A program made the translations under genes and the position numbers. Source: Candidatus Krumholzibacteriia bacterium (GTDB taxonomy: Bacteria > Krumholzibacteriota > Krumholzibacteriia > Krumholzibacteriales > Krumholzibacteriaceae). Taken from it: a DNA stretch of 64,000 nt. The stretch spans positions 256,001 to 320,000 of the forward strand of contig CAWIIQ010000002.1 of NCBI GenBank assembly GCA_963836185.1. Reading direction: 5' to 3'. Positions 1 through 64,000 of this stretch are shown here, one piece after another (the stretch's first letter is position 1; the number at the start of each line of letters is the position of its first letter). The notes under the pieces were generated by a model. The model did no database searches. It saw only the letters and a program-made list of their open reading frames with translations, and was not told the origin of the DNA.

Positions 1-880
1 CGGATCTTCCGAGTCCCCGCCTGACCGCTTCCTCGATATGGGGGAATGCCGCGGGATCGTTGCTGAATATCGCGTCCCCGAAGAGCGATATCCCGAAGGC
101 GTCGATCCTGACCGGGTCGGCGCTCGCCGCGACGGTGTTCAACTCTACTACATCCTTAAGAGTGCTGCCCTGCGGCCCGTTCGCCTTGAGCAGCCTCACC
201 GAGTCGAGGATGTTCAGTGTCGGCTTGAAGTAGGCGGCGAGGTCGACGACGCACTCTGGGAGGTTCTGGTGGAGAAGGTCGCGTCTTCCACCGATAAGCC
301 CCATGAGGTTCTTCATCGAGAGTGTGACGTCGGAAAGGCCGTGGTGCTTGGCGATCGGGACGTTTATGATCTTGTCCGCTTCTATCGCCTCACGGTAGAC
401 CTCCCAGTCGCTCATCACCGTGCCGCCCAGGTTCGTCGATACGAATCTTCGCTGCTCCATAAAGGGGACATCCGCACCGGCAGCTTCGGCCGCCTGCTTG
501 ATGCCGCTCCTCTTGTATGTCCGTCTCGCGTCGTTGCACGTGTTATCGGCGACGATGATCTTCTTCGCGCCCGCCTCGGAGATCATCTTGACTACCGTCT
601 CGACGACGATGGGATTGGTCGTGGCTGCCTGCTCGGGCTTCTTGTCCCACGATATATTCGGTTTGACGAAGACGACGTCCCCTTCCTCGACGAACGAACC
701 CATCCCGCCCACGAGCTCAACGGCTTTACGCACGATGGCGGCGGTGTCTGTTCCCCTGGCCACACCGAACGTTGCCTGCGCTCCCTGGGGAGGCGTCATG
801 GCGCCTAGACGTTTTACCGGAAGCATCGCTCCCGCGGCCCCTGCCGCGAGGATCCTGAGGAACTCTCTTCTACTGGTCAT
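1..880 (-). CDS. DUF362 domain protein with Tat signal peptide (3' end runs off the window)
   Basis: Not in the ORF track because it has no stop in the window. Manual translation from ATG at 880: MTSRREFLRILAAGAAG (twin-arginine motif), VFVKPNISWDKKPEQAATTNP, IINVPIAKHHGLSDVTLSMKNLMG; these are DUF362-type motifs. Confidence 0.8.
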   Translation of the reverse strand, partial: MTSRREFLRILAAGAAGAMLPVKRLGAMTPPQGAQATFGVARGTDTAAIVRKAVELVGGMGSFVEEGDVVFVKPNISWDKKPEQAATTNPIVVETVVKMISEAGAKKIIVADNTCNDARRTYKRSGIKQAAEAAGADVPFMEQRRFVSTNLGGTVMSDWEVYREAIEADKIINVPIAKHHGLSDVTLSMKNLMGLIGGRRDLLHQNLPECVVDLAAYFKPTLNILDSVRLLKANGPQGSTLKDVVELNTVAASADPVRIDAFGISLFGDAIFSNDPAAFPHIEEAVRRGLGRS

Positions 881-1102
881 GATTATCTTCCCTTCGGACG
901 GAAAATGCCGGTAAGGCGGCAATATGTTAGTTCGACGACAATACACTGTGTTGGCGTCAAAATGCCGGTTCGGAGAATACGATATGTGAAAATAATATTA
1001 AATACGGGCATTACAGTAAAGATTATTTGGAGTAAAAGACATATCGGGGGTATATTCGGCATGGTCGCGGCGGTAGGAGACGGCCGTGAATAATACTCAG
1101 GA

Positions 1103-2298
1103 GTGATATTGATGACGGACCAGGACGTATTTCAGCCGAAAGCATTCTACAGGAAGCTCGACGCGCTTCTGACTCGCATCGGCGAAGGGGCGTCGATGAA
1201 GACGATGCTTTCTCTCGTCCTCGATGAGCTCGTCGAATCGGTAGGAGAGGACCTCGGCATAAAGAGCGGCTGCGTCTACCGGCTCTCGGGAAAAGTCTAC
1301 AGCAGGACGGACCAGCTCGGCGGCCCGGGGGCGGAGAACTGGCCTGCGGCCATACCGAATGACGATGAGGCGATAGAACTTCTGTTGCGCCACAAGAGCT
1401 ATATCTTCGTCGATACGGTCAAACCGTCTATGGGGTAACAACAGCGTGGCTGTTCTGCTGGGCGAGGACGACAAATATCTCCTTGTCTTCATGCTTGATG
1501 AGAGGTGGATCCGCGAGACACTCGAGTTTTCACTCAACACGATCCGCTCGACACTTAACTTCAGCTCCTCGAAGAGCCGCTTCTCCGCCGACCTGCAGGA
1601 AGCGTACGAGATCCAGAAGAGCCTTTTGCCTCGTATTGAGCCGGAGTTCGAGGGATATGAGATAGCCGGCAGGATGGAAGCGGCCGAGAGGGTCGGCGGC
1701 GACCTTTACGATTTCTCCGTCCTTGCCGAAGGGGTGCTGAGTGTCGCAGTCGGTGACGCGAGCGGTCACGGCCTGCCGGCGGCGCTGCTGGCCAGGGATG
1801 TGGTCACGGGGCTGCGCATGGGTATGGAGAAGGAGATGAAGATCTCGAGCGTGCTCCGCAAAGCTCAACTCCGTTATTAACCGCAGCCAGCTCTCAACAA
1901 GGTTCATCTCGCTCTTTTACGGCGAACTCGAACCCGAAGGCACCCTCGTCTACGTCAACGCCGGTCATCCGCCCCCGCTCCTCTTCAAGTCGGATCGGAT
2001 TGAGAAGCTCGACGTCGGCGGTACTATCCTCGGTCCCCTCGAGGACACCGATTTCAACCGCGGATTCGCCTTCATGGACCCGGGGGATCTGCTTATCCTC
2101 TATACAGACGGGATCCTCGAGGCGACCAATGCCGAAGGGGATATGTACGATGAGGAGCGTCTTGTCGAATTCGTCAGAGCGAACATCTCTTCGCCCGCTT
2201 ACGAGATCATCCGCGGCCTGTTCTCCGAGATCAGGGATTTCGCCGGGAGCGTCAGGCTGCAGGACGATACGACCGCTGTCGTCATCAGGCGGCAGTAA
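1103..2298 (+). CDS. SpoIIE/RsbU-like PP2C serine phosphatase with N-terminal sensory region (2 apparent frameshifts, near 1428 and 1860)
   Basis: Three consecutive frames give VGGDLYDF, VAVGDASGHGLPAAL, YVNAGHPPP, LILYTDGILEA and LQDDTT, the PP2C motifs in order. Confidence 0.85.
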
Positions 2299-2414
2299 GT
2301 CCCGCCGCCCGCCGGCCAAGCGCCCGCTTGACTGCCGCCGGAAAACATCTAGACTGCTTTTCACGTTTGACAACAGACCCCGCAGATAAAATACGGAATG
2401 CCCGGAGGGAAATA

Positions 2415-4881
2415 ATGGCTTATGCACCGAAGCGTAATGAAATACCGGTTGGAAAGCTCAGATGGAAATGTCCCGGCAAATACCTTGATTTCAAGACGAC
2501 AAACGATATCAAGCCATGTACCGATATAATCGGGCAGGACCGTGCCCTGCACGCGATCAAGATGGGGCTCGAACTCGAGCACCGCGGGTACAACATCTTC
2601 ATAACTGGCCTGGTCGGAACGGGGCGCACATCGACTATCAAGCATCTCCTCGAGAAGCTCGAGCGCAAGGCCCCGATCCCTTCCGACATATGCTACATGT
2701 ACAACTTCCGTCATCCGAGCAATCCGGTCTATATCGAGCTCGATGCGGGGCAGGGGAATCAGCTCGCCGGTGACATGGACGGTCTCATCCACGACCTCAA
2801 GAAGAACATCCCGTCGCTGTTCAAGAGCGAATACTACCAGAACCGCCGAAAGAGGCTGATCGATTCGATGCAGGCGAAGCAGAAGAAGGTCGCCTCGGCC
2901 TTCGAGGACAAGATAGGCAAAGAAGGCTTCGCGATGGTAAGCATGCAGGTCGGTCCTGTCATGAAGCCGCAGCTCGTGCCCGTTGTAGAAGGGAGCCCTG
3001 TCGATCACGCGACCCTCACACAGATGGTCGATGAGGGGAAGGTCTCAAAGGAAGAGTTCGCGCGGATGAAGGAATCGGCCGAGATCCTCTCCGAGGAGAT
3101 GACGCAGATCTACGACAAGATGAAGGAACTCGAGCGCAACTTGAAGAAGAAGCTCGAGAAACTCGATATAGATGTCGTTCAGCCGACGATCCACGAGATG
3201 ATCGTCGATATCAGACAAGAAGTATAAATGTGAGCCATTGAGCAGGACGCTGAAGTTGATCGAGAAGGAGATCATGGAACGGCTCGACCTCTTCCGCGCG
3301 AAGGACGAGGAGGAGCGCAAGGAGATCATGGCGGCTTTTGTCGCCGAGGACGGTCACATGGAGGACCCTTTCCGCGAATTCAGAGTCAATGTCGTTGTAG
3401 ACAATTCCGAAACGACCGCGCCGCCTGTTATCACCGAGAACTTCCCCACCCTGAGCAATATCTTCGGAGTCATCGAGAGGGATTTCACTCCCTCGGGATG
3501 GTCCATGCCTGACCATATGAGCATTCGAGCAGGAGCTTTCCATAAGGCGAACGGCGGTTATCTCGTGATGAACGCGCTCGATGTCTTTATAGAGCCGGGC
3601 GTCTGGCAGATACTCAAGAGGACGCTGAAGAGCTGTGAAGCGGTCATCCAGAACTACGACCAGTGGAGCATGATGAGCTCCTCGGCGCTCAAGCCGGAGC
3701 CGATGTGCGTGAAGGTCAAGATCGTCCTGATCGGCGATTCGCGCCTCTACTATCTGCTCCAGTCATACGATGAGGATTTCAGGAAGATATTCAAGATAAG
3801 GGCCGATTTCGACCGCGAGATCGACAACAGGGCCGCCGTCATCAAGCAGTACGCCGGATTCATCAGGGGGCTCTCCGACAGGGAGAACCTGAAGGCGTTC
3901 GATTCAGACGGGGTCGCCGCGGTTGTAGAGTACGGGGTCCGTGTCGCAGGCAGGCAGACGAAACTCTCGACGAGGTTCAGCCTTATCTCCGATATGGTCC
4001 GGGAGGCTCATTATCACGCTGAGAAGGCGGGCAAGCGGATCGCTTCGCGTGAGCATGTCGATCTGGCGATACAGCACAGGATCAAGCGGGTCAACATGCT
4101 GGAGGACAAGATCCAGGAAAGGATCGATGACGGGACATTGATGATAGACACTTCCGGCTCCGTCGTCGGACAGGTCAACGCCCTGTCGGTATACAATCTC
4201 GGCGATTACATGTTCGGCAAACCATCAAGGATCACCGTGGTCACATCGCTCGGCAACTCGGGCCTCATCAATATCGAGAGGGAGGCGGACCTGAGCGGCA
4301 GCACGCACAACAAGGGCGTGCTTATCCTCGCCGGCTTCCTCAGAAGCAGGTTCGGGCAGGAGAACCCGATCGTGATGAGTGCGAGTCTCTGCTTTGAGCA
4401 GTCTTACGGAGGCGTCGATGGCGACAGCGCCAGCTCAACCGAGCTCTATGCCATACTGTCGAGCCTCTCGGGCCTGCCGATAAGGCAGGATACCGCAGTC
4501 ACCGGCTCGATCAACCAGAAGGGTGAGATCCAGCCGATAGGCGGGGCCAACGAGAAGATCGAGGGTTTCTACAACGTCTGCAAGGCGAGGGGGCTCTCGG
4601 GCACCGAGGGTGTCATCATACCGTGGCAGAACGTTCCCGACCTGATGCTCGACCAGGAAGTGGTCGACGCTGTCGCGGAGGGCAGGTTCCATCTGTATTC
4701 CATCAGGCATGTCGACGAGGGGATCGAGATCCTCACAGGTGTAAAGGCGGGGAAGAAGCTCAAGAGCGGCAAGTACCAGAAGGATACAGTTAATGAGCTG
4801 GTCAGGCAGGCCCTGTACGATATGGCCGTTAGCTGGAAGCAGTTCGGGGCTAGAAATGACAAGGAGAAGGGGAAGTCCTGA
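2415..4881 (+). CDS. Lon-like ATP-dependent protease (AAA_32 plus Lon_C type), one frameshift near 3227
   Basis: IIGQDRAL, GLVGTGRTS, HKANGGYL, catalytic dyad context EQSYGGVDGDSAS and GGANEKIEG. RBS GGAGG precedes ATG 2415. Confidence 0.88.
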
Positions 4882-4988
4882 AGGCGGGAAGATCCTGACC
4901 ACGGGAAAGCCCCGCTCGGGGCCGGTGACACTGAAAATGGAATGAATCGCCAACCCGGGCGTATAATACGAAAAACCAGGAGGACCTT

Positions 4989-6313
4989 ATGCAGAGATAT
5001 ATATGGAAGACATCGATCGCGGTGACTGCTGCCGCGGCGCTGCTTTTAGCGGGCTGCGGCAAAAAGAAGGAACAGGAACCCGACCTGGGCCTTCCCGAGA
5101 TAACGACAAACGTTAACCTTGTCGTAAACCCTGGATTCGAGGAATGGGACGGGTTCAAGCCTGCGGGATGGGTGGTCAGGACCTTCTCCGGCAAAGGAAA
5201 CAAGATGTCCTTTCTCGGGAGGAGTAACAAGACTCAAAATGGTAATCACTCGTTCTATCTTCGCGGTCTGTATCGACACGCAGCAATGGCTGGTCGCCAC
5301 GCCAGCGATTCCCAGTCCGGCCGGGTTACAGGATAATCTTCTCGGCGGATATCATGACGGAGGACATAAAACGGAGTCCTGGGCCAGGCGGATAACGCCG
5401 GGGTCTATGTCACCTTCTACGACAGTAACGGGGACAGGGTCAACGACAGGAACTGGGCCGATGACTGGACACGCAAGAGGATGGGGACGAGCGGCTGGAA
5501 CGCACTGAAAAAAAGTCGGAAGTGCCCGATGAAGCGAGATCCGTCGAGATAGGCCTTATTAACCAGATGACGGGGTATATCTATTTTGACGAAGTAAGCC
5601 TCGTTATTAGAGAAGGGGATAGACTGGCAGTCGAAAGACGAGAAGTTCATCACATACAACTGGCTGGAGGAACGGCCATTTCCTCCCGAGGATATGGAGA
5701 GGGTGTCCGAGCTGATAGAGGGCATCGCCAGGGATGCCGGGATCAAAAAGATAGAGGGCAGGATCAATTATTACCTCTATCCCGACGAGGAGACTTTCAT
5801 GCGGATCCTCGACAGGCCGAAGTACAAGACCGCGGCCCGGTGGGACAAGAAAGAGCTCCATGACATCCTGTCGTTCAATGACCACGAGATCATCCACCTG
5901 ATCCTCTATGACCTGGGATTCCCTCCGGTCGGCGTGTCGAAGGGACTGGTATTCTATTACAGGGCGAGATACAACGACTGGGATATGGATATCCGTTCGA
6001 AGCGCTTCCTCATGAGTCAGCAGATCCCCGCTCTGTACAAGACGATCCATCCGGACAAATGGAGGACGGTGGACCACTCTGTAGTCGTTCCCGCCTGGGC
6101 ATCGTTCACTGGATATCTCATCGACAACTACGGATTGGATACATTCAAGCAGCTGTATACCGGAACGAGCGGTGTGAGCGATCCGGAAACGTTCAGCGCG
6201 AAATTCAAGGCCATATATGGAATCGATTTCAGGAGGCGGACAGGTCCTGGCGGCTCTATATACTGCGGTACCAGGGAGACGCGGCAGCCGATACGCTGCC
6301 TGACGGCGAATAG
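4989..6313 (+). CDS. Lipoprotein with carbohydrate-binding-like N-domain and HExxH peptidase-MA-like C-domain (several frameshifts)
   Basis: Lipobox LLAGC; NLVVNPGFEEW...PAGW (CBM4/9-like); YIYFDEVSL; HEIIH. Joined from ORF fragments 4989-5336, 5522-5863, 5694-6368 and 6059-6313. Confidence 0.6.
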
Positions 6314-6364
6314 ATCCGGCAGCAGCTGGCCTGACCCGGATCCCGGCAGAAGTGATAACGGACT

Positions 6365-6871
6365 ATGAAGAACAGGCTTTTCAGATACTGCCCGCATTGC
6401 GGTAACGGTCTGGAGATGGTCGCTGAGAGCGGCAAGGACCGGATGAGATGCGGTGAGTGCGGATTCATCCAGTACCTCAATCCCGCACCGGCAGCCGGTA
6501 TTCTCGTAAAAGATGACGAAGGGCGGATCCTGCTCGTACGGAGGAAGTTCGAGCCTTTTGCGGGGCTGTGGACGATGCCCGCCGGATTTATCGAGTACGG
6601 CGAAGAGGTGGCCGAGACAGCCGTCCGCGAGCTCGAGGAGGAGACGGGCCTGATCATCGAGATAGACAGGATCCATGCCGCAGAATCGTGCAGGGACGAT
6701 CCGAGGGGTGATACCGTGCTTGTACTGTACGAGGGGCATGTGAAGGGTGGGGAGCTCGAGGCTGGTGACGACGCGGAGGAAGCCGGCTTCTTTTCTCTCG
6801 ACGCACTGCCCGAGATAGCGTTCTCCTGCCAGCGAAGGGTGATCGAAAGGTTGATCAGGGACACAGCCTGA
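6365..6871 (+). CDS. NUDIX hydrolase with N-terminal zinc ribbon
   Basis: YCPHCG...CGECG zinc ribbon and Nudix box GFIEYGEEVAETAVRELEEETG. Confidence 0.92.
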   Translation: MKNRLFRYCPHCGNGLEMVAESGKDRMRCGECGFIQYLNPAPAAGILVKDDEGRILLVRRKFEPFAGLWTMPAGFIEYGEEVAETAVRELEEETGLIIEIDRIHAAESCRDDPRGDTVLVLYEGHVKGGELEAGDDAEEAGFFSLDALPEIAFSCQRRVIERLIRDTA

Positions 6872-6937
6872 TTCTGTGGCTGATCCTGCGGCTGATCCTG
6901 CGGGACTCAACCTGCCGGCAAAAGACTCACCCTGCCG

Positions 6938-7057
6938 TCATCTCGCCCGCGCCGCTTTTTCCTTTTCCCTGCGCATCACGAAGAGGATGCAGGAGATGAA
7001 CCCTCCCCAGACGAGGCCGCAGATCAATATCATCATGACTATCGCCGCTGCGCTCAT
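6938..7057 (-). CDS. MetS-like small subunit of NSS transporter (39 aa)
   Basis: MSAAAIVMMILICGLVWGGFISCILFVMRREK: one TM helix with the VWGG motif. Start overlaps the transporter stop codon; RBS AAAGGAGGAG. Confidence 0.75.
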   Translation of the reverse strand: MSAAAIVMMILICGLVWGGFISCILFVMRREKEKAARAR

Positions 7058-8571
7058 CGCTCCTCCTTTCCGCGGTCCCCGAATAAAAGCCCCGTGATCC
7101 GTTTCTGGAATATGATCATCACGAGGATCAGTGCACCCCACTGCACGATACAGGTCCCGAGGCTGAACGGCCTGAACGGATCCCACCAGCGCTGCGGATC
7201 GTAGACGAGTATTGCCTGGGTGAACCACCATATGATAAGGGCTGCGAACTCGATCGGGATCACGTACTTGACCAGAACGTTGAAGATCCTGCCGAGCTTG
7301 AAGTCGTTATCGTCACTGTCGATGAGCTCGGCGCGGAACCGCTCGACCCCGTAGTCGATCACCGATACAGCGAAGAGAAGTCCGCTGAGCAGAAGCCCGA
7401 GGCTCCAGACCCAGTCCTGGTTCTGGAAGAACGACGGGTTGAGAGCGGAGGGCAGACCGAGCACGAAGATCGAGGAGCCGACGATCGCGATCCCTTTCTT
7501 TCTTGTCAGCCCGAAATCCATCACGTTCCGGGTACCCATCTCGATCATCGAGATCAGCGATGAGATCGCTGCTATCGAGAGGGCGAGGAAGAATATGAAG
7601 AGAAAGACCTTTCCGCCGGGTATCGACTCGAAGAGCCTGGGGATCCAGATGAAGGTCATCCCCGTGCTCAGCGGCCCGTGTCCCGGGCCACCTCGACCGC
7701 CTGGGCGGCGGGAAGGATGGCGAAGACGGTCGGGATCACGGCGAGCGCCGCGAGTAGCGAGGCGGAGTTGTTGCCGAGCCCGGCGAGGACGGAGTTGGCG
7801 ACGATGTCGTCATCCTTGCGCATGTATACGGCGTAGGTCAGGATCAGTCCCCAGCCGGCGCCGGTGGACCAGGCGCTCTGCGTCAGCCCCTGCAGCCAGA
7901 TCCTGGTAGTCGAGAAGGGCGCTCCATTTCATGCCGAAGAGGTATTCGAGCCCCGCGGAAGCTCCGGGAAGGGAGACCGCTCTTACGACGGCGATCATCA
8001 GCAGGAGGAAAAGCGCCGGGCAGCAGGATGCGGTTTGCCCGCTCGATACCGTTGACCACACCGCGGTAGATGATGTACGAGCCGGCCAGAACGCCGAACA
8101 GGTGGAAGAGCACCGGCTGCCACCCGAGGCATTGAACGATGTCCAGAAAGAGATGTGTTCGCTCTGCCAGAGGCCGCCGCCCGGCAGGGCGGCGCCTGAG
8201 CCGTTCCAGTCCGCGATGATGTCGATCAGCGCCGCGAAGGTGTAGCGGAAGCACCAGCCCGTCACTACGCAGTAGTAGAATGTGATCGCCAGTGTGCAGA
8301 AGCCTACGAATCCGCCCATCCACGTGTGCCTGCGGTTCATCGATCCGAAGGCGCCGATCGTTCCCATCCTCGTCTTTTTCCCGATGCCGAACTCGATCAT
8401 CAGCAGGGGAATCGACCAGAGGAAGAGGAAGATGATCCACGGGACGAGAAAGGGCGCGCCGCCGTTCTGCGCGATGACCCGGGGAAATCTCCAGATATTC
8501 CCCGTGCCGACCGCCATCCCGAGCGCGGCGAGCAGGAGAGACCATCTCGATGTGAATGTCTCTTTTACCAT
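7054..8571 (-). CDS. Sodium-dependent amino acid transporter, NSS/SNF family (frameshifted)
   Basis: ETFTSRWSLLLAALGMAVGTGNIWRFP signature, TFIWIPRLF, AAISSLISMIE; split over several frames. Confidence 0.9.
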
Positions 8572-8581
8572 GTGGTATCCG

Positions 8582-10649
8582 CTACTCGTATCGAATCTCC
8601 ATGCCGAAGGTATCCCCGACCTCGATCCGGTCAACGATCTCCATCCCGCTGACTACCTTTCCGATTATCGTGTACCTGCCGTCGAGGTGAGGCTGCGGCA
8701 GATGCGTTATGAAGAACTGGCTCCCCGGCGTGTCCTTGCCCGAATGCGCCACGCCGACATAGCCTCGCTCGTACCTGTGCGAGTTGAACTGGCTCCTGAG
8801 GAACCATCCGCCGTCGCCCCATCCGTCCCCGCGCGGGCATCCGCCCTGCACGACGAATCCCGGGACGACCCTGTGGAAGTTGAGGCCGTTGTAGAATCCT
8901 TCCTCGATCAGAAGAAGCATGCTCTTGACGATATTCGGCGCGTCGTCGCCGAAAAGCTCGATGTCGACGTTCCCTTTCTTCGTCGTCAGGCGGACCATCT
9001 TTTTTCCCAGCGGGAGCGCGGGATCTCCCCACGGGTATCTCCCACGGTCCCAGGCGGCGGCGTGGGCCGGATCGTACGATACAGTGTAGCCGTATTTCCC
9101 GGCCGCTTCGGCGGCGGCCTCAGCGACCCTCGGATCGCCTTCCTGGACGACAGCTTCCTTCAGCAGGGTAACGATATTGCTAACGGCGGCTGGTTCGAGG
9201 CCACCCTCGCCGGCTATCCCCGCGAAGACGGCGATGATCGCCAGTTTCCTGTCGCAGTCCACTCGCCTGTTCGCGCTTCGGAACACCTCGACGAGCCTGT
9301 TCGTACCGCCGATCGCGCGTTTGCCTGTGAGCGCTTCGACAGCCATCGCTGCGATGACAAAATCTTCGCCTCCCGCCGCATCCAGCAGGGCGTCGAAGGC
9401 CGTCCGGCCGCTGGTGCCGACAGGAATTAAAATGAACTCGTCTTTCTCGACGCGCTTCAAGCCCTGCCGCCGCGCCTTCCCGCTCGAGATGATTCACTGA
9501 CTTGTCGAGCGTCTCTACGAGCAGCACCATGTCTTCCTCCTGCCCGATCGCTCCGATGAACTCGAGGGCGGCCATCCTGTCGTGGGCGTTTCCCTTCTGT
9601 ACCATCTCGATGAGGAACGGCCTGGCCTTCTCCGCGTCGGTCATGGCAGCTGCTTCTATCGCCGAGCGTCTGACCATCTGGGAGGTGTCACGCAGGAATG
9701 GAAGGACAGCTTCGAAAGAATTCCTCCTTCTCGAGGCGGCGATCCCGCGAAGGGCGTAATCCTTCATGTATGCGTCGTCGGAGCCGAGCACCGTTTCGAG
9801 CGCGTCGGCCGCTTGTCTGTGGCGAGTCTCGAGAGGGCCTCGGCAGCCTTGACCCTGAGCATCCTGTTCTTGTGCGTAAGCAGGGGGGCTATCGTCTCGA
9901 CGGCGTTCTTTGCTACCAGCCGTCCGAGCGCTTCGGTCGAGCGCATGGCGACCCAGATGTTCTCGTGCTCACACAAGTCGGACAAGCTTGTAATTGAGAT
10001 TCTTGTAGCCGAGGCGGCCCAGCGCGTAGGCGGTCTGCTCGATCACATCGGCGTCCGGGTCCTGTATAGAGCTGGCGAAGACCGACACGGCGGATGAATC
10101 GCCGAGAACGGCCAGCGATACGAGCGCCTGAGCCCTTATCGTCGAGTGAAAGTTCGTCGAAGATGCGGATATTATCGGCGCTGCGTCCTTGAGCCTCGTG
10201 ATGCCGAGCGCCTCGAGTGCGGCGAGCTTCTGTTCCTTCTTGCCCTGCTTCAGCATTTTCTCGAGAGGTTCGAGAGCGGCTTCGTCCATTGTGAGGCCGA
10301 GCGAATAGATAGCGGAGAGGACCACTTCCCCGTCAGTGTCGGCGGTCAGCCTGGCCAGATAAGGGACCGCTGCCGGACCGCCCACGCGGCCGAGTACCTC
10401 GGCGCACCTTAGCCTGATCAGCGGGTCCGGATCGGCCGTGTACTTTTCGATGCCCGCCAGTTTGCGGGAATCCTCCATCGCTGCGAGGTCCTTGAGCTTC
10501 GCGCGGCCTGTCTGACTCAGTATCAGCCTGTCATACCTGCCGGCCGCATCCGCAGGCGCGACAGGAAGCAGGAGGGCGGACAGGATCATCGAAATACCGA
10601 GTACGAAGACGAGAGAGGAAGAGACGAACGGTCCTGACGGTCTTTGCAT
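8582..10649 (-). CDS. Exported HEAT-repeat protein with C-terminal cyclophilin-type PPIase (3 frameshifts)
   Basis: Signal peptide, HEAT/PBS-like repeats (DPDPLIRLRCAEVLGRVG), then GFYNGLNFHRVVPGFVVQGGCPRGDGWG and GKDTPGSQFFITHLPQPHLDGRYT. Confidence 0.85.
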
Positions 10650-10782
10650 GGCAATACCTCCGGAGACACGTTGATGGAAGTGCCATTATAGGTATTCCTT
10701 CGCGATTCATTCAATTGCAATCTGGCCGCTTTGATTGTATTTTACTTCCTGCACTTCAGCCCGAGCCGAAAGGAAATACCAT

Positions 10783-12480
10783 ATGAGAAAGACCATTCTT
10801 ACATCCATTATTCATCTATTCCATGTTCATCCGTCTCCTGCATCAGCGATTATCCTCACTGCGTTCATCGCAGTCCTGATGATGACAGCCGCTTTTTCTC
10901 CCGCTTCCGCATGTACAAACATGCTCGTGACGCGCGGAGCGTCCGCCGACGGCTCAGTCATGATCACATATACATGCGACGGCGAGTTCCACCCTCGCAT
11001 GACATACACGCTACCCGAGGATCACGAACCGGGTGATTCGCTCGAGCTGCGCGACTGGAGCGGGAACTTGCGCGGCAAGGTGGCTCAGCCTGCTCATACT
11101 TATGGCGTCGTCCATCTGATGAACGAGCACCAGCTTGTCATCAGCGAGACGACATTCACCGGGCGCGAGGAGCTGCAGAACCGCGAGGGGGTCCTTCATT
11201 ACTGGTGGCTGATGCGGATCGCGCTTCAGAGGGCGAAGACGGCGAGGGAAGCAGTCGAGATCATGGGCGCGCTCGTCGCTGAGTACGGATACGCCAGCAC
11301 TGGCGAGTCGATATCGATAGGCGACAAGGAGGAGGCCTGGCTCTTCGAGATCATCGGGAAGGGCCCGGGAAGAAAGGGCGCCGTGTGGGTAGCGATGCGT
11401 ATCCCCGACGGTTATATCTGCGCCCACGCGAACCAGGCGAGGATCCGCGAGTTTCCACTTGATGATAAGAAAAACTGTCTTTATGCCCCGGACGTAATAG
11501 ATTTCGCCGTCGAGATGGGCTACTACGATCCCGATTCAGGGAAGCCGTTCAGCTTCAGCGATGCCTACTGCCCCGCGCCGCCGCAGAAGCTCCGCTACTG
11601 CGCTACGCGCGTCTGGTCGATCTTTCGACGCGCCGCACCGTCGAAGGAGTTCTTGCCTGACTATCACAGGGGCGTAAAGGGCGCCGAGCCCTATCCGCTC
11701 TGGATCAAGCCCGACGAGAAGCTCACCCGCGAGGATGTCTTCTCCCTGATGCGCGACCATTACGAGGGCACCGAGTACGACATGTGCGAGGGTGTCGACG
11801 CAGGCCAGTTCTGCTCGCCGAACAGGTGGCGCCCGATGGACTGGGAGATAGACGGAGAGACGTACAGCTGGGAGCGCCCTATATCGACGCAGCAGACCGG
11901 GTTCTCGTTCGTCTCGCAGTCGAGGAAGGATATGCCCGACGCGGTGGGCGGCGTCTACTGGTACGGCCTCGACGATACCTACTTCAGCGTCTACGTCCCA
12001 TTCTACGCATGCACCGACCGGATCCCCGAGGTATTCGCCACGGGCCGCATGTCGGAGTTCTCGTGGGACTCGGGCTGGTGGGTCTTCAACTTCGTCGCCA
12101 ACTACGCGAACCTTCGCTACGAGCTGATGAAGGTCGATATCCAGGCGGTGCAGAAGGAGCTCGAGGACAACCTCACGGCGATGCAGCCGGCCGTCGAGAA
12201 AGCGGCGCTTGAGCTTTACAAGCAGGACCCGGAACTGGCCCGCACCTACCTGACCGATTACTCGGAGGCGACGGCGAACAGGGTCGTAGCGAGGTATACG
12301 CAGCTCGCCGAGGACCTGATCCGCAAGTATAACGACGGGTATGTCCAGCATGAGCCGGGCAGGGCAAAAGAGGAGGGGTACAGCGAGGAATGGCTGCGCA
12401 AGGTCCTCCGTCACCGTCCCGAGAAGTACAAGCTCCAGCGCTGGGAATCCGACTCGCTCGAGACAGATCTGCCTTACTGA
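10783..12480 (+). CDS. C69 family dipeptidase (Ntn hydrolase), exported
   Basis: Signal peptide ending ASA, followed by the nucleophile Cys in CTNMLVTRGASADGS; MNEHQLVISETT; ALQRAKTAREA; ERPISTQQT. Confidence 0.9.
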   Translation: MRKTILTSIIHLFHVHPSPASAIILTAFIAVLMMTAAFSPASACTNMLVTRGASADGSVMITYTCDGEFHPRMTYTLPEDHEPGDSLELRDWSGNLRGKVAQPAHTYGVVHLMNEHQLVISETTFTGREELQNREGVLHYWWLMRIALQRAKTAREAVEIMGALVAEYGYASTGESISIGDKEEAWLFEIIGKGPGRKGAVWVAMRIPDGYICAHANQARIREFPLDDKKNCLYAPDVIDFAVEMGYYDPDSGKPFSFSDAYCPAPPQKLRYCATRVWSIFRRAAPSKEFLPDYHRGVKGAEPYPLWIKPDEKLTREDVFSLMRDHYEGTEYDMCEGVDAGQFCSPNRWRPMDWEIDGETYSWERPISTQQTGFSFVSQSRKDMPDAVGGVYWYGLDDTYFSVYVPFYACTDRIPEVFATGRMSEFSWDSGWWVFNFVANYANLRYELMKVDIQAVQKELEDNLTAMQPAVEKAALELYKQDPELARTYLTDYSEATANRVVARYTQLAEDLIRKYNDGYVQHEPGRAKEEGYSEEWLRKVLRHRPEKYKLQRWESDSLETDLPY

Positions 12481-12544
12481 TCGCCGGGCCCCGGCTATCA
12501 CTGCGCTGTATCCATCGAGATTCACATATCCTTCTCCTAATTCA

Positions 12545-12573
12545 TTGCATCCACGGTATCGCCGTGATATAAT
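12545..12573 (+). promoter_or_regulatory. sigma70-type promoter
   Basis: TTGCAT-N17-TATAAT with an extended -10 TG. Confidence 0.7.
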
Positions 12574-12702
12574 GGCGCCACTCTAAACATCTGAGCATTA
12601 TGAGGAAGGGCGATTCAGCTTCATCGCGATCCGTGGAGCCGATTCCTCTTTGTGCAAATAAATCTGTTAACATCGAAAGCAGCACCTTCGAAAGGAGTGG
12701 CC

Positions 12703-15192
12703 ATGAACAGGTACATGAGGACTGTGTCATGTATGGTTCTTTGTTTTCTATTTATCGTCGTGCCTTCGATCTGGGCGTACTGGGACCAGAACGGCGCCCC
12801 TCTATGCACGGCAGTGGAAGACCAGGCGTGGCCAACGATGACCACGGATGGCGCAGGCGGGGCGATCGTCGCGTGGCATGACTACCGAAGCGGGGACTGG
12901 GACATCTATGCCCAGCGCGTAAATCCCTCAGGGACCTCTCAGTGGATGGCTGACGGCGTCGCTATCTGCACGGCATCGGGGATCCATACTAATCCCAGAA
13001 TCGTCTCCGATGGTGCAGGTGGCGCGATCGTCGCCTGGAGCGGCTCCCTGGCTATCTACGCGCAGCGAGTGGATGCCTCGGGTGTTGTCCAGTGGACGGT
13101 CGATGGCGTCCGCCTCTGCGAAAGTCCGGCGAGTGCCACCGACAAATTAAGTATCACCTCAGATGGCGCGGGTGGAGCGATCGTCGCATGGGTGGATACC
13201 CGCGTCGCCGCGTACCAGTATATCTACGCCCAGCGTGTGGATTCTACGGGTACAGTTCAGTGGACCGCGAGTGGCGTTCCTGTCTGTGAGGCATCAGCAA
13301 TCGGGATGAATGTATACGCGACCTCAATCACCTCCGACGGCGCGGGTGGGGCGATCGTCTCATGGGGTGACGTGCGCGACTATTTATCAAGAATCTATGC
13401 CCAACGGATTGATTCCTCGGGAGCGATTCAGTGGACGACTGACGGGATCGCCATCTGCACGATAACGGGTGTTCAAACTCTTCCAGTCGTCACCTCCGAT
13501 GGAAGCTCTGGGGCAATCGTAGCGTGGATTGACAGCCGCAACGGAAACGACGACATCTTCGCTCAACGGGTGAATGCCTCGGGAACCCTGCTTTGGACGG
13601 CGAATGGAGTTCCCCTCTGCGTTGACACGGAGGATCAAAATCATCTTGCTATAGATTCAGATGGAGCGGGTGGGGCTATCGCCACCTGGCGGGATGACCG
13701 CAACGGTAACGCCGATATCTATGCACAGCGTGTCTCTGTTTCGGGAACGGTCCTATGGACAGCAGATGGGGTCGGCGTCTGTATGGCTATCGGCAGTCAA
13801 TTCAGGCCAACCGTTACCTCCGACGGCGCTGGTGGATCGATCGTCACGTGGGAGGACCTGCGTAGTGGTGTTCGTGACATCTATGCCCGGCGAGTGGATT
13901 CATCGGGGGCCGCCCAGTGGACGATTGATGGCGTCGCTCTCTGCACTGCTATGGGAGAACAATACAATCCTAAGATCACTTTCGATGGCGCTGGTGGGGC
14001 GATCGTCACATGGAGTGACTATCGCAGCACGGGGGGAGATATCTATGCCCAGCGTGTAGACAACCTGGGGCGGGTAGGTTATTTCGCTTCCGACATACTC
14101 TCTGTTCAGGATGTGCCGGGCGACCAGGGTGGCCTTGTGAGAATCATTGTCGCACGATCAGAACTTGATGATGTGCTCGAATCTGAGGCCCCGGTCGCTA
14201 CATACAATGTCTGGCAGCGGATCGACGATCCGGCCCTGTTAACGGCGATCGACCTGCCGGATGACGGCGGAGTGACAGGAGTGCAGGCACTCGAAGAGCC
14301 GCTGACGCGTTCATTGGATATATCGAGCGTTTCGAGCTGGCCGATCAGGAAAACAGGTGGCCGGTGCTTTGTGAGCTCGAGTGATGTGCTCGCGACGGCT
14401 GAGTTTCCTTCAGGCACCTGGGAGCTCCTCGGAAGCTTCGCTGCATGCCAGCAGGACGAGTATATCTATCGTGCAGGCACCCTCGCCGATTCCACTGCAA
14501 GCGGTATCCCCTATGCGGTCTACCTCATAAGCGCTCATACTGTCGTACCCTCTCTGTGGGCATTGAGCGAGCCTGACAGTGGATATTCCGTTGATAATCT
14601 TCCCCCGGATATCCCGGAGAGCCTCACGGCCGAGCAGAGCTTCGCGCCTGAGGGTCTTGCGCTCAGCTGGGATGTGAATGCGGAGAACGATCTCTCGCAT
14701 TACGCGGTCTATCGTGGAGCGAGCGATGACTTCGTGCCGGTGTCCGGGAACAGGATCGCCGCAGGGATCGAGCCGGAACACTTCGATGATGAGTGGCGCT
14801 GGGACAGCGATTACTGCTACAAGGTCTCGGCAATCGATGTGCATGGGAACGAGAGTGGCTTTGCGCTTCTTCTTCCCGGGGATGTCACAGGGGACGAGCC
14901 GCCGAAGATGCCGGGCGCGAGCTATCTCGCGCAGAACTATCCGAATCCGTTCAATCCGATAACGAGGATCGAGTTCGGGCTCGACAACGCTGAGAATGTA
15001 TCCCTTCGGATCTACGATCCCGCCGGGCGTCTCGTGCGGATCCTCGCCGGGGAGCGTCGTCCTGCTGGACACTACGCGGAGGTATGGGACGGAAAAGACG
15101 GAAGTGGTCGACCGGTGTCGAGCGGAGTATACTTCTACAATCTCAAGACTGGTTCATTCACCGAGACAAGGAAGATGATTTTACTGCGGTAG
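12703..15192 (+). CDS. Secreted repeat (beta-propeller-like) protein with FN3-like domain and T9SS/FlgD-Ig-like C-terminal domain
   Basis: Signal peptide; 8 repeats of about 55 aa, consensus DGAGGAIVxWxDxR...IYAQRVDxSG; LSWDVN...YKVSAIDVHGNES; YLAQNYPNPFNP...SGVYFYNL...KMILLR. Confidence 0.85.
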   Translation: MNRYMRTVSCMVLCFLFIVVPSIWAYWDQNGAPLCTAVEDQAWPTMTTDGAGGAIVAWHDYRSGDWDIYAQRVNPSGTSQWMADGVAICTASGIHTNPRIVSDGAGGAIVAWSGSLAIYAQRVDASGVVQWTVDGVRLCESPASATDKLSITSDGAGGAIVAWVDTRVAAYQYIYAQRVDSTGTVQWTASGVPVCEASAIGMNVYATSITSDGAGGAIVSWGDVRDYLSRIYAQRIDSSGAIQWTTDGIAICTITGVQTLPVVTSDGSSGAIVAWIDSRNGNDDIFAQRVNASGTLLWTANGVPLCVDTEDQNHLAIDSDGAGGAIATWRDDRNGNADIYAQRVSVSGTVLWTADGVGVCMAIGSQFRPTVTSDGAGGSIVTWEDLRSGVRDIYARRVDSSGAAQWTIDGVALCTAMGEQYNPKITFDGAGGAIVTWSDYRSTGGDIYAQRVDNLGRVGYFASDILSVQDVPGDQGGLVRIIVARSELDDVLESEAPVATYNVWQRIDDPALLTAIDLPDDGGVTGVQALEEPLTRSLDISSVSSWPIRKTGGRCFVSSSDVLATAEFPSGTWELLGSFAACQQDEYIYRAGTLADSTASGIPYAVYLISAHTVVPSLWALSEPDSGYSVDNLPPDIPESLTAEQSFAPEGLALSWDVNAENDLSHYAVYRGASDDFVPVSGNRIAAGIEPEHFDDEWRWDSDYCYKVSAIDVHGNESGFALLLPGDVTGDEPPKMPGASYLAQNYPNPFNPITRIEFGLDNAENVSLRIYDPAGRLVRILAGERRPAGHYAEVWDGKDGSGRPVSSGVYFYNLKTGSFTETRKMILLR

Positions 15193-15228
15193 AACGTCTC
15201 TCTTTTGAGTAAAAAGTAATTATGGGTG

Positions 15229-15266
15229 ACCCGGCCCTGGAGTGATCCGAGACTTCAGGGCCGGGT
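15229..15266. terminator. GC-rich stem-loop after the secreted protein gene (terminator-like, no U-tail)
   Basis: ACCCGGCCCTGGAGT pairs with ACTTCAGGGCCGGGT: 15-bp stem with one G-U pair. Confidence 0.5.
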
Positions 15267-15517
15267 GGATGAAATTCCACCGCCACCGGTGAAAGTGGTT
15301 TGACTACATATATTGATACAATTCTGCTCGCGGCATTTATGACTTCACTCCCGGCGCCGGGAGTGTCATGAATTTTATTTCGTCAATCCGCAGGATATTG
15401 AATGTTCACGAAAATATCGGATGATTCTCCACCGCCACCGGTGAAAGTGGTTTGACTACATATAATGATACAGTTCTGCTCGCGGCATTTGTGACTTCAC
15501 TCCCGGCGCCGGGAGTG
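15267..15517. repeat. Two 99-bp direct repeats (15267-15365 and 15419-15517)
   Basis: GGATGA...CCACCGCCACCGGTGAAAGTGGTTTGACTACATAT...CACTCCCGGCGCCGGGAGTG occurs twice, with 6 substitutions by manual count and a 152-bp period. Confidence 0.95.
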
Positions 15518-15648
15518 AAGTACCGGGAGTGAAGTACCGGGAGTGAAGTGCCGGGAGTGAAGTACCGGAAGTGAAGTGCCGGGAGTGAAATCACAGGATT
15601 GAGGTACCAGGCGTAAAGTGACTAGAGTGAGGTAATGAAAGTGAGGTC
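15509..15648. repeat. 14-bp tandem repeat, about 10 copies
   Basis: CCGGGAGTGAAGTR: 6 near-perfect copies (15509-15592), then 4 degenerate copies in the same register. Confidence 0.92.
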
Positions 15649-15765
15649 ACGCCACGGATTCCTGACTGGATAAATTATCAGGCGCTGGTGTATCAGTCTT
15701 ATGATGGCAGACGCGCTTATGATGACAGACGTGTATCGGTGGATCGATAGCGAAGGGGAATAAAG

Positions 15766-16401
15766 ATGAAGGTCTATATCGTGTACGCCCACCCGAGCAG
15801 GGAATCATTTACCTGGCAGGTCCTGCAGTCGTTTACCGGGGGGCTCGAGGAAGCAGATCACGAGTACGAGGTCGGTGACCTCTACGAGATGGGATTCAGG
15901 GCTGATATGGACCTGGAGCAATACAAAAGGGAGACCGGCGGCGACCCGGATGCCCCAGTTCCCGACGACGTGAGGGCCGAACAGGAGAAGCTCGGACGGG
16001 CCGACACTCTTGCCCTAATTTTTCCGCTGTGGTGGAGCGACTGCCCCTCGAAGCTGAAGGGCTGGTTCGACCGCGTATTCACATATGGTTTTGCTTATGT
16101 CTACAGTGATACGGACGGAGCAGATCCGGGCGCGAATGATTCAGACGGGAAAGTGACCCACATAACCTCGAAGCTGGATCTGGCGAAGGCGATCGTCATA
16201 TGTCCCGCCGGTCATCCTGTCGAACACCTTGAAGAGACCGGTATCGCCGAAAGCATGCGGAGGATAATGATAGAGGACAGGCTGCTCGGCGTGGGGGTAA
16301 AAGAGGCGAGCCTGGAGATTCTCGGCGGCCAGGCGCTCGGTGATGACAGCCTCAGGGAGAGAAATCTCGAGAGAGCGTTTGAGCTGGGGAAGGATCTATA
16401 G
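15766..16401 (+). CDS. NAD(P)H-dependent quinone oxidoreductase, flavodoxin-2 family
   Basis: IVYAHPSRESF, DLYEMGF, IFPLWWSDCPSKLKGWFDRVFTYGFAY. Confidence 0.92.
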   Translation: MKVYIVYAHPSRESFTWQVLQSFTGGLEEADHEYEVGDLYEMGFRADMDLEQYKRETGGDPDAPVPDDVRAEQEKLGRADTLALIFPLWWSDCPSKLKGWFDRVFTYGFAYVYSDTDGADPGANDSDGKVTHITSKLDLAKAIVICPAGHPVEHLEETGIAESMRRIMIEDRLLGVGVKEASLEILGGQALGDDSLRERNLERAFELGKDL

Positions 16402-16411
16402 CTGAAAAGTA

Positions 16412-16458
16412 ATAAAAACGGGGGAAGCAGACCGATGAATCGCTTCCCCCTTCTATTT
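16412..16458. terminator. Bidirectional intrinsic terminator
   Basis: GGGGGAAGC (16420-28) pairs with GCTTCCCCC (16442-50). Plus-strand tail TTCTATTT; minus-strand tail GTTTTTATT. Confidence 0.8.
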
Positions 16459-16758
16459 GTGGCCCGGACGAGTGGGCCCTATCGGAGTTGGGGTCTCTGT
16501 ATTTTCTTCTGTGGCGACGCGGAACGTCCGGATTCGCCTTGTGCGCAGGGCCATCTATATCTATCCATGAGGCGCTTCGCAGTGGCCGTGCCGGTGAAGC
16601 AGGCGAGCGTCACCCCTGGATAAACGAGCTCCGTCGCCCGCGTCGCCGAATCAATATCCAGCCTTATCAGTTGTCTTTCGGTTTATCGAGTCCGTTGTTT
16701 TAGATATTGGTCAGGCCGTCTTCGAGTCGATCCGAAATCCGGCTCATTTATATTCCGG
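16412..16758 (-). ncRNA. Candidate sigma54-dependent structured small RNA (about 345 nt)
   Basis: Lies between a -24/-12 motif and a terminator with a U-tail on this strand; nested stems at 16513-16647; only ORFs under 30 aa seen on this strand. Confidence 0.45.
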
Positions 16759-16768
16759 TCATATGCAC

Positions 16769-16784
16769 AGCAAGGCGCATACCA
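16769..16784 (-). promoter_or_regulatory. sigma54 (-24/-12) promoter motif
   Basis: Minus strand reads TGGTATGCGCCTTGCT, with correct GG-N10-GC spacing. Confidence 0.6.
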
Positions 16785-16984
16785 CCGCAAATTGTTGTAT
16801 GGCAGCATGTTGCCTGTATGTCCGGGGTCGTTCCCTCTCCTGCGTCAACGTTCCTCGAGAGGTGCGATTTTCCTGCCTGCCCGCGGCCGCTGGTGGGCGT
16901 ATCGAGGCGGCTTGACGGGCCTCCAGCAGCGCGAAGATACGGCGATATTGGACGCGGCCGTTCATTCTGCTATATTCCCGCTGT

Positions 16985-17716
16985 ATGAGAAACTTCAAAC
17001 TGACCATAGAATACGACGGTTCCGGGTTTTCCGGCTGGCAGGTGCAGCCGGGCCAGAGGACGGTCCAGGGTAAACTCTACGATGCGCTCGGCGAGATCGC
17101 CCAGGGAGATCTCAGGGTCATAGGCGCCGGCAGGACAGATACCGGCGTTCATGCCGCGGGCCAGGTAGCCAACGCCACCCTCGAGACCGGGATGACCACC
17201 GAAGTGATGCTGAAGGCCCTTCGCGGGAAGCTCCCGCGCGACATCGTAGTCCGCTCGGTCGAAGAGGTCCCGCTGTCGTTCAGTGCGAGGTACGACGCGC
17301 GCAGCAGGCGGTATCATTATATATTTATCGACCGTCCCACAGCCCTCTGGAGAAGGTATTATCACGAGGTCCCGAAGGGATTCAGCCCGGAGGGGATGGA
17401 TGCGATGAACGACCAGCTCAGAGCCATCCGCGGGGAGCACGATTTTGCGCCATTCGCCGCGTCCGGTTCGAACGTAAAGACCACTGTCTGCAACATAATA
17501 AGGGCCGAGATCCTCGTGAACAGTCCGCTCGTCACTCTATCGGTCACCGCCGACAGGTTCCTCTACAACATGATGCGTTCCATAGCAGGTTCGATTCTCC
17601 GGGCCGGTACGGTCGGAGATGTCTCTATAGCCGATATACTTGCCTCCGGGGACCGGTCCGCGGCGGGCCCGACCCTTCCCCCCGGAGCTCTCTACCTGAT
17701 GGAGATAAAGTACTGA
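16985..17716 (+). CDS. truA: tRNA pseudouridine(38-40) synthase
   Basis: KLTIEYDGSGFSGWQVQ, GAGRTDTGVHAAGQ, FSARYDA, RFLYNMMR. Confidence 0.96.
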   Translation: MRNFKLTIEYDGSGFSGWQVQPGQRTVQGKLYDALGEIAQGDLRVIGAGRTDTGVHAAGQVANATLETGMTTEVMLKALRGKLPRDIVVRSVEEVPLSFSARYDARSRRYHYIFIDRPTALWRRYYHEVPKGFSPEGMDAMNDQLRAIRGEHDFAPFAASGSNVKTTVCNIIRAEILVNSPLVTLSVTADRFLYNMMRSIAGSILRAGTVGDVSIADILASGDRSAAGPTLPPGALYLMEIKY

Positions 17717-17762
17717 TTCTGGAGCATTTCGGTCCCGGGATCAGGCGTCAGCCCGAAACTAT

Positions 17763-17791
17763 TTGTCAGTTCAGGCCTATATTTGTATAAT
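17763..17791 (+). promoter_or_regulatory. sigma70-type promoter of the tal-htrA-pur operon
   Basis: TTGTCA-N17-TATAAT. Confidence 0.75.
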
Positions 17792-17893
17792 ACACGTTTC
17801 CTTACCGGATTTGACGAGCCTGACGGATGGAGACGCCGGCAGGAACGTTGCCGGAACCCGGAACAATCGAAAACACACAGCCAGGGAGGCGAA

Positions 17894-18544
17894 ATGAAAT
17901 TCTTTATCGACACAGCCAATGTCGACGAGATCAGGGAAGCCGCGGCGCTCGGTCTGCTGGACGGCGTGACGACCAATCCATCCCTTTTAGCCAGGGAAGC
18001 GGACAAGGGAACAGCCACAGATACGTTAAAAGAGATCTGCTCGATCGTGCCGGGCCCGGTCAGCGCCGAGGTCGTTTCGCTCGACGCCGAGGGCATGTTC
18101 AAAGAGGGCAAGGAACTCTGCAAGATCGCCGACAACATCATCATCAAGGTGCCCTGCACTATGGAGGGAATCAAGGCGATCGGCATGTTCAGCGCCGAAG
18201 GGATCCAGACCAACGCGACGCTCTGTTTTTCGGCAAACCAGGCGCTTCTCGTGGCCAAGGCAGGCGCGACATACGTGAGCCCGTTTGTCGGAAGGCTCGA
18301 CGACATCGGACAGAGAGGGATGGACCTGATCGCCGACATCGTCGAGATCTACGAGAACTACTCATTCGCGACGCAGGTCATCGTGGCCAGCATCAGAAGC
18401 GTACAGCACGTCTACGAGTCGGCTCTGCTCGGCGCCGACGTATCGACTATCCCGTTCAATGTGATCGGACAGCTGGTAAAGCATCCGCTCACCGACATCG
18501 GGATCGAGAAGTTCCTCGCCGACTGGGAGAAAGTGAAAAAGTAG
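17894..18544 (+). CDS. tal: Transaldolase (short, FSA-like class)
   Basis: [36 protein letters not shown]. The Glu/Phe pattern fits transaldolase rather than FSA. Confidence 0.92.
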
Positions 18545-18562
18545 CGAAGCAGGTGATCTGAT

Positions 18563-19759
18563 ATGAAAGAGTTCCAGTCGAAATGGTCCAGGGCGATCCC
18601 GTGGATAATAGGGATCATGTTCGGCCTCTCGCTCGCGATGACGGTGGTCAATGTCGTCATGCTCAAGCGAGCGGGGATCGGCCAGGCGTTCTATCCCCAG
18701 TCATCGGGGAATATCGTCCTGGGCGGACCGGGACTCTTCAGCGGAGACGCCATGGTCGCTGCCCGAGGACGTATCGGGCCAGCCGTTGTCTCGATCACGA
18801 CGCTGCGAACGAGGATCGTCTCGACCAGAGCGAGAAACCAGTACGAGTGGTGGCAGATAATGGCCGGCAGGATCTCCGCCTACCAGAAAAAGAAGTTCCC
18901 GATCTACGGTTCGGGGCTGCTCGTCAATCCCGATGGATATATAGTGACGAACGAGCATGTCGTACGCGGCGCCGAGGAGATATTCGTGACGATGATCGAC
19001 TCGACTGAGGTGCCGGCGATCCTTGTGGGCACTGCCGCCGAGTTCGACCTCGCGCTGCTCAAGATCGAAGGGTCCTCGCTCCCGTACGCTCCGATCGGAA
19101 ACTCGGACGATCTCGATATCGGCGAGCCGGTGATCGCAATCGGATCGCCCTTTACCTATCTGTTCAATGACAACCAGACTACCGTCACCGCCGGTGTGAT
19201 CAGCGCACTTCACCGTGATGTGAAGGAAACTGGCGACGGGGTACAGATATTCAAGAACATGATCCAGACCGATGCCGTGATCAACCCGGGCAACAGCGGC
19301 GGACCGCTCGTCTCGATGAGGGGAGAGGTCGTAGGCATCAGCACGTTCGTCTTCTCAACAGCCGGCGGGAGCAGCAATATCGGGATGGGATTCGCGATAC
19401 CGAGCAATACGGTGAAGATGGTCATCGACGAGATACGCCAGTACGGGCACTTCCGCAATGTATGGACCGGCCTGGTCGTTTCCGAGCTGACACCCGAGGT
19501 AATCGAACAGTTCAGCATCCCGTTCAGAACGGGCCTCGTTGTCGTAGCGCTCGAAGAAGGCGGCCCGGCGGAGAAGGCCGGCATCCAGGTCGGCGACGTG
19601 ATAGTCGATATGGACGGTGTCTCGATCCAGAATTCCGCGCAGGCCGGCAGGGTGATATTCGGCAAACAGGTCGGTGACGATCTGGACATCGTGGTCTGGC
19701 GCAACGGCAGCACGAGAACGATAGAACTGAGGCTCGTCGAGGCAGAGGAAGAGGCATAG
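18563..19759 (+). CDS. HtrA/DegP-family serine protease with one PDZ domain
   Basis: N-terminal TM helix; TNEHVV, DLALLKI, IQTDAVINPGNSGGPL; C-terminal PDZ. Confidence 0.93.
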   Translation: MKEFQSKWSRAIPWIIGIMFGLSLAMTVVNVVMLKRAGIGQAFYPQSSGNIVLGGPGLFSGDAMVAARGRIGPAVVSITTLRTRIVSTRARNQYEWWQIMAGRISAYQKKKFPIYGSGLLVNPDGYIVTNEHVVRGAEEIFVTMIDSTEVPAILVGTAAEFDLALLKIEGSSLPYAPIGNSDDLDIGEPVIAIGSPFTYLFNDNQTTVTAGVISALHRDVKETGDGVQIFKNMIQTDAVINPGNSGGPLVSMRGEVVGISTFVFSTAGGSSNIGMGFAIPSNTVKMVIDEIRQYGHFRNVWTGLVVSELTPEVIEQFSIPFRTGLVVVALEEGGPAEKAGIQVGDVIVDMDGVSIQNSAQAGRVIFGKQVGDDLDIVVWRNGSTRTIELRLVEAEEEA

Positions 19760-19798
19760 GGCGAGAATTATAATAATGTCCGATAAGGGAGGTACCCA

Positions 19799-21115
19799 TT
19801 GATCCCACGCTATTCGCTTCCCGAGATCGCGGAAATATGGACAGATGAAAACAAGTACGATCTCTGGAAGGAGATCGAGGTCCTCTACTGCGAGGGCCTT
19901 GCCGAGTACGGCCACATACCGAAAAAAGCGGCCCGCGATATCAGAAAGAACGCGGACTACGACATCAAGCGGGTCCTGCGCATAGAAAAGAAGACCCGGC
20001 ACGACGTCATCGCCTTCCTGACAAACATGTCGGAGTACATCGGCGAGCCGGGCAGGTACCTGCACATGGGGATGACGAGCTCCGACCTTCTCGACACGAC
20101 ACTGGCCTGCCAGATGCGCGACGCCGGCATGATCATCCTCGGCAAGCTCAGGAAGCTGCGCACCGTCCTGAAGCGGCAGGCGCTGCGGTATAAAAACGTA
20201 CCGATGGTCGGGCGCTCGCACGGCATCCATGCCGAGCCGATCACGATGGGACTGAAGCTTCTCGTCTGGTACTCTGAGATCGATCGTGACATAGCGCGTC
20301 TCGCCCGGGCGATCGAGGATATCTCGGTCGGCCAGATGACGGGAACTGTCGGCACGATGTCTCACACCGACTATCGGGTCGAGCGTTTCGTGATGAAGAA
20401 GCTCGGCCTGAAAGCGGCGCCGGTCACTACACAGATCATCCAGCGCGACCGCCACGCCCATTACATGTCGACGATCGCCCTGATCGGAGCATCCCTCGAG
20501 AATATGGCCACCGAGATCCGCGCCCTGCAGCGCACCGATATCGCAGAGGCGATGGAGCCGTTCACGAAGGGCCAGAAGGGCTCGAGCGCAATGCCGCACA
20601 AACGCAACCCTATCCTCACCGAGAGGATAGCCGGGATGGCAAGGCTCCTTCGCGGAAACGCGCAGGCGGCCCTGGAGAATGTCACCCTCTGGCACGAGCG
20701 CGACATAAGCCACTCCTCGGTCGAGAGGGTCATCATACCCGACTCGACGATGATACTCGGATATATGCTCGAGAAGTTCACCTGGGTCGTTTCGGGGCTG
20801 CGCATCAACAAAAAGAAGATGCGCGAGAACCTCGAATCCACCGGCGGACTTATATTTTCCCATCCTCTGCTGCTCCTGCTCGTGGGAAAGGGCCTCGCCC
20901 GTGAGGACGCCTACGTGATCATCCAGGCTGCCGCGATGGAGAGCATGGAAGGGAAGAAGAGCTTCCGTGAGTGTCTCGCCGAGGATAAGAGATTTACAGG
21001 TATCGTCTCCGAAGAAGAGCTCGCGGAGGCGTTCGATCTTAAAAGCCATCTGAAGAATGTCGATTTTATATTCAGCAGGGTCCTGTCGAAAAGGGACAGG
21101 CCCGGGAAAGGATAG
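19799..21115 (+). CDS. purB: Adenylosuccinate lyase
   Basis: MIPRYS, RHDVIAF, GRSHGIHAEP, GSSAMPHKRNP. Confidence 0.97.
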   Translation: MIPRYSLPEIAEIWTDENKYDLWKEIEVLYCEGLAEYGHIPKKAARDIRKNADYDIKRVLRIEKKTRHDVIAFLTNMSEYIGEPGRYLHMGMTSSDLLDTTLACQMRDAGMIILGKLRKLRTVLKRQALRYKNVPMVGRSHGIHAEPITMGLKLLVWYSEIDRDIARLARAIEDISVGQMTGTVGTMSHTDYRVERFVMKKLGLKAAPVTTQIIQRDRHAHYMSTIALIGASLENMATEIRALQRTDIAEAMEPFTKGQKGSSAMPHKRNPILTERIAGMARLLRGNAQAALENVTLWHERDISHSSVERVIIPDSTMILGYMLEKFTWVVSGLRINKKKMRENLESTGGLIFSHPLLLLLVGKGLAREDAYVIIQAAAMESMEGKKSFRECLAEDKRFTGIVSEEELAEAFDLKSHLKNVDFIFSRVLSKRDRPGKG

Positions 21116-21121
21116 GCCGAT

Positions 21122-23503
21122 TTGCTGAAAGGCACCATCCAGATCACAGAGAGTGACGACTCCCGCGTGGCGGAGCTGCTGAAGGAGCACGGTTTCAACC
21201 TGACCATAAGCGAGGCGAGGCGCGTCGTCGATCTGCTAGGCCGTGATCCTACTGCCGTCGAGCTTACGATCTTCAACACGATGTGGAGCGAGCACTGCAG
21301 CTATAAGAGCAGCAGGAAGCTCCTCGGTGAACTACTGCCGACAAAGGCCCCGAACGTAGTGATGGGCCCCGGCGAGGATGCCGGCGTGTTCAGGTTCGCC
21401 AAGGCGGAGAACGGCGACTGGCACTGCCTCGTGATAGCGCACGAGAGTCACAACCACCCGTCGCAGGTCCTGCCTGTCGAGGGCGCCGCGACCGGGATCG
21501 GCGGGATCGTCCGCGACGTGTACTGCATGGGCGCTGATGTGATCGGCGTGCTCGATCCCCTGAGATTCGGCGATCCGCAGGGGCCGAACGCCCGCCATGT
21601 CATCTCGATCGCCCGAGGCGTAGTCGACGGCATCGCCCAGTACGGCAATCCTCTCGGAGTGCCGAACCTCGGCGGCGACATAGCGTTCGACGCCGGGTTC
21701 GACGAGAACTGCCTCGTCAACGTGGTCGCCCTCGGAACGGTCATGGAATCGCGGGTGCTGAGAAGCCGCGTCCCGAAAGAAGCAGCGACAGAACCCTACA
21801 AGATAATACTGATAGGCAAACCGACCGACGATTCCGGGTTCGGCGGGGCGGCATTCGCATCCGAGGACCTCGTCGAAGGGGAGGAAGCGAACAGGGGCGC
21901 CGTTCAGGTTCCCGACCCCTTCCTCAAGCGGGTGCTAGCGGTGGCGAACAGGAAGGTCCTCGACCTTGCCGAGGAGCGTGGCATCAAGGTCGGGTTCAAG
22001 GACCTCGGCGCTGGCGGCATCGCCTGCGTTACATCCGAGCTCGCCCACGCCGGCGGCTTCGGAGTGAAGATCGACCTCGACCTTGTCAACGTCGCTTCGG
22101 GGGCTCACTATCCTCCGCCGGTCGTTTCGTGCTCTGAGACGCAGGAGCGTTTCGCGCTCGCCGTTCCGGTCGGGTTCGTCGACGAAGTACTGAAGATATA
22201 CAACGAGGATTTCGAGATGCCCCATCTATACCACGGGGCCGGCGCGTTTGTCGTCGCAGATGTGACCAACGACGAGATCTACACGATCATGAGCGGTGGC
22301 GAGAAGGTCTGCGAGACCCCCGTCGAGACGATAACGACTGGCATCGCGTACGACAGGCCGAAGTCGCCGAGGAAGGTCCTCTTCGAGGAACCGGAGTGGC
22401 AGGATGGACGTTCGCTGCGCGACGATTTCCTGAAGATCTTCGGCTCGCCGAACATCGCCTCGAAGAATTTCGTTTTCAAGCATTACGATTCGGAAGTGCA
22501 GGGCAGAGCCGTCATCAGGCCGGGAGAGGCTGACGCGGGCGTGATAGCGCCGGTCGCCGGCAACCCGGTCGGGGTCGCGGTGGCGGTCGACGGCAACCCG
22601 TGGTACGGGATGATCGATCCGTACCAGGGAGGCGCGCTGGCCGTCTGTGAATCGGCCCGAAACGTCGCGACTGTCGGCGGAGTGCCGTCGGCGATCACCG
22701 ACTGCCTCAACTACGGGAACCCTGAGATCGAAGAGGTCTTCTGGGAGTTCTACGAGGGGATCCGCGGAGTAGGCGAAGCCTGCAGCGGTATCGGTCTGCT
22801 CTCGCACGAGGGAAGCCATCCGATACCCGTCGTCTCGGGCAACGTCAGCTTCTACAACCAGGGTGAGAGCGGCAAGGCGATACCGCCGTCGCCGATCATC
22901 TGTACGGTAGGAGTAGTCGAGGATTACTCGAAGAGCCGCTCGATAACATTCAAGGAAGAGGGTAACGAGATATTCCTCATCGGCGAGCCGCTCGACGAGC
23001 TCGGTGGCAGCGAATATTACAGGACGATATACGGCACGCTCGGCGGTAATGTCCCCGAGGCTGATTTCCCCCGCGAGCGTGGACAGATAAGGACGATCCT
23101 CGATCTTCACTCGCACGGCTGGATCAGGTCGTGCCACGACACGGGACAGGGAGGGCTGCTCACGGCGCTCGCCGAGATGGCTATCGGCGGTAACGGCGCC
23201 GGCAGGCTCGGACTGGCCGTCGATATCGACGAGTTCGACGGGACCAGGCTTCCGCCGGAGAAGGTCCTCTTCTCCGAGACGGGATGCTTCGTCATCGAGC
23301 TGCCGCCCGGCAACGAGCGTGAGCTTCTTGCCATATGCGCCCGCAACAGGGTCAAACTGCACAAGCTGGGCACGCTGAAGGCGTCCCCGAAGCTCGAGAT
23401 CGTCGCTGACGGAAAGGCGATCGCTTCGTGGGATCTCGGCGAGCTGGAAGATATATACATGACCGGGTGCCGCTCGATATTCGGCATCGAGAAAGGAGAG
23501 TAA
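21122..23503 (+). CDS. purL: Phosphoribosylformylglycinamidine synthase, small PurL
   Basis: MWSEHCSYKSS, ESHNHPS, GAATGIGGIVRD, DLGAGG, SETQER. Confidence 0.97.
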   Translation: MLKGTIQITESDDSRVAELLKEHGFNLTISEARRVVDLLGRDPTAVELTIFNTMWSEHCSYKSSRKLLGELLPTKAPNVVMGPGEDAGVFRFAKAENGDWHCLVIAHESHNHPSQVLPVEGAATGIGGIVRDVYCMGADVIGVLDPLRFGDPQGPNARHVISIARGVVDGIAQYGNPLGVPNLGGDIAFDAGFDENCLVNVVALGTVMESRVLRSRVPKEAATEPYKIILIGKPTDDSGFGGAAFASEDLVEGEEANRGAVQVPDPFLKRVLAVANRKVLDLAEERGIKVGFKDLGAGGIACVTSELAHAGGFGVKIDLDLVNVASGAHYPPPVVSCSETQERFALAVPVGFVDEVLKIYNEDFEMPHLYHGAGAFVVADVTNDEIYTIMSGGEKVCETPVETITTGIAYDRPKSPRKVLFEEPEWQDGRSLRDDFLKIFGSPNIASKNFVFKHYDSEVQGRAVIRPGEADAGVIAPVAGNPVGVAVAVDGNPWYGMIDPYQGGALAVCESARNVATVGGVPSAITDCLNYGNPEIEEVFWEFYEGIRGVGEACSGIGLLSHEGSHPIPVVSGNVSFYNQGESGKAIPPSPIICTVGVVEDYSKSRSITFKEEGNEIFLIGEPLDELGGSEYYRTIYGTLGGNVPEADFPRERGQIRTILDLHSHGWIRSCHDTGQGGLLTALAEMAIGGNGAGRLGLAVDIDEFDGTRLPPEKVLFSETGCFVIELPPGNERELLAICARNRVKLHKLGTLKASPKLEIVADGKAIASWDLGELEDIYMTGCRSIFGIEKGE

Positions 23504-24337
23504 GTGGCCAGATCCTTCTCAGGCAAGGTTGCTATAATCCAGTTTCCCGGCGTGAACTGTGAGTACGAGACGGCTGACGCGGTGAGGTCAGTCGGGCTCG
23601 GCGCGGACATTCTGCGCTGGAACGAAGATTCCGCGCTGCTCGACGATGCTATAGGCATGATCGTCCCTGGCGGATTCTCGTACCAGGACAGGATCCGGGC
23701 CGGAGTGGTCTCGGCGAAGGACCATATAATGGACAAGCTCAGCGAGCTTGCCGCGGCCGGGCGTCCTATCATGGGGATCTGCAACGGCGCGCAGGTGCTC
23801 GTCGAGTCGGGATTCATCCCCGGTATCCACTGGGAGAGGGTCGACCTCGCTCTCGCGCCCAACGTGATGGAAGACAGGGACGGTTACTACTGCACCTGGA
23901 CATACCTGCTGCGAGGCGGGACGGACTGCGTATGGACATCGGCGATCGGGAACGAGGAAATCGTTCCCGTGCCGATCGCCCACGCCGAAGGGCGGTTCAC
24001 CACAGACGACAGCGATGTCCTCGATGAGATGAATAAGAACGGGCAGATCGTCCTGCGTTACTGCACGCAGGCGGGAAAGGTAGACCCGTCGTTCCCCGTA
24101 AATCCTAACGGATCGCTCGAGAACATGGCGGGTGTCTGCAACCGCGAGGGAAACGTCCTCGCGATCATGCCGCACCCCGAGAGAGCCTCATGGCTCCGCC
24201 AGGTGCCCGAGGATCTGGGCGGTGGATGGGGGACGAAGAGAAAGAGGGCCGCGGGCGACTCCGGAAAGATGGAGGCGGCCGGCCCGGGACGTGTATTTTT
24301 CGAATCACTGAAGAGATGGAAGGAGGGCGGCGCATGA
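23504..24337 (+). CDS. purQ: FGAM synthase glutaminase subunit
   Basis: FPGVNC, PGGFSYQD, GICNGAQ, AHAEG, MPHPER. Confidence 0.96.
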   Translation: MARSFSGKVAIIQFPGVNCEYETADAVRSVGLGADILRWNEDSALLDDAIGMIVPGGFSYQDRIRAGVVSAKDHIMDKLSELAAAGRPIMGICNGAQVLVESGFIPGIHWERVDLALAPNVMEDRDGYYCTWTYLLRGGTDCVWTSAIGNEEIVPVPIAHAEGRFTTDDSDVLDEMNKNGQIVLRYCTQAGKVDPSFPVNPNGSLENMAGVCNREGNVLAIMPHPERASWLRQVPEDLGGGWGTKRKRAAGDSGKMEAAGPGRVFFESLKRWKEGGA

Positions 24338-24927
24338 AGATCGAAGCGAGATTGTGGGTCAGGCTGAAAACAATCGATCTCGTCGCCCAGACAGCGCGGA
24401 TGACGCTGGCAGACAAGATGGGTTTCGCCGATGACCTCTGCGGTATGTTGAGGTACTCGTACTGGGCCATGGAGGCCGAGGGGGAGAGCGCCCGGGTGGT
24501 AAGCGAGGCGATCGACCGTGAGATCCGGATGGACAGCGCGTTCACCAATCAGAACAAGCATCTCTACAGCCTCGTCGTTTCAGGCGGGGACGGGGCCGCT
24601 ACGGGCGACCTCAGTATCGACAGGGATTATCCCCGCGTGGAATGCGGGGGAAGGATATTCGCCTGTGACCTGTTCGTGTCGGAACAGGGAGGCGGGAAGG
24701 ATGAAGGGTACGCGTCGAGGCTCAACGCGAGACTCGACGGCGCTAAAGTCACCGGAATGAAGTCAGGCGAGGTCTGGCGTATCCTCGTAAGGGCGGAAGA
24801 CGCGGAGGAGGCCGCCCGAAAGGTCGAGGAAATGGCGGTGACGAGAACGCGTAAGCACGGACTCCTTCTCAATCCTCATTACCAGGCGTTCGAGTTTTTA
24901 GGTACGGCCGAGATAGACGGCCAGTAA
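24334..24927 (+). CDS. purS: Double-length PurS-like protein (197 aa)
   Basis: Sits between purQ and purF, with an ATGA overlap on purQ. Two PurS-like halves (LWVRLKTID...FTNQNKHLY; LFVSEQ...LLLNPHYQAFEF). Confidence 0.6.
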   Translation: MKIEARLWVRLKTIDLVAQTARMTLADKMGFADDLCGMLRYSYWAMEAEGESARVVSEAIDREIRMDSAFTNQNKHLYSLVVSGGDGAATGDLSIDRDYPRVECGGRIFACDLFVSEQGGGKDEGYASRLNARLDGAKVTGMKSGEVWRILVRAEDAEEAARKVEEMAVTRTRKHGLLLNPHYQAFEFLGTAEIDGQ

Positions 24928-24937
24928 GGAGTGCCCC

Positions 24938-26368
24938 TTGGGCCTCAAGGATGAATGCGCTGTATTCGGGATCTACGGCAGCGAGCAGGCGGCCCTGATG
25001 ACCTACCTCGGCCTTTACTCACTCCAGCACAGGGGGCAGGAGAGCTCGGGGATCATCTCGTCCGACGGCGGAAAGCTGTACGAGCACAAGGCTATGGGGC
25101 TTGTCTCCAAGGTATTTGACAAGGAGACGCTCGACAGGCTTACCGGCCACCTGGCGATCGGCCACAACCGGTACTCGACTACCGGCGGCTCCAGCGTCGT
25201 CAACATCCAGCCCTTCATGGTCGACTGCAAGATCGGCAAGATCGCGGTGGCTCATAACGGCAATCTCGTTAACGCGGTCGAGCTGCGTAACGAGATGGAA
25301 GAGGACGGGTCGATCTTCCGCAGCACGATGGACAGCGAGGTGCTGCTCCACCTGATCGCGCGCAGCAAGGCGGAGACGGTCGAGGAGATGGTGATCGAGG
25401 CGCTCCGGCAGGTACGCGGCGCATTCTCGCTCATCTTCATGCTGAAGGACAGGATCATCGCGGCCCGCGACCCTCACAGCTTCAGGCCCCTTTCGCTCGG
25501 CCGCGACGGTGACACCTGGATCGTAGCCTCGGAGAGCTGCGCGTTCGATCTTATAGGCGCGGAGTATGTGAGAGAGATCGAACCGGGCGAGGTCCTTGTC
25601 ATCGACGGGCGAGAGCCGAGGTCGATGAAGTTCGCCGAGCCAGCGAGCAATCTCTCGAGGTGCATCTTCGAATTCATCTACTTCTCGAGGCCCGACAGCA
25701 GGGTGTTCGGCGAGAACGTCGACAAGGTCCGCCGCAAGCTCGGCCGCAAGCTTGCCGAGGAAGCGCCGGCCCCGGCCGATATCGTGATATCGGTGCCCGA
25801 CTCGAGCAACACTATCGCCCTTGGATTCAGCGAGGGCTCGGGGCTCAAGTTTGAACTCGGACTCATCAGGAACCACTATGTAGGACGCACGTTCATCCAG
25901 CCGAGGCAGGACGAGCGCGACTGGGACGTGCGAATCAAGTTCAACCCGGTGCGCGGTATCCTCGAGGGACGCAGCATCGTTGTCGTGGACGACTCGATCG
26001 TCCGCGGCTCGACGATGCGCAAGCTTGTCTCGATGATAAGGGGCGCCGGCGCCGAACAGGTCCATCTCAGGATAGGCTCTCCCGCGATAACGCATTCGTG
26101 TTACTACGGGATCGACACGCCCACGCGCGGAGAGCTCATCGCCTCCTCCCACAACGTCGAAGAGATAAGACAGTACCTCGGAGTGGACAGCCTTCACTAT
26201 CTGTCACGCGAGGGTCTTCTCTCATGTGTCGACGACCCGGAAAACTACTGTACCGCCTGCTTCTGCGGGGACTATCCAGTCGAGCGCAAGGGCAACTACA
26301 GTAAGCACGTCTTCGATGAGAAGACCGGCGGGGTATGGGACCCGGAGGCGAAAGAGAACAAATGCTGA
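24938..26368 (+). CDS. purF: Amidophosphoribosyltransferase (Fe-S, propeptide type)
   Basis: LKDECAVFG, LQHRGQE, GHNRYST, VVVDDSIVRGST, YCTACF. Confidence 0.97.
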   Translation: MGLKDECAVFGIYGSEQAALMTYLGLYSLQHRGQESSGIISSDGGKLYEHKAMGLVSKVFDKETLDRLTGHLAIGHNRYSTTGGSSVVNIQPFMVDCKIGKIAVAHNGNLVNAVELRNEMEEDGSIFRSTMDSEVLLHLIARSKAETVEEMVIEALRQVRGAFSLIFMLKDRIIAARDPHSFRPLSLGRDGDTWIVASESCAFDLIGAEYVREIEPGEVLVIDGREPRSMKFAEPASNLSRCIFEFIYFSRPDSRVFGENVDKVRRKLGRKLAEEAPAPADIVISVPDSSNTIALGFSEGSGLKFELGLIRNHYVGRTFIQPRQDERDWDVRIKFNPVRGILEGRSIVVVDDSIVRGSTMRKLVSMIRGAGAEQVHLRIGSPAITHSCYYGIDTPTRGELIASSHNVEEIRQYLGVDSLHYLSREGLLSCVDDPENYCTACFCGDYPVERKGNYSKHVFDEKTGGVWDPEAKENKC

Positions 26369-27756
26369 GAAGACCGTCTTTCTCCGACATAAACGACGTG
26401 CTCGAGTCTTCCGTCTCGAAAGGGGCCGGGTTTGCCGAGCTCTTCTTCGAGTCTACCGGTGTGCGTTCGATAGAATGTGTCGACGGCCGCGTCGAGCGGA
26501 TATCGAGCGGAACGGACACCGGCTTCGGCCTCAGGCTTATCTCAGGCGACACGGCCGCGTACGGATTCTCGAGCATCCTCACGAGAGATGAGATGATGCG
26601 GGTCTCAGGCGCGGTGCTGAACGATCTCGGCTCCGGTGATGGAGGCCGGTTCACGGCGCCGGCCGATCCTGGAGGGCCGGGGGATGCCGGCGCGGATGAT
26701 CTTTCCGGCGATGGGGCTCTCGAAGCGAAGGCCAGCCTGGTCCGCGCCGCCGACAGGGCGGCAAGGTCGGCGGGCGCCGAGATCACACAGGTCAAGGTCC
26801 GCTACGGGGACAGCCTCAGGCGGATATCCGTATTCAACAGCGAAGGCGTTTCAGCGGAGGATGCGAGGCCGCAGGTGGTCATGAGCATCAGGGCGATCTC
26901 GTCGGACGGGAATATCCTCCAGACCGGGATCAGGTCGACAGGCGGCCAGTACGGGCTCGACACCCTTTGTGCGCCAAAGGTGGAAGAACTGGCGCACGAG
27001 GCTGGAGAGAGCGCTATAAGGATGCTGCACGCACCCCACGCTCCCGCCGGCAGGATGACCGTCGTGCTTTCGGGACAGGCCGGCGGAACGATGATCCATG
27101 AGGCTATCGGGCACGGACTAGAGGGCGACGCTGTCTTCAAGGGCCTTTCGATATACAGCGGCAGACTCGGAGAGAAGATCGCCTCGGAGCTTGTCAGCGT
27201 CATAGATGACGCGACACTCGACGGGAAGAGAGGCTCGTACCGGGTCGACGACGAGGGGACTCCGTCCGGGAGGACCGTCGCCGTGGAGAACGGAGTGCTG
27301 AAAGGGTTCCTTCTCGACCGCAGGTCGGCAATGAAGCTGTCGATGGAGCCCACGGGGAACGGCCGCCGTGAGAATTTCCGCTACAGGCCGATCGTGCGGA
27401 TGAGCAACACGATGATCGGGCCCGGCGAGCATGATCCGGAAGAGATCATAGCGAGCGTGGAGCGCGGGCTCTTCGTCGTCCGCATGGGGGGCGGACAGGT
27501 CGATACATCGAGCGGCGACTTTGTCTTCAAGGTAAGCGAGGCCTGGATGATCGAAGAGGGCAGGATCGCAGGTCCGGTCCGCGGCGCGACGCTGATCGGC
27601 AACGGTCCCGCCGTTCTCGAGCAGATAGACATGGTCGGCAACGATCCCGGCTTCGACATAGGCACATGCGGCAAGGACGGGCAGCACGTTCCCGTCTCTG
27701 ACGCGCAGCCTACGATCCGGATACCGGCGATCACGGTGGGAGGAGAGGTCGGCTGA
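26362..27756 (+). CDS. tldD: TldD family metalloprotease
   Basis: IHEAIGHGLEGD, PTGNGRR, RMSNT, GTCGKDGQHVPV. Confidence 0.92.
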   Translation: MLRRPSFSDINDVLESSVSKGAGFAELFFESTGVRSIECVDGRVERISSGTDTGFGLRLISGDTAAYGFSSILTRDEMMRVSGAVLNDLGSGDGGRFTAPADPGGPGDAGADDLSGDGALEAKASLVRAADRAARSAGAEITQVKVRYGDSLRRISVFNSEGVSAEDARPQVVMSIRAISSDGNILQTGIRSTGGQYGLDTLCAPKVEELAHEAGESAIRMLHAPHAPAGRMTVVLSGQAGGTMIHEAIGHGLEGDAVFKGLSIYSGRLGEKIASELVSVIDDATLDGKRGSYRVDDEGTPSGRTVAVENGVLKGFLLDRRSAMKLSMEPTGNGRRENFRYRPIVRMSNTMIGPGEHDPEEIIASVERGLFVVRMGGGQVDTSSGDFVFKVSEAWMIEEGRIAGPVRGATLIGNGPAVLEQIDMVGNDPGFDIGTCGKDGQHVPVSDAQPTIRIPAITVGGEVG

Positions 27757-30368
27757 TGAGCGGCTCACTGTCATACGGCTGCGACGCGTACTACGACGGG
27801 ATACTTCCCCGCGTGGAGAAGCCGTCGCGGTATATAGACCGCGAGCTCAACCTTTCCTCAAAGGGATTCCTCGAAGAGGGCTATAACGTCCTGCTCGTCT
27901 TTCCCGACGTCTACGAGATCGGGATGTCGCACCAGGGGCTCAGATTCCTCTACCATGCGCTGAGCAGAGACGAGGGGGTCGGTGTCGAGTTCGCCTTCGC
28001 CCCGTGGCCCGACATGGAAGAGGGGATAAGGGAGGCAGGCGAGCAGCTCAGGTCGTGGCAGACAGGGACGCCCGCGTCGCGGTTCGATATGATCGGCATC
28101 ACACTTCCCTATGAGCTTCACTACACGAACGCCCTTTCGATAATGGACCTCGCGGGGCTCCCCGTGACGGCGGCCGAAAGAGAAGACAGCCACCCCCTCG
28201 TAGTGGCCGGCGGGCCGTGCGTCTCCAATCCACTCCCCGTTATCGGCGCATTCGACGCCTTTTTTATCGGCGACGGCGAGGAATCGCTCGTCGAGGCGGT
28301 AGGCGCCCTGAAAGCCGCCGGCCGAGGCGCCGCGAGAAGACAGAGACTCGAGATACTTGCCGGCATCGACGGCGTCTATGTCGACGGCATCAGCGAGACT
28401 GTATCAGCGAGGACCTACCTGCTCGGGCCGGAGAACCTGCCGACTGCCCCGATCGTTCCCTCCGGCCAGGTCGTGCACGACAGGCTGGCCGTAGAGGTGA
28501 TGAGGGGATGCACCCGCGGTTGCAGATTCTGCCACGCGGGGATGACCTACAGGCCGAGAAGGGAACGCAAAGTCGGCGATATCGTCCGTGCCGTCGCGGA
28601 AGGGCTCGACAATACGGGATGGGAGGAGGTTTCGCTCCTCTCACTGTCGACGTCGGACTACTCGAGGCTCGAGGAGCTTCTCGAGCGGCTCGCCCCGGAG
28701 CTCTCGAAGCGCCACGTCTCTCTGGCCCTTCCGAGCCTCAGGCCGGAGACTGTGACCGACAGGATAATAGAGGCGACTGCAGCAGTCAGGAAATCGGGAT
28801 TCACGATCGCCCCCGAGGCGGGCACCGAACGTCTGCGCGCGGCGATCAATAAGGATATGAGCGATGAGGATATCCTCGATGGATGCGCGAGGATACTCGA
28901 AGCCGGCTGGCAAAACCTGAAGCTCTACTTCATGATCGGCCTGCCGACAGAGACGGACGAGGATCTCGACGGGATAGTGACGCTGATCGAGCGGATCATG
29001 GGGATGCGAGCGGCGAAGGGACGGTTCAGGCTCGGAGTTACGATCTCGCCCTACGTGCCCAAGGCCCACACCCCCTTCCAGTGGGAGAGGCAGTGCTCCA
29101 TGGATGAGATCGCCGAGAAGGAGAAGTATCTCTCCCGCCGCATAAGGAACAGGAAGGTCGATCTGGGGCTTCGCGAGCCTCGCGTCAGCGCCCTCGAGGG
29201 TGTGCTGGCCAGGGGCGGCCGTGAGGTATGGCCCATCGTGCTCGATGCCTGGCGGGCGGGATGCCGCTTCGACAGCTGGCGCGATATGCTGAGGTTCGAT
29301 CTCTGGGAAAAGGCTATCGAGAGACACGGTACCAGTATCGACAGACTCCTTGCGGGATTCGACCCCGGCGAGCCGCTGCCGTGGGAGGCGTTCACCGTCA
29401 AGGTGTCGAAGCGTTTCCTCCTTCGCGAGAGGGAGAGGGCCGTCAATTCCGAACCGACGCCCGACTGCCGCAGCGGCACATGTGGAGGATGCGGTGCCTG
29501 CTCTGGCGATGAAGAGAGAAAGGCAGGATTCGCTCCCGCCGACAGCGATGCCGTCTCTCTGGAGGAAGACAGGTATGAGCACGGGACAGAGAACGAGCAA
29601 GAGCAGATAAGGTACCGTTTCAACTACCGGAAAACGGGCAGGGCAAGGTTCCTCTCGCACAGGGAGATAACAAACATCATCACCAGGGCGCTGCGAAGGA
29701 GCGGGCTGCCCCTGAGGTTCAGCGCCGGGTTCCACCCCCACGCGAAGATGTCGCTCGGCCCCGCGCTTGCAGTCGGTACGGCCGGTGAGATGGAGTTCTT
29801 TGACATCGAGTTCACGAGGGACGACGACTTTACCTTCCGCGCGTTCGATGGTCTGATGCCGCCGGGGATCGAGGTAACGGCGAGCGCCGGCCCGTTTAAC
29901 AGGGCAGGGGGAAAGCTCCCCGAAGAATCGGTGATGGAGTACGAGATCGATCCCGGGCCGGCAGTCTGCTTTCCGGGAAAAAAAGCTTCCACGGAAGAAA
30001 ATTTGTCGACGGATGGCGATGTGTGGTATCGTTCCGGCGAACGTTCCGGGGGAGATCCTTTCGCTGAGGCGGCAAGGTACCTCGAGGACAGATGGTCCTC
30101 GCTCTTTTCAGCGGGCACCGAGGTGACCGACCGCAGGGGAAGGCCGAGGTCGCCCCGCGGATGTTCAGTGCGCGGGAACGGAGCGGATAACAGGCTCATC
30201 CTGCGCATAGAGTCCGGTCCGGAGAGTGCTCCGGGACCGGTCGACCTGCTGCGTGCCGTGATGCCGGAGGCGGCTGCCCGGCTCGTAGTGATAAAAAGGA
30301 CAGGAATTTATTACAGGCAGGGTGATTCCCTGCTCGAACCACTGGATTTAATTACAGGAAATATTTGA
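27756..30368 (+). CDS. TIGR03960-type radical SAM protein fused to a TIGR03936/DUF2344 domain
   Basis: VEKPSRY, FPDVYEIGMSH, RGCTRGCRFCHAG, CRSGTCGGCGAC, then KTGRARFLSH...FSAGFHPHAKMSLGPAL. Confidence 0.92.
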   Translation: MSGSLSYGCDAYYDGILPRVEKPSRYIDRELNLSSKGFLEEGYNVLLVFPDVYEIGMSHQGLRFLYHALSRDEGVGVEFAFAPWPDMEEGIREAGEQLRSWQTGTPASRFDMIGITLPYELHYTNALSIMDLAGLPVTAAEREDSHPLVVAGGPCVSNPLPVIGAFDAFFIGDGEESLVEAVGALKAAGRGAARRQRLEILAGIDGVYVDGISETVSARTYLLGPENLPTAPIVPSGQVVHDRLAVEVMRGCTRGCRFCHAGMTYRPRRERKVGDIVRAVAEGLDNTGWEEVSLLSLSTSDYSRLEELLERLAPELSKRHVSLALPSLRPETVTDRIIEATAAVRKSGFTIAPEAGTERLRAAINKDMSDEDILDGCARILEAGWQNLKLYFMIGLPTETDEDLDGIVTLIERIMGMRAAKGRFRLGVTISPYVPKAHTPFQWERQCSMDEIAEKEKYLSRRIRNRKVDLGLREPRVSALEGVLARGGREVWPIVLDAWRAGCRFDSWRDMLRFDLWEKAIERHGTSIDRLLAGFDPGEPLPWEAFTVKVSKRFLLRERERAVNSEPTPDCRSGTCGGCGACSGDEERKAGFAPADSDAVSLEEDRYEHGTENEQEQIRYRFNYRKTGRARFLSHREITNIITRALRRSGLPLRFSAGFHPHAKMSLGPALAVGTAGEMEFFDIEFTRDDDFTFRAFDGLMPPGIEVTASAGPFNRAGGKLPEESVMEYEIDPGPAVCFPGKKASTEENLSTDGDVWYRSGERSGGDPFAEAARYLEDRWSSLFSAGTEVTDRRGRPRSPRGCSVRGNGADNRLILRIESGPESAPGPVDLLRAVMPEAAARLVVIKRTGIYYRQGDSLLEPLDLITGNI

Positions 30369-30369
30369 A

Positions 30370-31912
30370 ATGGCAAGAATCAAAAAAGAGATAGTGATCA
30401 ACTACACGAACAGGGAGGTTCGGATAGCGATCCTTGAAGACGGGGAACTCGTCGAGTTCCTCATCGAACGCGAGGAGAGCAGGCGGACCGTAGGCGGAAT
30501 ATACATGGGAAAGATCAACGCTGTGATTCCCGGTATACAGGCCGCCTTTGTCGATATCGGGCAGGAGAAGGCGGCATTTCTTCACGTCAGCGACGTGGCC
30601 ACGGGTTCGCTCGATCCCGACCTGATCGACATCGACGAGGATTTCGACTTCCAGAACAGCAGGCGGCGCCGGGAGTATCCGCCGATCGAGAACCTTCTGA
30701 AGAAGGGACAGGACCTGATCGTGCAGATCCGCAAGGAGGCGATCGGCACGAAGGGCCCGAGGATATCTTCCCAGCTCTCGCTCCCCGGAAGGTACGCCGT
30801 GCTGATGCCCAACCTCGACCATATAGGGATCAGCAAGCGGATCGAATCGCGCAAGGAGCGCCACAGGCTAAGGGACATCGTCCGCAAGAACAGGCCGAAG
30901 GGATGCGCCGTCATAGTCCGTACCGCCGGCAAGGGAGTCGATGACGACCAGCTCCGCGATGATATCCGCGGCCTCGAGAAGCGCTGGAAGGAAATCAAAA
31001 AGAAGATAGACAGGGCCGTACCGCCCTGCCTGATACACGAGGATGTCGATATCACAGTCTTCGCCATCCGCGACCTCTTCTCGAAAGACATCAACAGGAT
31101 CGTCATAGACAACGTCGATGAGCGCGACAGGCTGGGGAAGTATCTCAAGTCGTTCGCCCCGGAGCTCGCTTCGAAAGTCCAGCTCTACAAGGAAAAAGCG
31201 CCGATATTCGACTACTACGAGATCGAATCGGAGATCGAGAAGACCCTCGAGAGCAAGATCTGGCTGCGCAAGGGGGGGTACATCGTCATCGAGCATACCG
31301 AGGCGCTCGTCTCGATCGACGTCAACACGGGAAGGTTCACCGGACGCAAGAACCAGGAGGAGACTATCCTCGAGACGAACCTCATCGCCGCGCGCGAGAT
31401 CGGGCGCCAGTTACGGCTGAGGGATATAGGCGGGATCATCGTCGTCGATTTCATCGATATGGAGCGCGAGGAGAACCGCCGCAAGGTCTACAACGAGTTC
31501 CGTAACGCGATCCGCAAGGACCGCTCGAGGGCAAGGGTATCGCAGATCAGCGATCTCGGGTTGATCGAGCTGAGCCGCAAGCGTGTTCGTCCGAGCCTCC
31601 TTCACTATTACAGCGATGAATGCCCGTACTGCGCGGGGAGCGGAAAGATCCTCTCGATAGAATCGATGGCGATGAAGGTCGAGCACTGGCTCAGGCGCAT
31701 CGGCTCGCTCAAGAAGGTGACCGGCCTGCAGTTCAGGGTCAACCCGATGCTCGGGATCTTCCTGCGCGAGAACCGCGAGGAGAACCTCAGGGAGCTCTCC
31801 CAGCTGTACAGATCTCGAGATCGTGCTGATCGACGATCCGAGGATGCATCGCGAGGACTATGAGATATACTCGCTCGACGGGAAGCGGGATCTCAAAGCA
31901 GAGTTCGTTTAG
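30370..31912 (+). CDS. Rne/Rng family ribonuclease (frameshift near 31812)
   Basis: QAAFVDIG, KGPRIS, IDVNTG, RLRDIGGIIVVDFIDM, CPYCAGSG. The C-terminus continues in another frame to TAG at 31912. Confidence 0.93.
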
Positions 31913-31921
31913 AGAGCATCA

Positions 31922-31986
31922 ATCCCGGTTTTACCCTTCCGAATCCGGAGTGAGGACACACGGATTCTTCAGGGTAAAACCGGGAT
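31922..31986. repeat. Stem-loop element, copy 1
   Basis: Perfect 16-bp outer stem ATCCCGGTTTTACCCT / AGGGTAAAACCGGGAT; inner stem GAATCCG / CGGATTC. Confidence 0.85.
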
Positions 31987-32187
31987 ATTATTATCCCCAC
32001 ACATCCCCACCTCAAGATCCCCCTTCCCATCGCGCTCCCAACTGCCCAAAAGAAAAAAAACAAAAAATAAACCGGTGCCTGAAGAAAGGGGAGAGCCAGG
32101 ATGAATAAACATTGAATAAATCAATAACCTTTATAAGATGAGTCTACGAGGGTTCCCTGTTTTACTTTTATTATTGGAGGTTTCTGC

Positions 32188-33003
32188 ATGAGAAGAAAAG
32201 GCGTTCCGATGCTCGCCGCAATTTTCCTTATAGCTGTCTTCTTCTTTGTTTCAGCTCAGGATATATACGCCCAGGGAAAGAAACAAAAGGGTGAAAAGGG
32301 AAACGGCAAGGGGAAGAAAACCGAGGAAAAAGTCGAGGGAGAGGATAAATCGAAGGAGCAAGTTGGAGATTCTTTAAACACGAACAGTAAAAAAGGTCAT
32401 TATACACCGAAGAAACTGAAGGAAGAAAACAAGATGGAATGGGAGGGGGGCAATCCTCCTGGATGGTCAAAAGGCACTAAAACCGGCTGGGGAGAATCAG
32501 GAGCGCCTCCAGGCAAGACAAAGCAGGGCGACAAGAGTGGCAGAGAAAACGAGAAGCGATACCCACCTGGAGCGGAAGACTGGGACAAAGGAAAAAGGGA
32601 AGAGTGGGATAAGGACGTGGAGGCCGCGAAGGAACGAGTCCGGAAAAAGGCGCGTCAGCGGAAGGGAAGTGCTGAGGGAGACGAGGAGAGTGCCGTCAGG
32701 TCGGTCGAAGGAGCCGCGAGAGAAGGCGTTCCGGTTGAACAGGCCGAGAAAACCGTTGAAAAAGCGATTGACCGCGGCATGAAGGGTGAGGAGATCGAAA
32801 AAGTTACCCGTGCGATGTCTTATGGTGCTGATAATAATGTCGATTACGGGAAACTCGATTCCTTTGTTAAAAAGAAAATGGATTCGGGTGAGCACGGAGA
32901 CGAACTCGCTATTTCAATTTACAAGGAAGTCGACAGTGGAAACCTGGAGAAGGTCAAAGAGGAGAAAAAACCATGGTGGAAAAGGATCTTTAAAAGGGAT
33001 TGA
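32188..33003 (+). CDS. Exported hypothetical protein, K/E/G-rich
   Basis: RBS GGAGG; signal peptide; PPGW, PPGK and PPGA motifs; C-terminal KKPWWKRIFKRD. Confidence 0.8.
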   Translation: MRRKGVPMLAAIFLIAVFFFVSAQDIYAQGKKQKGEKGNGKGKKTEEKVEGEDKSKEQVGDSLNTNSKKGHYTPKKLKEENKMEWEGGNPPGWSKGTKTGWGESGAPPGKTKQGDKSGRENEKRYPPGAEDWDKGKREEWDKDVEAAKERVRKKARQRKGSAEGDEESAVRSVEGAAREGVPVEQAEKTVEKAIDRGMKGEEIEKVTRAMSYGADNNVDYGKLDSFVKKKMDSGEHGDELAISIYKEVDSGNLEKVKEEKKPWWKRIFKRD

Positions 33004-33025
33004 TCGTCAATAAGCCATGGGCAGA

Positions 33026-33094
33026 AAATTCCGGCATTACTCCTCCGGCTTCTGGGTGAGAACACACGGATTCTCTGGGGTAATGCCGGAATTT
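33026..33094. repeat. Stem-loop element, copy 2
   Basis: 18-bp outer stem AAATTCCGGCATTACTCC / GGGGTAATGCCGGAATTT; shares core GTGAGRACACACGGATTCT with copy 1. Confidence 0.85.
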
Positions 33095-33260
33095 CATTTG
33101 TCCCCCTGCGCTACCCATCCAAGCGAAGCGCGCCGGAAGGTGGAGAATAGTATTGAAATAGTTCTGAAGGCTGTCTTGCAATAATATCAGTGCGTTCACC
33201 GGATGCATGTTCCGGGGAACAGTCTTGCTGGAGGGGTTCCCCCTGGGAAAGAGAATCCAC

Positions 33261-34385
33261 ATGAAAATTCATAGTGCCGGAGTTCGTTCGATCTCCTGGA
33301 TGATGCTCGCGGCGCTCCTGTCGCAGGGATGCACGAGCTATCATAATTATGAACCGGGAAACGCGGGTGAGATCATAGAGGAAGTCAACACGAAGGGCGC
33401 CGAGCGGAAGTCAAGGATAGCCACGAATGATGGATATCTATATTCGGCGACGAAACTTCACATCAGGCCGGACTCTTCATTCTGGTATGCGGGCGAGGAT
33501 CTCCAGCCGATCAGTCGCCAGACTCCCGAAATAAACGAGGTGATATTAATCGATCGCTCGAAAGGCGCCGGCGAAGGATTCCTGCTGGCGGCCATCCCCA
33601 TAATAATCTTCACGGGAATAGTCGCAATTAACGCGAGCTTGAATCCCACGATGTGTGATGGGAGCGAATTCTGTATCGATCCGGAGCCGGACGCTATAGC
33701 AATGGCTGGCCTGGGTACGGCAGTCGTCGGCGGATTGCTGTTTGCTTCAGCAGGTTACCTGATCGGCCATCAAGACGTGTACAGGTTCTCTTCCGACGCG
33801 TACTGGACAGGCGTTCTGAAGCAATGGGGATTTAAGGCCGGGCGCACCTGGGCGACACAGAGCTGGGAAGGGAGCGCACCATCTTCCTGGTACAACCCGA
33901 ATAATGTGTCCTGGGAGCCTGGAATACATATTGGATGTTATGCCGAGTGGTTTGACTATCAGAATTTCAGTATTACGACAGGCGTGAATTATGAGGAGAA
34001 AGGATTCGAATACTACGTCGGTGAGCGGCAGGCGGCGGTTCATTCGAGATATTCCTACATCTCACTGCCGATAGCCGTAAAATATTCGATCAGACGCGGC
34101 TTTGTAAGGCCGTACATCCTTGGCGGCCCCAGGATCGACTTTTTTACGGGCAGCGCTGATGACGACTGGGGAGTGGCATCAAGCTATAATGATTTTATTT
34201 TCGGCCTGTCATACGGCGGAGGGATCGAGTTCTGGTCGGATAAGAAGAGAAGTATATTCCTGGAATGTATATACAATCAGGATCTGACCTACGCCAGTGA
34301 AGCAGAACCTCTTTATCCCCCCGGCACCTCTGTGAAGATCAAAAACGAATCGGTCAACCTTTCCCTTGGAATAGGATTCAACTGA
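33261..34385 (+). CDS. Lipoprotein-like N-domain fused to a PorT-like outer-membrane beta-barrel
   Basis: LLSQGC; two hydrophobic Gly-rich helices; WGFKAG...YISLPIAVKY...RPYILGGP...SVNLSLGIGFN. Confidence 0.7.
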   Translation: MKIHSAGVRSISWMMLAALLSQGCTSYHNYEPGNAGEIIEEVNTKGAERKSRIATNDGYLYSATKLHIRPDSSFWYAGEDLQPISRQTPEINEVILIDRSKGAGEGFLLAAIPIIIFTGIVAINASLNPTMCDGSEFCIDPEPDAIAMAGLGTAVVGGLLFASAGYLIGHQDVYRFSSDAYWTGVLKQWGFKAGRTWATQSWEGSAPSSWYNPNNVSWEPGIHIGCYAEWFDYQNFSITTGVNYEEKGFEYYVGERQAAVHSRYSYISLPIAVKYSIRRGFVRPYILGGPRIDFFTGSADDDWGVASSYNDFIFGLSYGGGIEFWSDKKRSIFLECIYNQDLTYASEAEPLYPPGTSVKIKNESVNLSLGIGFN

Positions 34386-34559
34386 TACCCCGCACATGCT
34401 CGGGGACCTGATTTTTGATAATCTACGAAAAACCCTTTGTATTTATCAGTAATGATTCTAAACTGGCCGCATAGCTGGCTGCCACCTTGTTCCAGGTGAT
34501 GGGGTTTAGTTCTAAACGGGGTTTCCATATTCACTGCAGTTCAGCGGAAAGGAGAGGTT

Positions 34560-35264
34560 ATGCCTCTATCCAGGCGTCTGGGGGCGGAGTTTATCGGGAC
34601 CTTCTGGCTCGTCTTCGGTGGATGCGGCAGCGCCGTGCTGGCGGCGGCATTCCCCGGGTTCGGGATCGGTTTCGTAGGGGTCTCGCTGGCCTTCGGCTTT
34701 ACGGTCCTGACGATGGCATACGCGATCGGGCACGTATCGGGGTGCCATCTCAATCCGGCCGTATCGTTCGGCCTGTGGGCCGGCAAGCGGTTCGACGGGA
34801 AGGACCTGCTTCCCTACATCATCGCCCAGGTCCTCGGCGCTATCGCGGCCGCGGCTGTGCTGTACGTGATCGCCTCGGGCAAGGCGGGGTTTGAGATAGG
34901 CGGATTCGCGGCCAACGGTTACGCGGAGCATTCACCCGGCGGGTATTCGATGCTCGCGGCGCTCGTAGCGGAGGTCGTCCTGACATTCATGTTCCTCTTC
35001 ATAATCCTCGGCGCTACGGATGAGAGGGCCCCGAAGGGTTTTGCGCCGATAGCGATCGGCCTCGCGCTGACTTTGATCCACCTGATAAGCATCCCCGTGA
35101 CGAATACCTCGGTCAATCCCGCGAGAAGCACCGGACCGGCGCTCTTCGCTGGTGGCTGGGCACTCTCGCAGCTCTGGCTCTTCTGGGTCGCTCCGATAGT
35201 CGGAGGGATACTGGCAGGGTTTGTCTACCCGCGTGTGACTGGTGAAAAGACAGGCACTGAGTAA
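34560..35264 (+). CDS. aqpZ: Aquaporin Z
   Basis: [39 protein letters not shown]. Confidence 0.97.
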
Positions 35265-35276
35265 AGGAGACACAGG

Positions 35277-35519
35277 ATGAATTTCCTTCTCTGGATAATA
35301 ATAGGCGCCCTGGCGGGCTGGATCGCCGGCAGGATAATGAAGGGAAGAGGGTTCGGGCCCCTCGGCAACATCATGATCGGTATCATCGGCAGTATTCTCG
35401 GAGGATGGGTCTTCGGGCTCTTCGGGATAACGGCCGGAGGCATAATCGGCTCGCTGGTGACAGCGGTAGTAGGCGCGGTGATACTGCTCTGGATCGTTGG
35501 GCTGGTCAAAAAGAAGTAG
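35277..35519 (+). CDS. GlsB/YeaQ/YmgE family stress-response membrane protein
   Basis: WIIIGALAGWIAGRIM...NIMIGIIGSILGG...AVVGAVILL. Confidence 0.93.
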   Translation: MNFLLWIIIGALAGWIAGRIMKGRGFGPLGNIMIGIIGSILGGWVFGLFGITAGGIIGSLVTAVVGAVILLWIVGLVKKK

Positions 35520-35559
35520 TTCGCCCGTATCGGAAAACAAGGTAAGGAAGGATAGAAAT

Positions 35560-36489
35560 ATGAGATTCGTTTCCACAGTACTACTGGTCGCTCTCTTGTT
35601 CATCACACTGGCGGCTCCGGCCTCGTTCGCAGGCAAAGACAAGGACAAGCCCGACAGCAAGGCCCTCTGCTGGATGATCTGGCCCTGGCCGTTCACCGAC
35701 CCGTGCGCAAGCTGCAATGACTCAGATGGCGACGGTGTATGCGACCACGAAGATGTCTGCCTGGAAACTCCGGCGGGAGTCAAGGTCGACAGCTATGGAT
35801 GCCCGGTCGACACGGACGGCGACGGTGTCTGGGATACGTTTGATAAATGCCCAGGCACACCGAAAGGCGCGAAGGTCGACAAGAAAGGCTGTCCGCGCGA
35901 TTCGGACGGAGACGGTGTCTTTGACGGTATCGATAAGTGCCCCGACACCCCGAAAGGGGCCGAAGTAGACAGGAAGGGCTGCCCAATCGACAGTGACGAA
36001 GACGGTGTATATGACGGGCTCGACAAGTGTCCCGATACGAACAAGCGGACCAAGGTCGACAAGGACGGGTGCCCTGTCAAGGTGAGCGAGGCCGCCTACG
36101 AATTCTTCAACACCGGCCTTTTCTCGACATCTGATATCGTGTTTGATGTCAGCAAGGCCGACCTGAAACCGGAGTCGAAGGGACTTCTCGACAAGATCGG
36201 GAAGGTCCTCTCCGAGTGGCCCGAGGCGGAGATCGAGATCGGCGGGCATACCGATTCATCCGGGTCGGAGAGCTTCAACCAGAAACTCTCCGAGGACCGC
36301 GCAAAATCGGTCAGGGAATATCTCCTGGAGAATTTCCCGAAGCTGAACCCCTCGTATCTCAAATCGGCAGGGTACGGCGAAAACAAGCCCGTAGCCTCGA
36401 ATGACACCGAGGAGGGCAAGAAGGAGAATCGTCGGGTAGAGTTCAAGATATTGAACCAGGAGGAGCTGAAACGCCCGGTTAAGGAGTAA
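35560..36489 (+). CDS. OmpA-family peptidoglycan-binding protein with thrombospondin type 3-like repeats
   Basis: Signal peptide; four 30-aa repeats DxDGDGVxDxxDKCPxTP...GCP (35716-36075); IEIGGHTDS, LSEDRA, NRRVEF. Confidence 0.92.
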   Translation: MRFVSTVLLVALLFITLAAPASFAGKDKDKPDSKALCWMIWPWPFTDPCASCNDSDGDGVCDHEDVCLETPAGVKVDSYGCPVDTDGDGVWDTFDKCPGTPKGAKVDKKGCPRDSDGDGVFDGIDKCPDTPKGAEVDRKGCPIDSDEDGVYDGLDKCPDTNKRTKVDKDGCPVKVSEAAYEFFNTGLFSTSDIVFDVSKADLKPESKGLLDKIGKVLSEWPEAEIEIGGHTDSSGSESFNQKLSEDRAKSVREYLLENFPKLNPSYLKSAGYGENKPVASNDTEEGKKENRRVEFKILNQEELKRPVKE

Positions 36490-36527
36490 TTCGTCCGTTA
36501 AGTCAAGTGTAAATTGATGTTACGCTT

Positions 36528-36595
36528 GTGAAGGGCAGGCCCGTTGAAACCCTCGGTTCCTCCGGGGTTTCTGAGGGCCTGCCCTTCACTCTTTC
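36528..36595 (+). terminator. Long stem-loop after the OmpA-family gene
   Basis: 15-bp outer stem GTGAAGGGCAGGCCC / GGGCCTGCCCTTCAC plus an inner stem, followed by TCTTTC. Confidence 0.65.
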
Positions 36596-36608
36596 AGCTC
36601 ATTTCCAC

Positions 36609-36637
36609 TTGACTTACCGGGCTTAGTACGTTATATC
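36609..36637 (+). promoter_or_regulatory. sigma70-type promoter of rplU-rpmA
   Basis: TTGACT-N17-TATATC. Confidence 0.55.
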
Positions 36638-36672
36638 TATATCTCTTTGGCATTTTCAGGAGGTTCGGAGAA

Positions 36673-36984
36673 GTGTACGCGGTCGTAAATCTGGCCGGAA
36701 AACAGTTTACTGTAAGGCCTGACGAGAATATTCGGGTTCCGCTCCTCGACGTCGAGGTCGGAAGCGTGATCCAGTGCGACGACGTGCTTCTCTATTCAGA
36801 CGGTGATGACGTGCGTGTCGGACAGCCCACGGTCGATGGTATCAAGGTGACCGCCGAGGTCGTCGAGCACGGCAGGGAAAAGAAGATCATCGTCTTCAAG
36901 ATGAAGCGCAGGAAAGGGTACCGTCGCAAGAACGGTCATCGCCAGGGTTTCACCCTGATCAAGATAAAGGATATTTCGGCATAA
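36673..36984 (+). CDS. rplU: 50S ribosomal protein L21
   Basis: [12 protein letters not shown]...[21 protein letters not shown]. Confidence 0.97.
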
Positions 36985-36997
36985 CAGGAGTAGCGTA

Positions 36998-37255
36998 ATG
37001 GCTCACAAAAAAGGCGTTGGAAGTTCCAAGAACGGTCGTGACAGCAATGCAAACCGGCTCGGCGTAAAGGCGCCCTCGGGACGCACGGTCGCGGCGGGAA
37101 CTATCATAATCCGCCAGAGGGGCACCAGGATCCATCCCGGCCTCAACGTGGCAAAGGGTGGAGACGATACGCTGTACGCGCTGATAGACGGCAAGGTGCA
37201 GTTCGAGCGCTTTGGCAAGTCGAAGAAAAAGGTCAGCGTCTACGCGCAGAATTAA
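36998..37255 (+). CDS. rpmA: 50S ribosomal protein L27
   Basis: [23 protein letters not shown]. Confidence 0.98.
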
Positions 37256-37270
37256 AGCCGACAGGCTTGA

Positions 37271-37299
37271 TTGACAGCCCCGCGGCTATCGTGTAAGTT
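37271..37299 (+). promoter_or_regulatory. sigma70-type promoter
   Basis: TTGACA-N17-TAAGTT. Confidence 0.6.
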
Positions 37300-37345
37300 A
37301 TGGAGAGTCCGGACAGGTAAGACTGTCGGACCCTCCATTTTTTTT
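37300..37345 (+). terminator. Intrinsic terminator of rplU-rpmA
   Basis: ATGGAG.GTCC.GACAG pairs with CTGTC.GGAC.CTCCAT; the stem ends in a run of 8 T. Confidence 0.8.
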
Positions 37346-37368
37346 GTCCGAAACAGGGAGTATGAACG

Positions 37369-38025
37369 ATGAAACTCAGGTACCTCGGGCATGCCGCCTT
37401 CGAGCTCGAACTCGATGATGGACGCAAGATCGTCTTCGACCCTTATGAATCCGGGTCGTACGATGGCGCCCTCGCCTTCGGCCCGATCGAGGGGTCTCAT
37501 GATATCGCCGTCGTGAGCCACGACCATCCCGATCACAGGTTCGAGGGTGTCACCTCCCGGGCCGGCACGATATGGGACAGGGCCGGCGAGACCGATATCG
37601 GCGGCGTCAGGATAACGTCGATCCCGACATTCCACGATGAGACCGAAGGAAGCGAACGGGGGACGAACCTGATCTCGATCGTCGAGGCTGACGGTGTGAG
37701 AGTCGCCCATCTCGGCGACCTCGGCCATGCGATCACGAAAGCTGATGTGCCGGCGCTCGAGGGAGTGGACGTCATGATCATCCCGGTCGGCGGGTATTTC
37801 ACGATCGACGCGGCCACGGCGAAAGGGATCGTCGGCGAGTTCTCGCCGAAGATCGTCGTTCCGATGCACTACAAGTCGGGGAAATGCGGATTTCCGATAG
37901 CGCCCGTCGATGATTTTACTATGTTAATGGGAGATTTCAATGAAGCGGGAGGCAGCGAGCTCGACCTGACGGCCGGATCGCTGCCGGAGAATCAGAAGGT
38001 AATGATCCTCGATCCGGCTCTTTAG
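37369..38025 (+). CDS. MBL-fold metallo-hydrolase
   Basis: YLGHAAF, VSHDHPDH, FHD, HLGDLG, PMHY. Confidence 0.92.
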   Translation: MKLRYLGHAAFELELDDGRKIVFDPYESGSYDGALAFGPIEGSHDIAVVSHDHPDHRFEGVTSRAGTIWDRAGETDIGGVRITSIPTFHDETEGSERGTNLISIVEADGVRVAHLGDLGHAITKADVPALEGVDVMIIPVGGYFTIDAATAKGIVGEFSPKIVVPMHYKSGKCGFPIAPVDDFTMLMGDFNEAGGSELDLTAGSLPENQKVMILDPAL

Positions 38026-38048
38026 CCGGAAGAAAGAAGGAAACGCAG

Positions 38049-38893
38049 ATGAGGGAGATCGAGGCCTCGAGAGATAACGGAAGAAGTGGCGCGCCTGTGC
38101 ATGGAGGCGAACTTCGAGCTCGAGGATGACGTGCAGAAGGCCCTCGAAAAGGCTCACGAGGCGGAAGAATCGCCCGCGGGCAAGGAGGTCCTCAGGCAGA
38201 TCATCGAGAACTCGGGTATAGCGAGGGGCGAGAGGATGCCGATGTGCCAGGACACCGGCCTGGCTGTCATCTTCGCCGAGGTAGGGCAGGACCTGCACAT
38301 CGCAGGCGGCGGTTTCGAGGACGCCATCAACGCGGGCGTCAGGAAGGGCTATACCGACGGGTACCTTCGCAAGTCGGTCCTCGCCGATCCGGTCAAGGGC
38401 GGCAATACCGGGGACAACACACCGGCCGTCATCCATACGACGATCGTGCCGGGTGAGGAGCTCAAGCTCTGGGTCGTTCCCAAGGGGGGCGGCAGCGAGA
38501 ACATGAGCCGCATCGCCATGATGAAGCCTGCCGACGGCATCGAGGGCATCAAGAAGTTCGTCGTGGAGAACGTCAAGTCCGCCTCGGGCAATCCCTGCCC
38601 GCCGATCATCGTCGGCGTCGGCATCGGGGGGACCTTCGAGAGATGCGCGCAGCTGGCGAAGAAGGCGCTGCTCCGGGAGATCGGCTCGCACGCATCCCGA
38701 CGAGCTCTATGCCGGGCTGGAAAAGGAACTGCTCAAGATGGTAAACGATCTCGGCGTCGGCCCGATGGGGCTCGGCGGCCGGACGACGGCGCTCGCCGTC
38801 CACATCGAGGCGGCCCCGAGGCATATCGCCTCGTTCCCGGTATCGATGAACATCAACTGTCACGCCGCTAGGCACAAATATATCGAGCTGTAG
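38049..38893 (+). CDS. Class I fumarate hydratase/tartrate dehydratase alpha subunit (frameshifts near 38070 and 38690)
   Basis: PMCQDTG, GYLRKSV, NTGDNTPA, PKGGGSEN, GNPCPP. The C-terminal GPMGLGG...NCHAARH is in another frame. Confidence 0.9.
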
Positions 38894-38913
38894 AGAGAAG
38901 GAGCGATCCGGAA

Positions 38914-39465
38914 ATGGCAGATTATTCACTTACCACCCCGCTCAGCGACGAGGACGTCAAGAAGCTGAAGGCGGGAGATACGGTGAAGCTCACCGGGACG
39001 ATCTACACTGCCCGCGATGCCGCGCACGCGAGGCTTGTCGACCTTCTCGATGAAGGGAAAGAGCTTCCCATCCCCCTCGAGGGACAGATCATCTACTACG
39101 TCGGCCCGTCGCCGACGCCGCCGGGAAAGCCGATCGGATCGGCCGGCCCGACGACGAGCTACCGCATGGATCCCTACGCCCCCGCCCTGCTCGACCAGGG
39201 GCTCAAGGGGATGATCGGCAAGGGCGGCCGCAACGAAGAAGTCGTCAAGGCGATGGAGAGGAACACGGCCGTATATTTTGTCGCTACGGGCGGGGCCGCG
39301 GCGCTCATATCGCGCAGCATAACCGCAGCTGAGATAGTCGCTTACGAGGATCTCGGCGCTGAGGCGATCAGGAAGCTGACTGTCGAGGGATTTCCCGTGA
39401 TAGTCGCCCAGGACTGCCACGGCGGGAACGTTTACGAAGAGGGCCAGGCGAAGTACGCGAGATGA
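38914..39465 (+). CDS. Class I fumarate hydratase/tartrate dehydratase beta subunit
   Basis: TARDAAHARL, GSAGPTTSYRMD, MIGKG. Confidence 0.93.
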   Translation: MADYSLTTPLSDEDVKKLKAGDTVKLTGTIYTARDAAHARLVDLLDEGKELPIPLEGQIIYYVGPSPTPPGKPIGSAGPTTSYRMDPYAPALLDQGLKGMIGKGGRNEEVVKAMERNTAVYFVATGGAAALISRSITAAEIVAYEDLGAEAIRKLTVEGFPVIVAQDCHGGNVYEEGQAKYAR

Positions 39466-39496
39466 CCGGGTGATCCGGCAATAAAAGGAGAAGGCT

Positions 39497-40217
39497 CTGG
39501 CAACGAAAGTACTCGCGGTCATACCGGCCCGTTACGGGTCGACCCGCTTTCCCGGCAAACCGCTGGCGAAGATCGCCGGGCTGCCGATGATCCTGCATGT
39601 CACCCGGCGCGTCTCGGGGATAAGGGGTATCGAGAAGGTGATCGTCGCCACTGACGACGAGCGCATCATGGAAGTCGTCACCGCCGACGGCCACCTGGCG
39701 GAGATGACTTCGAAGCGTCACCGGACCGGCACCGCCCGAGTCGCCGAGGTGGCCGCGCGTCACAGCTGCAGCATCGTGGTAAATGTCCAGGGCGATGAGC
39801 CACTGCTTCCATCTGCCGCCGTCGAGAGGCTGGTGGCGAGTCATGCGAGCCGATCACAAACTGCTGATGGCGACTCTGGCCACCACGGGAAGCGGCGCGG
39901 CCGAGATCAACAGGCCCGACGTCGTCAAGGTCGCCGTCGACCGCGAAGGGTACGCGATGTATTTCTCGCGCTCGCCCGTCCCTCACGGTACCGACAAGTT
40001 CCTCCACCATATCGGCATCTATGCCTTCAGGCGGAAATTCCTGCTCGGATACGATGAGATGCCGAAGGGGCCGTTCGAGAAAGCGGAGGGCCTCGAGCAG
40101 CTCAGGGCCCTGGAAAACGGGTTCAGAATACGCGTTATGCCATGCAGGGCGCGGTCTTTCGGCGTTGACAGGCCGGAAGACATAAAAAGAGTTGAAAAAA
40201 GACTGGCCAGCCGTTAA
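39497..40217 (+). CDS. kdsB: 3-deoxy-manno-octulosonate cytidylyltransferase (frameshift near 39840)
   Basis: [16 protein letters not shown] upstream of the called ORF; [31 protein letters not shown]. Confidence 0.93.
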
Positions 40218-40289
40218 TGTAATCGGCGGTCAGCCACTTATTCGCAATAGACATAGGATCCAGCAACCGGGACCCCGGCGGGGAGCAGT

Positions 40290-41946
40290 TTGGGAGAGAA
40301 GACGAAATATATTTTCGTAACGGGTGGAGTGGTTTCGTCTCTCGGCAAAGGTATCGCTGCCGCCTCACTAGGGCTGCTGCTCAAGCAGCGCGGGCTCCGC
40401 ATCGTCCTCCAGAAATTCGATCCCTATCTCAATGTCGATCCGGGCACGATGAGCCCGTTTCCAGCATGGCGAGGTCTTCGTCACCGACGACGGCGCCGAG
40501 ACCGATCTCGACCTCGGGCATTACGAGAGGTTCATCGACCGCAACCTGAGCCAGCGCTCGAACGTGACGACCGGCCAGGTCTACGAGGCGATCATCAACC
40601 GCGAGCGCAACGGCGGGTACCTCGGCAAGACGGTCCAGGTCGTTCCGCACGTCTCGGACGAGATCAAGAACAGGATCAGGCTCGCCGCCGAGAACGGCGA
40701 GGATGTCGACGTCGTGATCACCGAGGTCGGCGGCACGACGGGTGATATCGAGGGGCTGCCGTTCCTCGAGGCCATCAGGCAGATGAGGCTCGACCAGGGG
40801 CGCGATAACGTTCTGTACATTCATCTTACGCTTGTTCCATATATCAAGACCGCTCACGAGATCAAGACCAAGCCGACCCAGCACAGCGTCAAGGGACTGC
40901 GCGAGATCGGTATCCAGCCCGATATCCTTCTCTGCCGCTGCGACAGGCCGCTCTCGCAGGAGCTCAAGGCGAAGATCGCGCTCTTCTGCAACGTCGAGGA
41001 GGGCGCGGTGATCGAGGCGATCGACGCCGAATCGATATACCACGTTCCTCTCAAACTCGGCAAGGAGGGGCTGGACGATCTGGTCGTCGAAAAGCTCCGG
41101 CTCGATGTCGGGCCTCCCGACCTCGAGGAGTGGGAGAGGATGGTCCACAAGATCTTCTCGATGACAGAGAGCGTCGACGTGGCGATAGTCGGCAAGTATA
41201 TCCAGATAGTCGACGCGTACAAGAGCATCATAGAGTCGTTCACACATGCAGGTGTTGCCAACGATGTGCACGTCAACCTCAGGTGGGTCGACGCGGAGAA
41301 GATAGAAGAGGACGGGCCGGAGAAATGGCTCGACAGCGTCGACGGTATCCTCGTTCCCGGCGGTTTCGGCGAGCGCGGCACCGAGGGGAAGATCACGGCC
41401 GTGAAATACGCCCGCGAGAACGGCGTGCCCTACCTCGGGATATGTCTCGGTCTCCAGATGGCCGTTATCGAGTTTGCCCGAAACGTCTGCGGACTAGATG
41501 CCGGATCGAGCGAGTTCGATCCCGATGTTCCTCATCCCGTCATCGACCTGATGCGCGACCAGCGCAGTCAGTCGAAGATGGGCGGAACGATGCGCCTCGG
41601 AGCTTATCCCTGCGTTCTCGAGAAAGGGACGCTCGCCCACGAGCTGTATGGAGTGGACGAGATAAGCGAGCGCCACCGCCATCGCTGGGAAGTCAACAAT
41701 ACATACCGCGAGCAGCTCGCCGCGAAGGGCCTCATCTTCTCGGGGCTCTCACCGAAGGGCGACCTCGTCGAGATAATCGAACTGCAGGGACACCCCTACT
41801 TCATCGCAGGACAGTTCCACCCCGAGCTTAAATCCCGCCCCATGAGGGCGCATCCCCTCTTCAGGGGGCTCGTGGCAGCCGCGAAAGAACTGAACCACGC
41901 CCGGGCAAAGGGTGAGGGCACGGTCGCCGCGGGCCGCGACGGATAG
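40290..41946 (+). CDS. pyrG: CTP synthase (frameshift near 40460)
   Basis: [43 protein letters not shown]. Confidence 0.97.
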
Positions 41947-41957
41947 CGGGAGGAGCA

Positions 41958-42779
41958 ATGGACCCCCTTTCCATCGGAGATGTTCACTGGGAGCCTCAGC
42001 GGATGCCGCTCCTGATCGCCGGGCCGTGCGTCCTCGAGGACGGGGACGAGGCGATGAGGATCGCGTCGGCCTGCGTCGAGCTGGCTGACGAATTCGATTT
42101 CATCTACGTATTCAAGTCGAGCTACCTCAAGGACAACAGGTCCTCGGTCGATTCATATTCGGGCCCCGGCCTCGAGAAGGGGCTCGCGATGCTCGAGCGG
42201 ATAAAGAACGAGACCGGAGTCCCGGTCCTGACCGATGTTCACTCGCGCGATGAGGTCGGCCCGGCCGCGGAGGTCTGCGATATCCTCCAGATCCCCGCCT
42301 TCCTCTCACGCCAGACGAGCCTCATACTGGCCGCGGCCGGAACGGGCAAGGTCGTCAACATCAAGAAGGGCCAGTTCCTCTCACCGGAGAATATGCATAA
42401 CGCCGTCGAGAAGGCGAGAGCCGGCGGAGCCGCGGGGATCATGATCACCGAGCGGGGGACCTCGTTCGGGTACAACAACCTCATCGTCGACATGACGGCC
42501 TTTCCGAGGATGAGAACGTCAGGCGTACCGGTCATATTCGACGCGACGCACTCGCTGCAGCTTCCCGGCGGTCTCGGCGACCGGTCGGGCGGCAGGCCGC
42601 AGTTCGCCGCGGCGCTCGCGCGTGCCGCGATGGCCGCCGGAGCGGACGGACTTTTCATAGAGACACACCCCGAACCGCTCTCCTGCAGCTGCGACGCCGA
42701 GGTGATGCTGCCGCTGGCCGAGCTTGAGGGGCTGCTTCGGGACGCGTCGAGGATATTCCACGGGAACAGAGATGGCTGA
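41958..42779 (+). CDS. kdsA: KDO8P synthase
   Basis: IAGPCVLE, KDNRSS, LQIPAFLSRQT, KKGQF, FDATHS. Confidence 0.95.
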   Translation: MDPLSIGDVHWEPQRMPLLIAGPCVLEDGDEAMRIASACVELADEFDFIYVFKSSYLKDNRSSVDSYSGPGLEKGLAMLERIKNETGVPVLTDVHSRDEVGPAAEVCDILQIPAFLSRQTSLILAAAGTGKVVNIKKGQFLSPENMHNAVEKARAGGAAGIMITERGTSFGYNNLIVDMTAFPRMRTSGVPVIFDATHSLQLPGGLGDRSGGRPQFAAALARAAMAAGADGLFIETHPEPLSCSCDAEVMLPLAELEGLLRDASRIFHGNRDG

Positions 42780-43811
42780 GAAGACAGGATCTGAATAAGG
42801 ACTGTGCCGCGGCGGGATCTCCCGGGGAGACCCGGCGAAGGGATGCTCTGGACCTCGGCCGCGAAGTGATCGCGCTCGAGATCGAGGGCCTCGAAGAGCT
42901 GCACCGCTCGATCGGCCCGCAGTTCGCCGAGGCGGTCGAGCTGATCCTCGGACTGCGGCGGCAAGGTCATCGTCTGCGGCATCGGCAAGTCGGGGATAGT
43001 CGCGCGCAAGATCGCGGCGACGCTGAGCAGCACAGGCACACCATCGGTATTTCTCCACTCGGTCGAGGCGGCGCACGGCGACATGGGAATGGTCGCGAAG
43101 GACGATATCTTTCTCGCCGTCAGCAAGAGCGGGGGAGACGACGAGTTCTCCAAGCTCCTGCCCTACCTGCAGGCTATCGGCGTGAAGATGATCGCCATTA
43201 CCGGCAATTCCGGATCGAGACTGGCCGAGGAGAGCGATGTCGTCCTCATCATACCGGCCGGCAGGGAAGCCTGCCCGATGGATGTCGTCCCTACTACGAG
43301 CACGACGATGTCACTCGCGCTCGGCGACGCCCTCGCGGTGGCCGCGTTCAGAAAGAGGAATTTCGGCAAGGAAGATTTCGCCCGCCTGCACCCGAGCGGC
43401 GTGCTGGGCAGGCGCCTGACACTGACCGTCGGCGAGATCATGAAGAAGGGGGAAGAGGTCCCCATCGTCAGGCTCGAGACCTCGCTGAGCGATGCCCTGA
43501 TGGAGATAGTCGACAAGCACGTCGGCTGCACCGCCGTTGTGGACAATGACGGAAAGCTCGAGGGGATCATCACCGACGGTGATCTCAAGAGGATATTGAT
43601 AAAGAATCCCGACGCGCTCGGGCTTCCTGTATCGGGACTTATGACGAAATCTCCGCTCACTGTCGGCGCCGGGGTTCTCGCAGTAGAGGCGCTCGATCAG
43701 ATGGAGATGAATCCGAAGGGCCCGGTCACCCATTTCTTCGTCGTCGACGAAGAGGGGAAGCTCGAGGGACTGCTCCACATCCACGACATCCTGCGCGCCG
43801 GGCTGAAGTAG
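42772..43811 (+). CDS. kdsD: Arabinose-5-phosphate isomerase, KpsF/GutQ family (frameshift near 42950; start uncertain)
   Basis: GIGKSG, EAAHGDMG, EACPMDVVPTTST, FARLHPSG, CBS pair. Confidence 0.92.
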
Positions 43812-43838
43812 AAAGCTACAGGGACCCCGCCCCGAACA

Positions 43839-46800
43839 TTGGAAGATATGTCCGGTTCTATCTTCAGGATCTGGTCGATAGCTCGCTGTGAGGCGAAAGT
43901 CATCATGCGCGGATGGGCTTTCCGTATCGCGCTGCTGCTCAACCTGGGCGTTTACATCACGGCGTATGTCTTCACCCGCGTGAGCATGTTCGGCTTCCCA
44001 TATTTCAAACCCGGAGTCCTCGAGATTCCCTCATCGTATCCGTACATCGGGATACTCTATTCAAACATCATCCTCGCGGTCGCTGGATCGCTGGTCGCCG
44101 CCGACCTGATCGACCGGGAGAAAAGTCTCGATTCGAACGAGGCGGTCTTCTCGAGAAGATTCTCGATGCTGGAGTACCTGGCGGGGAAAGGCGCGGCCCT
44201 CTTTTTCATCTTCCTCGTCCATATAGTCGCGGTCCTCGCCGTCACACTTGTCTACAACCTCGTATTCATCGGTTCAGGGGTTTCCTGGAATGCGTATCTG
44301 CTATATCCCTTTCTGATCTGCCTGCCGACATTCGTCTTCTTTACCGGAACCGCGATGTTTCTTCAATCGATCACCGGGAACAGGGCGCTGACACTCACCG
44401 CCCTGGTCGGACTGCTGGCGGTACTTGTCGTGCTCGCTCCGGGCAGGCTCTACTACACCTTCGATGCCGCCGCTTTCGGCTTGCCGGTGCTTCTTTCGGA
44501 GTATACGGGGCTGTCGGCGCCGCTCCTGACCGCCGCCCAGAGGGCGTCGTTCCTGCTGGCTGGGCTGGCGATGACAGCAGCCGCCGTACTCCTTCTCGGC
44601 AGGCCGAGGCAATCGAGATCTTCGTCATCGATCCTGGCCGCTTCGGTACCCGTTCTCGCCGCGGCCTCTATAGTATTGACATCGGGTTATCTCAGGTACC
44701 ACACGGATGGATCGGCGATGAGGGCCGATATGATGGCAGCCGCCGAAAGGCTTCGGGCCGAGCCGGTCGCCACACCGGTATCTTTCGATATACAACTTGA
44801 ACATGATGGAAGGGATCTGGAGATCATCACGGCGGTCGTGATCCGTAACGATACGGCCGGTCCATTGAATAGTTATCTGTTCAACCTCAACCCGGGACTT
44901 AAGGTCGATTCGGTCGTCGCTGAGGGATCAGGGCTGAGGTTCACAAGGGATATGCAGGTCCTCGAGATATATCCTCAGCGGGCCCTGCAGCCGGAAGGGC
45001 ATGATACGGTCACCGTCGCCTGCTCGGGGACGATCGATGACCGGGCCTGTTTCCCTGACGCTGACGAGGATGAGAGATGGAGAGGTTTCAGCTATATCGA
45101 TGACTCCATGTTTGACCGTAACCCCGACTTCTTCTACAGGCATTCACGGTTCAAGTTCAGGAAGCAGTTTTCCTGGGCGCAGGACGATCAACTCCTCCTG
45201 CCTCCGTACACGATGTGGTATCCGGCGCCGGGCCTGGTTCGCGGCTCGCAGGATCCAGGCCTCGAGTACCGGTTTTTCGCCGTACACAAGCTTTCTGTCC
45301 GGACTCGGGAGGGGCTGATGGCGGTAGCGCAGGGCTCGGGTACGAGGACCGCTCCGGGACTTTTCGAATTTCTGCCCGGGGAGCCCCTTCCGGGAATGAC
45401 TCTTACGGCCGGCAGATACTCGAACAGATCGGCCGAAGTCGATTCTGTGACATACTCGCTCTCGACCCTCTGCCCTGATGACTATTTTATGCCCTTTTTC
45501 ATCAGCGTGGCTGATACGATCCCGTCCCTGATAAGGGAGCTCAGGGAGTGGGCCGACTCGGAGACAGGGCTGGAATATCCCTTCGCGCGGCTGGCGATTG
45601 TGGAGGCGCCGGCGAATCTCTACTGTTTCGCGCGTCCCCTGGTGACCAATGGAAAGGATTATTCGCAGCCCGGGATAATCATGGCGCCCGAGAGAGGGTT
45701 CGACTGGTCCATGGGATTTCTGTATTACATGTATGATTCCCGCTTCCGCGGCACGTTCAGTTGGAGCTCAGAGGATCCGAGGACAAGGAAATCCAGGTCA
45801 TTTGTAAACACCCTCAGAAACTCGATCCTCGATGCCGGACAGTATATACCGGTCAGCTCGTACTATTCCGGGATCTTTCATATCGGGTCGACGGGGAGGT
45901 CCGCCCTCGATCACGCCGTCGAGTCACACTTCGCCGGCAGGCTCGACTACTGGCTTGATATCGACAAGAAGTACGAGCCGGGAACGGGGGGCTCGCCAGG
46001 GCTATCGTGGCTCTCGACGGTACAAACCTTCCCGATCTTCTCGCTGACAGGTCAAGGCGTGATGCCGCTCTCAATGCCCTGCCGCTCAAGGGAAAGCAGT
46101 TGATCATAGAGATGCAGGGGCTCGCCGGAGAGAGAGAGGTCGATGATTTTCTCTCCGGACTGATATCCTGCAACCGCGGACATATCCTGCCGGAAGAGGA
46201 GTTCCTCTCCGCATTCGAGGAAAGGACCGGGGCCGATATCCGTCCTGTTGTAGAGCGATGGTACAACTGCAGAGACCTGCCGGGATTCATCATCGAGGAT
46301 GTCGAGTGGTATGCGGTCGACGACGGCGGGAAGGAGAAGTTCCAGTTCAGGATGAAGGTGTACAACCGCGAGCAGTGCCACGGGATGATCCGCGTGATCT
46401 ACAGTTTCGTCAGGAAGAAGGGAAAGGCGCCGAAGCCCGACAGGGGAGCGGGCAAGTACGTTAGGACCTTCCTCTTCGGGCCGGGAGAAGGGAAAGAGAT
46501 CGGCATTGTGACGCCGGCCGAGCCGAGAACGGTATATGTCAACACCCTCATATCGAAGAACCTTCCGCCGGTCAGGGAGTACCGTACGAGAGGGTTCGAG
46601 GGCCGCAAGAGCGAGAAGCCGTTCGACGGATCCAGGACGATCGACAGCCCGGAGGCCGATGAGCCGGAGGCTGCGCTGCTCGTTGATAACACTGATCCGG
46701 GATTCGAGATCGTGATCGATCCCGAGGTCCCGTTTGTAAAGAGGATCCTCGGCATGGGCATGGATCGCGAGGATAAATATCCGTACAGGAAATTCCTGCC

Positions 46801-47206
46801 GAAAGAGCCTCCCGTCGTCTGGCGCGAGACGGTCCTGGAGCTCTGCTACGGACGGTATGTCAAATCCGGGCATTTTATCGCCGCCGGAACAGGGACCGGC
46901 GGGGTGCGGTGGACGGTGGATATTCCCGAGAGCGGCACGTACGAGGTCTATCATCATATGGTCGACACCTGGCACAGCATGAAGCCCAAACACAGAAAAA
47001 ATGCCTCGGTCCAGGAGTATCATTTCTCGATCTCTCACGATGAAGGCGTCGATGACCAGATCCTCGTGATGCATCAGTGTCCCCTCGGATGGAACCTCCT
47101 CGGGACGTACTACTTCTCGAAGGGCAGGGCAACCGTGGAACTGACCGACGAGTCGCCGAAGTGGTTCATCATGGCCGATGCCGTAAAATGGGTTAAGAAA
47201 GATTGA
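43839..47206 (+). CDS. Large membrane protein: ABC-2-permease-like TM region, M1-aminopeptidase-like region and golvesin-like C-terminal beta-sandwich (frameshift near 46000)
   Basis: IWSIARCEAK plus several TM helices; FNLNPGLKV, LEYPFARLAIVEAP; WTVDIPESGTYEVY...GWNLLGTYYF...ADAVKWVK. Confidence 0.65.
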
Positions 47207-47259
47207 TCGCCGCCCTGGATCCCTCCGTAACTTCCTGAAATATCATGCCTTGAATAGTA

Positions 47260-47275
47260 TGGCACATTTGTTGCT
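47260..47275 (+). promoter_or_regulatory. sigma54 (-24/-12) motif upstream of the lpxL-lptC-lptB-rpoN operon
   Basis: TGGCACATTTGTTGCT, near-consensus with GG-N10-GC spacing. Confidence 0.7.
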
Positions 47276-47391
47276 TGAATACGTTGAAGGCCTGTGTTAT
47301 ACCTTGAAAAGTGGTAAGTTATTTACCTTGTTTTTCAACATGTTACGTGAGATGACACGTTTCGTTACGGTAGAACGCAGGAGGACACAGG

Positions 47392-48357
47392 TTGTCCAGC
47401 AGCCCGCGGAAAAAAATAAAAAAAACGGTCAAACGGCTCGGCGAGACTATTCTCGTCAAAACGCTCGTTCTACTGGCCGTAACACTGCCGCGACGCGCTG
47501 GTCTCTCACTGTTTACATTTTTCGGTACGTTTTCGTACAGGTGCTACAAGAAGGACCGTGTGCGTGCTCATGAGAATATCGCGCTCGCCTTCCCCGGCAC
47601 GCCGGCTGTCGTCGTCAAGGCGATCGCCGCGGGGGTGTTCAAGTCGCTCGGCAGGAACGGGCTCGACTCCCTCAGGCTGACGCGCCAGACGAAGCAGCAG
47701 GTACTCGAATCGTGCCTCGTCACCGGAGAGGAGAATCTCCGCAGGGCGCTTTCCCGCGGGAAGGGAGTGCTGGCGATCACCGGGCACATCGGGGCCTGGG
47801 AACTGCTCGGCGCCTATCTCTCCGAGAAGGGGTACAGCCTGAGCGTGATAGCGAAGAGGCTCAGCAACGGGGCGCTGAACCAGATGCTCCTCGATCTGAG
47901 ACGAAAGCACGGCGTAGAGTCTCATCACCGCGGCAACACGGCGATCGCCGGGTACCGCACCCTGAAGAGGGGGGAGATCCTCGGGATGCTCATAGACCAG
48001 AACATAAACACCGACGGGGTCATGGCGCCCTTCTTCGGCAGGCCGGCATGGACGCCGATCGGGCCGGCGGTATTCGCCCTGCGAAGCGGGGCGGCTGTCG
48101 TGCCGATGGCTATCCACATGCAGTCCGGGGGGACTCACCAGATAACGATCCTGCCCGAACTGGAGCATCCGCCCGAAGAGTTGACCAGTAGGGAGCGGCA
48201 GAAGATCTTCGTGAAGGACATGACCGCTTCGATCGAGCAGCTCGTCAGGCTCTACCCGCAGCAGTGGGTCTGGTTTCACGACAGGTGGCACGTGCGAAAG
48301 GAACGTCTGGAAAAATCCGGCGATTCGGGATATCTTGAGATGGACGGCACAGCATGA
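47392..48357 (+). CDS. Lipid A late acyltransferase, LpxL/HtrB family
   Basis: TGHIGAWELLG, GMLIDQ, PFFGRPAWT, PQQWVWFHDRW. Confidence 0.9.
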   Translation: MSSSPRKKIKKTVKRLGETILVKTLVLLAVTLPRRAGLSLFTFFGTFSYRCYKKDRVRAHENIALAFPGTPAVVVKAIAAGVFKSLGRNGLDSLRLTRQTKQQVLESCLVTGEENLRRALSRGKGVLAITGHIGAWELLGAYLSEKGYSLSVIAKRLSNGALNQMLLDLRRKHGVESHHRGNTAIAGYRTLKRGEILGMLIDQNINTDGVMAPFFGRPAWTPIGPAVFALRSGAAVVPMAIHMQSGGTHQITILPELEHPPEELTSRERQKIFVKDMTASIEQLVRLYPQQWVWFHDRWHVRKERLEKSGDSGYLEMDGTA

Positions 48358-49013
48358 ACGTGCCGGACGTTGAGGTGTATAAGAAGACAGGACGGATGAA
48401 TACAGGGATGAAGACGAAGAGAGGGATGGCAGCGACACTGTTTATCTGCGCGGCGATAGCCGCCGCGGCCGTCTCGTGCGGCCAGGGCGACCGGCCCCAG
48501 CGCTCGCTCGGAACGACGGAGATGGCCGATCAGGAGTTCTCCGACTTCACGACGATGGAGAGCGACTCGGGACAGGTGAAGTGGACCCTAGAGGCTCCAG
48601 TCGCGAGAGTATACAACATAAGAAAGCTGCTCGTGACCGACGATCCAAAGATCACATTCTACGACGAGAACGGCGAGATATCCTCGATACTCACTGCCGA
48701 CAAGGGCGAATACAACCAGGAGACACACGACCTGACTGCTCTCGGGAACGTCGTCGTCACGACGATGGAGGGGTACACCCTCGAGACGGAGAGCCTGATC
48801 ATGATCCGTGAGCTCGGGGAGATACATTCGGAGGATTTCGTCAAGGTCACCAGGGGAAACGACATCCTGACGGGATACGGATTCCAGGGATATCCTGAGC
48901 TGAAGAATGTGGACATAAAGCGCGATGTAAGGGCCTTCCTGCGCGACGAGGATGGACTTATAGACGGGGAAGTAAAGAAGGAAAAAGAAGGAAAGGGAAG
49001 CGGGGATGAGTGA
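48354..49013 (+). CDS. lptC: LPS export protein LptC
   Basis: Beta-jellyroll pattern ([34 protein letters not shown]); immediately upstream of lptB. The true start may be a later ATG. Confidence 0.8.
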
Positions 49014-49737
49014 AGGCAGGGGACTCGGCTGTGACGGCCTGGTAAAGGTCTACGGCAAGAGACGGGTCGTAAATGATGTCTCGATCAACGTCAAGCGTGG
49101 AGAGGTCGTAGGGCTTCTCGGCCCTAACGGCGCCGGCAAAACGACGAGCTTCTACATGATCACCGGGATGATCAAGCCCGACGACGGGATGATCTATCTC
49201 GACGGCCATGATATAACGAACCTGCCGATGTACCGCAGGGCCCGCAAGGGGATAGGCTACCTTCCGCAGGAGGCGTCGATCTTCAGGAAGCTCACCGTCG
49301 AGGACAATCTCAAGGCGATCCTCGAGACGCTGAAGATATCGAAGGCGGAGAGGAAGGAGCGCCTCGAGAGCCTCCTGAGGGAGCTCAACGTCGAGCACCT
49401 GCGTAAAAGTTACGGCTATCAGCTCTCCGGCGGGGAGCGGCGCAGGGTCGAGGTGACGCGTTCGCTCGTCACGGAGCCCTCGTTCATGCTTCTCGACGAA
49501 CCGTTCGCCGGCATAGATCCGATCGCCGTTGCCGATCTGCAGGGGATAGTCACCAAGCTCCGCGAGAGGGGACTCGGCGTACTTATCACCGATCATAATG
49601 TCCGGGAGACGTTGTCAATAACCGACAGGGCGTATATCATGTATGAGGGAAGCATAAAGCGCTCTGGAACCGCGGATGATCTGGCCTCCGACCCCGAGGT
49701 GAGGGAAATATACCTCGGCGAGGCTTTTCGTCTGTAA
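49006..49737 (+). CDS. lptB: LPS export ABC ATPase
   Basis: [49 protein letters not shown]. Confidence 0.97.
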
Positions 49738-49753
49738 GCGAGGACGTATATAG

Positions 49754-51179
49754 ATGGAAATGAAGATGGGGCAACGCCTGGGATTATCAGCAGCGGCTGG
49801 TGATGACACCGCGGCTGCAGCAGGCCCTGAAACTGCTTCAGATGCCGACCCAGGAGCTGCAACAGGTCCTCAGGCAGGAGATACTTCAGAATCCGCTGCT
49901 CGAGGAAGTCGACGAAGTCGAGGATATCAGGGAAGACGAAGCGACCGTGGAGGAGGAAGAGGAGGCAGCCAACAAGAAGGAAGAGACAGCCGCTGAAAAG
50001 GATAACCAGGAGGACTGGGACGACTACTTCGAGACAGCCTTCGGTATGGGAGGGACCCAGGCGGAGATCGAGGAGCGGGAGGATTTCCACGAGAGGGTTC
50101 CCATCGCGCAGCCCAGCTTTTCCGAATTTCTCATGAGCCAGCTCAGGCTTGTGACGAAGGACGAGAAGGACCTCGAGATAGGCGAATATATCATCGGCAA
50201 TCTCGACGACTCGGGATATCTCGTGTGTTCTCTCGAAGATATCATGCGTACATGCGGTACGACGATGGAGAAGGTCGAGGAAGTCCTGAAGATCATCCAG
50301 ACTTTCGAACCTTCCGGGATAGGCGCCCGCGACCTGCGGGAAAGCCTTCTCATCCAGCTGGAGGCAAAGGACCAGTCGGACTCGATGGCCGCCAGGATCG
50401 TCGCCGATCATTTTGAGGAGTTCAAACAGAAGAAGTACCTCGACATCAGCAAGAAGCTGAAGATATCGCTCAAGGAGGTACAGGCACAGGCTGCCGTGAT
50501 CGGAAGCCTGGACCCGAAGCCGGGCCTGGATATAATCTCCGAGGGGCCGAAGTACGTCATCCCCGATCTCATCGTCGAGCGAGTCGGCGACAAGTTCATC
50601 ATATTCCTTAACGACCGCAATGTCCCCAGGCTGAGGATAAGCCAGTCGTACAAGAGCGAGCTGCAGAACACCCACGAGATCAGCGACGAGACCAGGACCT
50701 TCATCCAGGGCCGCCTCAAGAACGCCAAGTGGCTGATCCAGACGATCGAGCAGCGCCGCCGTACGATGATCAAGGTCATGGAGAGCATCGTCGAGGCACA
50801 GAAGGATTTTTTCGAGAAGGGCGCCGGTTTCCTCAGGCCGCTGACGCTTCAGCAGGTGGCGGGGAAGATCGGAATGCACGAATCGACGGTAAGCAGGGTC
50901 ACTACGAACAAGTACGTACAGACGCCGCGAGGCGTCTTTGAGCTGAAATATTTCTTCAGCAGCGCGCTCAACACAGAATCGGGCGGTGAGGTCTCCGCGA
51001 AGAGCGCCAAGCTCAATATCAAGGAGATCATCTCGAAAGAAGATCCGAAGAAGCCGATGAGCGACCAGAAGATCGCCGATCTCCTCAAGAAGGACGGCCT
51101 GATCATAGCGCGGCGCACAGTCGCGAAGTACAGGGAGCAGCTGGGTATACTCCCGGCCAGGCACCGGAAAGAGTACTAG
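49754..51179 (+). CDS. rpoN: RNA polymerase sigma-54 factor (frameshift near 49787)
   Basis: MTPRLQQALKLLQ, GIGARDLRE, MHESTVSR, RpoN box ARRTVAKYRE. Confidence 0.97.
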
Positions 51180-51211
51180 ATATTGAAAGCACTTAAGTTG
51201 ACAGGCGATAG

Positions 51212-52117
51212 ATGACATTGATAACGAGTAAACGCCGCGGCGAGAGGCTTCCCGCGTGGCTCAGGAGGAAGATTCCCCTCGCCACCGAGTCCTCGAGGAT
51301 CGAGGGAGCTGTCAGGCGGAGGGAACTCCATACGATCTGCAGGGAAGGTCTCTGCCCCAACAGGGCCGAGTGTTATTCGAGGGGCAAGGTCACCTTCATG
51401 ATGCTCGGGGATGTCTGTACCCGCGGATGCAGATTCTGCTCTGTCACGAAGGGCAGGCCCTCGGCGCCAGACAGCGGTGAGCCGGAGAGGATCGCCGCCG
51501 CTTCAAACGAGCTGAACCTCAAGCACGTGATTGTAACATCGGTCACAAGAGACGACCTGCCGGACGGCGGAGCCTTATGGTTCGTCGGGGTGATCGAAGC
51601 GCTTCGCGCTCTCGATCCGGCCCCCGTCGTCGAAGTGCTCGTCCCCGATTTCGGCGGCGACCTCGAAGCGCTCGACACGGTGCTCGATGCCGGACCGGAT
51701 ATTTTCTCACACAACATGGAAACAGTCAGAAGGCTTTATTCGGATGTAAGGAAGGGGGCCGATTATGACAGGTCCCTGTTCCTGCTCTCCGAGGCGAAGA
51801 AACGAAAGAGGGAGGTGCTCACGAAGTCGTCATTCATGCTCGGTCTGGGCGAGACGACAGAAGAGATCTACAGCGCGCTCGGTGACCTGAGGTCCGCCGG
51901 AGTGGATTTTACCGCTCTCGGACAGTACCTGCGTCCCGGGCTGGATCAGGTGCCGGTCGAACGGTACCTGCCCCCCGAGGAGTTCTCGGAAATCGGGAAC
52001 CGGGGGCGCGCGATGGGGTTTCTCGAGGTGACGGCGGGACCCCTGGTAAGAAGTTCATACCAGGAAAACCGCACAGGAGTTCGTCGCAGTAATTGCCGGA
52101 CGATGCCGGCTGGTTGA
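51212..52117 (+). CDS. lipA: Lipoyl synthase
   Basis: CREGLCPNRAEC, CTRGCRFC, TSVTRDDL, GQYL, PLVRSSY. Confidence 0.96.
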   Translation: MTLITSKRRGERLPAWLRRKIPLATESSRIEGAVRRRELHTICREGLCPNRAECYSRGKVTFMMLGDVCTRGCRFCSVTKGRPSAPDSGEPERIAAASNELNLKHVIVTSVTRDDLPDGGALWFVGVIEALRALDPAPVVEVLVPDFGGDLEALDTVLDAGPDIFSHNMETVRRLYSDVRKGADYDRSLFLLSEAKKRKREVLTKSSFMLGLGETTEEIYSALGDLRSAGVDFTALGQYLRPGLDQVPVERYLPPEEFSEIGNRGRAMGFLEVTAGPLVRSSYQENRTGVRRSNCRTMPAG

Positions 52118-52134
52118 TGCGAGGAGGATGTGCA

Positions 52135-52683
52135 ATGATTATCACGACCACAGCCAGACATTTTGAAGCCAGTCCTGAACTCAACGAACATATCGAAGAA
52201 AGGGTCGGCAAGCTCAAGCGATATTTCGACCATATTCTCAAAGTCGACGTCATAATGGACGTCCAGAAATTCCGTCATATAGCCGAGGTGAATGTCCATG
52301 TGAATGGGCATGATTTCACGGCCAAGGAAGAATCCGAGGACATGTACGGCTCGATCGACCTTGTCACGAAGAGCCTCGAGCGTCAGGTAAAGAAGTTCAA
52401 GGAGAAGATGATCGACAATCATCATCACCCGAAGAAGAACGGCTTTAAGCCTGCTTCCGCCGAGAAGATCATAAAGGCGGAGAGTGTCGGCAGCGAGGGC
52501 GGGATCGACGTGCTCGAACAGGTATCGCACGAGATAACGCATCTCAACATCGAAGAGGCGATAATAGCGATGGTCGACCAGGAAAGAGATTTTCTCCTTT
52601 TCAATAACACTGAATCAGGTAAACTGAACTTCGTGTACAAGCGGTCCGACGGCCACTATGGGGTCCTCGACAGTCTGGACTGA
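52135..52683 (+). CDS. hpf: Ribosome hibernation promoting factor (long HPF)
   Basis: ITTTARHFE, DMYGSID, ERQVKKFKEK; C-domain EEAI...NFVYKRSDGHYG. Confidence 0.92.
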   Translation: MIITTTARHFEASPELNEHIEERVGKLKRYFDHILKVDVIMDVQKFRHIAEVNVHVNGHDFTAKEESEDMYGSIDLVTKSLERQVKKFKEKMIDNHHHPKKNGFKPASAEKIIKAESVGSEGGIDVLEQVSHEITHLNIEEAIIAMVDQERDFLLFNNTESGKLNFVYKRSDGHYGVLDSLD

Positions 52684-52715
52684 CGTCGCCGCGATTCTCG
52701 ATACGGAGGAAGCCA

Positions 52716-53684
52716 GTGCCACAGGAATATACGGTAAAGGAATTCTTCGAGGAAAACTCGGAGGAATTCGACCTTGAGGCCCTAACTGAAAACCTGGAGG
52801 GGCCGATCAAGATCACCAGCCAGGACATCCACAGGCCGGCGTTCGCGCTGACAGGATTCATGGAGAACTTCCTCCACAAACGTATACAGATCATAGGCGA
52901 GACCGAGCTGCTCTACCTCGATTCGCTCAACGAAGAGCAGGTCACCGACGCTTTTTCGAGGGTCTTCTCACAGAAGATGCCCTGTATAATCGTTTCGAAG
53001 GGGCTGGACGTGCCCAAGCAGCTGCTCGACTTGGCGGTCGAGAACGGGATACCGGTGCTGCGCACGACGATGCAGACGACCGAGTTCATCCATGACCTGA
53101 CGGGACATCTCGAGCTGATCTTCGCGCCGACGACCATGATCCACGGCTCGCTTGTCGATGTCTACGGGGTGGGCCTGCTCTTCTCGGGGCGCAGCGCGAT
53201 CGGTAAGAGCGAGATCGCGCTCGACCTCGTCGAGAGGGGCCACAGGCTCGTCGCGGACGATGTCGTCGAGGTGTTCAGGCACGGGGACGCCATCCTGGGG
53301 CGCGGGCGCGAGCACCTGAAACATTACATGGAGATCCGCGGCATAGGGATCATAAACGTGATGGACGTTTTCGGGATCAGGGCCGTAAGGATCCAGAAGA
53401 GAGTCGAGGTCGTCGTGCAGCTCGAGGACTGGGATCCTTCGAAGGACTGGGACCGCCACGGGCTCGATGAGCACTATACGGATATCCTCGGCATAGATGT
53501 GCGTCAGGTCGTCATCCCGATCTTTCCCGGCAAGAATATCACCGTGATCGCAGAGACGATCGCGCTCAATCATATGCTCAAGATCTACGGCATCGACGCT
53601 GCCAAGCGCCTCGACCAGCAGCTGCTGGACATGATGGAGAGCGAAAAGAAGACCAGGCGATATCTTCTGTACGATCACGAGTAG
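52716..53684 (+). CDS. hprK: HPr kinase/phosphorylase
   Basis: IHRPAFALTGF, HGSLVDVYGVG, GRSAIGKSE, LVADD, MEIRGIGII. Confidence 0.96.
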   Translation: MPQEYTVKEFFEENSEEFDLEALTENLEGPIKITSQDIHRPAFALTGFMENFLHKRIQIIGETELLYLDSLNEEQVTDAFSRVFSQKMPCIIVSKGLDVPKQLLDLAVENGIPVLRTTMQTTEFIHDLTGHLELIFAPTTMIHGSLVDVYGVGLLFSGRSAIGKSEIALDLVERGHRLVADDVVEVFRHGDAILGRGREHLKHYMEIRGIGIINVMDVFGIRAVRIQKRVEVVVQLEDWDPSKDWDRHGLDEHYTDILGIDVRQVVIPIFPGKNITVIAETIALNHMLKIYGIDAAKRLDQQLLDMMESEKKTRRYLLYDHE

Positions 53685-53689
53685 GAGCC

Positions 53690-54085
53690 ATGACGGACAA
53701 GTACATTACCGGTATCGTTGTCACCCACGGACAACTGGGCGAGGAGCTTCTCAGGACTGTCGGCCTTATAGTCGGAGATGTCCATGACTGCTATGCGCTG
53801 TCGGGCTCCGATCTGGGAGACGAGAAAGTCATCAAGGCGATTCACGAGATACTCGACGCCAATGATGCGAGCAGAGCGGTTGTCTTCGTCGATTATTTCG
53901 GCGGTTCCTGCGGCGCGTCGTGCGTGAGGGCGACCCGCGGACTCGAAGGCGTCAAGGTCATCAGCGGAGTGAATCTGCCGATACTGCTCGACTTTGTCAC
54001 GAAGCAGGGGACCATGGAGCTCGACGAGATCGTGGGCCATCTGATTCACCGCGGCCAGGAAAGCGTCAAGGTCATAGAGATCTGA
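53690..54085 (+). CDS. PTS mannose-family EIIA
   Basis: IVVTHG (phospho-His), VDYFGGS, ISGVNLP. Confidence 0.9.
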   Translation: MTDKYITGIVVTHGQLGEELLRTVGLIVGDVHDCYALSGSDLGDEKVIKAIHEILDANDASRAVVFVDYFGGSCGASCVRATRGLEGVKVISGVNLPILLDFVTKQGTMELDEIVGHLIHRGQESVKVIEI

Positions 54086-54128
54086 CAGGGCAAGATCCCA
54101 CAGAACAGCAAGGAACGAGGAACTGGCG

Positions 54129-54602
54129 ATGGTGATTCTGTTCCGTATTGACGACAGGCTTATACACGCTCAGGTCGTTGTGGGCTGGGGAAGAGACCTC
54201 CAGCCGGACAGGATCATACTTGCCGACGACCTGGTCAGCGCCGAGGACTGGGAAAAGGAGCTGTACGCCAGCGCCGCCGAGCCCGACTTCAAGGCCACGG
54301 TGCTTTCGATCGCTGACGCGGTCGAACAGGTAGGCGGAGGAGTCTTTGACAGCGAAAAGATATTCCTGCTCGTCCGGGGGCCCGCGGAAGCGCTGGAGAT
54401 GCTGAACATGGGATTGACGATGACCGAGATAAATGTCGGGGGGCTGCATTTTCGCGAGGGCCGTAAAAAGATCACAGATAACGTCTGGGTCGACGACGGT
54501 GAGAAGGAGCTCCTGCGCGACATAATGAAGAAGGGTATAACGCTCGAAGCGAGGGCGCTTCCGGGCGACAAGAGGATAACGATCAATTCAAAGGTAGTAT
54601 GA
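54129..54602 (+). CDS. PTS mannose/sorbose-family EIIB
   Basis: RIDDRLIHAQVVVGW, INVGGL. Confidence 0.93.
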   Translation: MVILFRIDDRLIHAQVVVGWGRDLQPDRIILADDLVSAEDWEKELYASAAEPDFKATVLSIADAVEQVGGGVFDSEKIFLLVRGPAEALEMLNMGLTMTEINVGGLHFREGRKKITDNVWVDDGEKELLRDIMKKGITLEARALPGDKRITINSKVV

Positions 54603-54619
54603 CGATAAGGCGGAAGCTT

Positions 54620-56713
54620 ATGCCGGGCAAGGTCACATTCATTTTCGGGCTCCACAATCATCAGCCGGTCGGTAATTTCGATCACGTTATCGAGGAGGCT
54701 TACGAGAGGTCCTACCTTCCGTTCATTGAGGTGATGAAGGACTACCCCGGCATCCCCTTCGCGCTTCACTGCAGCGGGATCCTCTGGGACTGGTTCGCCG
54801 AAAAACATCCCGAGTACTCCGAAGCCGTCGCTTCGATGGCGGCATCGGGCCAGGCCGAGATCATGTCAGGCGGCTATTACGAGCCTATCCTCACTATAAT
54901 CCCCGAGAGGGACAGGCAGGGGCAGCTTGCGATGATGAAGGAATTCATCGAGGGCAGGTTCGGCTCCGGGCCGCGCGGCTGCTGGCTGACAGAGAGGATA
55001 TGGGATCCGCACCTGCCCGACACCCTCTCGAAGGCGGGTCTCGAGTATGTGATCGTAGACGACTCACATTTCAAGAGCACCGGTTTCAAGATCGAGCAGA
55101 TGCGCGGGTTCTACCTCTCCGAGGAGAACGGCCGGTACATCAATGTATTCCCGATAGACAAGACTCTACGGTACCTCGTTCCCTTTCACGAGCCGCACGA
55201 GGTGATAGCTCACCTCAGGTCGATATCGGAGGAGCCCGGCATCGAGAGGAAGATCGCCGTACTGGCCGACGACGGGGAGAAGTTCGGCCTCTGGACCGGA
55301 ACTCACGACCTCGTATACAAGAACCAGTGGCTGCGCCGATTCTGCGACGAACTGATGAAGAACTCCGACTGGATCACCGTATCCACTTTCTCGAAGGTCA
55401 TCGACGAGACACCCCCGAGGGGGATCGTCTATCTTCCTACCGCTTCGTACAGTGAGATGATGGAATGGGCGCTGCCGCTGCGCGCGCAAGAGCAGTACCA
55501 GGATGCGAAAGGCATCCTCGAGGGGAGCGGGCGTTTCCCCGATGCTGCCGAGGTCGTAAAGGGCGGCTTCTGGCGCAACTTCCTCGTCAAGTACGAGGAA
55601 GCGAACTGGATGCACAAGAGGATGCTCCGCGCGAGCAGGCTTCTCGAAGATTCAGGCAGGGATGACGCCGAGGCAGAGAGCCACCTCTACCAGGCCCAGT
55701 GCAACTGCGCTTACTGGCACGGCCTCTTCGGCGGACTCTACCTGCCCCATCTGCGAAGCGCGATATTCAAGCATGTACTCGAGACTGAGGCGATGCTCGA
55801 GAGCGGCACCTTCGAGCGCGGGGACATCGACGGTGACGGAGTGGAGGAAGTGATCTTTACCTCCGGGAAGATGCAGGCCTTCTTCAAGGCGAAGGGGGGT
55901 GTCCTGCGTGAGCTCGATGACATGCGGACGAAGTTCAACATCACCGATACCCTGACGCGCCGCGAAGAGATATATCACAAGGGTCTTGCTGACATCGGAA
56001 AAGAAGGCGGGAACGGGAACGAACCTGTCAGCATCCACAACCTCGCCACCGCGAAGGAGAAGGGGCTCGAGAAGAAGCTCCTATACGACCGCTGGCCGAA
56101 GGCATCGCTGTCCGACAGGTTCATGCCGGCCGATACCACTCTCGGCGCCTTCGCGGCGGGCACATACACCGAGCTTGGTGATTTTGTCGACGGACTCTAC
56201 GAAGTCGAGACCGAAAACGACAATATCATAATCATGAACCGGGCCGGTCTCGTCGGCTCCGAACGTGCCCATGTCCGTAAGATGGTGACCATCGACGGCG
56301 CTGACTGCTCGATGAAGGTGGACTATACCATCATAGCAGGCAGAAACGGGCTCTCATGTCTTTTCGCCGTAGAGAACGTCTTTTCCTTCCTCGCCGGGGA
56401 CGCTCCCGACAGGTATTTCGATATCCCGGGCCGCGAGATCGCAGGGGGCAGAAACCTTGCTTCCAGTGGTGTCGAAGAGGAAGTCGCTCTCCTGAGGATG
56501 GTCGACGAATGGCTCGACCTTTCGCTGAAGATGGAGTTTTCGCCGGGCACGGATGTCTGGCGATACCCGATCGAGACCGTCTCGAACTCCGATTCGGGTT
56601 TCGAGAGGGTCTACCAGGGCTCGGCCGTTGTGGCCGTGAGAAAGCTGGACCTGGGGCCGGACGAATCGGAAACGTTTGTCTTGAGATTCGGCATCCTGCC
56701 GGCGCGCCAATGA
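54620..56713 (+). CDS. GH57 alpha-amylase/4-alpha-glucanotransferase
   Basis: HNHQPVGN, WLTERIW (Glu nucleophile), DDGEKFG (Asp acid/base), AQCNCAYWHGLFGGLY, GFERVYQGS. Confidence 0.93.
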   Translation: MPGKVTFIFGLHNHQPVGNFDHVIEEAYERSYLPFIEVMKDYPGIPFALHCSGILWDWFAEKHPEYSEAVASMAASGQAEIMSGGYYEPILTIIPERDRQGQLAMMKEFIEGRFGSGPRGCWLTERIWDPHLPDTLSKAGLEYVIVDDSHFKSTGFKIEQMRGFYLSEENGRYINVFPIDKTLRYLVPFHEPHEVIAHLRSISEEPGIERKIAVLADDGEKFGLWTGTHDLVYKNQWLRRFCDELMKNSDWITVSTFSKVIDETPPRGIVYLPTASYSEMMEWALPLRAQEQYQDAKGILEGSGRFPDAAEVVKGGFWRNFLVKYEEANWMHKRMLRASRLLEDSGRDDAEAESHLYQAQCNCAYWHGLFGGLYLPHLRSAIFKHVLETEAMLESGTFERGDIDGDGVEEVIFTSGKMQAFFKAKGGVLRELDDMRTKFNITDTLTRREEIYHKGLADIGKEGGNGNEPVSIHNLATAKEKGLEKKLLYDRWPKASLSDRFMPADTTLGAFAAGTYTELGDFVDGLYEVETENDNIIIMNRAGLVGSERAHVRKMVTIDGADCSMKVDYTIIAGRNGLSCLFAVENVFSFLAGDAPDRYFDIPGREIAGGRNLASSGVEEEVALLRMVDEWLDLSLKMEFSPGTDVWRYPIETVSNSDSGFERVYQGSAVVAVRKLDLGPDESETFVLRFGILPARQ

Positions 56714-56734
56714 TCTGGAGCTGAGATACTGATC

Positions 56735-57439
56735 ATGCATCCCCTTCTTGTGGCATCTCTTCTCGGGGGAGCGCTCTCCTTCGAGTACCGGACGTCGATC
56801 AGGCTCTACCTGTCGGCGCCGCTGGTCAGCGGGCTCATAACGGGCCTTCTGCTCGGGTATCCCCTCCATGGGCTCCTGGCGGGGGTGCTGATGCAGCTTC
56901 TCTTTATCGGTTCTGTGAGGCTCAGGGGGAGGCCTGAGGCGGATCTGCCCCCGGCTGGAGTGGTCGCCGCGGCCGCCTTCATCATAGTCTCCCGTGATAC
57001 GGGCAGGGTCACGACGATGGACGGGCTGATCCTGTTCTGGTCGCTTCTGCTCGGGCTGCTGACCGCCGCCTTCGGCTCGATATTCTATACTCAGTGGGAA
57101 AAGTTCGCGGCGAGGCCCGCCGGCAGCGGGCTCGAACTCGCCCGTAAGGGGAGAACGCGCTCCGCTTCGGCGATTCACCTCGGTCTATCCCTCGTACACT
57201 TCGCCTGGGGTTTCCTGGTGGTCCTGGTGGTGCTGCTGCCGGGGCTCGCGGCTGTGAGATATCTCTCTACGGGGATCGATGTCCTGTCGGCCGGATCGAT
57301 GGGATCGCTTCCCTTTCTCATACCCCTGATCGCAGCCGGAGCGATCCTGAAGCTTCTTCGTGACCGGACGAGGCTCTTCTGGTTCGGAGCGGGATTTCTC
57401 ATCGCCGCCGTATTCTTCATATTCGGGGGAGGCGTATGA
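56735..57439 (+). CDS. PTS mannose-family EIIC (divergent)
   Basis: LSAPLVSGLITGLLLGYPLHGLLAGVLMQLLFIG resembles the EII-Sor N-terminus; operon context. Confidence 0.72.
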   Translation: MHPLLVASLLGGALSFEYRTSIRLYLSAPLVSGLITGLLLGYPLHGLLAGVLMQLLFIGSVRLRGRPEADLPPAGVVAAAAFIIVSRDTGRVTTMDGLILFWSLLLGLLTAAFGSIFYTQWEKFAARPAGSGLELARKGRTRSASAIHLGLSLVHFAWGFLVVLVVLLPGLAAVRYLSTGIDVLSAGSMGSLPFLIPLIAAGAILKLLRDRTRLFWFGAGFLIAAVFFIFGGGV

Positions 57440-58164
57440 TCTGGCTCGCCATCGATACTGTCTGGCGGCTCTTCTTCATGCAGGGCTCCCGCAACGGCCG
57501 CACGGTCGACGGGCTCGGCTTCTTCAATGTCATGGAGCCGCTCGTAAGGCGCCTGGCCCGCACGGGGCAGGACAAGGGTGAGGCCGCCTCGAGATATACC
57601 GGATATTTCAACTGTAATCCTCTGATGGCCTCATATATAGCCGGCGCCCTGACGAGGATGGAACTCGATGAAGCCGGCGGGGGCGGGCTGGACGCTCGGA
57701 AAGCCGAAAGGGTCAAAGATACGATGTCGTCCGTTCTGACTGCCAGGGGGGACTATTTTGTCGAAATGGTGCTCCTTCTCGTTTCGTTGACAATCGGAAG
57801 TATTTTTGCTATTTATACGTGGTATGCCGGACCGGTAGTCTTTCTGGCTCTATATAATCTGTATAATTTCCGTATTAGGATAGGCGGTTACCGGACAGGC
57901 CTGCATCTCGGAGAGGGCACAGGGCGGGCGCTTGCGGCGCAACTGCTGAAAGAGCAGAAGCTGCTCGGTTCGATCGGGGCCTTTTCCGCCGGGGTCCTCG
58001 TGGCCCTTTTGACGGTCAGGGCCTGGAGATTCGGTGGGCCGCGCATCGCCGCCGCGGGAGTGGTGCTGGCGGCTGCGGCCTGGCTCGCCAGGGGACGGAT
58101 GTCCATGCTCAAGACGGCCTTTCTGCTGCTCCTGGCGGCAGGGGTCTTTCTTACACTGTGGTAG
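57436..58164 (+). CDS. PTS mannose-family EIID (divergent)
   Basis: RLFFMQGSRN...GLGF, YFNCNPLMASYIAG, ARGDYF. Confidence 0.8.
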   Translation: MIWLAIDTVWRLFFMQGSRNGRTVDGLGFFNVMEPLVRRLARTGQDKGEAASRYTGYFNCNPLMASYIAGALTRMELDEAGGGGLDARKAERVKDTMSSVLTARGDYFVEMVLLLVSLTIGSIFAIYTWYAGPVVFLALYNLYNFRIRIGGYRTGLHLGEGTGRALAAQLLKEQKLLGSIGAFSAGVLVALLTVRAWRFGGPRIAAAGVVLAAAAWLARGRMSMLKTAFLLLLAAGVFLTLW

Positions 58165-58195
58165 ATGACTGCCTGAAAAGGACAGGCTTTAAGAT

Positions 58196-58468
58196 ATGGT
58201 CACCAGCAAGGTCAAGGTCCTCAACAAGACCGGTATACACCTGAGACTCGCCAACCTGATCGTCAATGCCGCCTCGCAGTTCGAGTCGGCGGTGATGCTG
58301 GAGAAGGACGGTCTCGAGGTGAACGCGAAGAGCATGCTCGGAGTGGCGATGCTTGGCGCCGAGCAGGGGGCCGAACTGATGTTGAATATAGATGGAAGCG
58401 ACGAGGAAGAAGCCCTGGATACTCTGACCGGACTGTTCGAGACGAACTTCGGCAGAGAGGTGGTCTGA
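58196..58468 (+). CDS. ptsH: Phosphocarrier protein HPr
   Basis: NKTGIHLRLA (His15), VNAKSMLGV (Ser46), GSDEEEAL. Confidence 0.92.
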   Translation: MVTSKVKVLNKTGIHLRLANLIVNAASQFESAVMLEKDGLEVNAKSMLGVAMLGAEQGAELMLNIDGSDEEEALDTLTGLFETNFGREVV

Positions 58469-60279
58469 TGGATCGGATGGATCGCGAGCATATAGAAAAG
58501 ACAGAGATGATATTCGATGGTATCGCCGCGTCGCCGGGGATCGCCTTCGGGGAGGCCTTTGTCCTCAATGTCGAGGACGTTTCGGTCGAAGACGAGCGGA
58601 TCGGCGCCGATATGGTCGAGCCCGAGATCGCGAGGTTCGAGGAGGCCCTAGATGCGACGGAGAAGGAACTCAGGGCCCTTGCCCGCGCCCTCGAAGAGGA
58701 GATGGGGCGGGAGCACGCCAAGATCCTCGATTCGCACGTCATGATGCTCGCCGACGAAGTCATGCGCAAGGACACGATAGATGTTATCAGCACCGAGCAT
58801 GTCTCGGCGCCGTGCGCTTTCCATCGCGTGATCGACAAGACGCTCAGGGCGTTCGACCAGATCGAGGACCAGTACCTCAAGGAGCGGTCAGAGGATGTCC
58901 GAGACGTCAGGCGGCGCGTCATCAGGAACCTGCTCGGCCAGAAGGTCGACGGGCTCGTCAACCTTCGCAAGGAAGCGATCGTCGTCGGGAAGAACCTGAC
59001 ACCGTCCGATACGATGGGATTCAAACGCAAGTATGTGAAGGCCTTCGTCTCGGACATGGGCGGCTCTACCTCCCACGCCGCGATCATGGCCAGGTCACAC
59101 GGCATCCCCGCTGTCGTCGGGGCCGAAGGATTCAGCGCCCACGCCAAACCATACGACAAGCTCATTGTCGATGGAACGGCCGGACAGGTCGTTCTCAATC
59201 CCACCCCCGAGACGGTCAAGCTGTACGAGGTGGCAAGAGAGAGGTTCAAGCTGCTCGAGGCCGAGCTGCTGAAACTGAAGGATTACCCCGCCGTTACGCT
59301 CGACGGCCGAAAGATCGAGCTGTCCGGCAATATAGAGTCTGCCGACGAGCTCGATGACGTTGTCAGTCACGGAGCGAAAGGGATCGGCCTCTTCAGAACG
59401 GAGTACTTCTTCATGGGGCGGGCGACTCTTCCTGGCGAGGAGGAGCAGTACAGGTTCTACTCCGACGTGGTAAAGAGGATCGCGCCCGATCCCGTCATCG
59501 TGAGGACCCTCGATATCGGCGGCGACAAGATCGCCAAGTGGGTCGATGACAGGCCGGAGGAGAATCCCTTCATGGGATGGCGCGGCATCAGGTTTACCCT
59601 TTCGAGAAAAGATATCTTCCGGACCCAGCTGCGGGCGATTTACAGGGCCGCGGCGCATGGCCGGGTCAGGATAATGTTCCCCATGGTATCGGTCGTCGAC
59701 GAGGTCAGGGCGGCTCTGGCTATCTGCGAAGAAGTCAGGGATGACCTGGAGAAGGAGAGATACCAGTACGGCAAGGATGTCGAGATCGGTATCATGATCG
59801 AGACCCCCTCCGCAGTGGCGCTCGCCGACCATCTTGCCAAGGAGGTCGATTTTTTCAGCATAGGCTCAAACGATCTCGTGCAGTATACGCTCGCCGTAGA
59901 CAGGGGCAATTCGCGGATCGCCTATCTCTATGACGAGCTGCACCCGAGCATCGTCAGGATGATCAATGATACGGTGCAGGCTGCGCACAAGAACAACATA
60001 TGGGCCGGCCTCTGCGGCGAGATGACCGCAAGCGCCGGCGTTCACGGAACGCTTCTTCTGATAGGGGCGGGCCTCGATGAGCTCAGCGCTCCCGCTTTCC
60101 TGATTCCCGAGGTCAAGAAGATCATCAGATCCGTCACTTACGATGAGACAAAGACACTGCTCAAGAAAGCGCTGAGGAAATCGACCGCAGCGGAGATACG
60201 GGCGCTTATCGACAAGTACCTCAAGGACAAGAGGCCGCAGCTGCAGGAATTCGCGATAAAGGGTTCGAAACAGGAATAG
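58468..60279 (+). CDS. ptsI: PEP-protein phosphotransferase (Enzyme I)
   Basis: GIAASPG, GGSTSHAAIMARS, GLFRTE, RTLDIGGDK, SIGSNDL, GLCGE. Confidence 0.96.
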   Translation: MDRMDREHIEKTEMIFDGIAASPGIAFGEAFVLNVEDVSVEDERIGADMVEPEIARFEEALDATEKELRALARALEEEMGREHAKILDSHVMMLADEVMRKDTIDVISTEHVSAPCAFHRVIDKTLRAFDQIEDQYLKERSEDVRDVRRRVIRNLLGQKVDGLVNLRKEAIVVGKNLTPSDTMGFKRKYVKAFVSDMGGSTSHAAIMARSHGIPAVVGAEGFSAHAKPYDKLIVDGTAGQVVLNPTPETVKLYEVARERFKLLEAELLKLKDYPAVTLDGRKIELSGNIESADELDDVVSHGAKGIGLFRTEYFFMGRATLPGEEEQYRFYSDVVKRIAPDPVIVRTLDIGGDKIAKWVDDRPEENPFMGWRGIRFTLSRKDIFRTQLRAIYRAAAHGRVRIMFPMVSVVDEVRAALAICEEVRDDLEKERYQYGKDVEIGIMIETPSAVALADHLAKEVDFFSIGSNDLVQYTLAVDRGNSRIAYLYDELHPSIVRMINDTVQAAHKNNIWAGLCGEMTASAGVHGTLLLIGAGLDELSAPAFLIPEVKKIIRSVTYDETKTLLKKALRKSTAAEIRALIDKYLKDKRPQLQEFAIKGSKQE

Positions 60280-60295
60280 ACCCGGAGGAGACGGG

Positions 60296-61372
60296 ATGGC
60301 TCCCGACCACTCGGCAAGACATTACGGGATAGACACCGGGAAGATGCTCGACAAGGTCCTCGGACTGCCGGACCAGATGGCCGAGGCGTGGGACCTTGCC
60401 GACGAGCTGGTCGAATGCATGCCTGCCGGGGCGCCGACCCTCATCATCTGCGGGATGGGCGGGAGCGCCATCGGCGGACAGCTCCTTCGCGACCTGATAG
60501 CCGAAGACTCCGACGTCTCGGTGCATATCGAGAGAGGCTACACACTGCCAGCGTTCGCGGGGAAGGAGACCCCGGTCGTCTGTATAAGCTACAGCGGCAA
60601 CACCGAGGAGGTCCTCGGCTGCTTTCGCGACGGGCTGGAGAGAGGGTCGCCTATGGCTGTCATCTCATCGGGGGGCATACTCACCGATGAGGCGAAGAAG
60701 GCGGGGATCCCGGGTCTGCTCATACCGGGAGGGATGCCGCCGAGAGCGGCGCTCGGCTACCTCTTCACACCCCTGCTGAAGCTCGCTTCATGCTGGGGAT
60801 TCTGCTCGATCGATGAGGAGGAGTTCAGGTCGGTGCTTCGGAAGACGCGCAAGCTCCTCGACAAATGTTCCCTCGAGGCTGACCTCGCCGGGAACACGCC
60901 GATGCAGCTGGCCAAGAGGCTCTACGGGAAGATCCCGCTCGTGTACAGCGCCAACGGGCTCCTCGTCGGGGCGGCGTACAGGTGGAAGTGCCAGTTCAAT
61001 GAGAACAGCAAGTGCATGGCCTTCGTCAATAATTTCCCCGAGCTGGGCCACAACGAGATAATGGGCTGGGACAGCCCTGAGAAGATACTGCAGGAGATAT
61101 TCCTCGTAATGCTCACTGATGTCGACGACCACCCTCGGGTGGGAAAGAGGATGGAGGTGACTTACGAGATGCTCGAGCCGCTGGCGGCTGGAGCGATCAA
61201 GCTCAACAGCGTCGGAGGTCCGGGGTTCGCGGGGAGGCTCGCCAGGCTCCTTTCGATAGTCGCCCTCGGCGACCTCACGAGTGTATATCTCGCCGTGGAG
61301 TCGGGGAAGGACCCCACGCCGATAGACAAGATAGAAGAGATCAAGAATCTGCTCAGATCGGAGGATGAATGA
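60296..61372 (+). CDS. Bifunctional phosphoglucose/phosphomannose isomerase
   Basis: CGMGGSAIGG, SYSGNTEE, PPRAAL, RWKCQFNENSK, PELGHNE. Confidence 0.93.
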   Translation: MAPDHSARHYGIDTGKMLDKVLGLPDQMAEAWDLADELVECMPAGAPTLIICGMGGSAIGGQLLRDLIAEDSDVSVHIERGYTLPAFAGKETPVVCISYSGNTEEVLGCFRDGLERGSPMAVISSGGILTDEAKKAGIPGLLIPGGMPPRAALGYLFTPLLKLASCWGFCSIDEEEFRSVLRKTRKLLDKCSLEADLAGNTPMQLAKRLYGKIPLVYSANGLLVGAAYRWKCQFNENSKCMAFVNNFPELGHNEIMGWDSPEKILQEIFLVMLTDVDDHPRVGKRMEVTYEMLEPLAAGAIKLNSVGGPGFAGRLARLLSIVALGDLTSVYLAVESGKDPTPIDKIEEIKNLLRSEDE

Positions 61373-62343
61373 AAGCCGTAATCCCCGTAGCGGGCATAGG
61401 CAAGCGGCTCCGCCCCCACACGCATACGGGCCCCAAGGCGCTCGTCACAGTCGCGGGAAAACCGATCCTCGGACATATCGTCGACAGCCTCGTCGAGATG
61501 GGAGTGACGGAGCTTATTCCTATCGTAGGATACAAGGGCGAACAGATCACCGAGTACCTCACCACGGCATACGACCTGAAGATCGATTTCGTCCATCAGC
61601 AGGAGCAGAAGGGGATCGCCCACGCGGTCGACCTCACGCGGCAGTTCGCCGATGACTCCGAGCTGATAATCATCCTCGGCGATACGATAATAGACACTGA
61701 TTTCACGAAGATACCGGAGGCGGGCGATTTCGTCCTGGGAGTACGTGAGGTGGAGGACCCGAAAAGGTTCGGGATCTGCGAGGTGGACGGCGGAGTCATC
61801 ACGAGCATAGTAGAGAAGCCGGATGACCCGAAAGGCAACCTCGCCATAGTCGGGCTCTACTATTTCAAGGATTCGGCTCCGCTCTTTAAGGCATGCCGGG
61901 CGGTGATCGACGGGGATATCATGACGAAGGGCGAGTACCAGATCACCGATGCCCTGTCGCTGATGATAGAGAATGGAACGAAATTCGTGCCTTACGAGAT
62001 CGGCGGCTGGTACGACTGCGGAAAGGTCGAGACCCTTCTGGAGACGAACCGTGTGCTGCTCGAGGGAGTCAAGAACGGGGGGCACGGCAGTAATTCAGTG
62101 ATAATCCCTCCCTGTTTCATCGATCCCGGATCGACGATCGAGAACTCCGTGGTCGGGCCTTACGTGTCGGTCGCCGGCGGATGCTCGATAACAGATTCGG
62201 TCGTAAAGGACTCGATATTGAACGAGGGATGTTCACTCTCGAATGTCGTTCTGGAAGCGAGCGTTATCGGGGCAGGAGCCGAAGTTACCGGAAACAGTTC
62301 GAATCTCAATATAAGCGACGATTCGCAGGTCGATCTGGGGTAG
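61369..62343 (+). CDS. Sugar-1-phosphate nucleotidyltransferase with left-handed beta-helix tail
   Basis: KAVIPVAGIGKRLRPHT, VEKP, GEYQITDA, WYDCG. Confidence 0.92.
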   Translation: MKAVIPVAGIGKRLRPHTHTGPKALVTVAGKPILGHIVDSLVEMGVTELIPIVGYKGEQITEYLTTAYDLKIDFVHQQEQKGIAHAVDLTRQFADDSELIIILGDTIIDTDFTKIPEAGDFVLGVREVEDPKRFGICEVDGGVITSIVEKPDDPKGNLAIVGLYYFKDSAPLFKACRAVIDGDIMTKGEYQITDALSLMIENGTKFVPYEIGGWYDCGKVETLLETNRVLLEGVKNGGHGSNSVIIPPCFIDPGSTIENSVVGPYVSVAGGCSITDSVVKDSILNEGCSLSNVVLEASVIGAGAEVTGNSSNLNISDDSQVDLG

Positions 62344-62431
62344 TGGAATAAGAATTTGACTCCAAGTCCGCAATTTAGGATATGTATACGTACTGTGATC
62401 TATAAATAACAAATGTGAGGGAGGACAATTC

Positions 62432-63577
62432 ATGTCTGAGAAGCATCTTTTTACCTCTGAATCGGTGACCGAGGGACATCCCGACAAGGTCGCGGACCAG
62501 ATATCGGACGCGGTAGTCGACGCTATCCTCGCGGAGGACCCGATGGGACGGGTTGCCTGTGAGACACTGGTCACGACCGGAATGGTATTCATCGCGGGCG
62601 AGATCACGACTGAGGCGTATGTCGCCGATTCCGACGATCGCGCGTGAAGTCGTCCAGCGATATCGGCTATAACGATCCCCACCTGGGATTCGCATCGGAG
62701 ACATCGGCGGTCATCACTTCGATCGATCCGCAGTCCGGCGATATCGCGATGGGTGTCGATACCGGCGGAGCGGGCGACCAGGGGATGATGTTCGGTTTCG
62801 CCTGCACCCAGACCGATGTCCTGATGCCGATGCCTATCCACATGGCTCACCTCCTCGTCAGGAAGATGTCAGAGGTGCGAAAGGGCGGGGTCGACTGGAT
62901 CAAGCCGGACGGCAAGTCGCAGGTCACGATCGAGTATATCGACAACGTCCCGCACAAGATCAATACGGTTCTGCTTTCGACCCAGCACAGCGCCGAGATC
63001 TCTCACGATGAGATCGAGGCCGGAGCTGACAGAAGCTCGTGATCGAGCCGGTCGGCTCGGGCTTCGACATCGATTCATCCGATTACAGGATCCTGGTCAA
63101 CCCGACCGGCGAAGTTCGTCAAGGGTGGGCCCGCAGGCCGACACCGGACTGACCGGAAGGAAGATCATCGTCGACACATACGGCGGATTCGGCAGTCACG
63201 GTGGAGGAGCTTTCTCGGGGAAGGATCCGACAAAGGTCGACCGCAGCGCCTCGTATGCCGCAAGGCACGTCGCGAAGAATATCGTAGGCGCCGGATTCGC
63301 TCGCGAGTGCGAGGTCCAGCTGGCATACGCGATCGGCGTTGCCGAGCCGGTCTCGGTGATGGTCGACACCTTCGGCACAGGCAAGATCAGCGACGAAGAG
63401 CTGACGAAGATCGTCCGCGAGGTCTTCGACCTCACGCCGAAGGGAATCATAGAGAGACTCGACCTGAGACGCCCGATCTACCGCAAGACCGCGGCGTTCG
63501 GGCATTTCGGGCGAGAAGAGGATACATTCACCTGGGAGAAACTCGACTACGTCGACAAGCTCAAGGCAAAAGCATAG
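62432..63577 (+). CDS. metK: S-adenosylmethionine synthetase (several frameshifts)
   Basis: [55 protein letters not shown]. Confidence 0.97.
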
Positions 63578-63589
63578 AAAGGGAAACGG

Positions 63590-64000
63590 ATGAAATACGA
63601 CGCCAAGGATCTTGCACTGGCCCCTGAGGGCAGGGACAGGATCGAATGGGCCGACTCGACGATGCCGGTCCTCCGCATGATCAGGGAACGCTTCGAGGCG
63701 GAAAAGCCGCTCGACGGTGTCAGGATCGCCTCCTGCCTCCACGTAACGACCGAGACCGCAAATCTCATGAGAACACTCAAGGCGGGCGGAGCCGAGGTTG
63801 CCCTCTGCGCCTCCAATCCGCTGAGCACCCAGGACGACGTGGTCGCATCGCTCGTAGAGGACTACGGGATCTCGGTATTCGCCGTCCGCGGCGCCGACAA
63901 CGATCTCTATTACAGCCACATCAACTCTGCCCTGGACATCAAGCCGAACATCACGATGGATGATGGCGCCGACATGGTCAGTATGATCCACAAGACACGA
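63590..64000 (+). CDS. ahcY: Adenosylhomocysteinase (runs off the window)
   Basis: Manual translation: [38 protein letters not shown]. Confidence 0.95.

Follow-up and report, generated by a model that had tools for sequence, protein, structure and literature searches.

A predicted sigma54-type non-coding RNA, likely derived from a secreted-protein gene, in an uncultured genus of the Krumholzibacteriaceae

Main finding

Divergent from truA, the window (i.e., the whole stretch of 64,000 nucleotides analysed here) contains an element which is very probably a functional, gene-derived RNA. The element shows homology to a protein-coding gene, conserved synteny and a broken reading frame. Its conservation lies far beyond the neutral level, and its promoter module is conserved as well. 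A former secreted-protein gene is the likely source of its building blocks, i.e., the promoter, the leader, 135 nt from the middle of the gene and probably also the terminator. The element is found in a single uncultured genus only. A literature search, with most subscription journals outside its coverage, retrieved no description of this RNA; apparently, it represents a real, genus-restricted, gene-derived and undescribed non-coding RNA.

The initial annotation had proposed a structured, sigma54-dependent non-coding RNA of about 345 nt on the minus strand, and had considered a role as CsrA sponge or in the manner of CrcZ/GlmY. The first part is supported by conservation far above neutral, by the conserved promoter, upstream motif and terminator, by the lack of a conserved ORF and by one RNA contig; the second part found no support, and the origin of the core from a protein-coding gene had been missed. 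The locus comprises the following features:

16985–17716, plus strand: truA, divergent neighbour and synteny anchor
16827–16835, minus strand: upstream motif GGRAAC.AY, at −50/−51 from the −24 element, with an offset-exact match in 16 of 18 pattern-selected promoters
16769–16784, minus strand: sigma54 −24/−12 promoter common to the RNA and the parent gene (motif match and conservation)
16412–16758, minus strand: predicted non-coding RNA of ~345 nt; +1 inferred via the −12 spacing and 3' end placed at the U-tail, both ends being predicted
16715–16743, minus strand: genus-specific 5' hairpin inserted in the ancestral leader (23–43 nt, variable in sequence, GCCG/CGGC base fixed)
16699–16707, minus strand: leader motif ATATCTAAA, common with the 5' UTR of the parent-gene subfamily
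16512–16648, minus strand: gene-derived core, ~45 mid-gene codons of a secreted-protein gene, frameshifted and with stops
16513–16647, minus strand: core fold, a long irregular hairpin with a side branch (predicted)
16482–16495, minus strand: conserved, mostly unpaired (predicted) C-rich stretch; candidate anti-Shine-Dalgarno seed
16461–16478, minus strand: 5-bp hairpin, invariant like its C-rich loop of 8 nt
16414–16450, minus strand: intrinsic terminator, 96 % identity across the genus (folding and alignment)
16487–16728, strand not given: cover by a single metatranscriptome contig (run X1; 242 nt, depth 2.2, no differences)
15766–16401, plus strand: convergent flavodoxin-fold gene, not kept beside the RNA in other genomes

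Parts, distribution and synteny

Several parts named in the initial annotation were recovered at the positions given there, namely the −24/−12 site on the minus strand, the outer helix (16513–16522 with 16638–16647), the hairpin at 16461–16478 and the minus-strand terminator. No other site in the window matches the sigma54 motif exactly; if one mismatch is tolerated, there are 2 matches compared with 1.2 expected, i.e., the motif alone is not above chance. The terminator is absent from the terminator-scanner listing, its support coming from folding and alignment, and it is weakly similar to the terminator of the parent gene in G019. The presence of rpoN in the window was likewise corroborated (DNA-binding domain at 50697–51170), and the genome encodes, besides rpoN, 20 strong matches to the sigma54-activator domain.

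The element is not restricted to ORFs of 15 and 29 aa as had been reported: 33, 41 and 44 aa are encoded on the minus strand and 37, 62 and 71 aa on the plus strand, none of these ORFs being conserved. The Rfam scan proposed in the initial annotation yielded no family match for the element. Models of tmRNA, RNase P and SRP RNA, whose hallmarks had been stated to be lacking, have no match at the element, nor has that of 6S RNA, and each of these RNAs was found elsewhere in the genome. A tRNA-Sec was also observed in G000.

Homologues were collected by profile HMM, i.e., by sequence-based searches. Among the 201 phylum genomes searched, the element is present in 7 of 7 genomes of its genus (6 of 6 besides the source genome) and in none of the other 194. 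Only three of 31 matches in a metagenome pattern scan were real, two of them being 99.9 % copies of those in G001 and G003, which were not recounted, and one being new (L070); the eight homologues considered below thus comprise the seven genus genomes and L070. Six of 20 matches in a genome-collection scan were real, all apparently from known genus members, and the scanned viral contigs contained no copy.

Wherever a contig shows the neighbourhood, the element is divergent from truA. The downstream gene, by contrast, is of five different kinds and convergent in six of eight copies, which argues against the element being the leader of that gene; in the remaining two copies a trkA-like gene follows on the same strand. 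A second copy of the terminator region (L015, G004:C100:3328–3370; 91 % identical) is located beside a trkA-like gene and transposase-like ORFs and may mark a rearrangement that swaps the downstream neighbour. In G029 (L110; genome 71 % complete), truA is present in pieces in different frames, possibly due to sequencing error.

Selection and loss of coding capacity

Among the seven genomes (21 pairwise comparisons, which are not independent), pairwise identity is 91.3 % in the core, 90.7 % in the C-rich 3' part and 96.4 % in the terminator, compared with 57.8 % at the four-fold sites of truA and the transaldolase gene as neutral yardstick and 41.4 % in the adjacent spacer. Invariant columns (111 of 143 vs 26 of 168) display the same gap. 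The value of the core is near that of codon positions 1 and 2 of truA and the transaldolase gene (93 %). At the same time, the variable columns of the core are distributed evenly over the ancestral codon positions (9, 11 and 9 of 42), and the reading frames differ between copies. Since the core is conserved at 91 % against 58 % at four-fold sites and lacks codon bias, it is not a decaying pseudogene.

Probable derivation from a secreted-protein gene

The region upstream of truA was inspected in 30 of 37 family genomes having a truA match. In two sister genera (G026 and G019), an intact gene resides behind the same promoter and divergent from truA, and the element profile matches inside this ORF at the same position (E 9e-6 and 4e-4, respectively). 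The ORFs encode 461–468 aa; the N-terminal domain of the products is unassigned, and their C-terminal tail is T9SS/FlgD-like. From reading of the N-termini, the products appear to carry a signal peptide. The copy in G003 aligns to the parent protein with 44 % identity over 41 residues, interrupted by two stops.

A reverse test employed a DNA profile of the 15 closest intact genes, taken from 26 loci examined, with no element in the training set. Here, the element ranks third in the whole genome (E 2e-4), preceded only by two paralogues that are intact, and the matching stretch coincides exactly with the hairpin (16512–16648). The eight copies score 18.6–36.8 bits with the subfamily profile and at most 4.7 bits with an 11-member paralogue profile. 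The copy in the window reaches 18.4 bits vs 15.8 bits for the next match, located in an unrelated ORF, and other copies reach 33–37 bits; taken alone, the copy in the window provides modest evidence for a gene origin. At protein level, the subfamily profile yields E 0.004 for G003 and a non-significant E 34 for the window, and with a broad family profile no copy is significant (E at least 2.4). The 5' linker, which by eye had also appeared gene-derived, was not supported by a profile match.

All seven genus genomes retain 2–3 paralogues of the parent at 38–51 % identity, none of them reaching the 56–66 % identity of the parent subfamily, which fits conversion of that orthologue. The parent family is present in 48 of 52 genomes of the order, often in 2–4 copies, while the RNA occurs in a single genus; from this distribution we infer the direction from gene to RNA. 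The widespread secreted domain of the parent (residues ~28–272 of P0001/P0002) has no match in Pfam, NCBIfam or PDB, and atlas clusters are unnamed, SGNH-like matches at 0.75 representing a weak lead only. Among the matches listed for G000, at least 58 others to the C-terminal tail of the parent were observed.

Other lineages carry different traces of this gene upstream of truA. In G020 (L108) and G029 (L110), all that follows the same promoter and leader is the end of the parent gene, i.e., its last ~23 codons and its 3' UTR, to judge from the sequence a separate remnant, which is 94 % identical between the two (four-fold sites 80 %, spacer 87 %). In G017 and G025 (L107 and L113), a gene-free locus contains an RBS, a very short ORF and the 3' UTR; this remnant is 83 % identical vs 71 % at four-fold sites and 84 % in the spacer. 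G025 harbours an intact gene copy with the same promoter elsewhere (L106). The gene-free locus of G009 (L103) consists of ~270 nt of unrelated-looking sequence and a terminator.

Promoter module and leader

The −24/−12 site is kept in all eight homologues. Among 18 loci from 7 genera, which were selected by sharing the −24/−12 site and the leader motif, the upstream motif is placed at exactly −50/−51 in 16, and is likely a binding site of an enhancer-binding protein. In the source genome, only this promoter, one of 187 sigma54-like sites, carries the upstream or leader motif. Further conserved blocks including a near-palindrome are found around the upstream motif and −24 (~16800–16815 and 16840–16870), in a region 83 % conserved in the genus; they might constitute extra regulator sites.

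The leader motif ATATCTAAA, mostly paired in the predicted fold of the RNA, occurs at a fixed distance behind sigma54 promoters (16699–16707 in the window; loci L103–L113 and L134–L148). Allowing at most one mismatch, 10 of 15 subfamily genes (two of them doubtful cases) and one of 11 paralogues have it upstream, and it also precedes a different ORF in G066. The gap between promoter and leader motif amounts to 28–33 nt in other genera and to 55–75 nt in this genus. Removal of the inserted 5' hairpin restores a gap of 32–35 nt (in seven of eight copies by script, in G006 by eye), which suggests that the spacing constraint acts on the folded RNA. The 5' hairpin itself outperforms inner shuffles at p ~0.05 or less in only four of eight copies.

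Two further strict sigma54 sites, G000:C1:1237731 (+) and C1:988765 (−), are followed by 400–770 nt lacking a crude gene call and are candidates for additional sigma54 RNAs or missed small genes.

Predicted fold and expression

None of 100 shuffles folds as well as the minus strand of the element (z −2.87), whereas the plus strand shows no such excess (z −0.76), even though good folding of the latter is seen in some copies (G004, z −3.8 vs −3.6). With core boundaries chosen from the hairpin, the core fold attains z −2.9 to −5.6 in 8 of 8 copies vs +1.7 to −1.8 in 15 of 15 parent segments; the fold is predicted to have strengthened after the gene broke. Base pairing holds in 98.6 % of 555 alignment cells. 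As 5 of 15 parent segments already contain the outer helix, this helix probably arose from chance complementarity, and the inner ones would be new. The two inner helices postulated in the initial annotation are complementary, but forcing them costs 5.8–15.0 kcal/mol in all eight homologues, with a pair probability, where tested, not exceeding 0.0001; the favoured inner fold differs. Covariation among the eight homologues was not significant: three pairs show two-sided changes, and 38–102 of 500 shuffles reach the observed values, with eight sequences at ~90 % identity affording little power.

Transcription is hinted at, if weakly, by a well-placed contig. In a single metatranscriptome run, one 242-nt contig corresponds to 16487–16728 inside the predicted ends, and nothing else from this run covers 15200–18600 (3.1 kb of flanks). 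This contig has a depth of 2.2 with strand and ends not given, and DNA carry-over is possible in a run that was found with this very query.

Possible modes of action

The reading we prefer, though tentatively and at slightly less than even confidence, is an Hfq-independent pairing regulator under the sigma54 signal of the parent gene. Transcription by sigma54 RNA polymerase would be activated by the enhancer-binding protein of the parent at the upstream motif, the RNA thereby following the signal of the parent gene. The 5' hairpin and the long core may stabilise the RNA, and the unpaired C-rich 3' part would pair with ribosome-binding sites of mRNAs, possibly with the aid of KhpA/KhpB or after its release through RNase III cleavage. 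KhpA, KhpB and RNase III are all encoded in the genome, whereas CsrA, Hfq, ProQ and Ro60 were not found in it (92.5 % complete), positive controls being detected in the CsrA and Hfq searches. The C-rich linker and loop would most likely be the working part, as they are conserved, predicted to be open (apart from the last CC of the linker, predicted paired in the copy of the window) and analogous to the motif of RsaE. A target search with five segments against 3077 crude gene starts of one genome returned duplexes about equal to those of shuffled segments; only the apex segment beat all three shuffles made per segment. It also counts against the pairing proposal that a 3' seed does not account for a paired core which is nearly invariant.

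That near-invariance would be accommodated if an RNA of the same origin and promoter bound a protein, as decoy or scaffold, via the near-invariant hairpin, its apical loop and the side branch, which we regard as possible though rather unlikely. The core sequence is frozen beyond the needs of pairing (34 of 52 core pairs lack any letter change), no variation is seen in the apical and side loops, which are predicted to be open, the RNA resembles CrcZ in size and sigma54 control, and KhpA and KhpB are present. The repeated motifs of known sponges are, however, missing, as are detectable CsrA, Hfq, ProQ and Ro60. A variant within this reading, titration of whatever binds the leader motif, is burdened by the occurrence of this motif behind only one of the 187 sigma54-like sites and by its predicted pairing. 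A CsrA/RsmA or Hfq-Crc sponge, as entertained in the initial annotation, is extremely improbable: the sigma54 promoter would fit and this copy contains 9 GGA in 353 nt (8 had been counted; 5–9 in five full-length copies), but GGA and A-rich repeats are neither enriched nor conserved (ANGGA 0–3 and AAnAAnAA 0–1 times per copy), and neither of the cognate proteins was detected in the searches for csrA and hfq that the initial annotation had called for.

Slow decay of a pseudogene, or retention of a DNA-level element owing to the importance of the promoter region, e.g., to truA, in either case with a functionless transcript, is improbable. This reading draws on the loss of the same gene at the locus in other lineages, where remnants show mild or no excess conservation, and on the non-significant covariation; it is at odds with a core identity close to that of codon positions 1 and 2 and far from neutral sites, with folding exceeding every parent segment, with G-U wobbles tolerated on the minus strand and with the existence of the RNA contig. 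Similarly low, or a little lower, is the probability that the RNA serves as mRNA of a small peptide. A 17-residue frame in the core, the foremost candidate, has a GTG, TTG or ATG start at the same place in all eight copies and retains 17 aa in five of them with the stop alternating between TAG and TAA; yet it is frameshifted to 34–44 aa in the other three, window included, shows no third-position bias, and its start is predicted to be buried in a helix with the purine run adjacent rather than at Shine-Dalgarno spacing. Very improbable is a riboswitch or attenuator for the downstream gene, despite the high conservation, the alternative inner pairing, the terminal terminator and the co-directional trkA-like gene in two of eight copies, given the convergent gene in the other six, the absence of an Rfam match and an alternative fold 5.8–15 kcal/mol worse.

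Comparison with known RNAs

Replacement of a protein gene by an RNA gene at the same locus has been described for OxyS, StyR-3, STnc240, STnc3230 and IsrK (Krieger et al. 2022, PMC8825220). Like the OxyS group as portrayed in that account, the element shares sequence with the replaced gene and keeps the regulatory sites of the parent (PMC8825220). Three features of this route are found here: (i) homology to a gene at the same locus in relatives (intact in G026 and G019), (ii) retention of the parent promoter and regulator sites, and (iii) loss of coding capacity with the sequence under selection. OxyS, however, is described in the same source as 3' end plus terminator, ~110 nt long and from Hfq-bearing enterobacteria (PMC8825220). 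In the present case, the retained piece is mid-gene, placed between leader and terminator via two deletions, in a sigma54-type RNA of ~345 nt which lacks sequence relation to OxyS, has a predicted gain of structure and resides in a host with no detectable Hfq. Mid-gene regions are the least common source of such RNAs in that compilation (10 of 62; PMC8825220).

CrcZ is similar in size to the element. With CrcZ/CrcY, as these are described in PMC6292655, the element also has in common that a stand-alone RNA follows an RpoN promoter with upstream activator sites, here judged from sequence. CrcZ sequesters Hfq-Crc through six A-rich motifs (PMC6292655), of which the element has 0–1, and in contrast to CrcZ/CrcY neither Hfq nor an Rfam match was found. 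NrsZ is an RpoN-dependent sRNA acting through a loop motif, in which the element would resemble it, but it is processed into three similar modules (PMC4253122), whereas the element is devoid of repeated modules. In Staphylococcus, RsaE and other C-rich sRNAs are expressed independently of Hfq, with an unpaired UCCC motif in RsaE (PMC2790875). A conserved C-rich motif of predicted accessibility and the proposed mode of action are shared with RsaE; homology is not, no target was found, and the element additionally carries a large gene-derived hairpin. 6S RNA likewise forms a long irregular hairpin, but the core of the element bears a one-sided branch instead of a two-sided bubble, and a true 6S RNA is present elsewhere in the genome. 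As regards further classes, the sponge type of CsrB/RsmY/RsmZ has against it that CsrA was not found and that GGA is not enriched, the element has no Rfam match to GlmY/GlmZ, and Ro60 (TROVE), partner of bacterial Y RNA, was not found in the genome.

Implications

The birth of bacterial RNA genes and their entry into regulons pose an open question; cases that can be traced are few, and those in the literature considered are enterobacterial. At the present locus, genome sequences reveal the parent gene, the promoter module, the junctions, the predicted gain of structure and how strong selection has been. Distinctive are the mid-gene source, the large size of the RNA and a host without detectable Hfq, ProQ and CsrA. 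One may further speculate, although we consider it rather doubtful, that two deletions left exactly a chance-complementary coding stretch and thereby gave rise to a large structured RNA whose protein or RNA partner would be new, that selection then built and froze the 135-nt fold, and that separate transcripts of gene remnants arose from the same promoter in three other lineages. If true, the locus would amount to a series of natural replicates of how RNA genes are born, in a phylum free of Hfq.

Follow-up and report, generated by a model that had tools for sequence, protein, structure and literature searches.

What are the two related hairpins that flank a gene for a 271-aa protein behind the RNase E/G gene rne in a Krumholzibacteriia bacterium: a mobile repeat, a recombination site or a signal in the transcript? 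The window is the whole stretch of 64,000 nt that was analysed. Coordinates without a prefix are window positions, G000 designates the source genome (3.5 Mb), g1 its genus and G008 a genome of the sister genus (Table 1). As the first-pass annotation had described, copy 1 starts 9 nt past the TAG at 31910-31912 and copy 2 starts 22 nt past the TGA ending at 33003. Both share a 19-nt core, and their stems differ in the way reported there: four compensated pairs and one G-U in the outer stems can be read directly in the sequence. Likewise, attC R boxes (AAC...GTT) and a U-tract directly after the stem are absent from both copies. In the whole genome, the 19-nt core occurs only at 31950 and 33056, even when two mismatches are allowed. 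Folded as RNA, copies 1 and 2 reach z-scores of -7.7 and -6.3, and none of 200 shuffles folds as well, on both strands and for RNA and DNA alike. A genome-wide nhmmer search with copy 1 recovers copy 2 at E 2.5e-5. The 5' arm of the inner stem of copy 2 is degraded by two mismatches and two G-U pairs. Rfam covariance models gave no match at gathering score in the window, and the sub-threshold matches over copies 1 and 2 and over the long form described below are weak.

Table 1. Coordinates of the hairpins, their surroundings and a multicopy gene family of the source genome
Feature	Position	Strand	Description
rne (RNase E/G)	30370-31912	+	Pfam PF10150; C-termini of relatives; frame shifts near 31811
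Copy 1	31922-31986	+	subtype A: 16-bp stem, 3x3 loop, 7-bp stem, GA/A, 3-bp top stem, 4-nt loop
C-rich, G-poor tail	31987-32037	+	ends in CCCATC-type motif common to rne copies; rut-like composition (putative role)
Gene for 271-aa Lys/Glu-rich protein	32188-33003	+	hydrophobic N-terminus; no Pfam family; not bound to hairpin
Copy 2	33026-33094	+	subtype A; inner stem decayed; foot is left breakpoint versus G002
Segment absent from G002 at this place	33026-34436	+	copy 2, its tail and ORF 33207-34385
Shortened tail	33095-33124	+	resembles tail behind rne copies
Genes for aquaporin (MIP), 80-aa membrane protein and OmpA-domain protein	34560-36489	+	Pfam; synteny; variable block between rne and L21 gene
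Copy 3	36528-36589	-	subtype B; missed by first-pass annotation; folding z -9.0
Long-top copies	C1:69957-70036 and about C1:70336-70436 (G000)		facing each other, upstream of Thr-Tyr-Gly-Thr tRNA cluster
HNH gene family, examples	C1:1009573-1011256, C1:1219980-1221723, C1:1803235-1804941, C2:60987-62617, C3:151468-153104 (G000); L101:3938-5362		

The proposal that the hairpins form a REP-like structured repeat family gained support on three counts: further copies were found, covariation is strong, and an allele with one hairpin is present. A scan of the genome for long inverted repeats revealed further hairpins built alike. When six of the seven short copies were used to seed an HMM, it found all seven at E <= 4e-9, and the next match has E 1.9. 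Together with two long-top copies, G000 contains nine. Copy 3 is located 39 nt past the stop codon of the OmpA gene, antisense to this gene, and points away from the promoter region of the L21 gene. The element comprises an outer stem of 13-17 bp, a 3x3 loop with a T.C mismatch, a 7-bp stem of the GAAWCCC/GGGWTTC type and a variable top with a 3' bulged A. The T.C mismatch is found in 46 of 53 rows of element sequence and the bulged A in 47. Short units span 62-69 nt with a top of 11-15 nt, and the long form measures about 100 nt with a top of about 45 nt. Subtype A, to which copies 1 and 2 belong, carries the top GA-GTG-loop-CAC-A and subtype B the top CGG-AGGMA-CCG-A. The outer stem covaries freely. 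Across 17 copies of subtype B, both partners have changed in 18 of 26 pairs, and 73 double-change cells were counted versus 20.2 in shuffles (0 of 500 reach 73) and at most 16 in slid controls; across seven copies of subtype A, 6 of 26 pairs covary. As both structures were written by hand from the same sequences and orthologous rows are related, these counts overstate independence. The arms pair with each other and neither is a separate palindrome. A symmetric CCGG is present in 30 of 52 rows at varying positions, and no GTAG or CGTC tag was found at the foot in the flanks of the 53 rows.

The conserved build also bears on two RNA-level readings. According to the first-pass annotation, a minus-strand small RNA might pair through its loop with ribosome-binding sites, and GGAGGACACA does occur once in the window, at 47380. 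However, the loop varies between copies 1 and 2 and among orthologous copies (AGGA, AGAA, ACGA, AAAGA or GGGA in seven aligned copies) and subtype B has a wholly different top, so that such an sRNA is extremely unlikely. A CsrA site was considered separately and rejected: GGA is the CsrA site motif, and the commonest subtype B loop, AGGCA, lacks it.

Does the shape act in RNA or in DNA? The compensated pairs had been taken as a sign of selection on structure. The pairs are real, but a conclusion on RNA structure went too far, as the stems lack the G.U bias of terminators. Element stems contain 10 G.U and 14 A.C in 900 pairs, a count that leaves out 8 of the 53 rows misregistered by a script (all 53 rows: 22 G.U, 24 A.C), compared to 17 and 2 in 75 U-tailed terminators of G000 (Fisher p 0.0016, with rows that are not independent). 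Subtype A alone leans the opposite way with 5 G.U and 1 A.C. The missing bias means that folding is not tuned to one RNA strand, and it argues against a role of the sense-strand RNA. It fits a DNA hairpin, use of both strands, or repair of the palindrome by template switching. Template switching can repair palindromes; the persistence of loop and bulge argues against pure repair. Directly after the element stem a U-tract is absent, and short T runs are seen in few rows only. Downstream of the elements, C exceeds G with a skew of +0.25 (44 of 53 rows positive) versus +0.06 behind 39 terminators (p 0.0002). This skew is strong at the rne, DUF4446 and porin-like loci and weak at copy 2 (+0.06), at the peptidase locus and in G008 (mean +0.11); the opposite flank of the elements is mildly C-skewed, too (+0.12). 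One gene that bears the element in g1 has a U-tailed terminator in all four other genera examined. Dar and Sorek (PMC6061677) describe how the ends of Rho-dependent transcripts are protected by stem-loops that lack a U-tail and have C-over-G sequence behind them. Like these E. coli stem-loops, the element is a stable hairpin without U-tail followed by C-over-G sequence, and Rho is present in the genome. Unlike this class, which needs no shared sequence, it has a conserved core, and some copies are antisense or divergent. Judged by sequence, a role of the hairpins as 3'-end signals is plausible.

The family has a narrow distribution. Model R1 of the repeat matched 8 of 41 genomes. Model R2 matched 10 of 40, strongly in all seven g1 genomes and in G008, and weakly in two others, G007 (E 0.002) and G010 (E 0.03), where the full shape is missing. 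In a sample of the phylum, 6 of 150 genomes matched R2, all of them g1. The genomes surveyed are incomplete samples, and the absence of the family elsewhere holds for those searched; among these, the repeat is confined to two sister genera. G008, sister to g1 on a CTP-synthase tree (support 100/99), carries it at 13 places including inverted pairs and a tandem pair, and copies per genome number about 5-13. An exact 26-nt pattern that covers the core of subtype B only had no locus in viral contigs. In genome contigs it had 20 loci (10 Krumholzibacteriota/-ia, 6 'uncultured bacterium', 4 Actinomycetota), and in metagenomes 15, of which 13 score at least 38 bits and two consist of the core only. 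The four Actinomycetota loci, the only ones of the 20 that were rescored, lack a proper outer stem and were set aside as chance matches. No account of this repeat was found in Rfam or in the titles and opening abstract lines of literature on Krumholzibacteri palindromes and RNA motifs.

In G000, all seven short copies have a stop codon at most about 40 nt away, where the distances for rne and one peptidase gene, both frame-shifted in G000, refer to the homologous stop of relatives. The g1 genomes have their copies at a small set of common loci, for the most part at a distance of 1-40 nt from a stop codon. Based on a custom codon-score gene caller and with orthologs counted repeatedly, 26 of the 53 rows lie between convergent genes, 12 are tandem-sense, 5 antisense behind a gene and 4 divergent, and in 6 one side is uncalled. 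Nine rows point away from a gene start, and five of these are also antisense to the preceding gene. Convergent enrichment in G000 is marginal (3 of 8 copies, p 0.045, the ninth copy not yet included). A SECIS-like recoding role was discarded: copies follow TAA, TAG and TGA alike. The flanking genes share no evident function. The DUF4446 locus is named by Pfam, and for the htpX, S9 peptidase, porin-like, rhomboid and L21 loci we use the names that we presume from their sequences.

At these loci, copies have been lost, inverted and partially duplicated. Copy 1 is orthologous at rne in five of six same-genus relatives (6 of 7 genus genomes including G000); in G004, the hairpin is deleted and the tail end kept. 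In 23 fetched rne loci of other genera, no element was found. At the convergent htpX locus, the element is inverted in the two non-sister genomes G002 and G005, reduced to an arm remnant in G001 and partly duplicated in G000. At the DUF4446 locus, G002 and G004 carry an identical 12-bp palindromic scar in place of the element. The central hexamer of this scar is found on both sides of the filled allele; this agrees with duplication as well as with deletion. Since G002 and G004 are not sisters either, two losses are simpler than repeated gains. A clean pre-insertion site was found at none of the loci, and the scars fit deletion. In the tRNA-cluster locus of G003 (L270:1376-1500), the 3' arm of a long copy stands behind a degenerate short one, which suggests that one element replaced or entered another. 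In G004, only a collapsed remnant is left at this locus.

Two readings without mobility have to be weighed against this turnover. First, the hairpin might act in cis for the cell, for example as a site of RNase III-type processing or as a hairpin bound by protein; selection for one host protein would keep its core, and ordinary duplication would account for the copies. The core is indeed near-invariant at five or more loci in two genera, whereas the outer stems have diverged by compensated changes, internal loop and bulge were never corrected to a perfect palindrome, and a copy follows the RNase E/G gene in most genomes of the genus. However, the restriction to one clade of the family, the losses in single genomes, rne of G004 among them, the orientation flips, the lack of G.U bias and the functionally unrelated neighbours render this reading rather unlikely. 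Second, the copies could be ordinary terminators without U-tail that arose by local copying and were kept alike by gene conversion and template switching, no dedicated protein being involved. Most copies adjoin stop codons, about half of the rows lie between convergent genes, and copy 2 carries the rne tail. In addition, long inverted repeats are expected to yield inversions and scars, and both are seen. Against this stand the 75 U-tailed terminators, detected in G000 by a simple scan, which are short and, among the examples listed, lack the core. Furthermore, a 26-nt core common to loci megabases apart and the copies in divergent regions would not be explained, and we regard this second reading as quite unlikely.

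The region between rne and the L21 gene allows the history of copy 2 to be followed. The stop of rne that had been assumed, TAG at 31910-31912, corresponds to that of the relatives, and six of the same genus read through to its position, but the assembled frame ends at 31863 due to one extra base near 31811. One contig of sequencing run X2 lacks this base, which is probably an assembly error. The sequences of two DNA runs aligned to this region reach neither hairpin beyond its edge. Regions at about 38086-38871, 39587-40217 and 40564 also look frame-shifted, which suggests long-read indel errors in this assembly. The gene between the hairpins had been called an orphan. It has no Pfam match and its protein no usable match in the ESM Atlas, but homologs exist in 11 of 40 relatives. 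The idea that this gene and its downstream hairpin form a cassette failed: none of nine fetched loci of its homologs has a downstream hairpin, and G002 has the gene without the second hairpin. This means that the hairpins flank the gene incidentally.

An allele with one hairpin is found in G001 (rne-hairpin-aquaporin gene). G002 has the order rne-hairpin-271-aa gene-aquaporin gene, from which G000 differs by the additional copy 2 and a beta-barrel ORF. Here the sequences of G000 and G002 are homologous up to the foot of copy 2 and again from 34437 on, behind a 1.4-kb segment. Copy 2, seen only in G000 among the genomes searched, lies at the edge of this lineage-specific segment. ORF 33207-34385 encodes a C-terminal outer-membrane beta-barrel domain (Pfam). 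Its residues 2-176 match one G001 gene and 184-373 match separate beta-barrel genes elsewhere; by these matches it looks like a fusion. The outer stem of copy 2 is nearer to the rne copies of relatives (2-6 differences) than that of copy 1 (6-8), so most compensated pairs arose in the line of copy 1. Copy 2 most likely arose when the rne 3' region with its hairpin and tail was duplicated or recombined, and not by site-specific capture of a cassette.

Such capture would be expected if the hairpin were a single-strand recombination site of attC-like layout behind which genes are added, the unit being a hairpin and its downstream gene. The exact coincidence of copy 2 with the left breakpoint of a gene-bearing segment, the DNA behind the rne copy, which differs among the genus genomes, the variable top length and the absent strand bias agree with it. 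So does, at first sight, the metagenome contig L142, which at 2982-3045 carries a chimeric element whose 5' half is that of the DUF4446 locus and whose 3' half is that of the OmpA locus, joined at the core. However, in L142 a host gene is also fused to a protein that we take to resemble a phage portal, and the contig has the appearance of a misassembly. In addition, AAC/GTT boxes are absent, none of the four tyrosine recombinases of the genome is near a copy, and the G002 allele, which has the 271-aa gene without a second hairpin, and nine fetched loci with homologs of the beta-barrel ORF, none of which carries an element, disagree with such a site. The attC sites of the genome itself are canonical (AAC...GTT boxes) and unrelated in sequence to the element. 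A recombination site of this type is decidedly improbable. G000 has two integron-like arrays (C1:1091779-1104909 and C1:2068061-2073041), in one of which an integrase-like gene stands beside 63-98-nt attC-like sites and in another beside at least seven attC-like repeats of about 140 nt.

The first-pass annotation had also directed attention to RAYT/HUH enzymes and tyrosine recombinases as possible partners; none adjoins any copy tested. A Y1/RAYT gene (PF01797) was found nowhere in G000. Eight of 41 genomes, which are incomplete, have one, and the element is present at none of 12 such loci. It is likewise missing from 12 IS110, reverse transcriptase or DDE_Tnp_1 loci in five genomes and from 30 multicopy HNH loci. 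A search for GIY-YIG domains returned one 608-aa ORF in each of four of five genomes, which by its length we take to be UvrC. The HNH-domain genes themselves form a multicopy family; they are about 1.6-1.7 kb long, and at least seven copies are present in G000 and many in G006. They carry an internal 52-nt palindrome and no other Pfam domain, and the family behaves like a mobile element. In a more speculative proposal, the hairpin is the single-strand DNA site of a recombinase or transposase that reads its shape (the T.C-closed 3x3 loop, the GAAWCCC stem and the bulged A) and not GTAG/CGTC or AAC/GTT. Such an enzyme might insert the element behind stop codons, excise it via a central palindrome and be able to carry a downstream gene, for which copy 2 with the beta-barrel ORF would be an example. 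We consider this improbable.

The element is best described as a palindromic repeat, dispersed and lineage-specific, which works in the manner of REP and SPRITE sequences but is itself no REP, REPIN, attC site or intrinsic terminator. attC sites fold as two stems with an unpaired spacer, an extra-helical base and a variable top. The element folds likewise, but unlike integron attC it has no AAC/GTT boxes, array or nearby integrase. From intrinsic terminators it differs in lacking a U-tract and a preference of G.U over A.C. REPs and REPINs are extragenic palindromes between convergent or tandem genes that occur as singletons and inverted or tandem dimers and form long hairpins, and their excision leaves a short palindrome (PMC3733652, PMC3337134). 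Like REPs, the element is extragenic, repeated and near gene ends, and singletons and dimers exist. Unlike REPs, it lacks the GTAG or CGTC tag, is 62-69 nt (long form about 100) instead of 20-40 nt long and has a low copy number (9 in G000, 13 in G008). Unlike in REPINs, its arms are not individually palindromic REPs, and no RAYT was found. SPRITE of Streptococcus pneumoniae is portrayed as a low-copy, lineage-restricted long duplex near gene 3' ends, enriched between convergent genes and with no known transposase or target duplication, for which co-option at gene ends was proposed (PMC3049150). The element resembles this description in copy number, lineage restriction, long duplex and position. 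SPRITE is AT-rich with a U-rich tract and an AAAA/TTTT end, whereas the element is GC-rich and has no U-tract and a conserved internal loop and bulge.

Taken together, we rather favour the reading that the hairpins belong to a dispersed palindromic repeat, about 65 nt long, which spread in a REP-like, non-autonomous manner and now serves as a U-less protector of transcript 3' ends. Mobility and RNA function are what we infer in this reading. A protein would once have recognised the folded single strand by its internal loop, GAAWCCC stem and bulged A, and copied the element. Where a sense copy is located behind a gene, RNA polymerase would read through it, Rho might load on the C-rich tail, and exonucleases would trim the transcript back to the hairpin. 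Against this explanation speak the failure to find a mobilising enzyme among the families searched, a copy number low for REPs, and the absence of a tag and of a clean pre-insertion site. The finding adds a small, Rfam-unmatched repeat family from an uncultured lineage. At each locus one can trace how copies were gained, inverted or collapsed and how they replaced U-tailed terminators, and the family offers a compact example of the way in which a repeat may be put to use at transcript ends. Should a cognate enzyme be found, this would be a tag-less REP-like system; otherwise the significance is modest and at the level of the lineage.

Other repeats were noticed in G000. A second small family with a perfect palindrome of 28-30 nt (C1:216308, 272746 and 524089; C2:271494; also C1:314586-314740) is located upstream of paralogous genes for large secreted proteins. 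Two adjacent 16-nt palindromes at C3:118849-118886 resemble the parS consensus. Finally, a 195-nt direct repeat that starts with a tRNA 3' part is found at C1:1603984-1604178 and 1606644-1606836, 2.6 kb apart; these repeats are possibly attachment-site remnants.
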